Position numbers and translations under genes: made by a program
Origin: Nitrospirota bacterium
GTDB taxonomy: Bacteria; Nitrospirota; UBA9217
Assembly (NCBI GenBank): GCA_963737155.1
Contig: CAVTRN010000002.1
Location: 1,728,001-1,792,000 of the forward strand
DNA length: 64,000 bases
Direction: 5' to 3'
Notes under the pieces: generated by a model
Database searches by the model: none
The model's input: the letters and a program-made list of their open reading frames with translations, nothing else
Told to the model about the DNA's origin: nothing
Part shown: positions 1 through 64,000 of the stretch, piece after piece
How the letters are laid out: every line of letters starts with the position of its first letter
Position numbering within the stretch: the first letter of the stretch is position 1

Positions 1-1311
1 TATTCCCTTGTTCCATCCCTTGATGTCCGTAACGGTCACATTATGTTTTCGGGCGATTTTGACAAGTGTCTCGCCACGACGCACGCGGTAGAATATCTGC
101 TGTCTGCTGCCATGACCGGGCGTCACATAGCTCGTATCCTGCGCATTACCGTTCAGGTCAATTGGAATCAGGAGATGCTTGCCGGGCGCAATGCGGTTCC
201 TTGTAAGCCCGTTGATATCCCTGATAGCTTCAGACGTGGTGCTGTACCGTTTGGCAAGACTGGAAAGCGTTTCACCCCTTTTGACCTCATGCCGTTCCCA
301 TTTGACCTTTTGTTCCGGTGGAACAGCCGCATAATTCGCAAGGAATATTTCTTTTTTCCCGGCCGGAATCCTGAGGACATAATTATTGGAGTCAGGCGGT
401 GTCACCCATCGCCTCAGCGCGGGATTCAATTCCTTGATATCCTCATAAGTGCACCCCGCGCAACGGGCAATGAGACGGAGGTCGGCGCTTTCCTCGATTG
501 TGACTTCATCGAAATTGAACGGTTCATGGTTGGTGACTGTGAAACCATAGGATTCAGGGTTTTTTGCAATGATCGTTGCAGCCATGTACTCGGGTACGTA
601 ATTTTTAGTCTCGTTACGGATATAGCGCGAGGCCTTGAGATCCCAGAAATCATCGGACCTGGTCCTGAGAACGGCGCGCTGGACCTTGCCTGCGCCGGCG
701 TTGTATGAGGCAAGCGCAAGCGGCCATGAGCCAAAGAGATTATGCAAATCCTTTAGGTCTTCAGCAGCCGCATTAGTAGATTTTATGGGGTCCTTACGCT
801 CGTCAATCCACCAATTGATTTTAAGACCGTAAAGTTTTCCAGTTGCCGACATGAATTGCCATGGACCGACAGCTTTTGCCCATGACACGGCGGAGAGATT
901 GAAACCGCTTTCGATCATGGCGACATAGACAAGGTCCTCGGGTAGGTTCTTCGCACGGAAGATATTCTTCATCACGGGGATATAACGTGCGGAACGATCA
1001 AGCCAGCGCTGAAACACCTCCCGGCCCCTCGTCTTGAAGTATTCGAGGTTGTTCTCCACGCTGTCGTTCAGCATCAGGGGGATCAGATAGGAGGTTTCAT
1101 CAGGCGTAATATCATCGGATTCGTCGACCTGCGCAATGTCTTCAGAGGGCGGCTTTACCTGGGTGGGGATATCTGAAACCACAGTTTGATTCAGCTGGGG
1201 CAAAGAATCCTCAGTGACAGGTTTGGGCAAAGAATCAGCAATGACTGGCGTGTAAGGGAATATAAATATAATTATAAAAAACAATAAAATCAATATATTG
1301 CTGTGTTTCAC
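1..1311 (-). CDS. mltD: Lytic murein transglycosylase with LysM domains (MltD-like), runs off the window edge
   Basis: Not in the ORF track. Manual minus-strand translation from GTG at 1311 (GGAGG upstream) gives a signal peptide, SLT motifs AMIESGFN, AVGPWQFM, LASYNAG, ETKNYV, and LysM repeats HEVKRGETLSSLAKRY and YRVRRGETLVKIARKH. Confidence 0.9.
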   Translation of the reverse strand, partial: MKHSNILILLFFIIIFIFPYTPVIADSLPKPVTEDSLPQLNQTVVSDIPTQVKPPSEDIAQVDESDDITPDETSYLIPLMLNDSVENNLEYFKTRGREVFQRWLDRSARYIPVMKNIFRAKNLPEDLVYVAMIESGFNLSAVSWAKAVGPWQFMSATGKLYGLKINWWIDERKDPIKSTNAAAEDLKDLHNLFGSWPLALASYNAGAGKVQRAVLRTRSDDFWDLKASRYIRNETKNYVPEYMAATIIAKNPESYGFTVTNHEPFNFDEVTIEESADLRLIARCAGCTYEDIKELNPALRRWVTPPDSNNYVLRIPAGKKEIFLANYAAVPPEQKVKWERHEVKRGETLSSLAKRYSTTSEAIRDINGLTRNRIAPGKHLLIPIDLNGNAQDTSYVTPGHGSRQQIFYRVRRGETLVKIARKHNVTVTDIKGWNKGI

Positions 1312-1507
1312 ATTCCCTCCTTATTTAGTATTCACATTATCTTGTTCAGGGCCATTTGTCAAGCAGGAATGCCGCCTTTATAAGTGTTTTTTCTCTCTTT
1401 ACTTATCGGTTTTTCCCGGGTTTTCTTTAATCGGCGCCAGTGCCCGCTGGTGTGAATGTATCACCGTGTCGCTTGTAATTCGAGGGAAAGTTCTGTATTA
1501 TTGCTCC

Positions 1508-2266
1508 ATGATTTATGCCCGTTTAAACGAGGTATTTGCGTCAATACAGGGTGAGGGGGTAAGGATCGGAGAGCGTCATATCTTTGTCCGATTTCAGGGG
1601 TGTAATATGAGTTGTTCTTTTTGCGACACCCCAACCTCTATAAATGAGGATGACAATTTTGCGGAGCAGGTTTTCTGCAGCGTCCAGGTCACACGGGAAT
1701 TGTCAGATGCCCGTGAACAGATTCTAAATCCCGTTTCAGTTTCCCGTCTCGCCGAACTGTGCTCCAGCCTGGTCGTGCCCGGTCCTGCACGGCCCATACT
1801 TAGCCTTACCGGAGGAGAACCGTTGCTGCAGCAGGAGTTCTTGATCCAATGGCTACCACTTGCGAGGAAGGATTTCCGAATTTATCTGGAAACGAATGGT
1901 GTCCAGGTCGATGCCATGAAAAAAGTCAGCAGCGTCGTCGATGTCGTGAGCATGGACTTCAAACTTCCATCGGCAACAGGGCTTCGAGCGTTTTGGGACG
2001 AACACAGGAGGTTTCTTCTCGCCGCGGCGGGGACCGATCTATTTGTGAAGGCTGTCGTAACCTGTGTCACGCGGATGGAGGACATCTTGATTTCCGCACG
2101 GATTATTGCCGATATCAACCGGTCCATTCCCTTTGTTCTCCAGCCGTCGATCGGCGACCTGAAGCCCGATCCGCAAATGCTGGTGGAGTTTCAGGATGCC
2201 GCGCTCCGGACCATCGATAATGTCCGGGTCATTCCTCAAGTCCATAAAATTCTGGGATTACCGTGA
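1508..2266 (+). CDS. queE: 7-carboxy-7-deazaguanine synthase (radical SAM)
   Basis: EVFASIQGEG, FVRFQGCNMSCSFCDT (CxxxCxxC), LTGGEPLLQ, LETNG, C-terminal PQVHK; start moved to ATG 1508. Confidence 0.9.
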   Translation: MIYARLNEVFASIQGEGVRIGERHIFVRFQGCNMSCSFCDTPTSINEDDNFAEQVFCSVQVTRELSDAREQILNPVSVSRLAELCSSLVVPGPARPILSLTGGEPLLQQEFLIQWLPLARKDFRIYLETNGVQVDAMKKVSSVVDVVSMDFKLPSATGLRAFWDEHRRFLLAAAGTDLFVKAVVTCVTRMEDILISARIIADINRSIPFVLQPSIGDLKPDPQMLVEFQDAALRTIDNVRVIPQVHKILGLP

Positions 2267-2426
2267 AGGCAGGCTGACAAGGGCGTTGGGGGCGAAATGC
2301 CAACATCTCTCGCTTCCGCGAGAACCATTACGTCAAGGGACTGCCGTGCAATGGAAGGTAACTATCGGTGCAATCGGAACATTGGAAAATTACTATTCAT
2401 TCACAAGAAAGTTCGATGGACATGCC

Positions 2427-3842
2427 ATGGATTATCATCTTCTTTCGCAAATCGTAGAAGAACTTTCAATGAGTCTTACCGGGGCGAGGCTGGAGCGCGT
2501 GTTTCAGGGAGTAGATCGCGATATTTATTTGCTGTTCAGAAAAGACCGCAAGAACTTTATCCTATTGCTTTCCCCTCAGCGCGCTATGCCGCGCATACAT
2601 CTCATAAGCAGGAAACCCCAATCGATCAGCGATCCCGACCCCCTTGTGTTAAACCTCAGGAGCCGTCTCGTCGGAGCGCGTTTGACGTATATTGGCGTCC
2701 TGAACCAGGACCGCATCATTGAAATGCTTTTTGAAAGAGATTCGGATAAGCTTCGACTTATCCTGGAACTGACCGGATCATCATCGAACCTTTTTTTTAC
2801 CGACGAAAAACTCAATATTCTCGCTTCGTTTTATCAGGTAACCCCTTCGGAGCAGGGGACCCGCAGGTTACTGTCTGGCAGCCGGTATGTTCCGCTTCAA
2901 AAAACAGCGTTTGATATTTTTCTGAGATCGGAGTCCTATATCAATGTTTCAGGTTCTCCCAACAAGTCGGCAGAATATTTTTACCTGAATACCATTCAGC
3001 AGCGAAAATCCAAGGCCATCCGGTCGGAACTGTGTTCCTTCTTAAAGAAGGCAATTAAAAAAGCGGAGCGTAAACGTGCTGCGTTAATTGTGGATCTGGA
3101 GGCAATGGGGCAGGCCGAGGAGCACCGTCATAAAGGGGACGTTATATTTGCTAATGTTCAGAAACTGAAGCAAGGGATCGAGCATGCCGTTCTAACAGGA
3201 TATGATGGAATCGCTGTTTCCGTCCTCATGGATCCCAAAAGGTCCCCGGCAAAAAACGCCGAATTGTATTTTAAAAAGTACAAAAAAGCGAAAACAGGCC
3301 TGCCTCTCATAACAAAGCGTTTGGGCGAAACAGAGAAAGAACTTTTCCGGCTGCGTACCGCGCTGGTCGAGGTTGAGAATGCAACGGATATTGGTTCTCT
3401 GAATATCTTGCGTTCTGCACTCATCAATCGTGGCTCCGCAGATAAGGGGAGGGGGACAATGCGACAGGCCTCGTCTCCAACGCTGAGCGGAATCAGGGCG
3501 GTTAATTTTCAAGGATGGGAAATTCTTGTAGGCAGGAGTGCTGATGGCAACGAACGTCTCACCACAAAACTCGCAAAAGCTGATGACCTCTGGCTTCATG
3601 CGGAAGGTCTGCCAGGCTCCCATGTGCTCATCAGGAATCCACACAAGACGGAAATCCCACCGGATGTTCTTGTCAAAGCCGCTTCCCTGGCGGCGTTTTA
3701 CAGCAAAGGTAAGGAATCGGATAAGGTTCCCGTGACCTATACCGAGGCACGCTATGTCAGAAAACCAAAGGGGGCAAAACCCGGACTTGTGACGCTTACT
3801 CAGCGTAATACTATAATGATTAAGCCGGCAGTCGATGCATAG
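2427..3842 (+). CDS. NFACT/FbpA family ribosome quality-control protein (Rqc2/RqcH homolog)
   Basis: DRIIEM, ELTGSSSNL, NAELYFKKYKKAK, ILVGR..GNERLT, DLWLHA..PGSHV, AAFYSK, VRKPKGAKPGLV; start at MDYHLL. Confidence 0.88.
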   Translation: MDYHLLSQIVEELSMSLTGARLERVFQGVDRDIYLLFRKDRKNFILLLSPQRAMPRIHLISRKPQSISDPDPLVLNLRSRLVGARLTYIGVLNQDRIIEMLFERDSDKLRLILELTGSSSNLFFTDEKLNILASFYQVTPSEQGTRRLLSGSRYVPLQKTAFDIFLRSESYINVSGSPNKSAEYFYLNTIQQRKSKAIRSELCSFLKKAIKKAERKRAALIVDLEAMGQAEEHRHKGDVIFANVQKLKQGIEHAVLTGYDGIAVSVLMDPKRSPAKNAELYFKKYKKAKTGLPLITKRLGETEKELFRLRTALVEVENATDIGSLNILRSALINRGSADKGRGTMRQASSPTLSGIRAVNFQGWEILVGRSADGNERLTTKLAKADDLWLHAEGLPGSHVLIRNPHKTEIPPDVLVKAASLAAFYSKGKESDKVPVTYTEARYVRKPKGAKPGLVTLTQRNTIMIKPAVDA

Positions 3843-4159
3843 AGGTGAGTATTCTACCATCTCAGACGACTGGTTGGTGATAATTCCCTTAAAAGTATCG
3901 TACGTTGTAAACAAAATTCACCAATCTTCGGGTTGACTTATGACGGGATCAGAATGAATTCGAGCAGAGTGATAAGAAAATAGTTTGTTTGAATCAAGAA
4001 AACATATTGGCGAGATGAATCTTAGTCGTCCGCTTATTTTCATCCACGGTGGATTAAATGTAGAGATAATCAAGCGATGTGAGGTATCTCAAAAATAATT
4101 TGATGCGGGTCAGTTGAAGTTAGGTTTTAAAAGTGGCAGGGGCGTAAGCGCATGGGTAT

Positions 4160-4933
4160 CTACTTTTTTTTTGATTCCTGCCAGAGCTGTTCCATCTCGT
4201 CGAGTGTCATTGCGCTTAGTGATTTTCCTGCATCAAGAGCGTGTTCCTCAATGTACCTGAACCTATGAATGAACTTGCTAATGGTCTTGCGGAGCGCTTC
4301 CTCAGGATTGACTCCGAGGAAGCGCGAGATGTTCACTAGCATGAAAAAAATATCGCCAAGTTCCTCTTCGATGCCCGCAGAATCCTCTTTTCTCAACGAC
4401 ATCTTGAATTCGGCGATTTCTTCGTCGAGCTTGGGCAGGGCCTCATCAATACGGCTCCAGTCGAAACCGACACGTGCAGCGCGCTCCTGCAGGCTGTGTG
4501 CACGAAGAAGTGATGGAAGACGCCTCGGCACGCCCTCAAGGATTGACCTCCGCTCTGTATGACCCCTTTCCTTCTTCTTGATTTCTTCCCAGTTCGCGAG
4601 GACGTCTTTGTCTGAGTTAACCCGCGTATCGCCGAATACGTGAGGATGGCGGCGTACCATCTTCTCATAGATACCTGCGATAACATCGCTGATAGTGAAT
4701 TGGTGCTGTTCCTCAGCTATGCGCGCATGGAAAATTATCTGGAACAGCAGGTCGCCCAGTTCTTCCTTGACCTTTTCAGGGGAACCTTCATCAAGAGCAT
4801 CAATAACCTCATAACATTCCTCGACCAGAAAAGGCTTGAGCGATTCAGGAGTCTGCTTGAGGTCCCAAGGGCAGCCATCGGGTCCGCGGAGCTTCACCAT
4901 GAGAGCAACGAGATCGGGAAAATTATCAGCCAT
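4160..4933 (-). CDS. mazG: Nucleoside triphosphate pyrophosphohydrolase MazG
   Basis: LRGPDGCPWD, EECYEV, EELGDLL, RRHPHVF, second EEELGD domain. Confidence 0.95.
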   Translation of the reverse strand: MADNFPDLVALMVKLRGPDGCPWDLKQTPESLKPFLVEECYEVIDALDEGSPEKVKEELGDLLFQIIFHARIAEEQHQFTISDVIAGIYEKMVRRHPHVFGDTRVNSDKDVLANWEEIKKKERGHTERRSILEGVPRRLPSLLRAHSLQERAARVGFDWSRIDEALPKLDEEIAEFKMSLRKEDSAGIEEELGDIFFMLVNISRFLGVNPEEALRKTISKFIHRFRYIEEHALDAGKSLSAMTLDEMEQLWQESKKK

Positions 4934-5100
4934 AAGGACCTCATTACGTTATTTTGCATTTAACATCTTTTTTTAATAAATTCTTGTCGTACCTTACACA
5001 AAGAACCATTCGTTTGCAAGCTTTTTTCTTGAAATAAGAATGCGTTATGTGGTAATGTGTCCAAATAATGTTCATCATTGATCCTGAAAGGAGACTGGCT

Positions 5101-5520
5101 ATGCATCGGCGGAAAATCACCTCACTTTTAATCCTTATGACGTTTATCCTTCTTACCGGCATGGGAGGAAACGGGGGGTTCGAACGGGCCCCTCGCGTTG
5201 AAAAGAACTTTTCCGTCACGATAGTCGACACGAGTGGCAACAAAATTGAGGGAAATAAGTTCAGTACGGAAGGACGGATACAATTCGAAGGCTATATGGG
5301 TATGGCGCAAGTAACGATACCATTCGACCGGATTAACGTAATATCCGTCGGTGAACCGAAGGAGCAAAAAGTGAGGGTTACTGCCACGCTTAATGATGGA
5401 AGCCAAACGAGTTTTGATGTAAATGCGACGTCACGCTGTTTTGGTGAAGCATCATTCGGGAGTTTCATGCTCGAGATGTATGAGATAAAGACAATAACCT
5501 TCAATGGAATTCGTGAATGA
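5101..5520 (+). CDS. Hypothetical exported protein
   Basis: Basic N-terminus plus hydrophobic signal segment followed by a beta-rich domain; AAGGAG upstream of ATG 5101. Confidence 0.7.
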   Translation: MHRRKITSLLILMTFILLTGMGGNGGFERAPRVEKNFSVTIVDTSGNKIEGNKFSTEGRIQFEGYMGMAQVTIPFDRINVISVGEPKEQKVRVTATLNDGSQTSFDVNATSRCFGEASFGSFMLEMYEIKTITFNGIRE

Positions 5521-6007
5521 CTCTGAGATATCTCTCTCATTTGAGTTTACCAGCTTCCATCATTCGTTCCCTCCGTACTCGGGTGCCGCAAAACGGTAAC
5601 CCTAGGATTTGTTGTATTTTTTGAACGTCGATAATGATTTCTGCATGTCTGAAGCGGTAGGTAAGCCGCTCATTCTCATTGAGGTGTTTCTCATTCTGTG
5701 TATGGAACAACTTGTGTATAGTTCATTCGCATCAATCGCTTTATTAGCTGCCATTTTCTAGATATTAGTACGCAAAAACGGTGTTAAAATCTGAGCAGGC
5801 CTAAAAGCCGTTGCGCCGCACAAAGAGCTGATAAGTCTGTTGGTATTTTAACCTGCTTTACAAACTGCGTTGTCATGATATCGAAGCATCCATATCTCTG
5901 ACTTCCTGATAATGGGTACATCTGCTGCCTACATTACTCTTGAAATTCTGCTGTATCGTTTTATTTCGTTCTTCCATTTTGGATGAAATCCGGACTACGA
6001 TAAAAGC

Positions 6008-6394
6008 ATGAAGACAAAAGGCCCCATGCAACTAATAAAATATGCCGGTGTCGGAGGCGTCGCGGCCATTGTGGAGTGGACGAGTTTCGGTGTGTTGGTC
6101 GGTTCAGCACACATCTTTTACTTGACTGCCGTGGTCCTGAGTTTTATCGCATCTACGGCCACAAACTATGTTTTGAGTTCACGGCTTGTTTTTGTTCGTG
6201 GGCGCCATTCTTACTTTAAGGAAGTTTTCCTGCTCTACCTGGTAAGCGCTGCAGGATTGCTTGTAAATTTGATTCTTATGTCGCTTCTTGTAGGATTTCT
6301 GGGGATGCACGCCATGCCGGCAAAAATAGTGTCCACGGGAATCGTGTTTTTCTGGAATTACGGCGCAAGAAAAATGTGGATTTTCGAGAAATAA
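6008..6394 (+). CDS. GtrA family membrane protein
   Basis: 128 aa, four TM segments, QLIKYAGVG, NYVLSSRLVF, AKIVSTGIVFFWNY..RKMWIF. Confidence 0.9.
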   Translation: MKTKGPMQLIKYAGVGGVAAIVEWTSFGVLVGSAHIFYLTAVVLSFIASTATNYVLSSRLVFVRGRHSYFKEVFLLYLVSAAGLLVNLILMSLLVGFLGMHAMPAKIVSTGIVFFWNYGARKMWIFEK

Positions 6395-6904
6395 TGCCTA
6401 ATTACTCCCTGCGGGAGAGCGAATGGCCATGATCATTGATCTTTCCAAAAAAACTTAATAAAAAAATATTGTTTCTTATCTTCTGCACGATTGGCGACAA
6501 GACCTGTCAATACTTAAAGAAATTAAGAAGCGCTGCTCGCTTCCGAAACGAGTCGCAGCCACTCTCTATTGCAATAGCATGGAAACGACCAGAGTAGGTT
6601 CGCTTGTTAGAGACAACTTCGGCTATGCTGTATAGTATAATCGCTTTTTGTGCCGGTGGTGCGTCTGCAGAGTGCAGGCAGGAATGTTGTTGGCTCGATA
6701 TGTTTTGACACTGTTTATCTTATAGTATGAGATTGCGAACGTTCTCTGACGCTTACTCACTTTCTCGCAATTCTGACCGGATCAGACGGAAGTACCCGAG
6801 GCTCGGTAACATCGGTGGCCAGGTAATATAACATGAACTTCTCTGATAAGCGTGGTGCACATTTGCTGTAATGGCACAAAAAAAGCAGAAGGGCGAAGCT
6901 CCTG

Positions 6905-9508
6905 ATGATCGATAAGAAGCAAGACAACAATCTGATCAATACAACCACCGACATCAAAGCCGTGCTTGAAGAAGAAAATGCGGTAATCAAGGCCGCGCAC
7001 TTCGCTGGTGCAGGAGGGAGCGAGGTTGTACAGCGTCGTACAGGTCTCATAGACCGGACGCTCCGCGAAGCGCATGCCCGTCTTTCAGCTGCCGGAAGCA
7101 TGCCCTCGCTGATTGCCATCGGTGGCTATGGAAGGGGAGAATTGAATCCCCATTCGGACATTGACATCATGTTTCTGTGTGGAGACGAAGCTGCCCGGAA
7201 ACGTTCCCCGGAATTGCTTTACCTGCTCTGGGATGCAGGTCTCGATGTCGGCTATAGCGTACGAACCGTGAAGGAATGCGCGGCCTTGGCCCGGCAGGAC
7301 ATTAAAATCCGCACCTCCTTGCTCGAGGCCCGTTTTATTGCTGGTGACCCAGGCCTCTATGGTATTTTTTCCGAAGCAATGCATGGTGAAGTATTCTATT
7401 GGAAATCCGCCGAATTCATCCATGAGAAAATAGTGGAAAGGAACGTGACTCGAAGAAAACTCGGCGGTTCTATCTATCTGCGGGAGCCGAATATCAAAGA
7501 GGGAGAAGGAGGGCTCAGGGACTTTCACACGGCTCTTTGGATATCCTTCGTACATTTTCGCATTTCCTCGCTCGCCGAACTGGTTGTGCGAGGCGTCATA
7601 ACCGAGGGCCAGTACGCTGTATTTCAACGCTCGCGGAATTTTCTCTGGCGCATTCGTAACGAAGTACACTACCTTTCAGGCCGCAAAAACGATCATCTGA
7701 CCTTTGACCACCAGGAACGCGCGGCGTCGGATTTTCGTTATCGTGACTCCGCCCACCTTCTTGCCGTGGAGCGGTTTATGAAAGCATATTTTCTTCATGC
7801 GCGGAACGTCAGGGAGTTCACCAGTATCGTAACTGAAGCCGTTCTGCCGAAACCGTCCCGCCGATGGTTCGAACGTAAAATGATGATCGGGCCTTTCAGC
7901 CTGATCGGCAAAACACTTGTTCCTCCCTCCGATGACAGTTGTCGCGGAGACCCGTCGCTGATCTTATCCGCTTTTGAAATAGCTCAATCCCGTCATGCGG
8001 TGCTATCCGATCATTTTAAGTCGCTTATTCGGGAAAGCAGGATCGATGATCAAACAAGATCATCCATGTCAGCAGCGAAGGCATTCCTAGCTATTCTAAA
8101 CAACCCTGACGGGCTGTCCGAAACTCTCGGCCTCATGAAGGAATTGCGTCTTCTTGGCAGGTATCTTCCGGAATTCCGGGCAATCCAGGCGCTTGCACGG
8201 CATGATTACTACCACCTCTATACCGTGGATGAACATATCCTTCTTGCGATCAGGAACCTGCAGAACCTGTGGACGGGGAATTATCCCAGCCTTTCAACGT
8301 TATCTGATGCAATGAAGACCCTGAAAAAACGATGGATACTGTTTCTTGCTGTCCTTCTTCATGACCTCGGAAAGGCTTTCCGTTATGACCATGCAAAGGC
8401 TGGGGCAAAGCTGGCCGAATCTATTCTAACGAGGTTCGGCATTGAAGGTGAAGAACGCCAAAGGGTCCTCTTCCTCGTTGAAAATCATCTTGTCATGTCG
8501 TCCCTTTCCCAACGACGCGAATTGACGGACCGGAAGGTGATTGCGGACTTCGCCCGGCTAGTGCAAGACCGGGAAAATCTTTCCTTGCTCTATCTCCTTA
8601 CCTATGCCGACATCTCGGCGGTCAATCCGATGGCCTGGACGCAATGGAAGGCCGTGCTCCTCCAGGATCTCTATGTAAGGACTCTTGATTACATCGAAAA
8701 ACGCGCTCTTGTCGAGGAAGAAGACAAAGCACGGCTTGCCGCCCAGATTGCCAAGATCAGGACCGAGACTCAGGACAAGTTTACTCCTCGGGAAGTCGAC
8801 GACTTCATATCGGTTATGTCCGACCAGTATATTCTCTATACGTCCACCCGTAAAGTCGCTTACCACATGCAGATGATGAGGCGGCTCCAGGTCGAACAGC
8901 TTGTGATCGATCATCGTCATTATCCCGGAAGAGGCTACACGGAACTTGTTGTCTGTGCCTATGATGCCTATGGGATGTTTTACCGTACGGCGGGTGTGAT
9001 CGCGTCCAAGAATCTTAACATTCTTCGCGCCCAGGTCTATACATCGAAAAGTGGAGTCATGCTTGACACATTTCAGATCACCGATGCTGAAGGGAAGCTC
9101 TGCGACTATGAACCGGCATGGGAGAGCGTGCTGGCTGAGCTCCGGATGGCTCTCATGAACAAGTCACGACTAGCGGAACCAAGTCATTATGGCCGAAGGC
9201 AGCGGCCGGCAACCGCAATAACTCCGGTCGTCGAATTCGACAATGAAACGTCGGCGAGCTTTACGATCATTGACATGTTGGCCCGTGATAGGGTGGGGCT
9301 GCTTTATTCCATGACAAAAGCTCTCTATGAACTCAATCTGGACATTGGTTCGGCAAAAATCGTAACTGAAGGGCCGAGGGTCATGGATTCGTTCTATGTG
9401 ACGGATTACCTACATGGGAAAATTACCGAGGAGCGCAGGCTGAAAAAAATCCAAGAGACGCTTATGTCCGTTCTGGGAGAAGGCGAAGCAGGAAAGTATC
9501 CGGAATAG
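6905..9508 (+). CDS. glnD: [Protein-PII] uridylyltransferase / uridylyl-removing enzyme
   Basis: AIGGYGRGELNPHSDID, EPNIKEGEGGLRD, YHLYTVDEH, LLHDLGK (HD domain), two C-terminal ACT domains. Confidence 0.96.
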   Translation: MIDKKQDNNLINTTTDIKAVLEEENAVIKAAHFAGAGGSEVVQRRTGLIDRTLREAHARLSAAGSMPSLIAIGGYGRGELNPHSDIDIMFLCGDEAARKRSPELLYLLWDAGLDVGYSVRTVKECAALARQDIKIRTSLLEARFIAGDPGLYGIFSEAMHGEVFYWKSAEFIHEKIVERNVTRRKLGGSIYLREPNIKEGEGGLRDFHTALWISFVHFRISSLAELVVRGVITEGQYAVFQRSRNFLWRIRNEVHYLSGRKNDHLTFDHQERAASDFRYRDSAHLLAVERFMKAYFLHARNVREFTSIVTEAVLPKPSRRWFERKMMIGPFSLIGKTLVPPSDDSCRGDPSLILSAFEIAQSRHAVLSDHFKSLIRESRIDDQTRSSMSAAKAFLAILNNPDGLSETLGLMKELRLLGRYLPEFRAIQALARHDYYHLYTVDEHILLAIRNLQNLWTGNYPSLSTLSDAMKTLKKRWILFLAVLLHDLGKAFRYDHAKAGAKLAESILTRFGIEGEERQRVLFLVENHLVMSSLSQRRELTDRKVIADFARLVQDRENLSLLYLLTYADISAVNPMAWTQWKAVLLQDLYVRTLDYIEKRALVEEEDKARLAAQIAKIRTETQDKFTPREVDDFISVMSDQYILYTSTRKVAYHMQMMRRLQVEQLVIDHRHYPGRGYTELVVCAYDAYGMFYRTAGVIASKNLNILRAQVYTSKSGVMLDTFQITDAEGKLCDYEPAWESVLAELRMALMNKSRLAEPSHYGRRQRPATAITPVVEFDNETSASFTIIDMLARDRVGLLYSMTKALYELNLDIGSAKIVTEGPRVMDSFYVTDYLHGKITEERRLKKIQETLMSVLGEGEAGKYPE

Positions 9509-9624
9509 GACGAGGTAGTCAACGAGCCAATCAATGCCGCAGAAATTCACCGCTTAGAACGGGGAAATTATGACAGATTCCCTCTCTGGAAAAACGGAGA
9601 AACATGCTCGGGCACAATCACCCA

Positions 9625-12309
9625 TCAATGAGCTTCATCCCAGTTTTTGCCCACACCCATATCGACTTTAATAGGTATTGAAAGCGCAAGCGCACCTTCC
9701 ATCTTTTCCTTGACAAGCTGTTTCATGGTCTCAATTTCGTCATCCGGTACCTCGAATACCAACTCATCATGGACCTGGAGGATCATTTGTGACCGTAATT
9801 TCCGCTGCTTCAACTCGGATTGGATGTTGATCATGGCCAACTTGATCAAGTCCGCCGCGGTACCCTGTATCGGGGTATTTACGGCAGTGCGCTCCCCGAA
9901 GCTTCGTACCGCCGCTGTTGAGGACGCTATCTCCGGGATGAACCTGCGTCTACCGAAAAGCGTGGTTACATACCCCTTTGTCTTCGCATCGCTTATGATT
10001 TGGTTTATGAATTCGCGGACCCGTGGATATCGCGAAAAATAGCTGTCGATGTAGCGCTTGGCCTCGTTGTTCGAAACGCCGATGTCCTGAGCGAGTCCGA
10101 AAGCGGAAATGCCGTAGATGATCCCGAAATTAACGGCCTTGGCCTTTCGTCGCATTTCGGACGTTATTTCCTCCGGTGCAAGACTGAAAATCTCGGACGC
10201 GGTGCGAGTGTGAATGTCCTCGTCCTCCTGGAATGTCTTGATAAGGGCTGTATCTCCGCTTAAATGGGCGAGAATTCGCAGTTCGACCTGTGAATAATCG
10301 GCCGAGAGCAGACTTGCGCCAGGCTCCGCAATAAAGGCCCTCCTGATTTCACGGCCCAAGTCGGTGCGAATGGGAATATTCTGGAGGTTCGGATCACTGC
10401 TCGATAGCCTGCCGGTCGCTGTCACGGTCTGATTGAGCGAGGTGTGGAGTCGGCCTGTCCGGGGATTGATCATGGCAGGAAGCGCGTCGACATACGTGGA
10501 CTTTAGTTTTGCGAGTGTCCGGTATTTCAGGATTTCGGCCGGGAGTGGATGGATATGGGCAAGTTCCTCGAGAACATCCACGTTCGTCGAGAATCCCGTT
10601 TTTGTTTTCTTCTGGGGTGCAAGCTGGAGTTTACCGAATAGGATTTCCGCGAGCTGTTTCGGAGAATTGATGTTGAAGGTCATGCCGGCCAGCTCATAGA
10701 TAATTATTTCTATATTGTTGATCTCCCGTTCGAGCTTGTGCGAGATGGCATTGAGAACAATAGGGTCGATCTTTACCCCCGCTCGCTCCATGTCCGCGAG
10801 CACTTCCATGAGAGGCATCTCGAGTTCACGAAACAGCTTGTCGAGATTTTGCTCCTGCAGCATTTGAGCCAACTTCTGCTTGAGCCGCAAGGCGATATCC
10901 GCATCTTCCCCGGAGTAGCGTGTTGCCGTCTTTACATCAACAGCAGAGAAACTGATCTGTTTTTTACCGGTCCCGGTGACTTCAGCGTAAGTAATGGTTT
11001 TGTAGTTGAGGTACTCGAGCGCAATCGCATCCAGACCATGGGAAGGTTTTCCAGGGTTGAGCAGGTACGAGGCGATCATGGTATCGAACGAAATACCTTG
11101 CACTGCGATTGCATAGTTGCTAAGCACGAGAAGGTCGTATTTTATATTTTGCCCAATTTTTTTTATTGCCGGATTTTCCATGAGGGGCTTAAGCGCTGTC
11201 AGTGCATGATCTGTGGTTATCTGGTTCGGTGCACCGGGATACTTGTGGCCTAGGGGAAGATAATATGCCTTGTGATGCGTCAGGGAAAAGGAGATGCCAA
11301 CAAGCTCGGCTTGGAGGGGATCAAGAGACGTTGTTTCAGTGTCGAAACAGAATTCCTCGGCTGTGGAAAGGGCATGGAGAAGACTCTGTAACGTGGATTC
11401 TTCCAGAATTGTTATATATGTTGCCTCCTGATCAGGTTCCAGGGCAACATACTTCAAGAGCGCAGTAAACTCGAGCTCTTTCAAGAGTCCTAGAAGAGCG
11501 GCACTGTCTGGCGGCTTCATTTTCAGGCGTTCATAATCCACGTCCAATGGAACATCGGATCTCAGCAGGGCAAGTTCACGGCTCAGACGGGCTATATGCG
11601 CGAACTCCCTCAGCGACTCCCTGAGTTTTGGCCTTTTAATTTCGTCGGCGCGCGCGAGAAGATTTTCGATTGTACCATACTCCTTGATGAGCGTCTGTGC
11701 AGTTTTCTCGCCAATGCCGGGTACTCCGGGAATGTTATCCGACGCGTCTCCCATTAGTCCCATGATTTCCACGACGCGATCCGGCGGTACGCCGAATCGT
11801 TCTTCTACATCCTTTGATTCGTACACTTTTTCCTTAAGTGTGTCGTAAACCCTGATATGGGGGCCGATGAGCTGAAGGATGTCTTTATCGCCCGTGACTA
11901 TCGTGATATCCATCCGCTGGGCCTCGGCTTTGCGGGCCAGGGTAGCGATAACATCGTCGGCTTCCTGGCCTTCCTGGATGAATACAGGGATGCGGAACGC
12001 ATCAACCAGTCGGTGAATATAGGGAATTTGCGGGACAAGATCAATGGGCATGGGAGGGCGATGCGCCTTATAATCCTTGAATTCCAGATGTCTCCGTGTG
12101 GGACCTTTAGGGTCAAATACGACAGCAAGAAATTCTGGATTTTTTTCCTTGACGACTTTGAGTAGCATATTAGCGAATCCGAAAACAGCATTTGTCGGCA
12201 GACCCGACGAGGTGGAGAGCCCTCGGATAGCATAAAAGGCGCGGTAGATGTAAGAATTTCCATCTATAATGTAAAAAATATCAGTCCTGCTATCCCGAGT
12301 ATTTCCCAT
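9625..12309 (-). CDS. polA: DNA polymerase I
   Basis: 5'-3' exonuclease (DGNSYIYRAFYA, EADD), 3'-5' exonuclease FDTETT, polymerase motifs DYSQVELR, AKAVNFGIIYG, QVHDEL. Confidence 0.98.
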   Translation of the reverse strand: MGNTRDSRTDIFYIIDGNSYIYRAFYAIRGLSTSSGLPTNAVFGFANMLLKVVKEKNPEFLAVVFDPKGPTRRHLEFKDYKAHRPPMPIDLVPQIPYIHRLVDAFRIPVFIQEGQEADDVIATLARKAEAQRMDITIVTGDKDILQLIGPHIRVYDTLKEKVYESKDVEERFGVPPDRVVEIMGLMGDASDNIPGVPGIGEKTAQTLIKEYGTIENLLARADEIKRPKLRESLREFAHIARLSRELALLRSDVPLDVDYERLKMKPPDSAALLGLLKELEFTALLKYVALEPDQEATYITILEESTLQSLLHALSTAEEFCFDTETTSLDPLQAELVGISFSLTHHKAYYLPLGHKYPGAPNQITTDHALTALKPLMENPAIKKIGQNIKYDLLVLSNYAIAVQGISFDTMIASYLLNPGKPSHGLDAIALEYLNYKTITYAEVTGTGKKQISFSAVDVKTATRYSGEDADIALRLKQKLAQMLQEQNLDKLFRELEMPLMEVLADMERAGVKIDPIVLNAISHKLEREINNIEIIIYELAGMTFNINSPKQLAEILFGKLQLAPQKKTKTGFSTNVDVLEELAHIHPLPAEILKYRTLAKLKSTYVDALPAMINPRTGRLHTSLNQTVTATGRLSSSDPNLQNIPIRTDLGREIRRAFIAEPGASLLSADYSQVELRILAHLSGDTALIKTFQEDEDIHTRTASEIFSLAPEEITSEMRRKAKAVNFGIIYGISAFGLAQDIGVSNNEAKRYIDSYFSRYPRVREFINQIISDAKTKGYVTTLFGRRRFIPEIASSTAAVRSFGERTAVNTPIQGTAADLIKLAMINIQSELKQRKLRSQMILQVHDELVFEVPDDEIETMKQLVKEKMEGALALSIPIKVDMGVGKNWDEAH

Positions 12310-12748
12310 AGGTTATGAGTATATCGTATCTGGATTCAAAACACAACGGGAGACCGGCGTAGCAACATTGAGTGTCTGAAACTATGCGAACTATCGCGAA
12401 GATTGCAGGCAGGGGAAGAGATGCTTGTCATAGAACGGCGTCATTTTAAAATGATTCTCGACGATACTAGGTGAGCGGTTCCGGTCAGGCAGCGAACCAA
12501 TTAACTGCTTGGATTACTTTGGATAGTAGATAATACGTATGGTCAAAATGGTACATAGCTGAAAGAATTGAAAGAACGGCTTGTTTATTTGGTGGTTTTC
12601 GCTCAAGGTGCTCACTATCGCTCTATCTAATCGATCACTATTAAATAGTCATAAAATTAATTCTCTGATATATCAATATTATAAGTCTTTTTTTATTAGG
12701 TATCCTTTTTGCAGTTTCATAAAAAAATATCCTTATTGTGAGGCAGTT

Positions 12749-13015
12749 ATGGAATGTAACGTGCAGAACGCAAATTATGAGAGAGTTATGGCCGTCATGG
12801 AGAAATTCCTGAAGGAGCGGTCTCATAACATCTGCAGCTGCCCACGGTGCATGAACGATATTGCAGCTATTGCCCTGAACTTTTTGCCCCCTCATTATTT
12901 CGTCATAACTAATGGAGCAAATGCGGTGGGCTCCCCTTGGGTTATGATTGAAACCGCTGTTGTTGAAGCAATTGACCGTGTGTCAGAAAAACCGAATCAC
13001 TCTCACAAGAAGTGA
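12749..13015 (+). CDS. ComFB family (late competence development) protein
   Basis: CSCPRCMNDIAAIALNFLPPHY and terminal KPNH match the ComFB pattern; start at ATG 12749. Confidence 0.8.
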   Translation: MECNVQNANYERVMAVMEKFLKERSHNICSCPRCMNDIAAIALNFLPPHYFVITNGANAVGSPWVMIETAVVEAIDRVSEKPNHSHKK

Positions 13016-13203
13016 AAGCCTTCCCGTTCCTCCGATTCGTTTCATAGTATTCGTGATCCGGATTTAGCGACGCTAGATTTATCTAAACAAATCGACAATC
13101 TGCAGGATTCATATCATTGCCTATGATAAGCGAAAAGGGGAAAATTGGTGCTTCTCATGATGCCTTTGCGGTCATTAAATGAGGAAACCGCCGAAAGATT
13201 TTC

Positions 13204-13233
13204 TTGACAGTCAAAGCAGGAATAGGGTATAAA
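13204..13233 (+). promoter_or_regulatory. Sigma70-type promoter of tRNA-Thr
   Basis: TTGACA-N18-TATAAA about 35 nt upstream of the tRNA. Confidence 0.6.
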
Positions 13234-13268
13234 CTACCGTCAATTTGTCCCACGACTTCGCCTCTCAG

Positions 13269-13343
13269 GCCGACGTAGCTCAGTGGTAGAGCAGCTGATT
13301 CGTAATCAGCTGGTCGGAGGTTCAACTCCTCTCGTCGGCTCCA
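13269..13343 (+). tRNA. tRNA-Thr(CGT)
   Basis: Cloverleaf: acceptor GCCGACG/CGTCGGC, anticodon arm GCTGA-TTCGTAA-TCAGC, T arm GGAGG-TTCAACT-CCTCT, encoded CCA. Confidence 0.97.
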
Positions 13344-13494
13344 TTTTTCCAAACAGTTACAATTCTTTCCAAGAAATTACTTTAAGCGAAAAGTACGCAC
13401 TAAGTCTGGCGCATATTGAAACGTCGCGTTCAGGAGCATTGATATTTGTAAAAAAGTAATCGCAATTATAACGCCATGTGTTATAATGTGCTAC

Positions 13495-13776
13495 ATGATA
13501 AGCAACTTCGCTGATAAAGATACCGAGATTTTATACATAACGGGAAAGAGCAAGCGGTATCCCTCAACGATCATAAAAACAACATTACGAAAGCTTGATT
13601 ATTTGAACAAGGCAAAGACATTGAGTGACCTAGATGCATCACCGGGTAATCGACCGGAGGCGCTGAAAGGCGGTCTTAGGGGAAAACACAGCATCAGGAT
13701 AAATGATCAATTTCGCATTGTTTTCCAATTCAGCGACGGTGAAGCATCCGAAGTCGAAGTCGTGGATTATCACTAA
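13495..13776 (+). CDS. higB: HigB-type RelE/ParE toxin (plasmid maintenance killer family)
   Basis: MISNFADKDTE..RKLDYL..SPGNRPEALKG..HSIRINDQFRIVF..VDYH; upstream of a HigA gene. Confidence 0.88.
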   Translation: MISNFADKDTEILYITGKSKRYPSTIIKTTLRKLDYLNKAKTLSDLDASPGNRPEALKGGLRGKHSIRINDQFRIVFQFSDGEASEVEVVDYH

Positions 13777-13788
13777 GGAGAAATAATA

Positions 13789-14103
13789 ATGGCAAAGTAC
13801 GAACTAAAAAGAAATCCTACCCATCCCGGGGAAATCCTAAGAGAGGACTTTTTGTCGCCTCTGAGGCTTACCCAGACTGAGCTTGCTAAGGCGCTCAAAA
13901 CCTCATTCAGGACTATCAACGAAATCTTAAATGAAAAGCGTAGTATTAGCCCGGACATGGCGCTGAGGCTAAGCCGTTATTTCGGGACATCACCCGATGT
14001 ATGGATTGGCCTTCAAGCGGATTACGATCTTTACTGGGCAAGGATGAAATCAAAGAAGATGATCAACGAGATCAAACCGTATCATGGAAAGCGCGCGGCA
14101 TAG
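13789..14103 (+). CDS. higA: HigA family antitoxin (HTH-XRE)
   Basis: PTHPGEILREDFL, INEILNEKRSISPDMALRL, FGTSPDVWIGLQADYDL. Confidence 0.92.
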   Translation: MAKYELKRNPTHPGEILREDFLSPLRLTQTELAKALKTSFRTINEILNEKRSISPDMALRLSRYFGTSPDVWIGLQADYDLYWARMKSKKMINEIKPYHGKRAA

Positions 14104-14438
14104 TCTGTTCTGCCTCGCGTTTAAAGCATTCATATGGATGGAATCTTCTGCAAGGCAATAACTGAAATTCCGCACTCCTTCCTGTTTTATGTACTTTTGG
14201 CGATACAGGCCAATAGTACTTTGAAGTAGTCTGCAATTACCTTCTCAACGATGCACGCATTTCGTAAAATTCCGCGGCGATCCTAGGGGAAATCCCCCAA
14301 CCCGTAATGAGTTTGGAGGATATCACATCTTTCTTCAACCAACAAATCTATCAAACAGAATAGTTCTCTAACTTATAAGTTAATCTTACGTTCTGCAACA
14401 TATTGTATAATAAAGCGTATTTCATAGTCAGATAGTTT

Positions 14439-14483
14439 GTAATCAGCTGGTCGGAGGTTCAACTCCTCTCGTCGGCTCCATTT
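14439..14483 (+). repeat. Exact copy of the tRNA-Thr 3' half (att site)
   Basis: GTAATCAGCTGGTCGGAGGTTCAACTCCTCTCGTCGGCTCCATTT is identical to 13302-13346 and is followed by the IHF-like TATCAAGCACTTA. Confidence 0.95.
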
Positions 14484-14536
14484 ATCAAGCACTTACAACG
14501 AAATTTTCAGGTAAAATTTCCCTCAAATACTCCCCC

Positions 14537-14597
14537 TCGTAATCAGCAGGTCGTTAGCTCGATTCTGCCTATCCGCACAACTTATCAAACACTTACA
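14537..14597 (+). repeat. Degenerate tRNA-Thr 3' copy plus IHF-like site
   Basis: TCGTAATCAGCAGGTCG... then TATCAAACACTTA (14583-14595); 14439-14537 and 14537-14627 look like an imperfect tandem duplication (both end AAATACTCC.CCT). Confidence 0.7.
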
Positions 14598-15057
14598 GCT
14601 GGACTTTCAGCATAAATACTCCACCTATCGGAAATCGCTAGACGAGTTTCGGAGGTGTTTTGGTCCAGCTGAGACAGCGATTTCAATTGTTGTCGGACAG
14701 CGTTCTCAATAAGTATTGAGCTCGATTCCGGACGTCCTCATAGAGAAAGATACCATGAAGTGTCTCTTAAATTACATCATCATGATGAATCCCCAATGAA
14801 CCTCGGCGCTTAATGTGATATAAACGCGTTCCTGTTCACATATTCTTTTTGGATCCTTGTACTTTATGATACTGGTATTAGTCGACCGTACCTTCCTGTA
14901 GTTCTTGTCGTCGCCGTTCTTTGCAACTCATAAACTTTGAACCCGAATCTTGCACCACATACCCATAAAATACTCCATCGCCCTGACACAAACCATTCCA
15001 CATTTCAATCTTTACAATACTGCATCTTTCACCTATTATGTGGAGTGTTTGCATAAA

Positions 15058-15339
15058 ATCCTTAAGTCATTTAAGGACAACGAGACTGGAAAAATATATT
15101 TTCGGGAGCGTTCGCGGAAATTGCCTCCAGATATTCAGCAGGTTGCCTTGAGGAAATTACGCATGGTCAATAATGCAAAGACCATCAACGACCTGAGAAT
15201 TTCACCAGCAAATAGGTTGGAAAAACTTGTTGGTAATAGGTCAGGGCAGTACAGCATTCGCATAAACGATCAGTGGCGTATTTGCTTTATCTGGAAAGAT
15301 AGCGCTGCGACTGACGTAGAAATCACCGATTATCATTGA
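15058..15339 (+). CDS. higB: Second HigB-type toxin, start codon uncertain (ATC at expected Met)
   Basis: ILKSFKD..ALRKLRMV..NRLEKLVGNRSGQYSIRINDQWRICF..ITDYH; GTG 15040 and TTG 15049 are in-frame alternatives. Confidence 0.8.
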   Translation: MLKSFKDNETGKIYFRERSRKLPPDIQQVALRKLRMVNNAKTINDLRISPANRLEKLVGNRSGQYSIRINDQWRICFIWKDSAATDVEITDYH

Positions 15340-15349
15340 GGATAGGAAG

Positions 15350-15655
15350 ATGAAGAAAAACAAATTACATCCAGTACATCCCGGCGAGATCCTTTTTGAG
15401 GAATTTCTTAAACCCATGGGATTGAGCCAGAATAAACTCGCTGTAAGCGTCGGCGTTCCAGCACGGAGAATAAACGAAATCGTACTGAAAAAAGGAAAAA
15501 TATCAGCCGATACGGCGCTCAGACTTGGTAGATTTTTTGGAACGTCCTCGGAATTTTGGCTTGGGTTGCAGTCTCAGTATGATCTAGATGTCGCTGCGGA
15601 CGCCCTCGGGAGCCGACTGATTAAGGAAGTCAAAGAATACTCTCAGGTTGCATGA
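15350..15655 (+). CDS. higA: Second HigA family antitoxin
   Basis: PVHPGEILFEEFLKPMGLSQ, RRINEIV, ADTALRLGRFFGTS.EFWLGLQ. Confidence 0.92.
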   Translation: MKKNKLHPVHPGEILFEEFLKPMGLSQNKLAVSVGVPARRINEIVLKKGKISADTALRLGRFFGTSSEFWLGLQSQYDLDVAADALGSRLIKEVKEYSQVA

Positions 15656-15892
15656 CAACCAGGATGTAATTCGCAGGCTGGTGCAACAATTCCTCCGTTT
15701 AGTCATTCCTGAGGGTCGCAACCGTTTAGATTATTCGAAATTGTAAGTTTCCTTCCGAATTTGATAACGCATTCCAAAAAAGAATTTACCCCGTAACCCA
15801 ATTGACAAACCCAATTGATATTATTGACATCGCCCCGCATTAAGAATATATTTACCTAAAAATGATATTATATTTTGTCTCAAATGCATAAT

Positions 15893-17488
15893 TGAACTCT
15901 GGTCCGCGTATTCCCCCTGCTAGGCGCGAAGCGCCAGGAGGCGGGTTAAGCGGATCAATTTTGATTTAATTTCATTGAGTTGTGCTATAATATCTCGCAT
16001 GTCACCATCAACAAGCGGAGTCAAATTCAGGGCGTATCCGACAGAGAAACAGCAAGAGGAACTGTCTCAGTGGATCGGATGCCAGCGCCTGATATACAAC
16101 GCCAAGGTTTCAGAAACGAAATATTTCTATACCTTCAGAAAACACTCCCTTTCCTTAACCGGCATACAGCTTCCAAACGACCAGCAATACTCGCAGTTTA
16201 AGGATAAGGAATTAACCCCTTTTTTGTACGAGCTGCCTTCTCAAGTGCTCCGGAATGGTGCCGTCAGATTTATCGGCGCCCAACAACGCTTTTTCAATGG
16301 GCTTGCCAGCGTCCAACGTTTAAGAAGAAGTCAGGCCGCCAAACTGTTTGGCTTACCAGCGAGCTATTTAGATTCGTGCCCACCGGCAAACGCAAAAGCA
16401 GCCACAACAGCAAGCAGGGCAAAACCATCTACGACCACAAACTGCTGCTCGGCACAAAAACACACAACCTCGGAGAATTGCGCTTTAAGGCCCACACGGA
16501 ATACGATCTACCGGCAACCATTACTATCGCGCGGGAAGCCGGTAAGTGGTTCGTGTCGTTCTCCTATGCAGCGCCTGACGATCTCAGCTTATCGGAATCC
16601 GATCTTACCGCCCGTTACTCCGCGATGAACGTCCAGAACCTCGATAAAATCACGATGGGCATGGACCGCGACGTAGTAACCCCTGCGGCATCGAGCGATG
16701 GTGCCAATCATGACTACACCGGCAATCAAAAGCGCAATCTCGATGTAAAAGAGATCCGCCGGAAACGCTATCAGCGCATAATGGCCCGCAGGCAAAAAGG
16801 GTCAGGGCGCTGGAAGCGCGCAATGAGTAAGGTCTCGAGCAGCCATGCGCATGCAGCTAACGTCCGTTCGGACTTCGCCCACAAAACCAGCCGTAAGATT
16901 ATAGATTCCGATGTCGAGGTCATTGTATTCGAGGATCTCAAAATAAAGAACATGACCAAGGCACCGGAACCAAAACCAGCAAATAACGGCACAGGCGCGT
17001 ATCTCCCCAACGGAGCTGCTGCCAAGGCGGGTCTCAATAAGGCGATCCTCGAGTCCGCCTGGGGCAAAGTAAGGCTGTTCACTACCTACAAGGCCAAAAG
17101 AGCAAACAAATTAGTCATCGCCGTACCGCCGCACTGCACGTCGCAGGAGTGTTCGAAGTGTTCGCACACTCACCCGGATAATCGCCAGTCTCAGGCGAAA
17201 TTCGAATGCCAACGCTGCGGTTTTACAGCAAACGCCGACTTTAACGCATCCGTCTCTGTCAAAAACAGAGGTATCCGGATGCTGTTCGCCGGCGAGATTG
17301 CCGTAAAACAAACAACGCGTGCCATGCGGTTAAAGAAAAAGCAGCAACTAGGTCGGGAACCGGCCGAAGTCACGCGCGGGGAGATGGGAATAAGACAATT
17401 TGAGGGCAAATGCCTTCAGATCGCATCCGTCAGGAACCGTGAAACCCCCACTACAACCGTTCTTACGGTTTAGTGGCGGGAGAGTTCA
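15893..17488 (+). mobile_element. IS200/IS605-family (IS1341-type, tnpB-only) element
   Basis: Left hairpin (GGCGC-GAA-GCGCC, about 15912-15945); right end GAAACCCCCACTAC..TAGTGGCGGGAGAGTTCA; no tnpA. Left boundary approximate. Confidence 0.75.
15999..17473 (+). pseudogene. tnpB: TnpB RNA-guided endonuclease, frameshifted near 16308
   Basis: KFRAYPTEKQ..IGCQRLIYN in one frame continues as RPTFKKK in another; RuvC-I MGMD, RuvC-II FEDL, zinc finger CSKC/CQRC, RuvC-III NADFNAS. Confidence 0.88.
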
Positions 17489-17637
17489 TTATATGAAGTA
17501 TATTTCTAATCGTGGACTCAGACACACTGCGACTAGCCAAAGGGTTGTGCGTGACCCGCTCGTTCTCCGCTGTCTCAAACTGGAACCTGGCCGGTCAGAC
17601 CGCACACAGCGCGCATTCGGCGCATCAAGGGAGAAAA

Positions 17638-19089
17638 ATGAAAGATATCCTCAATGCCTATATTGAAAGCACCGTAGAGATGCGTGCGATGCTTGCGCAG
17701 CGGACGCCGGGAGAGTCGGCCCATGACGAGGCGGTCCTCAGCGGTTTGAGAAAAGGCTGGCCGATCAAAAAGGCCCTCAAACGGGCCGCCGAGAAGCATC
17801 CGGCTGAGGCGCTCCAATGGACCCCGGAAACGCTCGCGGACATCGAGGGGCATTATGATTGGCTGCTGAAACATGAGGAGATCATGGCAAAGGCCAAGGC
17901 ACTGGGCTTCAAGGAAGAGATACGGTTTATTCCGCCGAGGTCGAACGCGGCTGCGTTGACCGGGTCAGGCGAGCCCGCTCCGGGGATGTCTTTTGTCGCC
18001 GTGAACAGGATAATGGAAAAACGCATGACCACAGAGCCGGGACTGGCTGAAGATCTCGCACAGAAGGGGAAAGGCTGTCTTCGCTTCGGCAGGGCGATGA
18101 CCGACGAACAATTGATCGATAAAGTACGCGTCCTCGGCCTGAGTCTGGACAGGACGGTATTCGATGAGCTACACAAGGGCCATTTGTCGGCTGAAGAAAT
18201 GTCCCTGTCCCTTAGCCGCGAGCGCCGACTCACCTTCAAGGGCTTCGAAGAGGAGTGGCTGTGGGTGTGCCTCACCGTGCTGTGGGAACGGTGGGCGTCC
18301 GAAACGCCGAACCTCGAAATGATCGACGATGCCATGCAGGAAGGCTATGACTTCTCAGACAAAGGCGAAAGCGACAAGGCCATAACCGCCTGGTTCGGCG
18401 TCTGGAAAAACATTCTGGCGGCGATGGACGCCAATAAGATGAAGACGCTTCATGAGTTCAATGCGGTTTTTCGCGGGTCGCAGTTTGTTCGCAACTGGGT
18501 GCAGGACGTTGAAACTGAGCTTCTGAATGCATGCTGGAAAAATAACAACCGCTGCAGCGAACGCATACGTTTTTGCGAGGAGGTGATCGAGCGGACCGCA
18601 GGGAACGACTCTTCAATGATAGAGGACATGCGGCGGGCCATCGGGGACTCCTACGCCGTTATGGACGACAGGCAGCAGGCGGACTCGTTGTTCGACGGCT
18701 GGCTGAAAGCAGACCCGGAGTGGGGCTGGGGCTGGATTGGCTGGTCGGACAGCTATGCCCTGTTCACACGGGGGAAAAAAGACTACGACCGCGCCGAGCA
18801 AATCCTGAAGAGCGGCCTTGCGACTCCGGGAGTAAGGGACCGGGACGACCTCCTCGAGCGAATGATGCGGATTTATGAAGAAACCGGCCGGAAGGAAGAC
18901 GCAGAACGGATCCGGGAAGAGCTCGGCATGCCTGATGAGCGGCTTGAAGACGGCGAGATTGAGGAGTCAATCGACGGAGGAATTGCCGACATTGGTCTTT
19001 CGGAGAAGACTCAGTCAAAGAAAATCGGAAGGAACGAACCCTGCCCATGCGGCAGCGGAAAGAAATACAAGAAGTGCTGCATTGGATGA
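17638..19089 (+). CDS. SEC-C motif domain-containing helical (TPR-like) protein
   Basis: C-terminal KIGRNEPCPCGSGKKYKKCC; DPEWGWGWIGWSD motif; AAGGGAG RBS before ATG 17638. Confidence 0.85.
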   Translation: MKDILNAYIESTVEMRAMLAQRTPGESAHDEAVLSGLRKGWPIKKALKRAAEKHPAEALQWTPETLADIEGHYDWLLKHEEIMAKAKALGFKEEIRFIPPRSNAAALTGSGEPAPGMSFVAVNRIMEKRMTTEPGLAEDLAQKGKGCLRFGRAMTDEQLIDKVRVLGLSLDRTVFDELHKGHLSAEEMSLSLSRERRLTFKGFEEEWLWVCLTVLWERWASETPNLEMIDDAMQEGYDFSDKGESDKAITAWFGVWKNILAAMDANKMKTLHEFNAVFRGSQFVRNWVQDVETELLNACWKNNNRCSERIRFCEEVIERTAGNDSSMIEDMRRAIGDSYAVMDDRQQADSLFDGWLKADPEWGWGWIGWSDSYALFTRGKKDYDRAEQILKSGLATPGVRDRDDLLERMMRIYEETGRKEDAERIREELGMPDERLEDGEIEESIDGGIADIGLSEKTQSKKIGRNEPCPCGSGKKYKKCCIG

Positions 19090-19141
19090 GGATGTTTAAG
19101 AGGTTTCCATGTAAGTAGAGTTTGCTTCATTCGGAGGTAAC

Positions 19142-19645
19142 ATGTCACTAAATGGGGAACCCGGCAAAGCGACGAAGAAGTTGAAGGCCGATGGAGCTTT
19201 CAATCCATGTCCGGTAGACGACGGCGATGAACTTTATCCGAACGGCATTTTCGAGTTTAACATAACAAAAATGCTCGAATATATTCAAGGCAAACCTGAC
19301 GGCATTACCATTGAGGAAGTGGCAGTAAGTAATTTCTATAGAAGTATATCGTCTATAAACGAGGCACACGTCAATTCGGTCGAACTATCAAGACCCGTGA
19401 TACTGGCGGAGATTTCGCCGGGGAAATACAACCTTTTAGACGGTCACCACAGAATGGAAAAAGCGAGAAGGACGGGAGTAACAAGTGTGTTAGCGTACCG
19501 GCTTAACGTTCTACAGCACATAAGCTTCTTGACATCTAAAAAAGCCTACCTCGCCTTCATCGAGTATTGGAACGGCAAACTGGAAGACTTAGTCCCGGCA
19601 AGTAGGATGACTGGCGGACGGAAAGGCGTGTGTAACCGCATATGA
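19142..19645 (+). CDS. Small ParB/Sulfiredoxin-like domain protein
   Basis: RPVILAEISPGKYNLLDGHHRMEKA matches the ParB N-terminal DGxHR motif; GGAGG RBS. Confidence 0.75.
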   Translation: MSLNGEPGKATKKLKADGAFNPCPVDDGDELYPNGIFEFNITKMLEYIQGKPDGITIEEVAVSNFYRSISSINEAHVNSVELSRPVILAEISPGKYNLLDGHHRMEKARRTGVTSVLAYRLNVLQHISFLTSKKAYLAFIEYWNGKLEDLVPASRMTGGRKGVCNRI

Positions 19646-19720
19646 GGAAGAAACATGAAGGTGGGCGCACACTGATTTTCATCGGTAAGTTAAGCGCGTG
19701 TTATCGAAGGAGTTGATGAT

Positions 19721-20344
19721 ATGGGGTATGATGAGAAAAGGCGCCAGAAGGCGCTGCTCAGGAAGAAGAAAAAAGATAAAGAGCGGAAAAAGGCTTCGGG
19801 AAACGCAGGATTGTTCGAGGGGCTGTCTGTCCCCTTGCTTATCAGGAGGTCCGGGGCCCTTCCGGTGCACGAATGCCTGATCAACGATAACTGGCGCGAG
19901 CGGGGCATCGCGAACATTCTCCTTTCGCGCAGACAGACCGACGGGTTCTACGTTATCGGCGTGTATCTCGTGGACGTGTTCTGCCTCGGCGTCAAGAATA
20001 CCTTCTGCAACGCTGGACTTTCGGAATTCCAGTACGACGAATTGAAAGCAAAGATGGCGGGACAATTTACTTTGATCGGCTGCGAGCTTGCCCTCGCGCA
20101 CGCTATCGTCCACGGCGCAATCAAATATGCGAGAAAGTGGGGGTTCGAACCGCAGAAGGATTTCTCGCTTTCACGGTACGTGCTCGGCGAAGGCGCTGAT
20201 TGGACCGGGCAGGACGTGATCTTCGGCAGGGACGGCAAACCATGCTATATCGCCGGCCCCCATGACGACGTGGACGCAATTTTGCGCAAGCTGACCAAGA
20301 CTGCAGGAGAAGGTAATTACGTATATATCGCACCGTTCTTATAA
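19721..20344 (+). CDS. Conserved hypothetical protein
   Basis: 207 aa, basic N-terminus, VYLVDVFCLGVKNTF, FGRDGKPCYIAGPHDD; AAGGAG RBS. Confidence 0.75.
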   Translation: MGYDEKRRQKALLRKKKKDKERKKASGNAGLFEGLSVPLLIRRSGALPVHECLINDNWRERGIANILLSRRQTDGFYVIGVYLVDVFCLGVKNTFCNAGLSEFQYDELKAKMAGQFTLIGCELALAHAIVHGAIKYARKWGFEPQKDFSLSRYVLGEGADWTGQDVIFGRDGKPCYIAGPHDDVDAILRKLTKTAGEGNYVYIAPFL

Positions 20345-20393
20345 AGTACGGTCGGATTTAGGGAGACAGGTTCGGCAAACCGAAAGGCGAGAC

Positions 20394-20774
20394 ATGGCCA
20401 AGGTAAAGCTCGATAAAAATAAGGAACGCGAAGAACGCATTCCGATGGAGATCGTAGTCGACGCCTATGGTCCTGAGGAACAGGCGATGGGATGGTATTA
20501 TTATCTCGAAGAAAAACTTCGGTTTCCGTTTATCGCGCTTTGCAACTCGAGGCGCGCCATTTCCTCTTTGCAAGTTAAAGACAAGGTTGACGTCCTTGGA
20601 ATGGCTTCTGATGATGAGTGTGAACATGAAATGTTCGCAATGATCCGGTGGGAAAAGGATGGCTGGGCAGTTCCACTGTCCCAGCTTACTCCCATTAATT
20701 CCACAGACGCGCAAACCAGGCAAGCCGTCGGGGACTGGCATTATTGGGCGAAGATGGAGTACGAGTTCGGGTAA
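20394..20774 (+). CDS. CcbP-family (calcium-binding) protein
   Basis: REERI.MEIVVDAYGPEEQAMGWYYYLEEKLRFPF and AVPLSQL..QAVGDWHYW match the family pattern as recalled. Confidence 0.75.
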   Translation: MAKVKLDKNKEREERIPMEIVVDAYGPEEQAMGWYYYLEEKLRFPFIALCNSRRAISSLQVKDKVDVLGMASDDECEHEMFAMIRWEKDGWAVPLSQLTPINSTDAQTRQAVGDWHYWAKMEYEFG

Positions 20775-20806
20775 TAATCCTCGAGAGAATCCGGATCAAA
20801 GGATAA

Positions 20807-20835
20807 AGGTTCAATTCCTCTCGTCGGCTCCATTT
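20807..20835 (+). repeat. tRNA-Thr 3'-end copy (att site)
   Basis: AGGTTCAATTCCTCTCGTCGGCTCCATTT, one mismatch to the tRNA; followed by TATCAAGTATTT. Confidence 0.9.
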
Positions 20836-20978
20836 CTATCAAGTATTTCCATGAATTGCAGATTTCCGCATAAACCGCTCGCTCCGCAAAATAGCGCATT
20901 TTACCCCGAAGAGCCGGTTGCTCAAATGCCCGTTTGGTCAATAAACTCACATGGTTGTATCCCATTAAATAAAATAGA

Positions 20979-21330
20979 CGGCTGTGTCGATACGCCGGCG
21001 ACACCAGCGGCTTATATAAGGGTCGATTTACAACTAATGTTTTCCCACACGATATCGCCGTAAGTTTTTTTAAATACTAAAGATTATAGCAAATTAGCCG
21101 ATATGTTTAAACAAACGGTTCTTGGCGCGGAACTATGAGTAAGGAATGTGGTATGAATCGTTATATAACTTCTTCATGAGATCATTGCGAGCGTTGCGGA
21201 AAGAAATCGATATTTGTATAATCATCGGAGAATAAGCGGCTGTGTCGCGGCGATAGTGGCAATGGCGGCTTATGTTTATATAAGGATAGATTTATAAGCT
21301 CATGCCTTTACCCACATTATGTCGCCTTGA
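20979..21330 (+). repeat. Imperfect direct repeat of about 90 bp (20979-21063 and 21237-21330)
   Basis: Both read CGGCTGTGTCG..GCGGCTTAT..ATAAGG..GATTTA..CCCACA..TCGCC.T.A. Confidence 0.7.
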
Positions 21331-21566
21331 ACCTAAATTATGTAATGCCCTGAAAATTAAATCGATAAGGAAAATTTGACACTATCACAAGAGCAATGTA
21401 AAAACAGGATAAGTTGAGCTATTTCAATGGTGTGTTGAACAAATTGAAATGAAATCTTAATTAGCGTTGCTTTTTTTGTTGCTGTTGCGGCGTAAAAACG
21501 ATTTTAATCAAATTCGATTAAGACTTCTCATCCTGCATGGCAATTCTTCCTAGAGGTAATAAACCC

Positions 21567-22508
21567 ATGAAGAATCAAGAAAATATCATGATAGGTGATC
21601 AGACGTCAGTTCGATGGAAAGGGATAATCCTTACTGCCGGAGCGGGGACCCGACTGTATCCCAGCACGCTGGCAGTTAATAAACAACTGCTGAGCGTATA
21701 TGATAAACCGATGATTTATTATCCGCTGTCCATTTTGATGCTTGCAGGCATCAGGGAGATAATGATCATTACAACCGAATCCGATCTGAACAGATTCAAA
21801 AGCCTTCTCGGCGATGGATTCTCTCTCGGTATCGCAATTAGCTACGCAATTCAGCATAAACCTGAGGGAATTCCCCAAGCATTCACAATCGCCAGAGAAT
21901 TTATTGGTAAGGACAATGTTTGCCTAATTCTGGGAGATAATGTTTTTTACGGAGATGGTTTGGCAGCTATTTTCCGCAGAGTGGTTACTATGGAGAAAGG
22001 CGGCCTAATCTTCGGGTGTCGCGTGAAGGATCCCGAACGCTACGGCGTCGTGGAGTTTGACAAGGATGGAAAGGTAATCAGCGTGGAGGAGAAACCCGTG
22101 CGTCCCAAGTCGCATTACGCCGTTCCTGGACTCTATTTTTTCGACAATCGAGTTGTTGACATGGTTCTGCCGCTAAAGCCATCGGCGCGGGGCGAACTTG
22201 AAATAGCAGATATCATCCTAGAGTATCTTCGTAATGGCGAATTGAAAGTTGAGCGTTTGGGCAGGGGGTTCGCCTGGCTGGATACGGGAACCCATGATTC
22301 TCTGCTCGCAGCAAGTATGTTCATCGAAACCATAGAAAAACGTCAGGGATTGAAAGTAGCTTGCATTGAGGAAGTGGCATATAAAATGGGATATATTGAT
22401 ATAAACCAACTCCGGTCTCTGGCTGAACCGCTGCAGAAGAGCGGATATGGAAAGTATATATTGCAGATGCTCAGTGAACAGGAGGAAGAGAGAAGTAGTG
22501 TACATTAA
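21567..22508 (+). CDS. rmlA: Glucose-1-phosphate thymidylyltransferase (orphan)
   Basis: [52 protein letters not shown]. Confidence 0.93.
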
Positions 22509-22570
22509 TCCGATTGGGAATCTACTGTTCATCTAAAAATTATCAAGAGCTAGATAATTACTTCAAATCA

Positions 22571-22597
22571 ATACCCCGCAGCAAACTGATGGGGTAT
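22571..22597. repeat. Degenerate IS200/IS605-end-like palindrome
   Basis: ATACCCCGCAGCAAACTGATGGGGTAT resembles the reverse complement of the hairpin at 45549-45573. Confidence 0.55.
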
Positions 22598-22809
22598 AAA
22601 AGTAGAATGTTCAACTGAGAAACCTGCGGTTTCTCTAACCGGGATACCGGTCAAAAACTGTCGAAAAAAATCCGCCTCCTACGCTGAATCTGTGGATATT
22701 TATTAGATAATAAATCCGTATTTGTTCTGTAATTACGCGTGATTGAAAGATATCACCACTGTCGATTAGGCTAATAAATGTCACAGTGAGATATATCATC
22801 TGCATTGTA

Positions 22810-22959
22810 AGAAACAATCAAATCCTGATCTGAACCACGAATCTCTTTCTTCAGTTGAAGAAGCTGCTCAAGTCTGCTATCATCAATACAGTTCATAGAA
22901 ACCTCCTGACGCTTGAATTTAGTTCCCGTATAAACTAATTTTTAGCAGGAGGTTTCTAT
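22810..22959 (-). pseudogene. 5' remnant of a transposase gene, probably IS110 family
   Basis: 14-bp inverted repeat ATAGAAACCTCCTG/CAGGAGGTTTCTAT covering RBS and start (22896); peptide MNCIDDSRLEQLLQLKKEIRGSDQDLIV then breaks off. Family assignment is from recall only. Confidence 0.5.
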
Positions 22960-23409
22960 TTTGGGTAATCTTGAAAAAAATATTTCTTATACTTTAATGG
23001 GGAAGTCTAACCCCATGCTTTACCCATATATATCAAAATTAGCATAATGGCTATGCCGGAATTCGAGACTTTTCCTTAAATGCTTATTTTATTCTCAACA
23101 GATTCTGCTGAGGAGCCATTTTTTTTATTACCATACGAGTATAAGAATCTTAAGCCGGTAGGCCGGGGATTACTAGATAAGGTGAGGTCGCAATTAGCTT
23201 CTGGAACCAAGCAGTTCAGCCTTGACATGCCCTTACGGCTAATGCCGAGGTTGAATGACGCGCGGCCGTACCTGTTCGATCTGGATGGCGGAGGCGTCCC
23301 AACCTCCGCCTAGTGCTTATGACGCCGTCATATTTTTACCGATGTAACTTTGATGTAGTATTCTTCAATCGATATCTGCCCATCTCTTACCCCATACGCA
23401 AGCATTGAC

Positions 23410-23662
23410 GATCGCCGGTCCGGTTTTTTGAGGCCAGCAGTCAATCGGTTTGTAAATCTCGTAATTTGAGCTTTGATTTTGCCCGCGGTTTTGCTATCAT
23501 GCCCCATGGAATTCTCCTTTCTCTCTTTGAGTTTCCCCAAAACTCTTATCCAAAAGAGAGTACATGCGGGGGAAATCTCCGTTTTCACTTCTTTTTATTG
23601 TCTATCTTCCTGATATTACAAGCCTATTGTGCATTTTATAAATATTTCTGTGAAAAGTCCTG
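23410..23662 (-). pseudogene. 5' remnant of a DDE transposase (IS4-like) with left end
   Basis: MGHDSKTAGKIKAQITRFTNRLTAGLKKPDRR from ATG 23507, hairpin over the RBS, possible terminus CAGGACTTTTCACAG at about 23662. Confidence 0.45.
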
Positions 23663-23673
23663 GCTTTTATAGA

Positions 23674-23718
23674 TTGACAAAAAAGAAAATGAATGTTATT
23701 GTTCTTAACGGTGTTAAG
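23674..23718 (+). promoter_or_regulatory. Promoter and palindromic TetR operator of the efflux operon
   Basis: TTGACA-N17-TATTGT followed by CTTAAC-GGT-GTTAAG (23704-23718). Confidence 0.7.
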
Positions 23719-23746
23719 CTAACATATCGTAGCTGAGGAAACTGTA

Positions 23747-24358
23747 ATGGGAGTCCAAAAAGAGAGGGTCAAGTACAGGGATGAGTTTCGCAGAGAGATC
23801 CTCGATGTGGCCCGTGAACTTTTTATAAATGAGGGCTACGAAAAATTTTCCATGCGTAAGCTCGCAGAAAAAATAGACTATTCAGCTACAACCATTTATC
23901 TTTATTTCAGAGACAAAGATGATTTGCTTTTAGCTATATGTGAAAAAGTTGCCGAGCAATATTTTGCCAATCTGAGTCGTATAAGAGCGAGTCACATAGA
24001 TCCTCTTGATACCCTTCGTCAAGCGTTACTCTACCTTGTAGAATTCGGGTTCAATAATCCAAACCAATATAGAGTGTTTTTCTTTACTCGCCCAGATGTT
24101 TATGGCACACAGGAAGAATTCATGGAGAAGGAGTCCATGGCCCGAAAATCCTATTTTATATTCAGAGAAATAGTACATGATTGCATCGATACAGGCAAAC
24201 TTCGGAAGTTGGATACGGAGCTGCTGACGCAGGCGCTTGCCGTAGCAGTTCACGGTTTAATCGTGATGACCATTTATAGAAAAGGTTTTCCTTGGGCAGA
24301 CCGGAACATGCTGGCCCACACTCTGGTTGACGGGCTGTTGAGAGGATACCTGAAGTAA
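23747..24358 (+). CDS. TetR/AcrR family transcriptional regulator
   Basis: ILDVARELFINEGYEKFSMRKLAEKIDYSATTIYLYFRDKDDL HTH. Confidence 0.93.
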   Translation: MGVQKERVKYRDEFRREILDVARELFINEGYEKFSMRKLAEKIDYSATTIYLYFRDKDDLLLAICEKVAEQYFANLSRIRASHIDPLDTLRQALLYLVEFGFNNPNQYRVFFFTRPDVYGTQEEFMEKESMARKSYFIFREIVHDCIDTGKLRKLDTELLTQALAVAVHGLIVMTIYRKGFPWADRNMLAHTLVDGLLRGYLK

Positions 24359-24378
24359 TTAATTGGGAGGAACTTAAA

Positions 24379-25581
24379 ATGAAGTACTCAAGACCGTTTA
24401 TTACGGCCAAGGGAAGATTCACGTGGACAATTATGAGCATCGGAATGCTCGCAGCATGCCTTGTTCTGGCAGGATGTGGAGGACAGAACGCCGCAGTCGC
24501 AAAGGAGGCATCTGCACCGCCCGAAGTCGGAGTTGTTGTGATAGAGCCTCAGCGGGTTGCGCTCACCATAGATCTTCCCGGCCGAACCTCCGCCTATAAC
24601 ATCGCCGAGATAAGACCTCAAGTGAGCGGCATCATACAGAAACGCCTTTTTACTGAAGGTGCTGATGTCAAGGCGGGCGAGGTGCTATACCAGATAGATC
24701 CTGCAAGCTATCAGGCTGCATACAATAGCGCAAAGGCAGCGCTCGACCGAACAGAGGCGAATCTCCTTCCGGCACGGCTCAAGTCCGAGCGCTATGAGGA
24801 TCTCGTCAAAATAAACGCGGTCAGTCAGCAGGATTACGACGACGCAAGCGCCGCGCTCAAGCAGGCCGAGGCTGATGTAGAGGCAGGAAAGGCTGCGCTT
24901 GAAACCGTCAGGATCAACCTGGCCTACACCAAATTAACTGCCCCCATCTCCGGACGGATCGGACGGTCGTCGGTAACCAATGGTGCTCTTGTGACCGCGA
25001 ATCAGTCTGCCGCGCTGTCCACGATCCAGCAGCTAAGCCCCATATATGTAGATGTTGCCCAGTCCAGCGCAGATATGCTTCGCCTGGAGCGGGAGATGGC
25101 AAGCGGCAGTATGAAAAGCGGTGGCGCAGCGCAGGCCCGGGTCAAGCTGTTGCTGGAGGACGGCAATGTCTATCCGCTGCCGGGAACGCTCAAGTTTTCT
25201 GAAGTAACGGTTGACCAGAGCACGGGGTCGATTACATTGCGGGCAGTCTTTCCAAACCCGAAGCAGATCCTGCTTCCGGGAATGTTTGTCCGCGCGGTCA
25301 TAGAGGAAGGTGTCAACGAACACGCAATCCTCGTTCCTCAGCGGGGCGTCACCCGTAACCCTGCAGGAGAAGCAATGGTTATGGTGGTAGGAAGCGGAGA
25401 AAAGGCGGAGCCGCGTATCATCAAGGTTGTCCGCACCGTCGGCGACAACTGGCTCGTCAGCGACGGACTGAAAGCAGGCGACCGGGTCATCCTTGACGGG
25501 CTGCAGAAGGCTCGTCCGGGAACGCCAGTCAAGGCCGTTGCGTTCGGGAGTAAGGGAAACAGCGCCCCGGCAGGCACGTAA
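24379..25581 (+). CDS. RND efflux periplasmic adaptor (AcrA/MexA-like lipoprotein)
   Basis: Lipobox LAGC, LPGRTSAY.IAEIRPQVSGII, APISGRIGRS, LLPGMFVRA. Confidence 0.95.
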   Translation: MKYSRPFITAKGRFTWTIMSIGMLAACLVLAGCGGQNAAVAKEASAPPEVGVVVIEPQRVALTIDLPGRTSAYNIAEIRPQVSGIIQKRLFTEGADVKAGEVLYQIDPASYQAAYNSAKAALDRTEANLLPARLKSERYEDLVKINAVSQQDYDDASAALKQAEADVEAGKAALETVRINLAYTKLTAPISGRIGRSSVTNGALVTANQSAALSTIQQLSPIYVDVAQSSADMLRLEREMASGSMKSGGAAQARVKLLLEDGNVYPLPGTLKFSEVTVDQSTGSITLRAVFPNPKQILLPGMFVRAVIEEGVNEHAILVPQRGVTRNPAGEAMVMVVGSGEKAEPRIIKVVRTVGDNWLVSDGLKAGDRVILDGLQKARPGTPVKAVAFGSKGNSAPAGT

Positions 25582-25615
25582 ATACCGCCGAAGCGGAGAA
25601 ATAACGGAGAAATAA

Positions 25616-28600
25616 ATGTCGAGATTCTTTATAAATCGTCCTATCTTTGCCTGGGTAATCGCCATCATGGTCATGCTGGCGGGCCTCCTGGCGATCAAGA
25701 CACTGCCCGTCTCTCAGTACCCTCCCATCGCGCCGCCTGTGATCGCCATCAACGCCAGCTATCCAGGTGCCTCGGCCCAGACGGCGCAGGATACGGTCAC
25801 CCAGGTGATCGAGCAGAATTTGAACGGCATCGATAACCTGATCTATATGTCCTCCACCAGTGACTCGGCTGGAGCAGTCAGCATCGCCCTGACCTTCAAA
25901 GCCGGCACTGACCCAAACATCGCCCAGGTGCAGGTGCAGAACAAACTGCAGCTGGCCATGCCGCTTCTTCCCCAGATCGTGCAGCAGCAGGGGATTCAGG
26001 TGGTCAAGTCCGGTCGAAATTACATGCTGATCGTGGGGCTGGTTTCGGAAGACGGAACCATGGACCGCAATGCCCTGACCGATTTCATGGTCTCCAATAT
26101 TCAGGATACCATCAGCCGTCTGGACGGGGTAGGGGAAATTATGGTGTTCGGCACCCAGAACGCCATGAGGATATGGCTCGACCCGGCGAAGCTGAACAAC
26201 TATCACCTGACCACCAACGACGTGATCACGGCCCTGCAGTCCCAAAACGTCCAGGTATCTGCCGGCCAGCTCGGCGGGACTCCTGCCGTACAAGGGCAGC
26301 AATTGAATGCCACGATCACGGCTCGCACCTTGTTGCAGACGTCTGACCAGTTCGATAACATCATCCTTCGAACTACCACCGACGGCTCTACAGTAAAACT
26401 TAAAGATGTGGCCGAGTCCAAGATCGGCACCGAGAATTACGACATTCAGTCGTTCTACAACGGAAAGCCGATGGGCGGATTGGCGATCCGGCTGGCCGCC
26501 GGGGCTAACGCCCTAGAGGCTGCAAACCGGGTCAAGGCAAAGATGGCGGAAATATCAAAGTACTTCCCGACGGGGATGAAGGTGGTCTATCCCTACGACT
26601 CCACCCCCTTCGTGAGGGTCTCCATCGAAGAGGTGGTACACACCCTGGTGGAGGCGGTTTTCCTGGTTTTTATCGTGATGTTCCTGTTCCTCCAGAACTT
26701 CCGGGCTACGTTGATTCCCACCATCGCGGTGCCCGTGGTGCTCCTGGGAACCATGGGAGTGCTGTCGGCGAGTGGCTTCTCCATCAACACTCTGACTATG
26801 TTCGCCTTGGTCATCGTCATCGGCCTCCTAGTTGACGATGCGATCGTCGTTGTCGAGAACGTCGAGCGTATCATGTCGGAGGAGGGCCTGTCTCCACGTG
26901 ATGCCACGATCAAGTCGATGGGCCAGATTACGAGCGCCCTCTGGGGCATTGCGACCGTCCTCTCGGCGGTCTTTCTCCCCATGGCCTTCTTTGGCGGTTC
27001 TACGGGCGTCATCTACCGGCAGTTCTCGATCACGATAATTTCGGCCATGATCCTGTCGGTGCTGGTGGCCCAGATCCTGACCCCGGCCCTCTGCGCCACC
27101 ATCCTCAAGCCGATGGAGAAGGGGCACCATTCCGGCGAGACCGGCCGGTTTGCCTGGTTCTTCCGTTCTTTCAACCGGGCATTTGAGTTCTCCCGGGGAA
27201 AATATGAGGGGATTGTCGGTCGCTCCTTTGCTAAGCCGGTGCGCTATATTGTGATCTACAGCTGCATCGTCACGGCAATGGCGTACTTTTTCTTTCATCT
27301 GCCAACCTCGTTTCTCCCTGACGAAGACCAGGGATTCCTGCTTTGCCAAGTCCAGCTCCCCGCCGGCGCCACCGTGGAACGCACCCTGCAGTCTGTGAAG
27401 CAGATGGAGCGGCACTTCCTGGAGGACGAGAAGAAGACGGTGGAGGGGATCATCACAGTGGCCGGGTTCAGCTTTGCCGGCCGCGGCCAGAACATGGGGC
27501 TCGCCTGGGTGAAGCTCAAGGACTGGAACGTGCGCAAAACCCCGGACCTGAAGGCCCCTGCCATTGCGGCGCGTGCGATGAAGGCGTTCTCGCAGATCCG
27601 AGACGGCCTCGCCTTTGCTTTTGCCCCGCCGGCGGTGCTGGAGTTGGGGGTGGCCAACGGCTTCGACTTCGAGCTGCAGGACCGCGCCGGTCTCGGGCAT
27701 GCCAAGCTGATGGAAGCCCGCAACCAGCTCCTCTCCATGGCTATGAAAGATCCTAAGCTGATGTCGGTGCGCCCCAATGGCCAAGACGATTCTCCCCAGT
27801 TCAAGCTCGATATCGATGACGTCCGGGCCGGTGCACTCGGGGTCTCGTTGAGTAATATCAACGACGTCCTCTCAACCGCATGGGGGAGTACCTATGTCAA
27901 CAACTTCATACAGAACGGCCGGGTGAAGAAGGTCTATATCCAGTCTGATCCCCGCTACCGGATGCTGCCGGAGGACATCAACAGCTGGTACGTCAGTAAT
28001 AAGAGCGGCCAGATGGTGCCGTTTTCCGCCTTTGCCACCGCGCGCTGGCAGTACGGCTCCCCCCGCCTGGAGCGATACAACGGCCTCCCCTCGGTCGAGA
28101 TCCTGGGGCAAGCTGCTCCTGGTGTAAGCACCGGCGAAGCGATGGCCGAGATGAAAAAGATGGCGGCCCAGCTCCCGCCAGGCATCGGGTACGAATGGAC
28201 CGGCCTTTCCTTCGAGGAAAAGAATGCCGGGGCCCAGGCGCCGGCGCTATATGCGATATCGCTCCTCGTCGTGTTTCTCTCTGTCGCGGCGCTGTATGAG
28301 AGCTGGACGATTCCTTTTGTGAATCTGCTGATGCTGCCGCTCGGCCTCGTTGGTGCAGTTACGATGGTCAATCTTCGCGGCCTTCCTAATGACATTTATC
28401 TCCAGATCGGTCTGCTCACGACAGTCGGCCTCTCAACCAAGAACGCGATCCTTATCATCCAGTTCATCAAGGAACAGATGCGCCAGGGACACGAACTCAT
28501 GGAGGCGACGCTTAACGCAGTGAGGATCAGACTCCGTCCGGTTCTCATGACCTCAATGGCCTTCTTCTTCGGCACGCTGCCGCTTGCGCTTACGAAAGGC

Positions 28601-28813
28601 GCCGGCGCTGGGGCCCAGAACGCAATAGGCACGGCCGTAACGGGCGGATTGCTCTCCGCCACATTTATCGACCTGATCTTCATTCCATTCTTCTTCGTAA
28701 TGGTATCACGGCTGTTCGGACGGGAGAAATCCAAAGAGCACGCAGCAGCACATGCTGTTTCAGCAGAGTACGCAGCAGCACAAACCGTTTCAACTTCTGC
28801 GGAGGAACAGTGA
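25616..28813 (+). CDS. RND efflux transporter (AcrB/MexB-like, HAE1)
   Basis: [45 protein letters not shown]; proton-relay residues present. Confidence 0.97.
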
Positions 28814-28814
28814 T

Positions 28815-30293
28815 ATGGGGAAAATGCCTTGCATTGTTAAAAAGTTTCCAAGACATCTAGCCGACGAGTATGGACGTCTGGCAGGTTCAGGACTCCGTAG
28901 TGCAGTTGTTGCTCTTGCCTTGCTTGCTCTCTCAAGCTGTACAATGATTCCCGAATATACACGACCGGCAGCGCCTGTCCCGGCCGAATGGCCGAGTGGC
29001 CCTGCTTATAAGCAAGGCGAAGTGAAGCCGACCGGCAAGGCTGTGGCCAACATCAAATGGCAGGAGTTTTTTGTTGACGGACAACTGCGGAAGTTGATTG
29101 AACTCGCATTAGAAAACAACCGGGATCTGCGAATAGCCGCGCTCAATATAGAAGAGTCTCAGGCGCTTTATCAAATCCAGCGTGCCGATCTTTTTCCAAC
29201 GGTGACCGCGGCCGGCGCTGTACTTGACCAACGGGTACCTGCGAGTCTATCTATTACCGGACAGTCGGTAACTCCACATGAATATAGTGTTGGTCTCGGT
29301 TTCAGCTCCTATGAGATCGATCTATTCGGTCGGGTGCGAAGCCTCAAAGAGCAGGCGCTTGAGCAGTTCTTCGCGACTGCTGAGGCACGTCGCAGTGTGC
29401 AGATCAGCCTCGTGGCCGAGGTAGCAAGTGACTACCTGACCCTTGCATCAGATAAGGAGCATCTGAAAATCGCTCAGAATACATTCGAAAGCCAGCAGAC
29501 TTCGTACAACCTTATCAAGAGTCGCTTCGAGGTCGGCAGTTCATCGAAGTTGGATCTTCGTCAGGCCGAGACAAGTGTTGACACAGCCCGGGTTGACATT
29601 GCCGCCTTCACGAGCCAGGTGGCCCAGGACGAAAATGCGCTGGCTCTCGTTGTCGGCTCGCCGATCCCGCCGGATCTCCTGCCGTCCGGGCTAAGTGCAA
29701 TAACCGCACTGAAATATTTCAGCCCGGGCCTGCCGTCCGAGGAGCTGCTGCGCCGTCCCGATATCATGCAGGCGGAACATCTCCTCAAGTCCGCCAACGC
29801 CAACATTGGTGCAGCGCGCGCGGCGTTCTTCCCGAGCATTACCCTCACAAGCAGCCTTGGTTTTTCAAGTCTTCAGTTGTCCTCACTCTTCGAGGGAGAA
29901 GCCAGAGTATGGAGCTTTGCACCGGAAATTACTCTGCCGATCTTTGATGCGGGGCGCAACCTGGCAAGTTTGAAGGCTTCAAAAATAGACCGCGAAATCT
30001 TCCTTGCACAGTACGAGAAGGCGATCCAGAGCGCCTTCAGGGAAGTGGCAGACGCCCTTGCTCAGTACGGCACTCTTAGTGACCAACTTGAGGCCCAGCG
30101 AGCTCTGACGGATGCCACTGCTGAAGCTTTCAGTTTATCGCAGGCGCGTTACAGCAAAGGCATATCGAACTATCTGGATGTCCTTGACTCTCAACGCTCT
30201 CTTTACAGCGCACAGCAGGGACTGATTGCCGTTCGTCTCTCCCAACTCACCAATCTGGTGACGCTCTACAAGGTACTCGGTGGAGGGGCGTGA
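28815..30293 (+). CDS. Outer-membrane efflux lipoprotein (OprM/NodT family)
   Basis: Lipobox [47 protein letters not shown]. Confidence 0.94.
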
Positions 30294-30708
30294 TTGAGGT
30301 CTCAAAAACTCTTAGTGGTACTCAGTCCTTATCACACGCCCACCCTCGCTGGTGGTCGTATTTACATAGCGGCTGATGGCGTTGTGAAGGCCTTCGCGCG
30401 GTAGCTGTGAAATGCATCAACGACATGGACGTATTGGGTGTGTTTTTCTCCGGAATCTTATCTTTGTTACTTTCGCTGTCTCATATAGAATTATTTGGGT
30501 ATCCGGATTTTGCGGTTGATAACCCGAAAACTCGGATACCATAGATATTTGAGTTGCTAGTTGATTTCCGGATTTTAGAGCGCTGTACTTTTTTCCATTA
30601 CTCCGGATTTTGCGGTTAATTTGCCAAGCTCCCTGCTCATGGGCCACCATCTATAATCCTCTAAAATATAGCTTGCAAATTGGTGTCAAATATGTCAACA
30701 TATAGCAC

Positions 30709-31053
30709 ATGAGAGACACGTGATCAATTTCATGGATCAAAGCTGCAAGGAAGGATTTCCTGAAATTTCCCGAAGATGTGCAGGTCGATATGCTAAGCGC
30801 CCTTACGATAGCGGCTGAAGGTAGCAAGTCGGACAAGGCCAAGCCGTTTAAGGGTGTTGACAGTGGCGTGTTTGAAATAGCACTTGATTACCAAGGTGAC
30901 ACATTCCGTGTTATTTATGCCGTGAAAATAGGGGTGGATATTTGGGTTATCCACGCTTTCCAAAAGAAATCAAAGTCCGGAATAAAGACCCCTCAAATGG
31001 ATGTTGATCTTATCCGTGAACGCCTGAAACGACTAAAGGAGGCACTGCAATGA
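30709..31053 (+). pseudogene. RelE/ParE (gp49-like) toxin with in-frame TGA at codon 5
   Basis: ATG AGA GAC ACG TGA TCA ATT TCA TGG.. reads MRDT*SISWIKAARKDF..FRVIYAVK..IHAFQKKSKSGIKTP. Confidence 0.8.
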
Positions 31054-31376
31054 AAGAGAAAGACAATTTTGAATTAATACGCGGCAGTGGCAACGTATTT
31101 CGCGACTTTGGCCGTAGTAATGCCAGTTTGGAACAAGCGCGCGCTATTATTGCAGCAAAAATTATACATACACTTGATGAGCGCGAGCTATCCACACGCG
31201 AAGCCGAAAGGCTAACGGGCGTGTCACATTCTGAGTTTTCGCGCATCCGCAACACACAACTTCAACGCTTTACGATTGATCGGATGATTACTATTTTAGG
31301 AAAACTGGATAAAAACATTGAGATACGTGTTACTTTCCAGTCAGGGCATTCTTTACGACAACGGCTACACGCCTAA
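31050..31376 (+). CDS. XRE-HTH antitoxin
   Basis: GSGNVFRDFG, AERLTGVSHSEFSRIR..FTIDRM; ATGA overlap with the toxin gene. Confidence 0.88.
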   Translation: MKEKDNFELIRGSGNVFRDFGRSNASLEQARAIIAAKIIHTLDERELSTREAERLTGVSHSEFSRIRNTQLQRFTIDRMITILGKLDKNIEIRVTFQSGHSLRQRLHA

Positions 31377-31452
31377 ATATACTATTCGCAGGCTGCGAGT
31401 AGTGACTCACTTTAAACTACCATAAGAACCCGATTTTTATAAGAGGCAAACG

Positions 31453-32343
31453 ATGGAAATACATAATGAGTTACTTCCCGAGACTGGTTCCTGGCCAAAT
31501 CAAACTTATGGCGAATTAGGTACTCTCGCTCAAGAAGACGGGAAGGCACAATGCCATATTTGCGGGCGTTTATTTGGGCATCTTGGGAACCACATTGTGC
31601 GTGGTCATAAAATGAGCTGCGCGGAGTATCGCGCATATTTTGGTTTAAGCAGAAGATACCCTCTGGCTGGAGAACATTATCTTTCTACAAAAACAGACAA
31701 CATTAAAAACTATTGTCAAAGGGGAGTAGCTACAATACTTGCCTTGACTCCCGAAGAGCGAAGCAAAATTAGAAAAACTAGATCAGCACGTTTGTCAACG
31801 ACAATAAAAAACTCGGCTTACCAGCAGCAACCAGATGTAAAAAAAAGACTCGTAGAAAGATTATCGTCTCCGGAAATACGTGAGAAAAGCGCAACTACAC
31901 AACGAAAAACATGCAGAAGCCTTGAGTTTAAAGAAAAGATGGAGCAAATACGTATTTCTATGCCAGAAGATAAACGTAAGCTTATGCTTGAAAAACGTAG
32001 TGCCTCAATGAAGGCAACAAATGCCTCTCCTCATAGTGAGGAAAGCCGTAAAAAGCGGGCTGATGGGATTAGAAAATATTGGGCAGATCCTAAAAATCGT
32101 GAAAAACATGCAGAAGCGATGAAACTGAAATGGGAAGATCCATTATTTAAAGAAAAACAATTAGTTGCTTTTACGGCACGAGAATTTACACAATCAGCAA
32201 GTCCTGGAGCAAGAGCCAAAATATCAGAAGCACGTAGACGATATTTTGAAGATCCCAAAAATAGGCAGCACTTTTCTGACATGGCAAAACAAAGTGGCTT
32301 CGGGAAAAAAGGCAAGGGTTCTTCATCCACTGATGGCGCGTAA
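31453..32343 (+). CDS. MucR/Ros-like zinc finger protein with basic helical (NUMOD3-like) repeats
   Basis: CHICGRLFGHLGNHIVRGHKMSCAEYRAYFGL; later PHSEESRKKR, KYWADP, KWEDP, RAKISEARRRYFEDP. Confidence 0.7.
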   Translation: MEIHNELLPETGSWPNQTYGELGTLAQEDGKAQCHICGRLFGHLGNHIVRGHKMSCAEYRAYFGLSRRYPLAGEHYLSTKTDNIKNYCQRGVATILALTPEERSKIRKTRSARLSTTIKNSAYQQQPDVKKRLVERLSSPEIREKSATTQRKTCRSLEFKEKMEQIRISMPEDKRKLMLEKRSASMKATNASPHSEESRKKRADGIRKYWADPKNREKHAEAMKLKWEDPLFKEKQLVAFTAREFTQSASPGARAKISEARRRYFEDPKNRQHFSDMAKQSGFGKKGKGSSSTDGA

Positions 32344-32400
32344 TAGGCACAAATATATGTTGACCTCCACCTCTATCTGCAAGTAATATAGTTTTTACCT

Positions 32401-33717
32401 ATGAGCATCCTTAATCTGCCCGGTATTCAAGCTGTAACCGTTAATCAAACCGACCAGCACTACCAAATAACCGCTAAAACAACCCATCCGCCTGCCTATT
32501 GCCCAAATTGCCAGAGCACGAGCATCGTCAGCTTTGGCGGCCGGGATCTCTTCTTTTCCGATACTCCGATACATGGCAAACAAGTCGGTATCAAGATGAA
32601 AAGGAAGCGTTACTCCTGCAAAACCTACCTGAAAACCTTTATCGAACCCCTACCAATGATGGATGATAAGCGATCGGCAACCAAGCGTCTTGTCGAGTAC
32701 ATTGAAAAGAACTCCCTCAAAAAGACCTTTGCCAGTATCTCCGAAGAGATTGGTGTAGACGAAAAGACCGTCCGAAACATATTCACCGAGTATACTCAGA
32801 GGCTTAAGAAAGAGTACAAAGCTGAGACGCCGCGTTGCCTAGGGATTGACGAGATCTACGTTATCAAGAAATCGCGGTGCGTACTAAACAATATTGAGAA
32901 GAAAATAATTATAGATATGCTCCCTGACCGGAACAAAGCCACCGTTACACAGTATTTGTGCAATATCCACGACTATCGCAACATTGAGGTCGTTTGCATG
33001 GATATGTGGAGGCCATACAAGGATGCCGTAAATGACGTTTTACCAGGCCGTCAAATCATCATCGACAAGTTTCACACCGTTCGGATGGCAAACCAGGCGC
33101 TCGAGACTGTGCGAAAATCCATGCGTGGACAGCTGAAGGACAAGGAAAGACGCACTCTCAAAGACGACCGCTACGTCCTGCTCAAAAGAAACTACAATCT
33201 CGACTCTGAAGACATGATTAAACTGGACGTATGGAGTAAAAACTTTCCAGCCCTGGGTGCATCGTACGATCTTAAGGAGTGGTTCTTTAATATATGGGAC
33301 AGTCAGGACCGGAAAGAAGCTGAAGAACGTTATAATGCATGGGCTGCCAGCATCCCTGCTGATTTGCATAGCACATGGGAGTTCGTATTGACAGCCGTCA
33401 GAAACTGGAGAGACGAGATTTTCTCCTATTTTGACCTTCCTGAGCCTTTAACTAATGCCTTCACTGAATCAATTAATAACATCGTCAGGACAACGAACAG
33501 GATGGGACGCGGCTACTCGTTTGACGTGCTTAGAGCCAAAATGCTGTATTCCAAAGCAATTGAGAATAAGGCCACAAAGTTCCCGAAACGAAATTTCCCG
33601 ATGCCTGAAGGAGCGCTCACATTTTGGATGACTACTAAACCGGAAGAAGATGATGATAAATACTACGGAGTAGAGATATCAACCGTGCTTGAGATGATCG
33701 AACAGGGCGAGCTTTAG
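32401..33717 (+). CDS. ISL3 family transposase
   Basis: CPNC zinc ribbon, LGIDE, VCMDMWRPY, IDKFH, TNAFTESINN. Confidence 0.95.
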   Translation: MSILNLPGIQAVTVNQTDQHYQITAKTTHPPAYCPNCQSTSIVSFGGRDLFFSDTPIHGKQVGIKMKRKRYSCKTYLKTFIEPLPMMDDKRSATKRLVEYIEKNSLKKTFASISEEIGVDEKTVRNIFTEYTQRLKKEYKAETPRCLGIDEIYVIKKSRCVLNNIEKKIIIDMLPDRNKATVTQYLCNIHDYRNIEVVCMDMWRPYKDAVNDVLPGRQIIIDKFHTVRMANQALETVRKSMRGQLKDKERRTLKDDRYVLLKRNYNLDSEDMIKLDVWSKNFPALGASYDLKEWFFNIWDSQDRKEAEERYNAWAASIPADLHSTWEFVLTAVRNWRDEIFSYFDLPEPLTNAFTESINNIVRTTNRMGRGYSFDVLRAKMLYSKAIENKATKFPKRNFPMPEGALTFWMTTKPEEDDDKYYGVEISTVLEMIEQGEL

Positions 33718-33856
33718 ACAAAATCAACCGCAAAATCCGGAGTAAGGAAATAATGTACGGTTGCAGAAAATAACAAAATCAACCGCAAAATCCGGATACC
33801 CAATTATTTTAACAACCTGAGCATCTTGGACATCCTGGCAATAAGGGGGAGGAGCT

Positions 33857-34772
33857 ATGGAACAAGTGGGCGGCATAGGCAGTGAAACAATGCTCGACTG
33901 CATTGTAATCGGGGCGGGTCCGGGAGGCCTGCAGTCCTGTATCCACCTCGGTCGGTACAACTTTCGTGTGCTGTTATTCCATACACCCGGAGGCCGGACC
34001 TGTCTCGCAAAACATATCGAGAACTACCTCGGCCTTCGTGAGATCTCAGGCCAGCGACCTCCTTGAGTTGGGCCTTGCTCAGGCGAAGAGTTTCGGCGTC
34101 GCTGTTGAGAACACCAAGGTGGAGCGCGTCGCGCCCCGGGAGAGACATTTCGAGGTTTTGGCAGGGGGGAAGACCTACCGTGCCAGTTACGTCATTGCCG
34201 CCTCTGGAGCCAAGGAAACTCTCGCCCCGTTCAAGAACCTTTATCGCTTCTTCGGAATCTCATACTACACATGCATGATATGCGATGGCTATCGCACAAC
34301 CAACAAAAAACTACTCGTCATTGACCGCACTGTGAACGGCGTGCGCATGAGCATCGGCATGAAACGGATGTTCACCAAGGACGTGACCTTCCTAGCCCAC
34401 GGCTTTACCTTGGCGCCGGTGTACAGGACGCTCCTCGAGGAAGAAGGCATCAGCCTGGTTGAGGGACGGCCGGAAGAACTTCTCGGTGAGAAGGCCCTCG
34501 AGGGGGTGCGACTTGCCGACAGCCGCGTGATCCCCTGTGAAGTCATCCTGGGGTGGGGCGGGATCTCACTCAACGACGACTACCTCAATGACCTCCCCCT
34601 GGAGCGCGACGCCGAGGGATTCAAGATCATGACGAATAGCTATAGTGAGTCGAGCATCCCCGGCATCTTCGTTCTGGGCGCTCTCCGCCATGGTCACTCC
34701 CAGGCGATTATCTCAGCTGGTCAGGGTGCCGAGGCAGCTATCGAGATCAGTACGAGGATCGTCGAGCTTTAG
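33857..34772 (+). pseudogene. Thioredoxin-reductase-like NAD(P)/FAD oxidoreductase, frameshifted near 34050
   Basis: IVIGAGPGGL..IENYLG in one frame; YCxxCDG equivalent YTCMICDGY and QAIISAGQGA in the next frame. Confidence 0.85.
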
Positions 34773-35211
34773 AAAAAGACCACTTCAAAACGTTTACAGG
34801 GCGATGTGTCGGAAATGGTTTTTGGCTATTTGATCCCTCTCAATGCAAGATGCTAGTACACCGTAAATTTAGTTATTATTATTTCCGCACCGTCATACCG
34901 GCTAAATTCATGCCAGGGTAACGAACAAACGGGGTGCAATACTATTAAGAATTTTATTTACAGTGCACTTGAATGGATCGAAACTGCTCAAATGGTTTCC
35001 AGAATCTGCGATCAATGTCAGGTACGTAGCAAGGTGTCCACGTAAATCGGGCCGGATGTCCGAATTCGATTAGAACGAGCCTCCGAACCCGATGGAATAT
35101 GCATACTTTACATCCATCCTTCCTTTTGTTAATATACCTCGCTATTGATGGAAGATAATAGGATCTCAGACCATTTGCGATTTCTCGGTACATAGTACTT
35201 AATCGAATTTT

Positions 35212-37443
35212 ATGACATCTCATAACTCAATAATTGCGCAGGAACTGTCAATCTCTGAAAAACAGGTTCTTGCCTGTGCAACCCTGCTCGATGAAGGCGG
35301 GACCGTTCCCTTCATCTCCCGCTACCGGAAAGAGGCTACAGGCTCGCTCGACGAAGTGGCGGTCACGGCCATCCGTGGCCGACTGTCCCAGCTCAGGGAG
35401 CTGGACAAACGCAAAGAGGCGATCCTGAACTCGCTGCAGGAGACTGGGAAGCTGACGGAAGAGCTCAAAACCAAGGTGTTTGTCGCCGAGACCATGACCG
35501 CGCTTGAGGACATCTACCTGCCGTATCGGCCCAAGCGCCGAACCAAGGGGACCATTGCCAGAGGGAAAGGCCTTGAACCGCTTGCGCAGATGCTATTCTC
35601 CCAGGTACAGGGGATCGATCTTCCCGCAGATGCAGCCGCATTCGTGGATGCGGAAAAGGGCGTCGAGACCCCGGAAGATGCTTTGGCAGGCGCCCGGGAC
35701 ATCATTGCCGAGTGGATAAACGAAGACCAGAACGCTCGGGCCAAGATGCGCGAACTATATACTTCGAACGGTATGTTCCGGACAAAGGTTATCACCGGCA
35801 GAGAGGAAGAGGGGAGCAAGTACAAGGACTACTTCGACTGGCAGGAACCGGTTGCAAAAGCGCCTTCACACCGCATCCTGGCCATGAGGCGGGGAGAGAA
35901 GGAAGGGTTCCTGATCCTGCGGGTGAATCCGCCCGAGGATGAAGCCTTGACGCTCCTTGAAGCACTGTTCTTGAAGCCCGATAGTCCTGCTGCAGCCCAG
36001 GTGAAGCTGGCTGTCCATGACAGTTACAAGCGCCTGCTCTCCTTGTCAATGGAAACCGAGATGCGTGTCGCGACGAAACTGCGTGCTGATGGAGAGGCGA
36101 TCCGCGTATTCGTCGAGAATCTTCGGCAGCTGCTGCTCTCGCCGCCCCTGGGCCAAAAGAACGTGCTGGCTATTGACCCAGGTTTCCGAACCGGATGCAA
36201 AGTGGTCTGCGTGGACAGGCAGGGAAAACTGATTGTGAACGAAACCATCTATCCGTACTTCTCGGAAAAGAAAATTGGAGAAGCCGGTACGAAGATCATA
36301 GAGCTGTGCCGGAAGTACGACATTGAGGCGATCGCCATCGGAAACGGGACAGCTGGACGGGAGACAGAGGCCTTTGTGCGGCAGTTGGGACTGCCTTCCA
36401 CGATCCAGATCGTAATGGTGAGTGAGAGCGGCGCTTCGGTCTACTCCGCGTCGGATGTCGCTCGTGAGGAATTCCCCGACCACGATATAACGGTTCGCGG
36501 AGCCGTGTGCATCGCCAGGCGTCTGATGGACCCCTTGGCAGAGCTGGTCAAGATCGATCCCAAGGCCATTGGCGTGGGCCAATATCAGCATGACGTGGAC
36601 CAGAACGCTCTCAAGCAGGGTTTGGACGACACGGTAGTGCATTGCGTGAACGCAGTGGGTGTCGAGGTGAATACGTCGAGCAAACAGCTACTTACCTATG
36701 TTTCAGGACTGGGGCCGCAGCTGGCCAGTAACATCGTCTCATACAGGAACGCAAACGGGCCCTTTCACAGCCGGGAGGAATTGAAAAAGGTGCTCAAACT
36801 CGGGCCCAAGACCTTTGAACAGGCAGCGGGATTCCTGCGCATCCATAATGCTGAGAATCCGCTCGATACAAGCGCAGTCCATCCGGAAGCCTATCACGTC
36901 GTCGATAAAATGGCAAGGGATCTGCACTGTTCCATCCTGGACCTGATGCGGAAGGAAGAGTTGCGGAAGAACATCGACCTCAATACATATGTGACCGAAA
37001 CGATAGGTCTGCCCACGCTCAAGGATATCATGGCAGAGCTAGCCAAACCAGGCCGCGACCCTCGGGACAAGTTCGAAGCGTTTAGTTTTACCGAAGGAGT
37101 AAAAAAAATAGAGGACGTGAAGCCGGGGATGAAGCTTCCCGGCGTGGTGACAAACATTACGGCTTTCGGCGCGTTCATCGACATCGGCGTTCACCAGGAC
37201 GGCTTGGCGCACATCAGCCAGCTTTCTGACAAGTACATAAAGGACCCGAACGAGGCCGTGAAGGTCCATCAAAAGGTGATGGTCACGGTTCTGGAAGTGG
37301 ATGTGGCCAGGAAGAGGATATCACTTTCACTCAAGAAGAACCCGGAGAAACCGGTTTTAAAAAAGCAGGAATGGCTTAAGAAAGAAAGGCCGCAATCGGA
37401 TTTAAATGCACTGAAGAGTGCGTTCACTAAAAATAGAACCTGA
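35212..37443 (+). CDS. tex: Tex family transcription accessory protein (S1 domain)
   Basis: GTVPFISRYRKEATGSLDE, LEDIYLPY, IDPGFRTGCK, GNGTAGRET, IGVGQYQHD, C-terminal S1. Confidence 0.96.
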   Translation: MTSHNSIIAQELSISEKQVLACATLLDEGGTVPFISRYRKEATGSLDEVAVTAIRGRLSQLRELDKRKEAILNSLQETGKLTEELKTKVFVAETMTALEDIYLPYRPKRRTKGTIARGKGLEPLAQMLFSQVQGIDLPADAAAFVDAEKGVETPEDALAGARDIIAEWINEDQNARAKMRELYTSNGMFRTKVITGREEEGSKYKDYFDWQEPVAKAPSHRILAMRRGEKEGFLILRVNPPEDEALTLLEALFLKPDSPAAAQVKLAVHDSYKRLLSLSMETEMRVATKLRADGEAIRVFVENLRQLLLSPPLGQKNVLAIDPGFRTGCKVVCVDRQGKLIVNETIYPYFSEKKIGEAGTKIIELCRKYDIEAIAIGNGTAGRETEAFVRQLGLPSTIQIVMVSESGASVYSASDVAREEFPDHDITVRGAVCIARRLMDPLAELVKIDPKAIGVGQYQHDVDQNALKQGLDDTVVHCVNAVGVEVNTSSKQLLTYVSGLGPQLASNIVSYRNANGPFHSREELKKVLKLGPKTFEQAAGFLRIHNAENPLDTSAVHPEAYHVVDKMARDLHCSILDLMRKEELRKNIDLNTYVTETIGLPTLKDIMAELAKPGRDPRDKFEAFSFTEGVKKIEDVKPGMKLPGVVTNITAFGAFIDIGVHQDGLAHISQLSDKYIKDPNEAVKVHQKVMVTVLEVDVARKRISLSLKKNPEKPVLKKQEWLKKERPQSDLNALKSAFTKNRT

Positions 37444-38038
37444 GAACGCCGCGACAGGAACGTCTTCCAGACGAAGGGCAGAAAAACCAAGGAATGGATC
37501 GCGAACTGAATTGATGCATGCTGCGACCAATATTCCGCAACCTCTTAATTTGGTCGCATCTGCATGATTGTAAGTGCAATCGATTTTCAAACAATAAAAG
37601 CGAAGGTGTAGAATACATTTTTGTATCATTACATTTTGCGATAAAGTTTTCTGTTAACGACTCCATCCTCTTCGAAGCTGTCATTTTCTCTATTCGCTGA
37701 CACTCTTATATTTAAAACCAAAGCGACAGACCGGGTATAGACCGAAAAGGGAACTTGTTGTTAAATCAGTCCTCGAACAGATGTTAACCAAGAGTGACCG
37801 CCAACAGGATTGCTTTGGCAATGTTATTTGATCCTGAATTATTATTTTGTGCCATTCCTTGCAACTCATCAACTCTCAACCTGACTCTTGCAACATACGT
37901 TTTCAAATTTCATTAGATTACCCTTAAGGTTTCTACATTTCTCGACAAAATTCAGGGAAATCGTACCATGAGCGATTGCGCATCAGGCATTTATACCCTC
38001 GGCCCATGTAATTCTTTCTGGATTACACACTCTCCCTC

Positions 38039-40486
38039 CTACTCCTGCGGCAACACCGCACCCGTGTTGAATAACAGGAGTTGTCCCACAGCCTCGAAGG
38101 TTTTTACCCAGTTGGACGCGCCTTCGTCGCCTGCCTTCGCTTTCGCGAATTGCTCCCGGAAGGCTGTCTTTGCCAAGCCATAATATCGGTTCTGCACCTG
38201 CCAGAAGTTCCCTTCCAGCGGGAGCGAACGCAGCAGTTCCAGCAGGCCTTGAAATTTCGCAAGGAGCGCTTCGTCGGACGGATTTCCCGATATCTTGTCC
38301 ATAAAGTCCTCGACCCGGCGCCTAACGGTGAATTCGAGGTCTTTGGCATACGGCGGACATTTCCAGCGCTTCATTTCCTCGTCAATACTGCGGATTTTAT
38401 CCACATTGATCGTTTCTTCTGCAAAGGCCTTCCGCAGGTCGACGAGAAGGATGAACTCCACAGCCGTGACGTATGCCCTGGGCACAGGCATCCCCGTTTC
38501 GCGGAGGAACGTCATCAGCGTCATATTGTTCTCGTAGATTCCCCGATAACCGGCCTCGAATCCATCGAGCGTCTTCGCGATGAGATTGTTCAGGACCTTT
38601 CGCTGTTCGTCCCGGAATAAATTAAGGAGCGAATATGTATGCATACCGAAGTGATTGTCCATGAGCCGTACGATATCGGCGAACGCGCCCCTCTTGAACG
38701 CCGTGGTGATCTCTACCTTCATGGACTGGTAGGCTTTGTCATCGAGAAAGATGTTGACGCCTCCGTTAAAATCCTGGTCCCCGAGATGGAGCACGGAAAA
38801 GCTGATGCGCTCCACTTCACCCGTTATTGCCGATGAGACAAGGACCCGGCCGACGGCGAGGTCCATCGGGCCCGCTTTCATCCTCTCGTAGTCTTCTCGG
38901 ACGGCCGTGTAGCAGTAGATCCCGGCCTGCTCCGGGTAGTCTCCGAAGAGGGAGCTGATGCCGTAATGCGCGGCCACCTTTTGGAGGTCGACCATGACCG
39001 GCTTGACCGCGTCCGCATAGACCTTCATGCCATCTCCGCGTTCAGGAAGGTTGCTCTTCGCCCCGGCCAGTTTTTCGAGAAAGACCTGTTCCAGGTTTTC
39101 GCTGAAGATGTCTGCCGACAGCTGGATCGCCCTCGCGGCATACTGGATGATTTGGATGGTTTCGAGGCCCGAAAGCTCGTCGAAAAACCAGCCGCAGCTC
39201 GTGTACATAAGCATGGCGTGGCGCTGGAGTTCAAGAAGCTTGAGTGCAAATACCTTCTCACCGCCGTCGAGAGCCCGTGTCGCGTGTTTTTCGAAGAACA
39301 GGGTGGTGCTTTCCGGCAGGCGCTTGAGAACATTCCCGATATAGTCGTCCCTCGCCTGCCAAGGGTCCGTCAGGTATTCTCGCGACTTCAGTTCGTAGCG
39401 GATGGCAAGCTCGTCACGCAGCCAATCCAGCGCCTGTCTGAGCGGTGCCCGCCACTCCTGTTGCCACCCGGAATGGCCGCCTGAATTACAGCCGCAGTTC
39501 GATCTCCAGCGCTCTATGCCGTGGGAACAGCTCCAGGACGTGTTTTCAAATATCTGGACTTCATAGGTGGGAGGATATTTCTCAAGATACTCTCCGAAGT
39601 TCGTGAGCTTTGCTATCCCGTTTGTCTTGATGTGGTGAAGGGCGTAGGCTAGGGCCATATCCCCGAATTCCCAGTGGTGCCCATAAGTCTCGCCGTCGGT
39701 AGCAATGGTGAGGATCTGTGGCCATTGCCGATCTTCAGAAAAACCGGTTGAGAGCCTGCCCGCGAAGTCCTCGCCTTTTGTAAGGAGTTTCTCGAAAGCA
39801 ACGGCCCGAGAGATAGGGCCGTCGTAGAAAAAAAGATGGATCGCCTTGCCCGAAGGCAGCTTGCAGAGATAGACTCGCGCGGGGTCCACCCGACTTCCGC
39901 TCACGTCTTCCCATTTTTCAACGCCAATCTGCCGGATTCGCGACGCTTGGTGAGGGGCGAGAATGGTAAACTGGATGCCCGCGTTCGAAAGTAGTTCGAG
40001 TGTTTCCGTATCCACACCCGTCTCCGGAAGCCACATGCCTTCGGGAAAACGTCTGAAGCGGTGCTCGAAGTCCCTGATTCCCCAGATGATCTGGGTGCGC
40101 TTGTCACGGGCGTTAGCCAAAGGCATGATGAGGTGGTTATACGCCTGGGCGATGGCATTGCCATGGCCGGAATGCAGCTCTATGCTTTTACGGTCCGCAT
40201 CGAGGATGCCTTGGTAGATCTCCGGTGCGAACGTTTCCATCCACGAAAGAAGCGTAGGGCCGAAGTTAAAGCTTATATTCTCGTAGTTGCTCGTGATGTC
40301 GAGAATGCGCTGCCCTCCATCCAGGATCCGCGAAGCGAAATTTGGCGAATAACACTCCGCCGCGACCCGTTCGTTCCAGTCGTGGTACGGGTGCGCCGAG
40401 TCCTGGATCTCGATCGCTTCGAGCCAGGGGTTTTCCCGCGGCGGCTGGTAGAAATGCCCGTGGATGCAAATGTATCGTTCCATCAT
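38039..40486 (-). CDS. Glycoside hydrolase family 57 / DUF3536 protein
   Basis: CIHGHFYQPPRENPW, NFGPTL, GMWLPET, ATDGETYGHH, SWSCSHG, TSCGWFF. Confidence 0.92.
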   Translation of the reverse strand: MMERYICIHGHFYQPPRENPWLEAIEIQDSAHPYHDWNERVAAECYSPNFASRILDGGQRILDITSNYENISFNFGPTLLSWMETFAPEIYQGILDADRKSIELHSGHGNAIAQAYNHLIMPLANARDKRTQIIWGIRDFEHRFRRFPEGMWLPETGVDTETLELLSNAGIQFTILAPHQASRIRQIGVEKWEDVSGSRVDPARVYLCKLPSGKAIHLFFYDGPISRAVAFEKLLTKGEDFAGRLSTGFSEDRQWPQILTIATDGETYGHHWEFGDMALAYALHHIKTNGIAKLTNFGEYLEKYPPTYEVQIFENTSWSCSHGIERWRSNCGCNSGGHSGWQQEWRAPLRQALDWLRDELAIRYELKSREYLTDPWQARDDYIGNVLKRLPESTTLFFEKHATRALDGGEKVFALKLLELQRHAMLMYTSCGWFFDELSGLETIQIIQYAARAIQLSADIFSENLEQVFLEKLAGAKSNLPERGDGMKVYADAVKPVMVDLQKVAAHYGISSLFGDYPEQAGIYCYTAVREDYERMKAGPMDLAVGRVLVSSAITGEVERISFSVLHLGDQDFNGGVNIFLDDKAYQSMKVEITTAFKRGAFADIVRLMDNHFGMHTYSLLNLFRDEQRKVLNNLIAKTLDGFEAGYRGIYENNMTLMTFLRETGMPVPRAYVTAVEFILLVDLRKAFAEETINVDKIRSIDEEMKRWKCPPYAKDLEFTVRRRVEDFMDKISGNPSDEALLAKFQGLLELLRSLPLEGNFWQVQNRYYGLAKTAFREQFAKAKAGDEGASNWVKTFEAVGQLLLFNTGAVLPQE

Positions 40487-40854
40487 TGCTCCCCCCGTCA
40501 AGTAGACCGCCATACTGTGGCCGCGCTACGCGTAACCGTGTCGCCATTCGCAAGCTCCCGGAGAGCGCGGTGCGTTTTATTGTTTTATGCGGCAATAAGG
40601 AATTCCCATTAGATACGAGAGCCAATAATCAAGGTGGATCATAAAACCAGGTTCACCATATCTCACGTGCATGATGATAGGAAGAACCTTTAACATGATT
40701 GCGTAAATTATAAATCAATTTTGAAAGGAAAAGAATAGAAGAAGGGGATACCTTTTTTATATGAATCCAGAATCATTAAGGATTGAGACGACATCTTTAC
40801 GTTGGACTCAATCCTTATTGATTGGCATTCAGCTACCTATTTTCCCCTAATCGT

Positions 40855-41030
40855 CAAAGCATCAGGGATCAACGGTGACCGATGGCTACTTCTCTGCAAG
40901 CAACGCCCAGGAAAACCACTGGGTGGCCGCGCGCCTGCCATCCAACAGTCCAAGCTCCGCGAGCATAAAAGCACCTGTGCAAATCGCGCCAAACCTAGTC
41001 GCTCCCTTGGCGCAACGGGCGGTCCAGTGG
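40855..41030 (-). pseudogene. Internal fragment of a GlxA-family (DJ-1/PfpI-AraC) regulator
   Basis: Manual translation RFGAICTGAFMLAELGLLDGRRAATQW..EK*PSVTVDP matches the xCTGAFxLAxAGLLDGRxATTHW motif; contains stops. Confidence 0.75.
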
Positions 41031-41777
41031 CGCACCGCCAGTTCCCAGGTCGTCGGAATACCCGGCCTTCAGGCGAGACCACTGGGCGATGGGACGTCCA
41101 TCAGTACGATAATTGTGCTCGCCTTCCGGCCGTTGCGGCCATCCAGTCGGCGAGTCCTCCCACCTCTCCTGCCGCCCGTAGACGGTCAAGTCGAGCAACC
41201 GATAGCTGTTATCCATCGCCTCGACGCCGCGCCCATTCGTCCAGTAAGTCTCATAGACATTGGATCTTTGCCGCAGGTAACAAACGAGGTGAAACATGCC
41301 CACCCGGCGTCCAACCAACAGAGTATCGAGCGAGTCCCGGACCGAGTACCAAGGCATCTCCCAGCCCATGAAGTTGCGGTACAAGACGCTCTCTTCGTAA
41401 GGGCCCTGGCAAAAGGTTGTGTAGGTGACGTCGCGAGAATGAATATAGGACAGCTCGCGGACCTGCGATGTATAGAAGGTGCACCCCTCGCACTGCTCCG
41501 CCGCAGGTTGGCCGGTGTGCCACATGAAGTAGTAGGCAATGAGCATCCGGCGTCCCTCAAACACATCCAACAGTGTTACCGCTCCATGTTCGCCAATGAG
41601 CGGTGTCGCACCATCAACCTCGACCATGGGGAGCCGTCTGCGGACAGCTGCAATGGCATCGCCTTCTCTTGTGTGAGCCTTTTCTCGAACCCGCAATGCG
41701 TCTAGATCCGCTTGAAAGGTTTTCCGATCGACTACCTTAGGGACTCCTGATCTCTGAAGCTTGTCTTGCGAACTCAT
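40995..41777 (-). CDS. DUF899 family thioredoxin-like protein
   Basis: LRVREKAHTREGDAIAAVRRRLPMV, FEGRRMLIAYYFMW, CEGC, LLDLTVYGRQERWEDSP. Confidence 0.9.
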   Translation of the reverse strand: MSSQDKLQRSGVPKVVDRKTFQADLDALRVREKAHTREGDAIAAVRRRLPMVEVDGATPLIGEHGAVTLLDVFEGRRMLIAYYFMWHTGQPAAEQCEGCTFYTSQVRELSYIHSRDVTYTTFCQGPYEESVLYRNFMGWEMPWYSVRDSLDTLLVGRRVGMFHLVCYLRQRSNVYETYWTNGRGVEAMDNSYRLLDLTVYGRQERWEDSPTGWPQRPEGEHNYRTDGRPIAQWSRLKAGYSDDLGTGGAPLDRPLRQGSD

Positions 41778-42296
41778 GACTGCTCCTCCTCTTTAAGATT
41801 GTGTCGTTCTGCCCCATCGAAGAAGAATTGCAACCTGGCTTATAACTTTACTAATTCTCCACAAGATATTGATTTAGAAAAGGAAAAGGTTGTCGATGCG
41901 ATATACTAAAAGTGAATGCTTTAGATAAGTATGATGAGAGATTGCACAATTGTCAAGTGGACAACGGTGCGACGACATATACCGATAGTTTTAGTTGCGG
42001 ATACAATTTTAAAGTGAATTATGCATTATGGACTTAGATACGACTGATACAGAGTTCAGCTTGTATCCGATGATTGTTTCCATTTTTTGAAATAAAAGGA
42101 TTGATGTGAATTTTGATCATAGAGCGGGTTAAGATGTCCTCAACTGTCAATGTTGGGATATTTCATCTATAACAAAGGTGTACTGAAACTGATAAAGTTC
42201 GGAGTTTTCTCGAGCTTATTCATTGTACTCCACGGTGGAGTATTTTAGGCCGTATAACATAGCAAAAAGAAAAGCAAATCCAAATTACCATGCAAA

Positions 42297-42381
42297 TCGT
42301 AATCAGCCGATCTGAGGCTAAACTTCTCTAGTAAGCTATATTTTTTCTGATAGTTGCAAACATTTCCGAGAATTTACTTTA
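42297..42381 (+). repeat. Decayed copy of the tRNA-Thr 3' half plus its downstream flank
   Basis: Ungapped manual alignment to 13300-13384: 64 of 85 positions identical. Confidence 0.8.
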
Positions 42382-42506
42382 TACAAAACTTAACACCAAC
42401 CATGTACCTGTAAAACCTCTTTATGCGGTCATCAGTTGGCTAGTAAGTTCTTGAAGAACATGGCTCTTTTGCTTCGCTGCATTTAACATCATTGGTTGAA
42501 AATTTG

Positions 42507-42515
42507 TGGTATACT
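42507..42515 (+). promoter_or_regulatory. Extended -10 promoter candidate for the ncRNA
   Basis: TG-G-TATACT ending 5 nt before the first base of the closing stem. Confidence 0.55.
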
Positions 42516-42520
42516 TATAT

Positions 42521-42815
42521 CGGCGTTGCGAAACTGACGAAGCATTAACCGTATTTTTAACATTAGTTGAGGGTCTGAGGTATCAATCCGGCGTGATCCG
42601 AAATCGACAAACAGCAGTACATGCTCGCTGTGAACTGTCGGTTATCAGGTCAACGAGGTATGGATATCGGAAATCCCCTGAGGCCGAAGGAGAATTTGGC
42701 GAAGGAAACGAACCGCTTCAGCAGTAGCGAGAGCGAATCACGGAAGCGATCGTGGATCTTGCTAAATATCCCGAGGTTCAACGGAATGATTAAGATACGG
42801 GTCAGAGCAACGCCG
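42521..42815 (+). ncRNA. Unidentified ~295-nt structured RNA candidate
   Basis: Ends pair (CGGCGTTGC/GCAACGCCG), at least nine further nested helices, upstream promoter, downstream terminator, no credible ORF. Confidence 0.7.
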
Positions 42816-42840
42816 TAATATTATATTGTTAAAAACAAAT

Positions 42841-42873
42841 GCCGGCAGGGTTGTTCTCCCTGCTGGTTTTTTT
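42841..42873 (+). terminator. Rho-independent terminator
   Basis: GCCGGCAGGG-TTGTTCT-CCCTGCTGGT followed by a T run. Confidence 0.85.
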
Positions 42874-43330
42874 CGTACTCTTGTCAGAGAGAACCTTTCT
42901 TGGCCGAAATGAAAGATTCTCTGTCATACTTTGAAGCTATGCCACAGGTACCGCAGATAATATTTCTCCCGCCTTACGAGTATGATAACTCTTGAGCGGG
43001 AATCACCAAAGATACCATATGCAGTCTTCTTTAATCTAAATTTGGGAAGTGATATAAAACTGATAGAATTTGTCTTTTTCGCATGACCGACTTATACTCC
43101 TTTTTAACACGTTTTATGTCTCGATCACCGGGCAGCAACTATGATCAATCGGTCAGATAATATTTGTATTTTGTTACTGTTCACCCCAATATGTTTGACC
43201 TTCTTGTTCAAGAACTTAAAGGTCCGCCGCGTCGAATAATTGACGTTGGAACTTCCTAGCATCAAATGCATTTCTAGTGGTTCTATGTGGTGGATTTTAG
43301 GAATACTGATCAGAAATATGGGAGGCTGCC

Positions 43331-43770
43331 ATGAGACAAAAAAGCGCACTTGCAGTTATTACGACAACAGTTCTGCTGGCAGTTTCGCTATTCACATATT
43401 TGACGGGATGTGGGAGGGGTGGTGGCGATGACTCCGGTTTAAAAGCAACCCCCACGTATGCCGTTATTTATGATGGTAATGGCAATACCGGCGGCAGCGT
43501 TCCAATTGACTCAAACATTTACAACCAGGGGCAGACTGTCACGGTGTTAGGGAATACAGGCAACCTTGTAAATACCGGCTATTCCTTCGTGGGCTGGAAC
43601 ACGCAAGCTAACGGATTAGGAACGACTTATACGCAGGGTCAAACCTTAACGATATATACCACAAATATCACCCTGTATGCTATGTGGACCATATAATACC
43701 ACTATGCTGTAACCTAATACCAGCAACAGCAGTACCAGCGTCAGCATCCCGCTTGACTTAACCAACGATG
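43331..43770 (+). pseudogene. Truncated lipoprotein with InlB B-repeat (Listeria/Bacteroides repeat)
   Basis: Lipobox LTGC; YAVIYDGNGNTGGSVP.D..TGYSFVGWNTQANG.GTTY..TLYAMW; a decayed second repeat follows the stop at 43696. Confidence 0.75.
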
Positions 43771-44266
43771 AAGAGGGGCAGATCGACACCGTGCAAGGCA
43801 ACACAGACGACCTCTGTGCTGCTCGTTAAAGCTTCCTCGAAATGCAGGCTAACCAGGCAGAACGAGGGCTTCGAAAAGCTTTACGAATAATACTATGAGC
43901 AAGGATAGGTGTTCGCTATCTTCCTCACTGACGATTTTACTGGTCAGGAGCCAGGTGCGATTCTCCGCATATGGAAAAATACACAGAGCTAGATTAATAT
44001 CTTCGCCTATGTACTCGTTGTCATTGTAAGAAAACGGTTTAAGGTCAATCGCAGTCTCCATGCAATTTTACAAATTCTCAGCGTAAAATAATTTTGAGAA
44101 AACAGAGATTTAAAGACGAGGGACAATCCATTAACTATCCGTAGTATTTTTGTCTTGACAAAGAGGAGCATCTTACGGCTTAATAATCTCAAGCATTTTT
44201 CTCTATGTGTTTATAAAACAGAGCCATCTGACAGGACAGAAACTTTTAATTTCGAGGGGAAACGCC

Positions 44267-45295
44267 ATGAAGCTCAAAGATCTTGCCGGCAAACTCAATG
44301 CCGAGTTGGAGGGTCCGGGAGAAATCGAGATAATCGGTGTGGCCGGCATAAACGACGCGTGTGTAGGGCTTATCACTTTCATTGACGGGGAAAATAATAT
44401 CAAGCAACTGGAACAGTCGGGTGCATCGGCTGCATTCGCGCCTCCAGATATTCCGAAACTGCGGCTGCCGCTGCTTCGAGTGAAAAATCCGCGGCTTGCT
44501 TTTGCGCAGGCAATCGAATTGTTTCATGTAAAGCCCTCCCAACCGATCGGCATAAGCGACAAGGCAATCATTGGGCAGAACTCGGTTATCGGTGTCGAAC
44601 CTTCTATTCATCCTTTTGCCGTTATTGGTGATAATGTAACGATTGGAGATAGGGTGACCCTCTATCCCGGCGTGTACATTGGCAAAGGATCGGTCGTCGA
44701 TAATGACTGCGTTGTCTACCCCAATGTGTACATCGGGCACGATGTACAGGTAGGCAAACGCGTAACCATCCACGCAGGAGCGGCAATCGGCAGCGACGGG
44801 TTCGGGTACGCGACGGAAGGCGGAATACATCACAAGATTCCGCAGGTGGGCAGAGTAATCATCGGTGACGATGTGGAGATTGGCGCCAACACTGCCATCG
44901 ATCGCGCAACCCTTGGCACGACTGTTATTAAACAAGGAACGAAAATCGACAACCTCGTTCAAATCGCACATAATGTGACCATCGGAGAGCACTGCCTTCT
45001 GATCGCTCAAGTGGGAATTTCCGGGAGCTGCACGCTTGGTGATTTTGTCGTTCTGGCAGGTCAGGTCGGCCTTGCAGACCATGTCAGTATAGGTGACCGC
45101 ACGATGGTATCAGCCCAGAGCGGCATCGTGAAAGACATCGAGCCAGGACAGATGATCGGCGGGTATTACTCCATGCCGCAAAAAGATTGGCTCAAGGTTC
45201 AGGCAATTCTTCCGAAATTGCCTGAACTTAGAAAGCATATCGCACATCTTGAAAAACAGGTACAGGAATTGAAGCAAAAAATATCGGGCGGGTAA
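44267..45295 (+). CDS. lpxD: UDP-3-O-acylglucosamine N-acyltransferase
   Basis: NPRLAFA, hexapeptide repeats, [36 protein letters not shown]. Confidence 0.95.
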
Positions 45296-45441
45296 CAAAA
45301 TTATTTAGAAAATCCCACCGAGACAAGCAGGAAACGGGGAAGTTGCACGTAAAGTTAAAGTGAAAATGAGGTTTAACAAGTCAAATAGAGATGGCGATGC
45401 CGTACAAAAATATATTTAGACTTATCAACATTTATAAAACA

Positions 45442-45579
45442 GTCCTGAAATACCCAGCAGCTTGCTGCTGGGATGAAAAGGACATCCTGGCGAAGCCAGG
45501 ATAAGTCTTCAGCTTCTTTGTTGTGCTTTTTTAAGGTTTCAAGTTCCGATGCCCCGCAGCTTGCTGCGGGGTAATTCAC
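45442..45579 (+). mobile_element. Non-autonomous IS200/IS605-derived palindromic element (PATE-like)
   Basis: Hairpins CCCAGCAG-CTTG-CTGCTGGG, ATCCTGGC-GAA-GCCAGGAT and GCCCCGCAG-CTTG-CTGCGGGGT ending in AATTCAC; no ORF. Confidence 0.7.
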
Positions 45580-46457
45580 TGTGCCAAGTCAGCGAGCTAG
45601 ATTATTTAGGCGTGCAGATCAGTTCGCCGTATTTGTTGACGGACGCCTGATAGATAAACTTCTCGTTCTTGTAGCACATACCCCTCGTGAAGCGGCTATA
45701 TTGTCACCGATATGGTACACAATAAATCTGGGTAAAAAAACTGCGTGGACAGAAAACGCCTGTTTGCCTATACATCAGGATTACTTGGCCAAGTGCTGCT
45801 TTTTCGTCATGGATACCTGGTGAAAGAAAACCGAGTATTACTAAATCAACTAAGAGACCGCTTCTGGTTTACCATTGGGGAGCGAAAGATCATCTAGAGA
45901 TTGGAAAAGCTTGACGAAAAAGACATAAGATAGGATCGCCAACATCATCCAGACCGATGATTTTTTAAGCGTGGCACCACAGGTCGATTACCCGCAAGTC
46001 TGTCGGTTCCAAAGAGTCTGCGATCTTTGCAGACTGTCAATATGTCCGAGGCTAAAAGGGTCACCAATGCTAAGGTGAAATTCAGCATCGCCGTTTTGCA
46101 TCCCATTTTCATACTGATACACCCGGGGAAGGTACGGGGGTTCCACGTTCCGCGTATATGATCCTCAAATGACGTGGGTGTGACAAGCCCTTAACCGGAG
46201 AGGAATTCAAGAAAGGTCGGCCTGTCACCATTTCTACCTAATTAATTTGGAATTACAGTCCGGGACTGTCCAGAAATGGTGCCCGAATTAAAATGTAATC
46301 GCTGTCCGCCGATCAGAATTTGCAAAGTTACTGTTGCATAATCTACAGTTTGTCAGTTCAAATCTGACTATTGGCACCGCTCAAATTCTGGCAATCTGCT
46401 GTTTACCGCTTTGGGAATTCTGCGAACAAAAACAAATGGTAACAAAAAAAATATAGG

Positions 46458-46486
46458 TTGACAGTACCAATAATTCTATTTAATAT
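46458..46486 (+). promoter_or_regulatory. Sigma70-type promoter
   Basis: TTGACA-N17-TAATAT upstream of ATG 46521. Confidence 0.6.
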
Positions 46487-46520
46487 GGCAGTTATATGAC
46501 ATTTTGAGCAAGAGGCACTG

Positions 46521-47057
46521 ATGAATCTTCCCAACTATATTACGTTACTCAGGATCGTACTCATTCCATTCTTTATCAACTTAATGATTTATGGATATGA
46601 CCGGGAAGCTCTCATAGTTTTTGTTGCAGCGTGCATCACCGATGCGCTTGATGGTCTTATTGCTCGCTTGACCAACACGCAGACAAAACTAGGAGCATTC
46701 CTTGATCCCATGGCGGACAAACTGCTTATTATCTCGGCATTCGTTACTCTCGTTCTCTTGGAAATGCTCCCTGTCTGGCTGGTAATAATCGTCGTGAGCA
46801 GAGACGTTATCCTGGTACTCGGCAGCATCGCCCTCTATTTCACAGGGCATGATTTTGTCGCGAAGCCTACTCTTATCGGGAAGACGACGACTCTGCTGCA
46901 ACTCGTAACGGTGACGCTTTCCCTGGTATTGAGAAATTACGGCACCGAGATGAGGTTGATGACCATTTTGCAATGGGGGACGGCAGGTTTTACGCTGGCA
47001 TCCGGCGTCCAGTATGTTGTTCGGGGCACAACGATTGCAGGACAGAATATTGAATGA
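46521..47057 (+). CDS. pgsA: CDP-alcohol phosphatidyltransferase (PgsA-like)
   Basis: NLPNYITLLRI, TDALDGLIAR, LGAFLDPMADK. Confidence 0.88.
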   Translation: MNLPNYITLLRIVLIPFFINLMIYGYDREALIVFVAACITDALDGLIARLTNTQTKLGAFLDPMADKLLIISAFVTLVLLEMLPVWLVIIVVSRDVILVLGSIALYFTGHDFVAKPTLIGKTTTLLQLVTVTLSLVLRNYGTEMRLMTILQWGTAGFTLASGVQYVVRGTTIAGQNIE

Positions 47058-47335
47058 AATAAGGTGCTGTCAAATATTTTCATGAAAGCCAGAAAGGAAG
47101 GTATGAAATCACGCTCGGCGCAGAAGAATGCCGGTATATGCAATGCCTGATTTTTCAATATGATGCTCTGTGCTCCCGAAGTTGACCCATCATGAGAAGG
47201 ATTATAAACGTTGGTAATAAGGGAAGCATAGTGGGGAGAAATGCCAGTGACTGATTCGCCCACTGAATTCAGGATGTTTTCTGTTTTATATGCTTAACAG
47301 TCTGACGATACGTGACATATTAGAAGGAGAAGTGC

Positions 47336-47770
47336 ATGAAAATATCAGAGATGATCAGGCAGGCGCTGGAAAAGAAGGGATTTAGAAACCTAAAAGATGC
47401 CTCGAAAGTTCTTGGGATCAGCCCCGAACTCTTGCGGGTCACGATCAATAAAGGGCATATTCCAAAAGATAAGACGCTTATGATGATTGCGCAGAAGCTG
47501 AACCTTGATAAATCCGTCGTAATACTGTCCGCACACCAAGAAAAAGTGCCGGCTGAAGTCAAAGGTTATTTTCTTTCCCCGTCCCAGGCCAGGTTCAGGC
47601 GCGGTAAACGCAAATACCCGCTATCGGAAGAGCAGATCAATTATCTGGAAAAAATACTGAGTGTTGATGAGATCATGATGGTGAGAAAATTACGGCAGGT
47701 CTCCGATGACGGGAGAACACAGATAGAAGGATATGTTGACTTCATGTTCGCGTCCAAGAGGAGCGCCTGA
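47336..47770 (+). CDS. Putative HTH DNA-binding protein
   Basis: LKDASKVLGISPELLR HTH-like segment; AAGGAG RBS; abuts the next gene. Confidence 0.7.
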   Translation: MKISEMIRQALEKKGFRNLKDASKVLGISPELLRVTINKGHIPKDKTLMMIAQKLNLDKSVVILSAHQEKVPAEVKGYFLSPSQARFRRGKRKYPLSEEQINYLEKILSVDEIMMVRKLRQVSDDGRTQIEGYVDFMFASKRSA

Positions 47771-49069
47771 GTGCTCAAAATAGCAGCCGCCGCGCCGGGA
47801 GGTACCGCAGCCGCGCTGGGCCTCAGAAGTGGAGATCGCATCCTGACAGTGAACGGGAAAGATGTTCACGATGTCATTGACTACCAATTCCTGATAGCTG
47901 ATCCCGATGTTATTATCACGGTGCGCACCCGCGAGGGGAAAAAGCGGACCCTTTCGTTTGCGAAAGAGCCAGATGATACGCTCGGTATTGAATTCGCCCC
48001 GCTGCAGATCAGGAAATGCGGGAACAAGTGCATTTTCTGCTTTGTTGATCAGATGCCGACGGGCTGCCGAAAAAGCCTATATGTGAAGGATGACGATTTC
48101 CGGGCATCCTTTCTCTATGGAAATTATATAACGCTCGGATCTCTTACCGAGTCGGACTGGCAGCGCATTTTCACCGAGCGGCTTTCCCCACTCTATATTT
48201 CGGTCCACGCGACCGAACCCTCTCTGCGCGCTTTTATTCTGGGCAATAACAAAGCTCCTGATCTGATGGCCAACCTGAAGCGGCTGGCGGCTGGCGGTAT
48301 CAGAATGCATGCTCAAATCGTATTATGTCCGGAAATCAACGACGGTATTCATCTGCAGAAAACATTGATGGATTTGTCCGGCCTTTTTCCTGCTGTCATA
48401 TCTGTTGCAGTCGTCCCGGTCGGTCTCACCGAGTACCGTAAAGGCCGGTTTCCTTTGCGGGTATTTACGCGACGAGAAGCACGGGCCTTAATAGCGGAAG
48501 TAACCCGCTTTGGTGTCCGATTCAGAAAAGAGAAAGGGACGCGTTTTGTTTTTGCTTCCGATGAATTCTATATTAAATCGGGATTGCCTATTCCGCCGCC
48601 TTCTTTCTATGAGGATTTTCCCCAAATAGAAAACGGAGTTGGAATGGTTTCTGAATTTCTGCACGGCGTGGCCCGTGCCCGACTGCCTAAGAAGATAGCG
48701 CGACTCCGCATCACTATCGTTACCGGCGTTTCGTTCAGTAAGTTGCTGCAACGCGCGTTGTCCCGCCTGATGAACATAGAGGGGCTGACATTCAGACAGA
48801 TCATCGCTCGGAATCATTTTTTCGGACCTTCGGTTACCGTTGCGGGCCTCTTGACGGGAAGCGACATCGCGAAAGCGCTTGCCGGGAAACATTTGGGGGA
48901 TATGGTTATCATTCCAGCTGAAGCGCTCAAAGCAGAAGAGCAAATTTTTCTCGACGGGATGAGCCTTGCCCGACTCGCCAATGTTCTCGGCGTCAAAATA
49001 TATCCCGCCGCCGGTTTCAGGGATATTGTGGCGCTGCTGAAAAAGGAAGGGAGGTCGACACAACGATGA
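47771..49069 (+). CDS. PDZ / radical-SAM-like DUF512 protein
   Basis: N-terminal PDZ, CGNKCIFCFVDQMP, KDDDFRASFLYGNY, SDEFY, QIENGVG, VAGLLTG. Confidence 0.9.
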   Translation: MLKIAAAAPGGTAAALGLRSGDRILTVNGKDVHDVIDYQFLIADPDVIITVRTREGKKRTLSFAKEPDDTLGIEFAPLQIRKCGNKCIFCFVDQMPTGCRKSLYVKDDDFRASFLYGNYITLGSLTESDWQRIFTERLSPLYISVHATEPSLRAFILGNNKAPDLMANLKRLAAGGIRMHAQIVLCPEINDGIHLQKTLMDLSGLFPAVISVAVVPVGLTEYRKGRFPLRVFTRREARALIAEVTRFGVRFRKEKGTRFVFASDEFYIKSGLPIPPPSFYEDFPQIENGVGMVSEFLHGVARARLPKKIARLRITIVTGVSFSKLLQRALSRLMNIEGLTFRQIIARNHFFGPSVTVAGLLTGSDIAKALAGKHLGDMVIIPAEALKAEEQIFLDGMSLARLANVLGVKIYPAAGFRDIVALLKKEGRSTQR

Positions 49070-49920
49070 TTTCCGGTAAGACTAGACTCTATGGAATTTT
49101 CGGTTATCCGGTGGAGCATACGTTCTCACCTGCCATGCACAATGCAGCATTTAGGAAGCTGGACATGAATGCATGCTATGTCCCCTTTGCCGTCAAACCG
49201 GAGCAACTCGCTGAGGCCGTACGCGCGATCATCCCCTTGGGGATTTGCGGATTAAACGTTACAGTGCCGCACAAAGAAAAGGTCATTGATCACCTGAATG
49301 AACTTTCGCAGGAAGCGCAATTGATCGGCGCGGTCAATACGATAGAGGTTACGAAGGGGAAGCTTGTCGGTCACAATACTGATGGGAGAGGATTTATCCG
49401 GTCGCTCCGGGAGCATGCCCGGTTTGATCCGAAGGGAAAAACCGTTTTCCTGGCAGGTTCGGGAGGAGCAGCCAGAGCGATAAGTTTCAGTCTCGCTCTG
49501 GCCGGCGTGCGGCGGATCGCATTCTTCGACGTCGACGGGCATAAGGCGGAAGCGCTTGCGCGTGACTTGAGGGATAAAACAGGTGTGGAAGCAGAGGCGT
49601 TGACGGCGGGCGCGCTCGCTCGAGTCGCGGAGACATCGGAATGTCTCATTAACGCAACGCCGCTGGGACTAAAGAAAATGGATCCTTTGCCGATAAGACA
49701 GGAGTACATCCGTAAGGACCATCTCGTGTGTGATCTTGTCTACAATCCTGCGGATACTCCGCTGCTGATCGCGGCGAAAAAAAAAGGAGCAAAAAGACTA
49801 CCCGGCATCGGCATGCTGCTTTACCAAGGAGTCATTGCCTTTGAAATCTGGACAGGTGTAAAAGCGCCCGTCCTGGTCATGAAGAATGCGCTTTCACGGC
49901 AGATCACCGAGCGCCGCTGA
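49066..49920 (+). CDS. aroE: Shikimate dehydrogenase
   Basis: SPAMHN, GLNVTVPHKE, GAVNT, NTDGRGF, GSGGAARA, DLVYNP. Confidence 0.94.
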   Translation: MISGKTRLYGIFGYPVEHTFSPAMHNAAFRKLDMNACYVPFAVKPEQLAEAVRAIIPLGICGLNVTVPHKEKVIDHLNELSQEAQLIGAVNTIEVTKGKLVGHNTDGRGFIRSLREHARFDPKGKTVFLAGSGGAARAISFSLALAGVRRIAFFDVDGHKAEALARDLRDKTGVEAEALTAGALARVAETSECLINATPLGLKKMDPLPIRQEYIRKDHLVCDLVYNPADTPLLIAAKKKGAKRLPGIGMLLYQGVIAFEIWTGVKAPVLVMKNALSRQITERR

Positions 49921-49944
49921 TATCTGACAAGGCGCAGTCACGTC

Positions 49945-49973
49945 TTGACATGATGGACGTATTCCAGTAATAT
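49945..49973 (+). promoter_or_regulatory. Sigma70-type promoter of the pil operon
   Basis: TTGACA-N17-TAATAT upstream of pilB. Confidence 0.6.
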
Positions 49974-50008
49974 TATAGGTGATTTCTTTTTATATTTAAG
50001 GAGTTCAT

Positions 50009-51865
50009 ATGGCGATGTCAGGTAGGCTCGGCTCCATGCTCGTGTCGTCGGGCCTGATTTCGGATGACCAGCTCAAAAAAGCTCTCTCTGTCCAAAAGTC
50101 AGAGGGCGGCAGGCTCGGCTCCATTCTAGTTAAACTCGGATTTGTTCCGGAAGACAAGTTAATGACCTTTCTGAGCAAGCAGTATGGAGTGCCCTATGTT
50201 GACCTGAGCAAATTTGAAATAAATTCTGCAGTCATCAAACACATCCCTGCTGAAGTTGCACAGAAGTACCGTATCATGCCGATTAACCGCGCAGGCGCCA
50301 CCATCACCATAGCCATGGTAGATCCCTCGAACATTTTCGCCATCGACGACATCAAATTCATGACCGGATACAACGTTGAAGCCGTCGTGGCCACCGAAGG
50401 CGCGATCGTCGTAGCGATAAAAAAATATTATGGCGGCGCGAAAACTCTCGTGTCCCCTAAGTCGTCCGGCCCCGGCGTATCCACGGCTGTTGCATCGAGG
50501 GAAGAAAATAAACTATCTATCGACGCCAAGGACTATTCGCTCGATGACACAGAGGTAGAAACAGACTCGGTTATAGACGATATAGATGTGGGCGGTGTGG
50601 TGGATGTGGATGATTTTGACAGCCTTGTGAGTGGCGCAGTCGAAGACCTTGAAGTTGTGGAAGAGGAACATCTGGAGCAGCTTTCCGGAGAAGTTGAAGC
50701 GCCGATCGTGAAGCTTGTAAACGGTGTATTGCTGCGTGCCGCAAAAATGGGCGTGAGCGATATCCATATAGAGCCCTACGAAAGGAAATTCCGGATCCGT
50801 TACCGGCTTGACGGTGCCCTCTACACGGTGATGGGGATTCCTTTGAAGATCAAGAACGCCATCATCTCAAGGGTCAAAATCATGTCAAACCTGGACATCG
50901 CCGAGCGGCGGCTTCCCCAAGACGGAAGAATCAAGCTGAAAATGGGGAAGACTAAAACCATGGACTACCGCGTGTCGGTGATTCCCACCCTTTTCGGCGA
51001 GAAAATCGTTCTTCGCCTTCTCGACAAGTCGACCCTTCAACTCGATATGACGAAGCTGGGATTCGATGAAGACCAGCTCGCGGATTTCAAAGAAGCGCTT
51101 GACCGACCATTCGGGATGGTGCTTGTTACGGGTCCGACAGGAAGCGGAAAAACAACCACGCTGTATTCTGCCCTGAGCGAGCTCAACAAGGAAGATGTTA
51201 ACCTGATGACTGCTGAAGACCCGGTCGAATTCAATCTGATGGGAATTAATCAGATACAGATGAAGGATGAAATCGGGCTGAATTTTGCTGCCGCTCTTCG
51301 GTCATTCCTCAGGCAGGACCCGGACATCATAATGGTGGGTGAGATCCGTGATTATGAAACAGCCGAAATCGGTGTGAAGGCGGCGCTTACCGGACATCTC
51401 GTCCTCTCCACAATTCACACGAACGATGCTCCCAGCACCATTAACCGATTGCTGAATATGGGTGTGGAACCGTTCCTGGTATCCTCCTCGGTCATTCTCA
51501 TCCTCGCCCAGAGACTGGTGCGCAAGACCTGTCAGAATTGCAAAAAACAGGAAAAGTTCCCAGCGCAGACATTCATAGAGGCTGGTTTCAGCGAGGAAGA
51601 AGCAAATTCGGTCACCAGTTATAAAGGTGAGGGATGCGAAGTGTGCAATAAGACAGGCTACAAAGGCAGGGTCGCGCTCTATGAGGTTATGCCGATCAAG
51701 GACGAGATCAAGGAATTGATTCTGCAGGGAGCGTCCGTGATGGACATTAAAAAACAGGCGGTCTCCCTCGGCATGAGAACACTGAGGAGAAGCGGACTGC
51801 TGAAAGTGAAGGCGGGATTAACGTCGCTTGAAGAAGTCGTTGAGAACACGTTCCCCGATAATTAG
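50009..51865 (+). CDS. pilB: Type IV-A pilus assembly ATPase
   Basis: MshEN-like RLGSMLV..RLGSILVKLG, SDIHIEP, PQDGRI, GPTGSGKTTT, tetracysteine motif. Confidence 0.96.
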   Translation: MAMSGRLGSMLVSSGLISDDQLKKALSVQKSEGGRLGSILVKLGFVPEDKLMTFLSKQYGVPYVDLSKFEINSAVIKHIPAEVAQKYRIMPINRAGATITIAMVDPSNIFAIDDIKFMTGYNVEAVVATEGAIVVAIKKYYGGAKTLVSPKSSGPGVSTAVASREENKLSIDAKDYSLDDTEVETDSVIDDIDVGGVVDVDDFDSLVSGAVEDLEVVEEEHLEQLSGEVEAPIVKLVNGVLLRAAKMGVSDIHIEPYERKFRIRYRLDGALYTVMGIPLKIKNAIISRVKIMSNLDIAERRLPQDGRIKLKMGKTKTMDYRVSVIPTLFGEKIVLRLLDKSTLQLDMTKLGFDEDQLADFKEALDRPFGMVLVTGPTGSGKTTTLYSALSELNKEDVNLMTAEDPVEFNLMGINQIQMKDEIGLNFAAALRSFLRQDPDIIMVGEIRDYETAEIGVKAALTGHLVLSTIHTNDAPSTINRLLNMGVEPFLVSSSVILILAQRLVRKTCQNCKKQEKFPAQTFIEAGFSEEEANSVTSYKGEGCEVCNKTGYKGRVALYEVMPIKDEIKELILQGASVMDIKKQAVSLGMRTLRRSGLLKVKAGLTSLEEVVENTFPDN

Positions 51866-51903
51866 TTGCGTCCCTATTTTTGTTAAGAATGAGGTGTCTT
51901 CCA

Positions 51904-53007
51904 ATGGCGAACCTGCATGACCTCCTGAAATACATGATCGAAAAGGGCGCGTCGGACCTTCATATTACTACGGGAATTGCTCCCGCCATCCGCATTGATG
52001 GAAAAATGAAGTCGATCCCAGGACTTGATGCCATGAGCGCGACGCAGACCAAGGACCTTTGTTACAGCATTCTGACGGACGCCCAGAAAAATAAATTTGA
52101 GGAAAACAGCGAACTCGATCTCTCCTTTGGTGTCAAGAATCTTTCCCGTTTCCGTGCCAATATATTTGTCCAGCGCGGAGCAGTGGCCGCTGCAATCAGA
52201 ACCATCCCCTATAAAATAAAAACGTTTCAGGAACTCGGTCTTCCGGAAGTTGTTTCAGACTTGTGCAAGAAACCGAGGGGACTGATCCTGGTCACCGGAC
52301 CGACCGGCAGCGGCAAGTCCACGACGCTTGCTTCGATGATAGACAAGATCAACAATGAACGGCAGGAACATATTATCACGATCGAGGACCCAATTGAATA
52401 CCTCCATTCGCATAAAAAATGCCTGATCAACCAGCGCGAGGTAAATGCCGATACAAAGTCTTTCAAGGATGCCCTGAAATATATTCTTCGACAAGATCCC
52501 GATGTGGTGCTTGTGGGCGAAATGCGTGATTTGGAAACAATCGAAGCGGCGTTGACCATCGCCGAAACAGGCCATTTGACATTTGCGACGCTGCACACGA
52601 ACTCGTCTGTCCAGACCGTCAACCGTATCATCGACGTTTTCCCGCCGTACCAGCAGTCGCAGGTAAGAGCCCAGCTTTCCTTCGTCCTGGAAGGAGTACT
52701 GTCTCAGCAACTTATCCCGAAAGTAGGCGGGGGCAGGGTCCTTGCCCTGGAAGTCATGATCCCGAATGCCGCTATCCGTAATCTTATTCGGGAGGATAAA
52801 GTCCACCAGCTATATTCCGTCATGCAGACGGGTCAATCCAAATATGGCATGCAAACATTGAATCAAGGTCTCTACGAGTTGTATATCAAGAAAATTATTT
52901 CCTACGAAGACTGCATGGGGCGGTCTTCAAACTCGGAGGAGCTCATGCAGATGCTCGGGCGTTCAGGCCTGTCAGCAACGCATCCTGCTCAAAAAGATTA
53001 CCGATAA
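51904..53007 (+). CDS. pilT: Type IV pilus retraction ATPase
   Basis: ASDLHIT, GPTGSGKSTT, AETGHL, AIRNLIRE. Confidence 0.96.
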   Translation: MANLHDLLKYMIEKGASDLHITTGIAPAIRIDGKMKSIPGLDAMSATQTKDLCYSILTDAQKNKFEENSELDLSFGVKNLSRFRANIFVQRGAVAAAIRTIPYKIKTFQELGLPEVVSDLCKKPRGLILVTGPTGSGKSTTLASMIDKINNERQEHIITIEDPIEYLHSHKKCLINQREVNADTKSFKDALKYILRQDPDVVLVGEMRDLETIEAALTIAETGHLTFATLHTNSSVQTVNRIIDVFPPYQQSQVRAQLSFVLEGVLSQQLIPKVGGGRVLALEVMIPNAAIRNLIREDKVHQLYSVMQTGQSKYGMQTLNQGLYELYIKKIISYEDCMGRSSNSEELMQMLGRSGLSATHPAQKDYR

Positions 53008-53097
53008 TGCCTCAGTAAAGTTCTTGTTCCGTACGTTTTGTGATCCGGTTGCGGCATGAGAGCGAATAGATTACAGCTTTAATCCACGGGGTGAAAA

Positions 53098-54315
53098 ATG
53101 GCAACAACAATCTTTGTCTGGGAAGGAAAAACGCGGCAGGGGGTGATTCAAAAAGGTGAACTGACCGCTAACAACAAGGAAGAGGTAATCACCCTGCTTC
53201 GCAAGCAGAATATTCTTCCGATTGCGGTAAATACGAAACCAAGGGAAATTAAAATCAAGTTCGGTCAGCCGAAAGTAACTGATAAAGACATTGTTATCCT
53301 TACCCGCCAACTGGCTACGATGATTGACGCCGGCCTTCCCCTCGTGCAATGTCTTGATATTCTCGAAAACCAGACGGAAAGCAAAACGCTGGCGACCGTA
53401 GTTACACAGGTCCGTAGCGATGTCGAGAGCGGCGCAACGTTTGCCGATGCGCTTAAAAAACATCCGAAAATTTTCGATAATCTTTATGTGAACATGGTCG
53501 CCGCGGGCGAAGCCGGCGGTATTCTAGACACTATCCTTCAGAGACTCGCCACGTATATGGAAAAATTCGCCAAAATTAAAAAACAGATTAAATCGGCCAT
53601 GATTTATCCCTCGGTGATCCTCGCCGTCGCGGTTTCCGTGGTGGTACTCCTGATGATCGTCGTTGTTCCCATGCTGGCGAACATGTTCGCAGAAATGGGA
53701 CAGGCGCTGCCCTTGCCGACCCGCATTGTGATTGCAATCAGCAACTTTTTGAAAGGCTGGGGAGGGCTCGGTCTTCTCGTCGGGATTATCAGCGTATTTG
53801 TGGGATTGAACCGATTTAGAAAAACGGAAAAGGGTCTAAGAATGACTGACGGCATCGCGCTGCAAATACCCATAGTGGGCTCTCTGATCCAGCGTGTCTC
53901 GGTGGCGAAATTCACCAGAACGCTGGGGACTTTGATGACCAGCGGCGTTCCGATCCTGGAAGGACTGCTGATTGTTTCACGCACAGCGGGGAACAAGGTC
54001 GTGGAGGAATCCATTATGGATACGCGTCAGAGCGTCAGTGATGGGAAAACCCTCGCCGAACCGTTGTCAAAAGCGAAGGTTTTCCCCGCAATGGTCGTAC
54101 AGATGATATCCGTTGGAGAAGCCACTGGAGCTTTGGACAATATGCTGAACAAGATCGCCGATTTTTACGACGATGAAGTGGATTCCGCGGTGGCGACTCT
54201 GACCTCGATGCTGGAGCCGATACTCATGATTTTTCTTGGTGTCACGGTAGGCTTTGTGATTGTGGCAATGTACATGCCCATATTCCAGATGGGGTCCGTA
54301 GTAGGCGGCAAGTAA
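53098..54315 (+). CDS. pilC: Type IV pilus platform protein
   Basis: TRQLATMIDAGLPL, AGEAGGILD, AMIYP, GEATGALD. Confidence 0.95.
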   Translation: MATTIFVWEGKTRQGVIQKGELTANNKEEVITLLRKQNILPIAVNTKPREIKIKFGQPKVTDKDIVILTRQLATMIDAGLPLVQCLDILENQTESKTLATVVTQVRSDVESGATFADALKKHPKIFDNLYVNMVAAGEAGGILDTILQRLATYMEKFAKIKKQIKSAMIYPSVILAVAVSVVVLLMIVVVPMLANMFAEMGQALPLPTRIVIAISNFLKGWGGLGLLVGIISVFVGLNRFRKTEKGLRMTDGIALQIPIVGSLIQRVSVAKFTRTLGTLMTSGVPILEGLLIVSRTAGNKVVEESIMDTRQSVSDGKTLAEPLSKAKVFPAMVVQMISVGEATGALDNMLNKIADFYDDEVDSAVATLTSMLEPILMIFLGVTVGFVIVAMYMPIFQMGSVVGGK

Positions 54316-54321
54316 CGGCAC

Positions 54322-56031
54322 GTGAAACAGACGTTTTTAAGAAAAGAATACTCCTCGCGCATATCAAAGCTCATTTGGAGCAGGATGGTTCTCACGACAT
54401 TTCTTGTGGGAACCCTTCTTTTTTTTCAGCGGCAGTATAAAATATTTTCTTTTCATGCCGCCGTATTGTATGATATTTTATTTTTAACATACATACTGAC
54501 AGCTCTTTACCAGTACCTGCTGAGAAAATTAAAAGATCTCTATTTTCTTGCATACCTTCAAGTTTTCGTCGATATACTTCTTATCACATTCCTTGTACAT
54601 CTAACCGGCGGGATCGACAGCGGTTTTTCGATTCTCTATCATCTGTCAATCATTTCAGCCAGCATTATCTTGTATCGTCGGGGTGGATATCTGGCAGCCT
54701 CTCTCTCCAGCATCTTGTATGGATCCATGCTGGATATGCAGTACTATAACGTGCTGCATTTTGTACGAAGCCAAAACTACACTGCCGGCCAGGTGTTTTA
54801 TCAGGTCATCATCAGCATCCTCTCTTTTTATATGGTAGCACTGCTGACCAGTTATCTCTCGGAACGTCTTCGCTCCACACGGCAGGAGCTGCAGGAAAAA
54901 AGTATTGATTTCGAGGACCTCCGGGTCATGCAGGAACATATTTTGAAAAGCGTCGGGAGCGGAATCCTAACTGTGGATTTAAAAGGGAGTATCACTTCAT
55001 GGAATCCTGCGGCGGAGCATATGACCGGGTACAGCTATGAAGAGATTAAAAAGCGCTGGCAGGAAATATTCGGGAATAGCATTAACGAACTCTTTGGCCA
55101 AACTGATTCGCTTAAAGAACGTCCATACCGGTTTAAAAGCCAAATTATAAAAAAAGACAGCTCAACAGCTCTCCTGGGAATGACTGCATCACTACTCAGG
55201 GATGATACAAATTTCGTTCATGGCATAATTCTTACGTTTCAGGATATTACAAAACTGGTTGAGATGGAGGAGCAGATGAGACGTCAGGAGCGGCTGGCAA
55301 CTGTTGGCAGTCTTGCAGCGGGAATAGCTCATGAAATTCGAAATCCCCTCGCATCGGTCAGTGGGTCCATCCAGCTGCTTCAAAAGGACCTGAAGCTCGA
55401 CGGCGACGAGAAACGTCTAATGGATATTGTTGTCACGGAGACTGACCGTCTCAACACGATTATTACCGATTTTCTCGAATATGCCCGGCCGAAAGTGGGA
55501 CATGAGGATCATATTGCATTGGGACCGTTGCTGGATGAAACGATTATGCTGCTTAAAAACAGCAAAAACTTCAACCAGCATGTCAAGATTGCCTGCGAGA
55601 TAGACAGTCATGTCATGATTAAAGGGGATGCTCAGCGTATACGGCAGGTTTTCTGGAATCTGCTCATAAATGCTTGCCAATCCATGCCGGATGGAGGATT
55701 GATAACCATTTCCGCTTCACCTTCGTTTGGAGAGGACGACTCCAAAATGTGTGAAATCGTTCTTACAGATACCGGTCAGGGAATAGCTCATGAGTTTCTG
55801 GAAAAAATATTTGACCCATTTTTTACGACAAAAAACCAGGGAATCGGACTCGGACTTGCTATCGCGAACCGTATTATCTATGACCACAAGGGGACTATTT
55901 CCGTGGAAAGCGAAGAGGGCAAAGGGACACGATTCATAATCAAGCTTCCCCTCGGTCGGGACTCGGACAATGCAAAACAACCCGATAGAAATACAGCATC
56001 CGCTGATACCGGAAAGGGAAGACACTTATGA
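54322..56031 (+). CDS. pilS: Sensor histidine kinase PilS
   Basis: Multi-TM N-terminus, PAS domain, AHEIRNPL, HATPase; between pilC and pilR. Confidence 0.88.
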   Translation: MKQTFLRKEYSSRISKLIWSRMVLTTFLVGTLLFFQRQYKIFSFHAAVLYDILFLTYILTALYQYLLRKLKDLYFLAYLQVFVDILLITFLVHLTGGIDSGFSILYHLSIISASIILYRRGGYLAASLSSILYGSMLDMQYYNVLHFVRSQNYTAGQVFYQVIISILSFYMVALLTSYLSERLRSTRQELQEKSIDFEDLRVMQEHILKSVGSGILTVDLKGSITSWNPAAEHMTGYSYEEIKKRWQEIFGNSINELFGQTDSLKERPYRFKSQIIKKDSSTALLGMTASLLRDDTNFVHGIILTFQDITKLVEMEEQMRRQERLATVGSLAAGIAHEIRNPLASVSGSIQLLQKDLKLDGDEKRLMDIVVTETDRLNTIITDFLEYARPKVGHEDHIALGPLLDETIMLLKNSKNFNQHVKIACEIDSHVMIKGDAQRIRQVFWNLLINACQSMPDGGLITISASPSFGEDDSKMCEIVLTDTGQGIAHEFLEKIFDPFFTTKNQGIGLGLAIANRIIYDHKGTISVESEEGKGTRFIIKLPLGRDSDNAKQPDRNTASADTGKGRHL

Positions 56032-57401
56032 GTAAAGTTCTCATCGTTGACGATGAACAGAGTCTAAGGGACTTTCTTGCGATCCTGCTCAAAAAAGAAG
56101 GCCATGACGTCGTCACGGCAAATAACGGCACGGACGCACTGAAAGCCGTACATGCTGAGATATTTGACCTTGTTATCAGCGACATGAAGATGCCGGGGGT
56201 AGACGGCATAGGGGTGCTCAAAACGACAAAGGAAATATCTCCTGAAACCGTTGTCATCATGGTTACCGCGTTTGCGACCGCAGAAACCGCTGTCGAGGCA
56301 ATGAAACTCGGTGCGTCGGATTATATTATCAAACCCTTTAAAGTTGATGAGCTTAAATTGATCATCAACAATTCACTCGAAAAACGTTATCTGCGAAAAG
56401 AGAATATCCTTCTTAAACGCGAAATTGAATCACGCGTAGGTTTTGAAAATTTCATTGGAAAAAGCGGGCCGATGCAGAAAATATTCACACTCATCCGGCA
56501 GGTGTCTCAAGCAAACAGCACCGTCCTGATCACCGGGGAAAGTGGAACCGGCAAGGAACTCGTTGCGAGAGCGATTTATTACAACAGCGCAAGGAAAAAC
56601 GGACCTTTTGTCACCGTCAACTGCGGGGCATTACCCGAAACATTGCTGGAAAGCGAACTGTTTGGGTATATGAAAGGAGCTTTTACCGGAGCATCATCCA
56701 ATAAACAGGGGCTTTTCGAAGCTGCCGACGGTGGAACTATTTTCCTTGACGAGATCAGCGCTACGACGCCCGCGCTGCAGATAAAGCTGCTACGCGTTCT
56801 CCAGGAACGGGAATTTATGCGGGTCGGCGGAACAGCCGGGATAAAGGTAGATGTACATGTCATAGCTGCCAGCAACAGGGATTTGCGTGAGGAAGTTGCC
56901 AAAGGGGCGTTCCGGGAAGACCTTTATTACCGGCTGAATGTGATTCCCATCCATCTTCCGCCGCTTAGGGAACGCAAAGAAGATATACCGCATCTCGTCG
57001 AATATTTCCTGAGGAAAACGATCGGCAAGGGAGCCGACCCATCGGTAGTAAAAAAGATTCATCCTGATGTAATGAAAGCTTTTATGAATTACTCGTGGCC
57101 GGGCAATGTGCGGGAACTAGAAAATATGATTGAACGCCTTGTCATAATTTCTACAGAGGACATAATCCGGTTCGAGCAATTACCGGAAGCATTCACGAAC
57201 AGACAGCCCTGCTTCGATCTCGTCGCACTGGACATTCCCGAAGAGGGAGTTGATCTGGAGGCCATACTTGAAAACGCAGAAAAAACACTGCTCCGGAAAG
57301 CGCTCGAAAGGTCCGAGGGCGTAAAAACAGACGCGGCAAAATTGCTTAAGCTTTCCATCCGGTCGTTAAGACACCGTTTACAGAAGTACGAGGCACTGTG
57401 A
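56028..57401 (+). CDS. pilR: Sigma54-dependent response regulator PilR
   Basis: Receiver domain, GESGTGKE, GAFTGA, Fis-type HTH. Confidence 0.88.
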   Translation: MSKVLIVDDEQSLRDFLAILLKKEGHDVVTANNGTDALKAVHAEIFDLVISDMKMPGVDGIGVLKTTKEISPETVVIMVTAFATAETAVEAMKLGASDYIIKPFKVDELKLIINNSLEKRYLRKENILLKREIESRVGFENFIGKSGPMQKIFTLIRQVSQANSTVLITGESGTGKELVARAIYYNSARKNGPFVTVNCGALPETLLESELFGYMKGAFTGASSNKQGLFEAADGGTIFLDEISATTPALQIKLLRVLQEREFMRVGGTAGIKVDVHVIAASNRDLREEVAKGAFREDLYYRLNVIPIHLPPLRERKEDIPHLVEYFLRKTIGKGADPSVVKKIHPDVMKAFMNYSWPGNVRELENMIERLVIISTEDIIRFEQLPEAFTNRQPCFDLVALDIPEEGVDLEAILENAEKTLLRKALERSEGVKTDAAKLLKLSIRSLRHRLQKYEAL

Positions 57402-57470
57402 CGCGTCGGAGTTTTGACGTCCGAGTTTTTGATTGCAAATCCCCCCTGATTCCGCTACAATTCATACCCT

Positions 57471-58940
57471 ATGGCCTACGATTCATTAAGAGATTTCATC
57501 GCAATTCTTGAAAAAGATGGGCAGCTTGTCCGTGTCAAGGCTGAAGTTGATGCCGATCTGGAGATCGCGGAAATCACCGACCGGGTCTCCAAACAAAAGG
57601 GGACCGACAACAAAGCACTTCTCTTTGAGAACGTGAAAGGATCGTCTTTTCCTGTCCTCACCAATGCATTCGGTTCCATGCAGCGAATGTGCCGGGCCCT
57701 CGAGGTTTCCGACCTTGATGAAATCGGTCAGCGAATCAGGGAGATACTGGATCCGACAAAGCTTTTCCCGGGACCAGGCGCGGGATTGATGGACAAAATT
57801 CAGATGCTGCCTAAGCTTACAGAATTGACCGGATTTTTCCCGAAGACAGTAAAAAAGGCTGCCTGCCAGGACGTCGTACTGACAGGTGAGCAGGTTGACC
57901 TTTCCCGCATTCCCATTCTGAAATGCTGGCCCGCGGACGGAGGCCGATTCATCACCCTTCCTATGGTCTGCACGGTGGACCCTGTTACCAAAATTACGAA
58001 TGTTGGCATGTACCGGATGCAGGTATTCGACCATCAGACGACGGGGATGCACTGGCACAAACACAAGGACGGGGCACGGCATTACCAGCATTATGAAGCC
58101 GTCGGAAGACGCATGGAGGTCGCCGTTGCAATCGGTGCAGACCCGTCTATCATCTATGCCTCAACAGCTCCTCTCCCGCCGGTTATCGGTGAATATCTTT
58201 TTGCCGGGTTTCTGAGAAAGGAACCACTCGAGGTTGTTCAGTGCAAGACGATCGATGTGCGCGTTCCTGCCAGAGCAGAGTTCGTATTCGAGGGTTTCGT
58301 TGATCCGCATGAACGCAGGGTGGAAGGCCCGTTCGGTGACCATACCGGCTACTATTCCGAAGCGGACGAGTATCCCGTGTTCCATATTACGGCAATTACG
58401 CACCGAAAAAATGCCATCTATCCGGCTACCCTTGTAGGCCGCCCGCCGCAGGAAGATGCGTACCTTGGTAAGGCAACAGAGCGGATTTTCCTCCCGCTCC
58501 TTCAAATGGTCGCGCCCGACGTGATTGACATGGACATGCCCGTCGAAGGTGTATTTCACAACAACGTTATTGTGAAGATCAGAAAGCGGTTCCCGGGTCA
58601 CGGCAAAAAAGTCATCAACACAATTTGGGGGACCGGCATGCTAATGTTGTCGAAGTTTGTGGTCGTTTGCGACGAGGATGTCAATATACACGATTATTCA
58701 GAGGTGACTTGGAAGGTTATGAACCATGTAGACCCTCAGCGGGACGTGGTAATCATGGATGGGCCCCTGGATATTCTCGATCACTCTTGCCCCCAAATCG
58801 GTTTTGGCGGCAAGATGGGAATCGATGCTACCCGTAAAGGCCCGGGGGAAGGGTTCAACAGGTCCTGGCCAGATGAAATTAGGATGGATCCTGAGATTCA
58901 GAGGATCGTTGATAAACGCTGGAAGGAGTATGGGTTCTGA
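57471..58940 (+). CDS. ubiD: UbiD-family decarboxylase (menaquinone/futalosine pathway type)
   Basis: NVGMYRMQV, EGPFGDHTGYY, GRPPQED, GGKMGIDATRK. Confidence 0.88.
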   Translation: MAYDSLRDFIAILEKDGQLVRVKAEVDADLEIAEITDRVSKQKGTDNKALLFENVKGSSFPVLTNAFGSMQRMCRALEVSDLDEIGQRIREILDPTKLFPGPGAGLMDKIQMLPKLTELTGFFPKTVKKAACQDVVLTGEQVDLSRIPILKCWPADGGRFITLPMVCTVDPVTKITNVGMYRMQVFDHQTTGMHWHKHKDGARHYQHYEAVGRRMEVAVAIGADPSIIYASTAPLPPVIGEYLFAGFLRKEPLEVVQCKTIDVRVPARAEFVFEGFVDPHERRVEGPFGDHTGYYSEADEYPVFHITAITHRKNAIYPATLVGRPPQEDAYLGKATERIFLPLLQMVAPDVIDMDMPVEGVFHNNVIVKIRKRFPGHGKKVINTIWGTGMLMLSKFVVVCDEDVNIHDYSEVTWKVMNHVDPQRDVVIMDGPLDILDHSCPQIGFGGKMGIDATRKGPGEGFNRSWPDEIRMDPEIQRIVDKRWKEYGF

Positions 58941-59115
58941 AGCGCTGACTGAAGATTCAAATGCCTGATCCTTCGTTATTGTACCATGCGGAAGTAATTT
59001 TATGCAGCTTTTAAACGAATCAATATGTTGCGGACTTGCATGGGTCATAAATATTATCGGGCGCCGATAATTAATTGAGTTTTTGTGATTCCGTAACGGG
59101 AATTTCCCATCATCT

Positions 59116-60450
59116 ATGCTTCTATTCGACATCCTCGTGATTGCATCATTGATTATCGTGAACGGTTTTTTCGCGGCATCGGAGATTTCCCTCATTTCTC
59201 TCAGGAAAAGCCGGATAAGACACCTCGTAAAGAACGGAAATGCCCTGGCGAGAAGGGTGCAGCGGCTTCAGGAGGAGCCGGAGCGCTTTCTCGCCATCGT
59301 AGAGATCGGCATTACCCTCGTCGGCACTCTTGCGTCCGCGATCGGCGGTATTATCGCCGTAGTTTATCTCAAACCTACGCTGCTCTCTTTCAAGGTTGGT
59401 TTCATACAGAGAGCAGCTGGGCCTCTCTCCGTTGCCATCATCGTCGGCCTGATCACGTATTTCACGATCGTAATTGGAGAACTGGTGCCGAAATCGATTG
59501 GAATCAGGTATTCCGAGCGGATTGCCTTTTTCACTGCGAGCCCGATTGAATTTCTTTCACGGACGCTGTCTTTCATTCTCCGGATACTTGACCTTTCAAA
59601 CAATTGTGTTATGCGTCTGCTTCAGATCGAAAAAGGTCGGGAGTCGAGTTTTATCTCCGAAGACGAGGTGAAGTATCTTATCCGGGAGGGCCGTAAAAGC
59701 GGCGTTTTCGAGCCCTCCGAAGAGGATCTCATCCACAGTGTATTCCGGTTCACTGATACCATTGTAAAAGAAGTCATGGTACCACGGACAGAAATCGTTG
59801 CCATGGAGAGAGGCGCCGATATTGATGCCATTCTCCATATAATGAATGAACAGGGTTTTTCGCGATTGCCCGTATACAACGAAACCATCGACAATATCAT
59901 TGGTGTCGTTTATCTCAAGGATATTCTGGCACTCCACATGGAGAACAGGCCCGTTCAGCTAGCGAGTGTGCTCCGTAAGCCCTATATTGTGCCACCGAAT
60001 AAAAATGTGAGCGTGCTCCTGAAGGAAATGCGTGAAAAACGCATTCATCTTGCCCTCGTTGGCGACGAATATGGCGGAACAGACGGGCTTGTCACGATGG
60101 AAGACCTGATCGAGGAAATTGTAGGTGATATCCGTGACGAGCAGGAAAAAGAACTGCGTGAAATACACGAAATCGCCGCCAATCGCTATGTCATTGATGG
60201 GGGAACAGATATCGGAAAAGTAAACGAAAAACTTGGCGTTAAGTTTCCGGAGGATGAATTTGAGACCTTGGGGGGATTCGTTCTAGGGTTGTTCGGTCGG
60301 TTACCTGCGGAAGGTGATCAGGTCAAGTACGAGAATGTGATGTTTACCGTTCTCCGACTTCGACGTAACCGAATTTCTCGCATTAGGTTGCTGAAATATG
60401 TCCCTGAGAATAATGAGAGAGGTGAAGATGAAAACGCAGCTGGTGCTTGA
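59116..60450 (+). CDS. Hemolysin-family CNNM/CBS/CorC transporter-associated protein
   Basis: [21 protein letters not shown] pair, DEYGGT.GLVT.EDL.EEIVG, CorC C-terminal domain. Confidence 0.92.
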
Positions 60451-61312
60451 AACGAATCTGGAAGGGTTGAATCCACCCCGGCGGGGGAAAGTGAGAGACA
60501 TTTATGATCTCGGCGAGGAACTGCTTATTATAGCGTCAGACAGGATATCGGCGTTTGATGTCGTGTTGCCGAATGCCGTTCCGGAAAAAGGCAGGGTGCT
60601 GACGCAGATTTCGAAATACTGGTTTGCAAAGACCGAAGCTATTGTGCCGAATCATCTGATTACGACTGACGTCACGCAGTATCCTGCCGAATGCCGTCGA
60701 CATGCGGCAATACTCGAGGGCAGGAGCATGCTTGTAAAAAAATCACACCCCCTTTCCGTTGAATGCATTGTCCGTGGGTATCTGAGCGGATCAGGACTTA
60801 AGGAATACAAGACAACGGGTTCGGTCAGCGGCATTAAACTCCCCGGAGGTCTCATGGAAGCATCCCGCCTGCCGGAGCCGATTTTCACGCCCTCGACAAA
60901 AGCTGAGGTTGGCGAACATGATGAAAATATCGATTTCAAAAAGGTCGCTAACCTCGTTGGGCAGGATGTTGCCGACAAAATAAAGGCCTACGCCCTAGCC
61001 ATCTATAAAAAAGCTTGCGATATTGCTGAACCCAAGGGAATCATCATAGCGGACACGAAGCTTGAGTTCGGCATCCATGACGGCCAAGTCATTCTGATCG
61101 ATGAAGTTCTCACGCCGGATTCGTCAAGATTCTGGCCGCAGAATGGATATCGGGTGGGCGTTGCTCAGAAAAGTTTTGATAAACAATTCGTTAGAGACTA
61201 CCTTCTTTCGATCCCCTGGAACCAGAAACCGCCGGCTCCGGTCCTTCCCAATGAAGTGGTCATGAAAACGAGCGATAAGTATCTTGAAGTGCTCAGGATG
61301 CTGACTGGCTAG
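60428..61312 (+). CDS. purC: SAICAR synthase
   Basis: [50 protein letters not shown]. Confidence 0.96.
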
Positions 61313-61321
61313 TGTTTGTTC

Positions 61322-61351
61322 TTGACATAACTTGCAGCGAATACGTATAAT
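61322..61351 (+). promoter_or_regulatory. Consensus sigma70 promoter
   Basis: TTGACA-N18-TATAAT. Confidence 0.8.
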
Positions 61352-61356
61352 CCGCA

Positions 61357-61516
61357 TTTGGGACTACTCATAGGAGAATATTGCCAAGCGGTTAACCTGG
61401 CGCGGTCACGCGGGCAAAACAGAATAAAATAAATCAGTTAAACCTTGTTTGGCGTGTCCTGGCTTCATCGGGCCCCCCTGGTTTCATGATTTTGCGTTTA
61501 CCCAAGTAGTGCCAGA
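61357..61516 (+). ncRNA. Structured RNA or 5' leader candidate upstream of lysS
   Basis: Starts at the predicted TSS; ends pair (TGG.ACTACT/AGTAGT.CCA); long internal stem GCCAAGC/GTTTGGC, GGTT/AACC, CTG/CAG. Confidence 0.5.
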
Positions 61517-61551
61517 CCTCTACTTTGTCTTGTCGTTTGAAAGGGAACTTC

Positions 61552-63033
61552 ATGGACGATTACAACGAATTGATCCAGCAACGGTTTAAAAAACTGGCTG
61601 AGATTAACGCGAGCGGCGTAAAGACCTATGCCGGCAAATTCACGGTTAACGCTGCTGCACAGGACTTGCAGGACAAATACGGCCAAACCAGCAAAGAAGA
61701 CCTTGAAAAGGAACGAATTGAAGTGACGGTTGCGGGACGGCTTGTTGCCATGCGCAGTTTCGGCAAAGCATGCTTCAGCCACATTCAGGATGGCTCCGGC
61801 AGGCTCCAGCTCTATTTCCAGAAGAATACGTTGGGTGATGACCGATACGGATTGTTTAAGAAGCTTGACATTGGCGATTTTATCGGAGTGAGGGGCTTTC
61901 TTTTCCGTACCAAAACCAATGAACTTACGGTCGAGGTTGAAGAGTTCTCACTCCTTTCCAAATCGCTGCGCCCCTTACCGGAAAAGTGGCATGGCCTCAC
62001 CGACGTTGAACTCCGCTACCGTCAGCGGTATGTGGATCTTATCGTCAACCCGGATGTGAAAAAGGTCTTCATCCTGCGCACAAGGATCATCCAGGCGATC
62101 CGCTTGTTCCTAAACTCCCGGGGATATCTCGAAGTGGAGACGCCAATGATGCAGCCTATACCTGGAGGCGCTACGGCCCGGCCGTTCAAGACGTTTCATA
62201 ATGCGCTCGGGATGGATCTTTTCCTGCGTATCGCGCCGGAATTATATCTCAAACGATTGCTGGTCGGCGGCTTCGAGCGCGTCTATGAAATCAACCGAAA
62301 CTTCAGGAACGAGGGGATATCGACGAAGCACAATCCGGAATTCACTATGCTCGAGTTCTACACGGCCTATGCCGATTACCGGGAGCTTATCGATATGACG
62401 GAAACGATGATCAGCACCGTGGCCCAGGACGTGCTCGGGACGACCGAAGTGGAGTATGAGGGCCAAAAGATCAATCTATCGCCGCCGTGGAAGCGGATGA
62501 CCTACCTGGACTCGCTGCGGGAAGCAGGCGTTCCGTCGGAGGTTTTTGAACATGAAAATAAGGCGCGGGAGTACGCGAACAAGCTCGGTGCAGGCCTCAA
62601 AGGCGGAGAGCCCATGGGCAAAGTCCTCAACGAGATATTCGAAGCCATCGTGGAACCGAAGCTTATTCAGCCGACTTTCATCATTGATTATCCCACGGAC
62701 ATATCCCCCCTTTCAAAAAAGTGCGACGACAATCCCGATTATGTCGAGCGGTTCGAACTTTTCGTTCTCGGCAGAGAATTGGCAAATGCTTTCTCGGAGT
62801 TGATCGATCCCCTGGATCAGAAGGAGCGATTCCTGAAACAGGTTTCAGAACGCGAGGCTGGAGACGAGGAAGCCCACCAGATGGACGAGGATTTCATCCG
62901 CGCACTCGAATACGGCATGCCGCCGGCCGCAGGCGAAGGCATCGGCATAGATCGACTCGTCATGCTTCTGACAGGTTCGAATTCCATCAGGGATGTTATC
63001 TTGTTCCCACAGATGAAGAAGGAAAAAATGTAG
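61552..63033 (+). CDS. lysS: Lysine--tRNA ligase (class II)
   Basis: LRPLPEKWHGL, YRQRYVDL, LRIAPELYLKRL, FRNEG, HNPEFT, GIGIDRL. Confidence 0.97.
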   Translation: MDDYNELIQQRFKKLAEINASGVKTYAGKFTVNAAAQDLQDKYGQTSKEDLEKERIEVTVAGRLVAMRSFGKACFSHIQDGSGRLQLYFQKNTLGDDRYGLFKKLDIGDFIGVRGFLFRTKTNELTVEVEEFSLLSKSLRPLPEKWHGLTDVELRYRQRYVDLIVNPDVKKVFILRTRIIQAIRLFLNSRGYLEVETPMMQPIPGGATARPFKTFHNALGMDLFLRIAPELYLKRLLVGGFERVYEINRNFRNEGISTKHNPEFTMLEFYTAYADYRELIDMTETMISTVAQDVLGTTEVEYEGQKINLSPPWKRMTYLDSLREAGVPSEVFEHENKAREYANKLGAGLKGGEPMGKVLNEIFEAIVEPKLIQPTFIIDYPTDISPLSKKCDDNPDYVERFELFVLGRELANAFSELIDPLDQKERFLKQVSEREAGDEEAHQMDEDFIRALEYGMPPAAGEGIGIDRLVMLLTGSNSIRDVILFPQMKKEKM

Positions 63034-63110
63034 TACTGTCCCGGGTTTCTGGCATCATGTTCCTGTCATTGCTGGATAAAAAGAGGTTTGAGATTCTAAC
63101 TCAATAGGTA

Positions 63111-64000
63111 ATGAAAACTCCCTATGAAATATTCATCAGTCTCCGATATCTGAAGACGAAAAAACGTTACGGCACCATATCTCTCAACACGTTTATTTCA
63201 ATAGCCGGGGTTGTAATTGGCGTCGCTACCTCCATCATCACGCTGGCTGTCATGACGGGCTTTCAGGATTACTTTCGGGATAGGATTCTTTCCGCCCTGC
63301 CCCATATCGTTGTCATGGAATTCAGTGGCAACGGCGTGAAGGATGGCAAAGCACTGGAAGAAAAAATCGACAAGGTTCCGCATGTGACGGCTACGACGCC
63401 ATTTATATATGGTCAATCCATGGTTGCCACCAAAGAACGCATGCAGGGCGTCGTAGTGCGCGGCATCGACCCAGCGACTGAACCCCACGTGACGGACCTC
63501 GCCAAGAATATGACAGAGGGGACGTTGCAAGACCTTGATCAGGCGGGTCAGAAGCTACCAGGTATCATTATCGGTGTGGATCTGGCTCTCAAATTAGGAG
63601 TGTCGGTCGGCGACACCATCACCATGGTAAATCCCTTGGGCGAAGAGACTGCACTCGGGATGGTCCCCAAAATGAAAAAATTCGCAGTCACCGGACTGTT
63701 CGACGCTGGTATGTACGATTACAATACAGGGTTCGTGTACATTTCACTTCCGGATGCGCAGAAATTTTTTGATATGCCAGGACGGGTGAGCGGAGTCCAG
63801 GTGAAGGTTGACCGGATCTATGACGCGGGCCAGATTTCGTCTGCGATTCAGACAGCCGTCGGTTACCCGTTCTACACCCGTAACTGGATGGAAATGAACA
63901 AAAATTTTTTTTCCGCGCTCCTGCTGGAAAAGATCGGAATGTCGCTCATTCTGGTAGTCATCATCACTGTAGCATCGTTTAATATCATCGGCACCCTCAC
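63111..64000 (+). CDS. Lipoprotein-releasing ABC transporter permease LolC/E (runs off the window edge)
   Basis: Manual translation MKTPYEIFISLRYLK..ISIAGVVIGVA..LAVMTGF..VVRGIDP..GMYDY..NWMEMN..VASFNII. Confidence 0.9.
   Translation, partial: MKTPYEIFISLRYLKTKKRYGTISLNTFISIAGVVIGVATSIITLAVMTGFQDYFRDRILSALPHIVVMEFSGNGVKDGKALEEKIDKVPHVTATTPFIYGQSMVATKERMQGVVVRGIDPATEPHVTDLAKNMTEGTLQDLDQAGQKLPGIIIGVDLALKLGVSVGDTITMVNPLGEETALGMVPKMKKFAVTGLFDAGMYDYNTGFVYISLPDAQKFFDMPGRVSGVQVKVDRIYDAGQISSAIQTAVGYPFYTRNWMEMNKNFFSALLLEKIGMSLILVVIITVASFNIIGTL

What the first reader, a model, noticed from the sequence alone, without database searches (positions are those of the whole stretch)
42507..42873. Stand-alone ~295-nt highly structured ncRNA candidate with its own promoter and terminator
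Seen: an extended -10 (TGGTATACT), then nested pairings 42521-29/42807-15 (9 bp), CTGAC/GTCAG, CCGTATTTTTAA/TTAAGATACGG, CATT/AATG, GTTGA/TCAAC and CGTGAT/ATCACG. These close a multibranch domain with arms AATCGACA/TGTCGGTT (containing ACAGC/GCTGT), TCAGG/CCTGA, GCCGAA/TTTGGC and CGCT/AGCG, followed by a strong intrinsic terminator. Several pairs are G-U on the + strand only, supporting that orientation. It lacks the signatures I know for RNase P, tmRNA, SRP, 6S, T-box and common riboswitches, and no gene lies before the terminator. It sits 140 bp beyond a decayed att site, where an integrase gene often lies. Inference: an undescribed mobile-element RNA, possibly an orphan IS110-type bridge/seek guide RNA or a ribozyme-derived RNA acting in trans.
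Basis: partly seen in the sequence, partly recalled or inferred. Interest (0 to 1): 0.85.

Follow-up and report, generated by a model that had tools for sequence, protein, structure and literature searches.

The report
New Nitrospira-wide structured RNA, extra copy
This is a real gene for a folded RNA of about 300 bases, and it is an extra copy of a so far undescribed RNA that nearly every sampled genome of the nitrite-oxidising Nitrospira class carries at one fixed place; what the RNA does is still unknown.

Summary
The candidate is real. Window 42521-42815 (+) folds far better than shuffles (z -4.49) and matches no Rfam 15 family, even at E<=10. Homologues exist only in the window's own class. 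That class holds one order and one family, 64 species genomes; named members are titled Nitrospirota or Nitrospiria.

A model of the conserved "core" form hits 62 of 64 genomes, and 32 of 32 high-quality ones. Outside the class it gave 1 weak partial hit in 114 genomes of the phylum. On 32 diverse copies, 70 of 93 pairs show compensatory changes (0/500 shuffles).

The core copy sits head-to-head with a TrpE/PabB-like gene in 29 of 30 loci. The window's genome has one too, at C2:3020097-3020415.

The window copy belongs to an accessory subfamily. It is a unit of about 430 bp (extended -10 promoter, RNA, terminator) with no shared flanks between genomes.

Relatives of this subfamily appear at high depth in four soil and peat metatranscriptomes.

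The IS110 bridge-RNA, att-site, cis-leader and coding readings are not supported. The genome has RNase P, 6S, SRP and tmRNA elsewhere. Function is unknown; a stable trans-acting RNA-protein-type RNA is the best guess.

The parts
42440..42506 (+). Upstream block conserved among accessory-subfamily copies (about -115 to -36 in relatives; more diverged in the window). It includes a conserved TTGACA-like hexamer (window TTGAAA, 42496-42501) only 8 nt before the -10. Probably a regulatory site.
   Evidence: Alignment A7 of 10 copies. Homology to other subfamily loci starts at about 42464-42505.
42507..42515 (+). Extended -10 promoter element TGGTATACT. The inferred transcription start is about 42521-42523.
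   Evidence: TGnTATAnT is conserved in 10 of 11 copies and 12 of 12 core copies. The consensus scan did not call it, for want of a -35. The start site is inferred, not measured.
42521..42815 (+). Structured RNA body, 295 nt: closing helices P1-P4, then a three-way junction with two long arms.
   Evidence: CM R1 match of 295.9 bits at 42517-42823. Fold z -4.49. 70 of 93 pairs have compensatory changes on 32 copies.
42521..42529 (+). P1, 5' strand (CGGCGTTGC). It pairs with 42807-42815. The sequence is nearly invariant in all subfamilies.
   Evidence: 6 of 9 pairs never vary in 32 copies; 97.9% of cells are paired. Projection on the window.
42535..42570 (+). 5' strands of P2 (42535-38), P3 (42550-55) and P4 (42563-70).
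   Evidence: Helices 3-5 have changes on both sides in 11 of 14 pairs.
42571..42677 (+). Arm A: a long irregular hairpin, with distal AATCGACA/TGTCGGTT and ACAGC/GCTGT. It is shortened in the roughly 235-250-nt short forms of some genomes.
   Evidence: (helices 6-10).
42683..42777 (+). Arm B: a long irregular hairpin holding the conserved CGCTTCA...(A/G)GAAGCG helix.
   Evidence: (helices 11-18).
42778..42815 (+). 3' strands of P4 (42778-85), P3 (42794-99), P2 (42801-04) and P1 (42807-15).
42841..42873 (+). Intrinsic terminator: a 10-bp GC-rich hairpin at 42841-42867, then TTTTTT.
   Evidence: Scan. Conserved in 8 of 11 aligned copies.

Best explanation
SHOWN
- Window 42507-42873 is a complete gene (extended -10 promoter, 295-nt structured body, intrinsic terminator) for a non-coding RNA.
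- It is an accessory paralogue of an RNA family confined, as far as searched, to one bacterial class. Named members of that class are titled Nitrospirota or Nitrospiria.
- Every good genome of that class also keeps a diverged 'core' copy at one syntenic place, head-to-head with a TrpE/PabB-like gene that is followed by an AAA/SMC-like gene, tmk, holB and a PSP1 gene.
- The fold is a Y: four stacked closing helices bring the 5' and 3' ends together and open into two long, irregular arms. P1 (GGCGUUGC/GCAACGCC) and several internal-loop and junction stretches are invariant in sequence.

INFERRED
- The RNA acts in trans as a stable, abundant RNA whose invariant P1 and loops are bound by a protein partner (or by RNA), that is, a housekeeping-type RNA-protein RNA of this lineage.
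- Accessory copies such as this one are separately regulated isoforms, comparable to 6S-1/6S-2 or Y-RNA paralogues. They are carried on a self-contained unit of about 430 bp that lands at different loci.
- The biochemical job is not known.
For: STRUCTURE
- z -4.49.
- On 32 copies, 90.4% of cells are paired against 80.7% shuffled. 70 of 93 pairs have changes on both sides, against 35.7 shuffled (0/500). The covariation score is 0.297, against at most 0.064 for slid partners.
- G-U 273 against A-C 74 fixes the strand.

NOT A KNOWN FAMILY
- No Rfam hit on the window copy or on core copies.
- RNase P, 6S, SRP and tmRNA are found elsewhere in the genome.

DISTRIBUTION
- R1 hits 41 of 64 genomes. 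R2 hits 62 of 64, 32 of 32 high-quality genomes and 19 of 19 genera.
- The two misses are 71% and 68% complete.
- In the phylum sample, 36 of 36 inside the class and 1 of 114 outside (19.8 bits, partial).
- The 6 true matches among 80 named loci are all Nitrospirota/Nitrospiria.

SYNTENY
- 9 of 21 wider loci and 29 of 30 core loci.
- The window's own genome has a core copy.

TRANS-ACTING
- It has its own promoter and terminator.
- There is no consistent downstream gene.
- There is no conserved ORF.

EXPRESSION OF RELATIVES
- In 4 of 4 RNA runs from 4 studies, short contigs 80-99% like 42661-42819 were found. Summed word depth reaches about 10,000.
- Their loose ends continue as the subfamily consensus.

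PARALOGY
- The tree splits a core clade (34 rows, support 96) from an accessory clade (23 rows). The window lies in a 13-row subfamily (support 99) and is sister to a same-genus copy.
- 18 of 64 genomes have two or more R2 matches, two of them only by a partial match.
Against: - There are no reads from this organism. One search found only small shares, and laid contigs, which cannot show ends, strand or level. They cover only the conserved 3' half.
- No silent control stretch or other Nitrospira RNA was laid for comparison.
- The strong covariation comes from an alignment fitted to the model. On the sequence-only alignment of 10 close copies only 7 pairs change on both sides (11/500 shuffles).
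- No partner protein is identified. No gene is consistently linked to accessory copies.
- Accessory copies are patchy, so they are dispensable. One (G001) lacks the -10 element.
- An SD-like AAGGAG plus a TTG-started ORF of about 40 aa exists in 4 of 10 copies. Third-position variability is slightly raised (0.278 against 0.162 and 0.186).
Confidence: 0.6

Rival explanations
1. A protein-free functional RNA: a ribozyme, or a self-assembling 'ornate' RNA of the kind of OLE, raiA, ROOL or GOLLD. The invariant junction and loops would then form tertiary contacts or an active site, not a protein site.
For: - The fold is large, multi-helix and strongly conserved, with invariant unpaired stretches.
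- It is universal in the class.
- In core copies the arm-A loop GUUGAG could pair with CUCAAC next to P4, in competition with P4 itself. There is one compensatory case (GUCGAG/CUCGAC) and wobble-compatible variants.
- That such large orphan RNAs often act without protein is recalled knowledge, not a result from any call.
Against: - No similarity to any ribozyme or ornate-RNA model.
- The loop pairing overlaps P4, is almost invariant, and has mismatched cases (L092, L045).
- Nothing in the context suggests a substrate.
Confidence: 0.15
2. A regulator that binds RNA polymerase or a global protein, in the manner of 6S or Ms1 RNA, with paralogues for different growth states.
For: - Stand-alone gene and high depth in RNA libraries.
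- Differently promoted paralogues: the core copy has a leader of about 55-60 nt after its -10, while accessory copies start at P1 and have a conserved upstream block.
- In one genome a sigma-70 gene is a neighbour.
Against: - The genome already has a canonical 6S RNA (97.6 bits).
- The shape is a Y with two arms, not a rod with a central bubble.
- There is no CsrA gene, so it is not a CsrB-type sponge. There is no Ro/TROVE gene, so it is not a Y RNA.
Confidence: 0.1
3. A guide RNA of a mobile element (an orphan IS110 bridge/seek RNA, or an omega/reRNA of IS605-type elements).
For: - The window-type subfamily shares only about 42464-42910 between genomes and lies at a different locus in each.
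- One copy lies 198 nt from an IS110 element, and one lies about 390 nt from an IS605 OrfB HTH fragment.
- The window region is low in G+C and patchy.
Against: - The core form is syntenic and class-wide.
- There are 15 IS110 matches in the genome against 2 RNA copies, and none is adjacent.
- The second copy of the IS110 in G011 has no RNA beside it.
- 28 of 30 flanking proteins are ordinary cellular genes.
- No phage, plasmid or viral-contig member was found.
- No att remnant.
Confidence: 0.03
4. A cis-acting leader, riboswitch or attenuator.
For: In one genome an accessory copy lies 68 nt upstream of, and co-directional with, a GGDEF-EAL gene (L046).
Against: - A terminator follows the RNA in 8 of 11 subfamily copies. 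In core copies P1 runs directly into a T tract.
- Downstream genes differ in identity and orientation.
- The core copy is transcribed away from the TrpE/PabB-like gene.
- No riboswitch model matches.
Confidence: 0.03
5. A small-protein gene, or a dual-function RNA: the ORFs 42506-42727 (73 aa) and 42621-42818 (65 aa), or the roughly 40-aa ORF after AAGGAG.
For: ORFs exist. An SD-like motif plus TTG start occurs in 4 of 10 copies, and third positions vary slightly more.
Against: - ORF positions and frames differ between copies. One copy has no + strand ORF of 25 aa or more. By my reading of the alignment, in-frame stops and 1- to 5-nt indels break the frame; no tool tested this.
- Variation follows base pairs.
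Confidence: 0.04

Closest known systems
Large orphan structured bacterial ncRNAs (OLE, raiA, ROOL, GOLLD, HEARO; Rfam families)
   Same: A stand-alone, intricately folded RNA of hundreds of nucleotides. It is lineage-restricted, supported by covariation, abundant in RNA libraries, and of unknown function at discovery.
   Different: No match to any of their Rfam models, even at E<=10. The taxon, size (about 300 nt) and architecture (Y with an invariant closing helix) are different. It has a syntenic core copy plus relocating paralogues. The comparison of properties is recalled knowledge.
6S RNA (RF00013) and Ms1-type RNAs
   Same: An abundant trans-acting RNA with its own promoter and terminator; some bacteria have paralogous copies.
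   Different: The genome has a separate bona fide 6S RNA at C2:1131951-1132132. This RNA is branched, not a bubble-containing rod, and gives no RF00013 hit.
IS110-family bridge (seek) RNA
   Same: A structured ncRNA of a few hundred nucleotides with internal loops; the subfamily copies change locus.
   Different: It is not encoded in or beside IS110 elements. The main form is a fixed chromosomal gene across a whole class. It is larger than the roughly 180-nt bridge RNA (size recalled).
Bacterial Y RNAs (YrlA type) with Ro
   Same: The 5' and 3' ends are paired in a conserved closing stem; several paralogues occur per genome.
   Different: No TROVE/Ro gene in the genome, no Y-RNA model match, and it is about three times longer (size recalled).

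Membership tests
Any Rfam 15 family (4227 models) | A score at or near the family's gathering threshold. | tested here: not met
   Whole window at gathering thresholds: only a tRNA at 13269. Region 42300-43000 at E<=10: nothing on the RNA. Core loci at E<=1 and E<=10: nothing on the RNA.
IS110 bridge/seek RNA | Encoded within an IS110/IS1111 element, next to its DEDD recombinase gene. | tested here: not met
   No transposase among the 10 window ORFs scanned. Of 15 IS110 matches in the genome, the nearest lie 147 kb and 64 kb away. The G011 IS110 is a separate element whose second copy lacks the RNA.
IS110 bridge/seek RNA | Two internal loops complementary to target and donor DNA. | not tested
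   No donor or target exists to compare. Testing loops against relocated-copy junctions was not attempted.
6S RNA | An RF00013 match: a rod with a central bubble. | tested here: not met
   No hit on this RNA. 6S is found elsewhere at 97.6 bits. The consensus here is a three-way junction.
RNase P RNA / tmRNA / SRP RNA | A match to RF00010, RF00023 or RF00169. | tested here: not met
   All three are found at other loci of the genome, at 265.2, 199.9 and 74.6 bits; none lies here.
CsrB/Rsm-type protein sponge | A CsrA partner in the genome; many exposed GGA hairpin loops. | tested here: not met
   PF02599 is not found in the 100%-complete genome. By my reading of the projected structure, the GGA motifs lie largely inside helices; this was not counted.
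Bacterial Y RNA | A Ro (TROVE) protein in the genome. | tested here: not met
   PF05731 is not found.
Riboswitch / cis leader | A conserved downstream gene in the same orientation, with an expression platform. | tested here: not met
   Downstream genes differ. Terminator in 8 of 11 subfamily copies; in core copies P1 runs directly into a T tract.
The new family defined here (models R1, R2) | P1 GGCGUUGC/GCAACGCC closing about 290 nt, then P2-P4 and two arms; a full-length CM match. | tested here: met
   Window copy: 295.9 bits to R1 (the window copy is one of the 10 sequences R1 was built from, so this match is partly by construction) and 37.4 bits to R2, model positions 1-313 and 1-310.
Stand-alone bacterial transcription unit | A promoter element and an intrinsic terminator, conserved with the RNA. 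| tested here: met
   TGnTATAnT in 10 of 11 and 12 of 12 copies. Terminator called by the scan and present in 8 of 11 copies. The transcription start was not measured.

The most novel reading that the evidence does not exclude
The window copy is a paralogue of a new class of large functional RNA. This RNA would be a lineage-defining component of nitrite-oxidising and comammox Nitrospira, as fixed in place as RNase P or 6S. It would work as a ribozyme or as the scaffold of an unknown RNA-protein machine, possibly switching between two pairings of its GUUGAG/CUCAAC elements. Its accessory versions would spread between genomes as bare promoter-RNA-terminator cassettes, by a relocation mechanism that needs no linked recombinase.
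Probability: 0.25. Interest if true: 0.88.

Novelty: categorically new. Interest (0 to 1): 0.72.

Why it matters
Nitrospira are the main nitrite oxidisers, and complete ammonia oxidisers, in soils, waters and wastewater plants; that statement is recalled knowledge. Almost nothing is known of their RNA biology: six full-text searches found no paper describing such an RNA.

A 300-nt RNA that is present in 32 of 32 good genomes, fixed in position, intricately folded and apparently abundant in soil metatranscriptomes is the profile of a functionally important RNA. New RNAs of that size and complexity are rare. In the past they have turned out to be ribozymes, RNA-protein scaffolds or global regulators.

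The family offers two things. First, a directly testable object: two covariance models, defined ends, and cultured members. Second, a natural experiment, namely a core copy set against relocating accessory copies with a different promoter architecture. It is also a taxon-specific RNA marker for Nitrospira activity in metatranscriptomes.

Tried and rejected
REJECTED READINGS
- Known RNA family: rejected.
- RNase P, 6S, SRP or tmRNA in disguise: rejected, since all four are found elsewhere.
- IS110 bridge RNA or another mobile-element guide: rejected.
- Phage or plasmid origin: no match in either collection. An 18-mer scan of viral contigs gave one stretch inside an ORF with no model match, so it is a chance hit.
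- att site near 42.3 kb: not found. The direct-repeat search of 40500-47000 gave only short, low-identity families.
- Coding: rejected.
- CsrB-like sponge: no CsrA. Y RNA: no Ro.

WHAT LED NOWHERE OR STAYED OPEN
- Empty-site comparison, to delimit an insertion. The neighbouring DUF899 gene occurs in only 2 of 14 other genomes of the genus. Those two share nothing else with the window apart from a 100-nt repeat, so no empty site was found.
- Pseudoknot or alternative pairing between the arm-A loop and the P4 3' flank in core copies: inconclusive, because the loop is nearly invariant.
Only 6 of the 80 listed are real. It therefore says nothing about other phyla.
- The look-up of sequencing runs found no run holding half or more of the words; the shares were 0.05-0.08. 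Parts of the stretch without cover carry no meaning.
- Covariation within the 10 closest copies alone is weak.
- One call was wasted: 'class' returned the same 64 genomes as 'order'.
- Supplementary files of papers were not consulted. Transcriptome tables of Nitrospira studies could hold this locus.

Full report
1. THE OBSERVATION

The region was read. The + strand of 42515-42873 folds to -123.6 kcal/mol, against -98.3 +/- 5.6 for 100 dinucleotide shuffles (z -4.49, none as good). The - strand reaches only z -2.48.

An intrinsic terminator (10-bp stem at 42841-42867, then T6) was found by the scan. The same scan called no sigma-70 promoter for the RNA. The TGGTATACT at 42507-15 is an extended -10 without a -35 at canonical spacing.

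No Rfam 15 family matches, either at gathering thresholds over the whole window (only a tRNA at 13269) or at E<=10 on 42300-43000.

2. HOMOLOGUES AND STRUCTURE

The sequence is single-copy by BLAST in its own genome, which has 4.84 Mb in 2 contigs. BLAST found it in 11 of 60 relatives, all of one family, at 73-81% identity for the full-length matches.

An alignment of 11 copies shows that the extended -10 (10 of 11), the whole body and the terminator (8 of 11) are conserved together.

A covariance model R1 was built from 10 copies (313 positions, 93 pairs). It found matches in 41 of 64 genomes of the family, often several per genome.

On 32 matches aligned to R1:
- 90.4% of cells pair, against 80.7% after shuffling.
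- 70 of 93 pairs carry changes on both sides, against 35.7 (0 of 500 shuffles).
- The covariation score is 0.297, against at most 0.064 when partners are slid by 1-3 columns.

This alignment is fitted to the model. On the sequence-only alignment of the 10 closest copies the signal is weak: 7 pairs, reached by 11 of 500 shuffles. RNAalifold on sequence-only alignments still shows 10 of 95 compensated pairs and 16 of 56.

G-U cells outnumber A-C cells 273 to 74, which fixes the strand.

Projected on the window, the structure is as follows:
- P1: 42521-29 with 42807-15
- P2: 42535-38 with 42801-04
- P3: 42550-55 with 42794-99
- P4: 42563-70 with 42778-85
- then a three-way junction with arm A (42571-42677) and arm B (42683-42777).

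Four of his inner helices are not in the consensus.

3. A CLASS-WIDE CORE COPY

Weak R1 matches (27-77 bits) turned out to lie in one syntenic place. They sit about 120-190 nt from, and are transcribed away from, a TrpE/PabB-like gene. That gene is followed by an AAA/SMC-like gene, tmk, holB and a PSP1 gene (9 of 21 wider loci).

The window's own genome has this operon and the RNA beside it. R1 scores it only 14 bits with filters off.

A second model, R2, was built from 13 such core copies. It hits 62 of 64 genomes, 32 of 32 genomes of high quality and 19 of 19 genera. The two misses are 71% and 68% complete. The own-genome core copy is C2:3020097-3020415, at 275.5 bits.

'Order' and 'class' return the same 64 genomes, so the class has one order and one family. 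In a phylum sample of 151 genomes the class scores 36 of 36. The other 23 families score 1 of 114, a partial match of 19.8 bits.

In 29 of 30 core loci the TrpE/PabB-like gene is the divergent neighbour.

Core copies have an invariant TGnTATAnT about 60 nt before P1, which implies a leader. Their P1 3' strand runs straight into a T tract.

4. THE TAXON

Of the 80 listed loci, 6 match R2 over its full length (183-299 bits). All 6 are titled Nitrospirota, Nitrospiria or Nitrospirae bacterium; the other 74 do not match.

I infer that the class is Nitrospiria.

5. THE WINDOW COPY IS AN ACCESSORY PARALOGUE

A tree of 62 full-length copies separates a core clade (34 rows, support 96) from an accessory clade (23 rows, support 91). 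The window lies in a 13-row subfamily (support 99) drawn from 11 genomes, and is sister to a same-genus copy (support 98).

Between genomes this subfamily shares only about 42464-42910. No flanking DNA or protein similarity is seen within the flanks held.

A block of about 80 nt upstream of the promoter is conserved with the RNA.

18 of 64 genomes have two or more R2 matches, two of them only through a partial match. One genome has three copies in tandem beside the core locus.

6. RIVALS TESTED

Universal RNAs. RNase P, 6S, SRP and tmRNA are all elsewhere in the genome.

Mobile element.
- None of the 10 window ORFs scanned is a transposase, integrase or reverse transcriptase.
- Of 30 proteins flanking 15 accessory copies, one is an IS110 transposase and one an IS605 OrfB HTH fragment.
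- The IS110 is a 1771-bp element ending 198 nt before the RNA. Its second copy, 95% identical, has no RNA.
- The window's genome has 15 IS110 matches, none near either RNA copy.
- There is no phage or plasmid match. One viral-contig 18-mer is a chance hit.
- The tRNA-Thr 3' end recurs at 13316, 14453 and 20805 only.

Coding. ORFs are not conserved.

Sponge or Y RNA. There is no CsrA and no Ro.

7. EXPRESSION

No run holds the stretch itself. Laid at 80% likeness or more, 4 of 4 metatranscriptome runs from 4 studies (peat and soil) hold short contigs on 42661-42819. Summed word depth is 13, about 10,000, about 12,000 and about 740. Their loose ends read on as the subfamily consensus.

These are contigs of relatives. 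They show presence in RNA libraries, not ends, strand or level, and no control stretch was laid.

8. LITERATURE

Six full-text searches were run: Nitrospira or Nitrospirae combined with non-coding RNA, structured RNA, covariation, sRNA, ncRNA, RNA motif and Rfam. I saw listings and the starts of abstracts only. None describes such an RNA. Supplements were not seen.

9. VERDICT

This is a genuine, previously unmodelled family of structured RNA, about 300 nt long. It has a class-wide syntenic core gene and relocating accessory copies, and the window holds one of the latter.

Function is inferred only in outline: trans-acting, stable, probably bound by a partner at the invariant P1 and loops.

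The mobile-element reading fails. The 'undescribed ncRNA' reading holds.

Noticed in passing
window 13269-13340, 14453-14477, 20805-20829: A tRNA-Thr(CGU) gene whose last 25 bases recur exactly 1.1 kb downstream, and with 3 mismatches 7.5 kb downstream. This is the pattern of one or two elements integrated at the tRNA.
   Followed up: partly
window 45430-45580: A repeat of about 150 nt containing two palindromic hairpins, resembling a miniature transposable element. It has at least 12 copies at 99-100% identity on contig C2 of the genome. Half of it also lies just after the accessory RNA's terminator in genome G001 (L023:1857-1929).
   Followed up: partly
window 37560-37670: An AT-rich intergenic element of about 100 nt with some 18 diverged copies (72-80%) in the genome. 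It also lies near the DUF899 gene in G001 and G011.
   Followed up: partly
window 40995-41777 (-): The DUF899 gene next to the RNA is 91% identical in only 2 of 14 other genomes of the genus, with no shared flanks. Region 41.8-46.5 kb is low in G+C (0.35-0.46) and gene-poor. The RNA therefore sits in a patchwork, island-like stretch.
   Followed up: partly
L045 (G015:C90) 11686-12888: Three RNA copies in tandem (one accessory type, two core type) within 1.2 kb, directly beside the TrpE/PabB-like gene. A fourth lies 7 kb away, and a fifth on another contig (C93).
   Followed up: no
L034, L035, L037, L041 (G072, G005, G067, G035): Short forms of about 235-250 nt that keep P1-P4 and arm B but lack most of arm A.
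   Followed up: no
L065:4339-4420 (-) = own genome, 2 kb from the core RNA: A fluoride-riboswitch-like match below threshold (26.4 bits against a gathering score of 34, E 0.0033).
   Followed up: no
L054:4705-6475 and L226:130-1901 (G011): Two copies, 95% identical, of a 1771-bp IS110-family element. One lies 198 nt upstream of the accessory RNA.
   Followed up: yes
core copies, e.g. L065:2094-2422: The invariant arm-A loop AAGUUGAG could pair with the CUCAAC just 5' of the P4 3' strand, in competition with P4. This may be a conformational switch. There is one compensatory case and two mismatched cases.
   Followed up: partly
core loci, about 40 nt upstream of the -10 (alignment A8): An invariant GGTCAAG motif lies in the shared intergenic region between the core RNA and the TrpE/PabB-like gene. 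It may be a common regulatory site.
   Followed up: no
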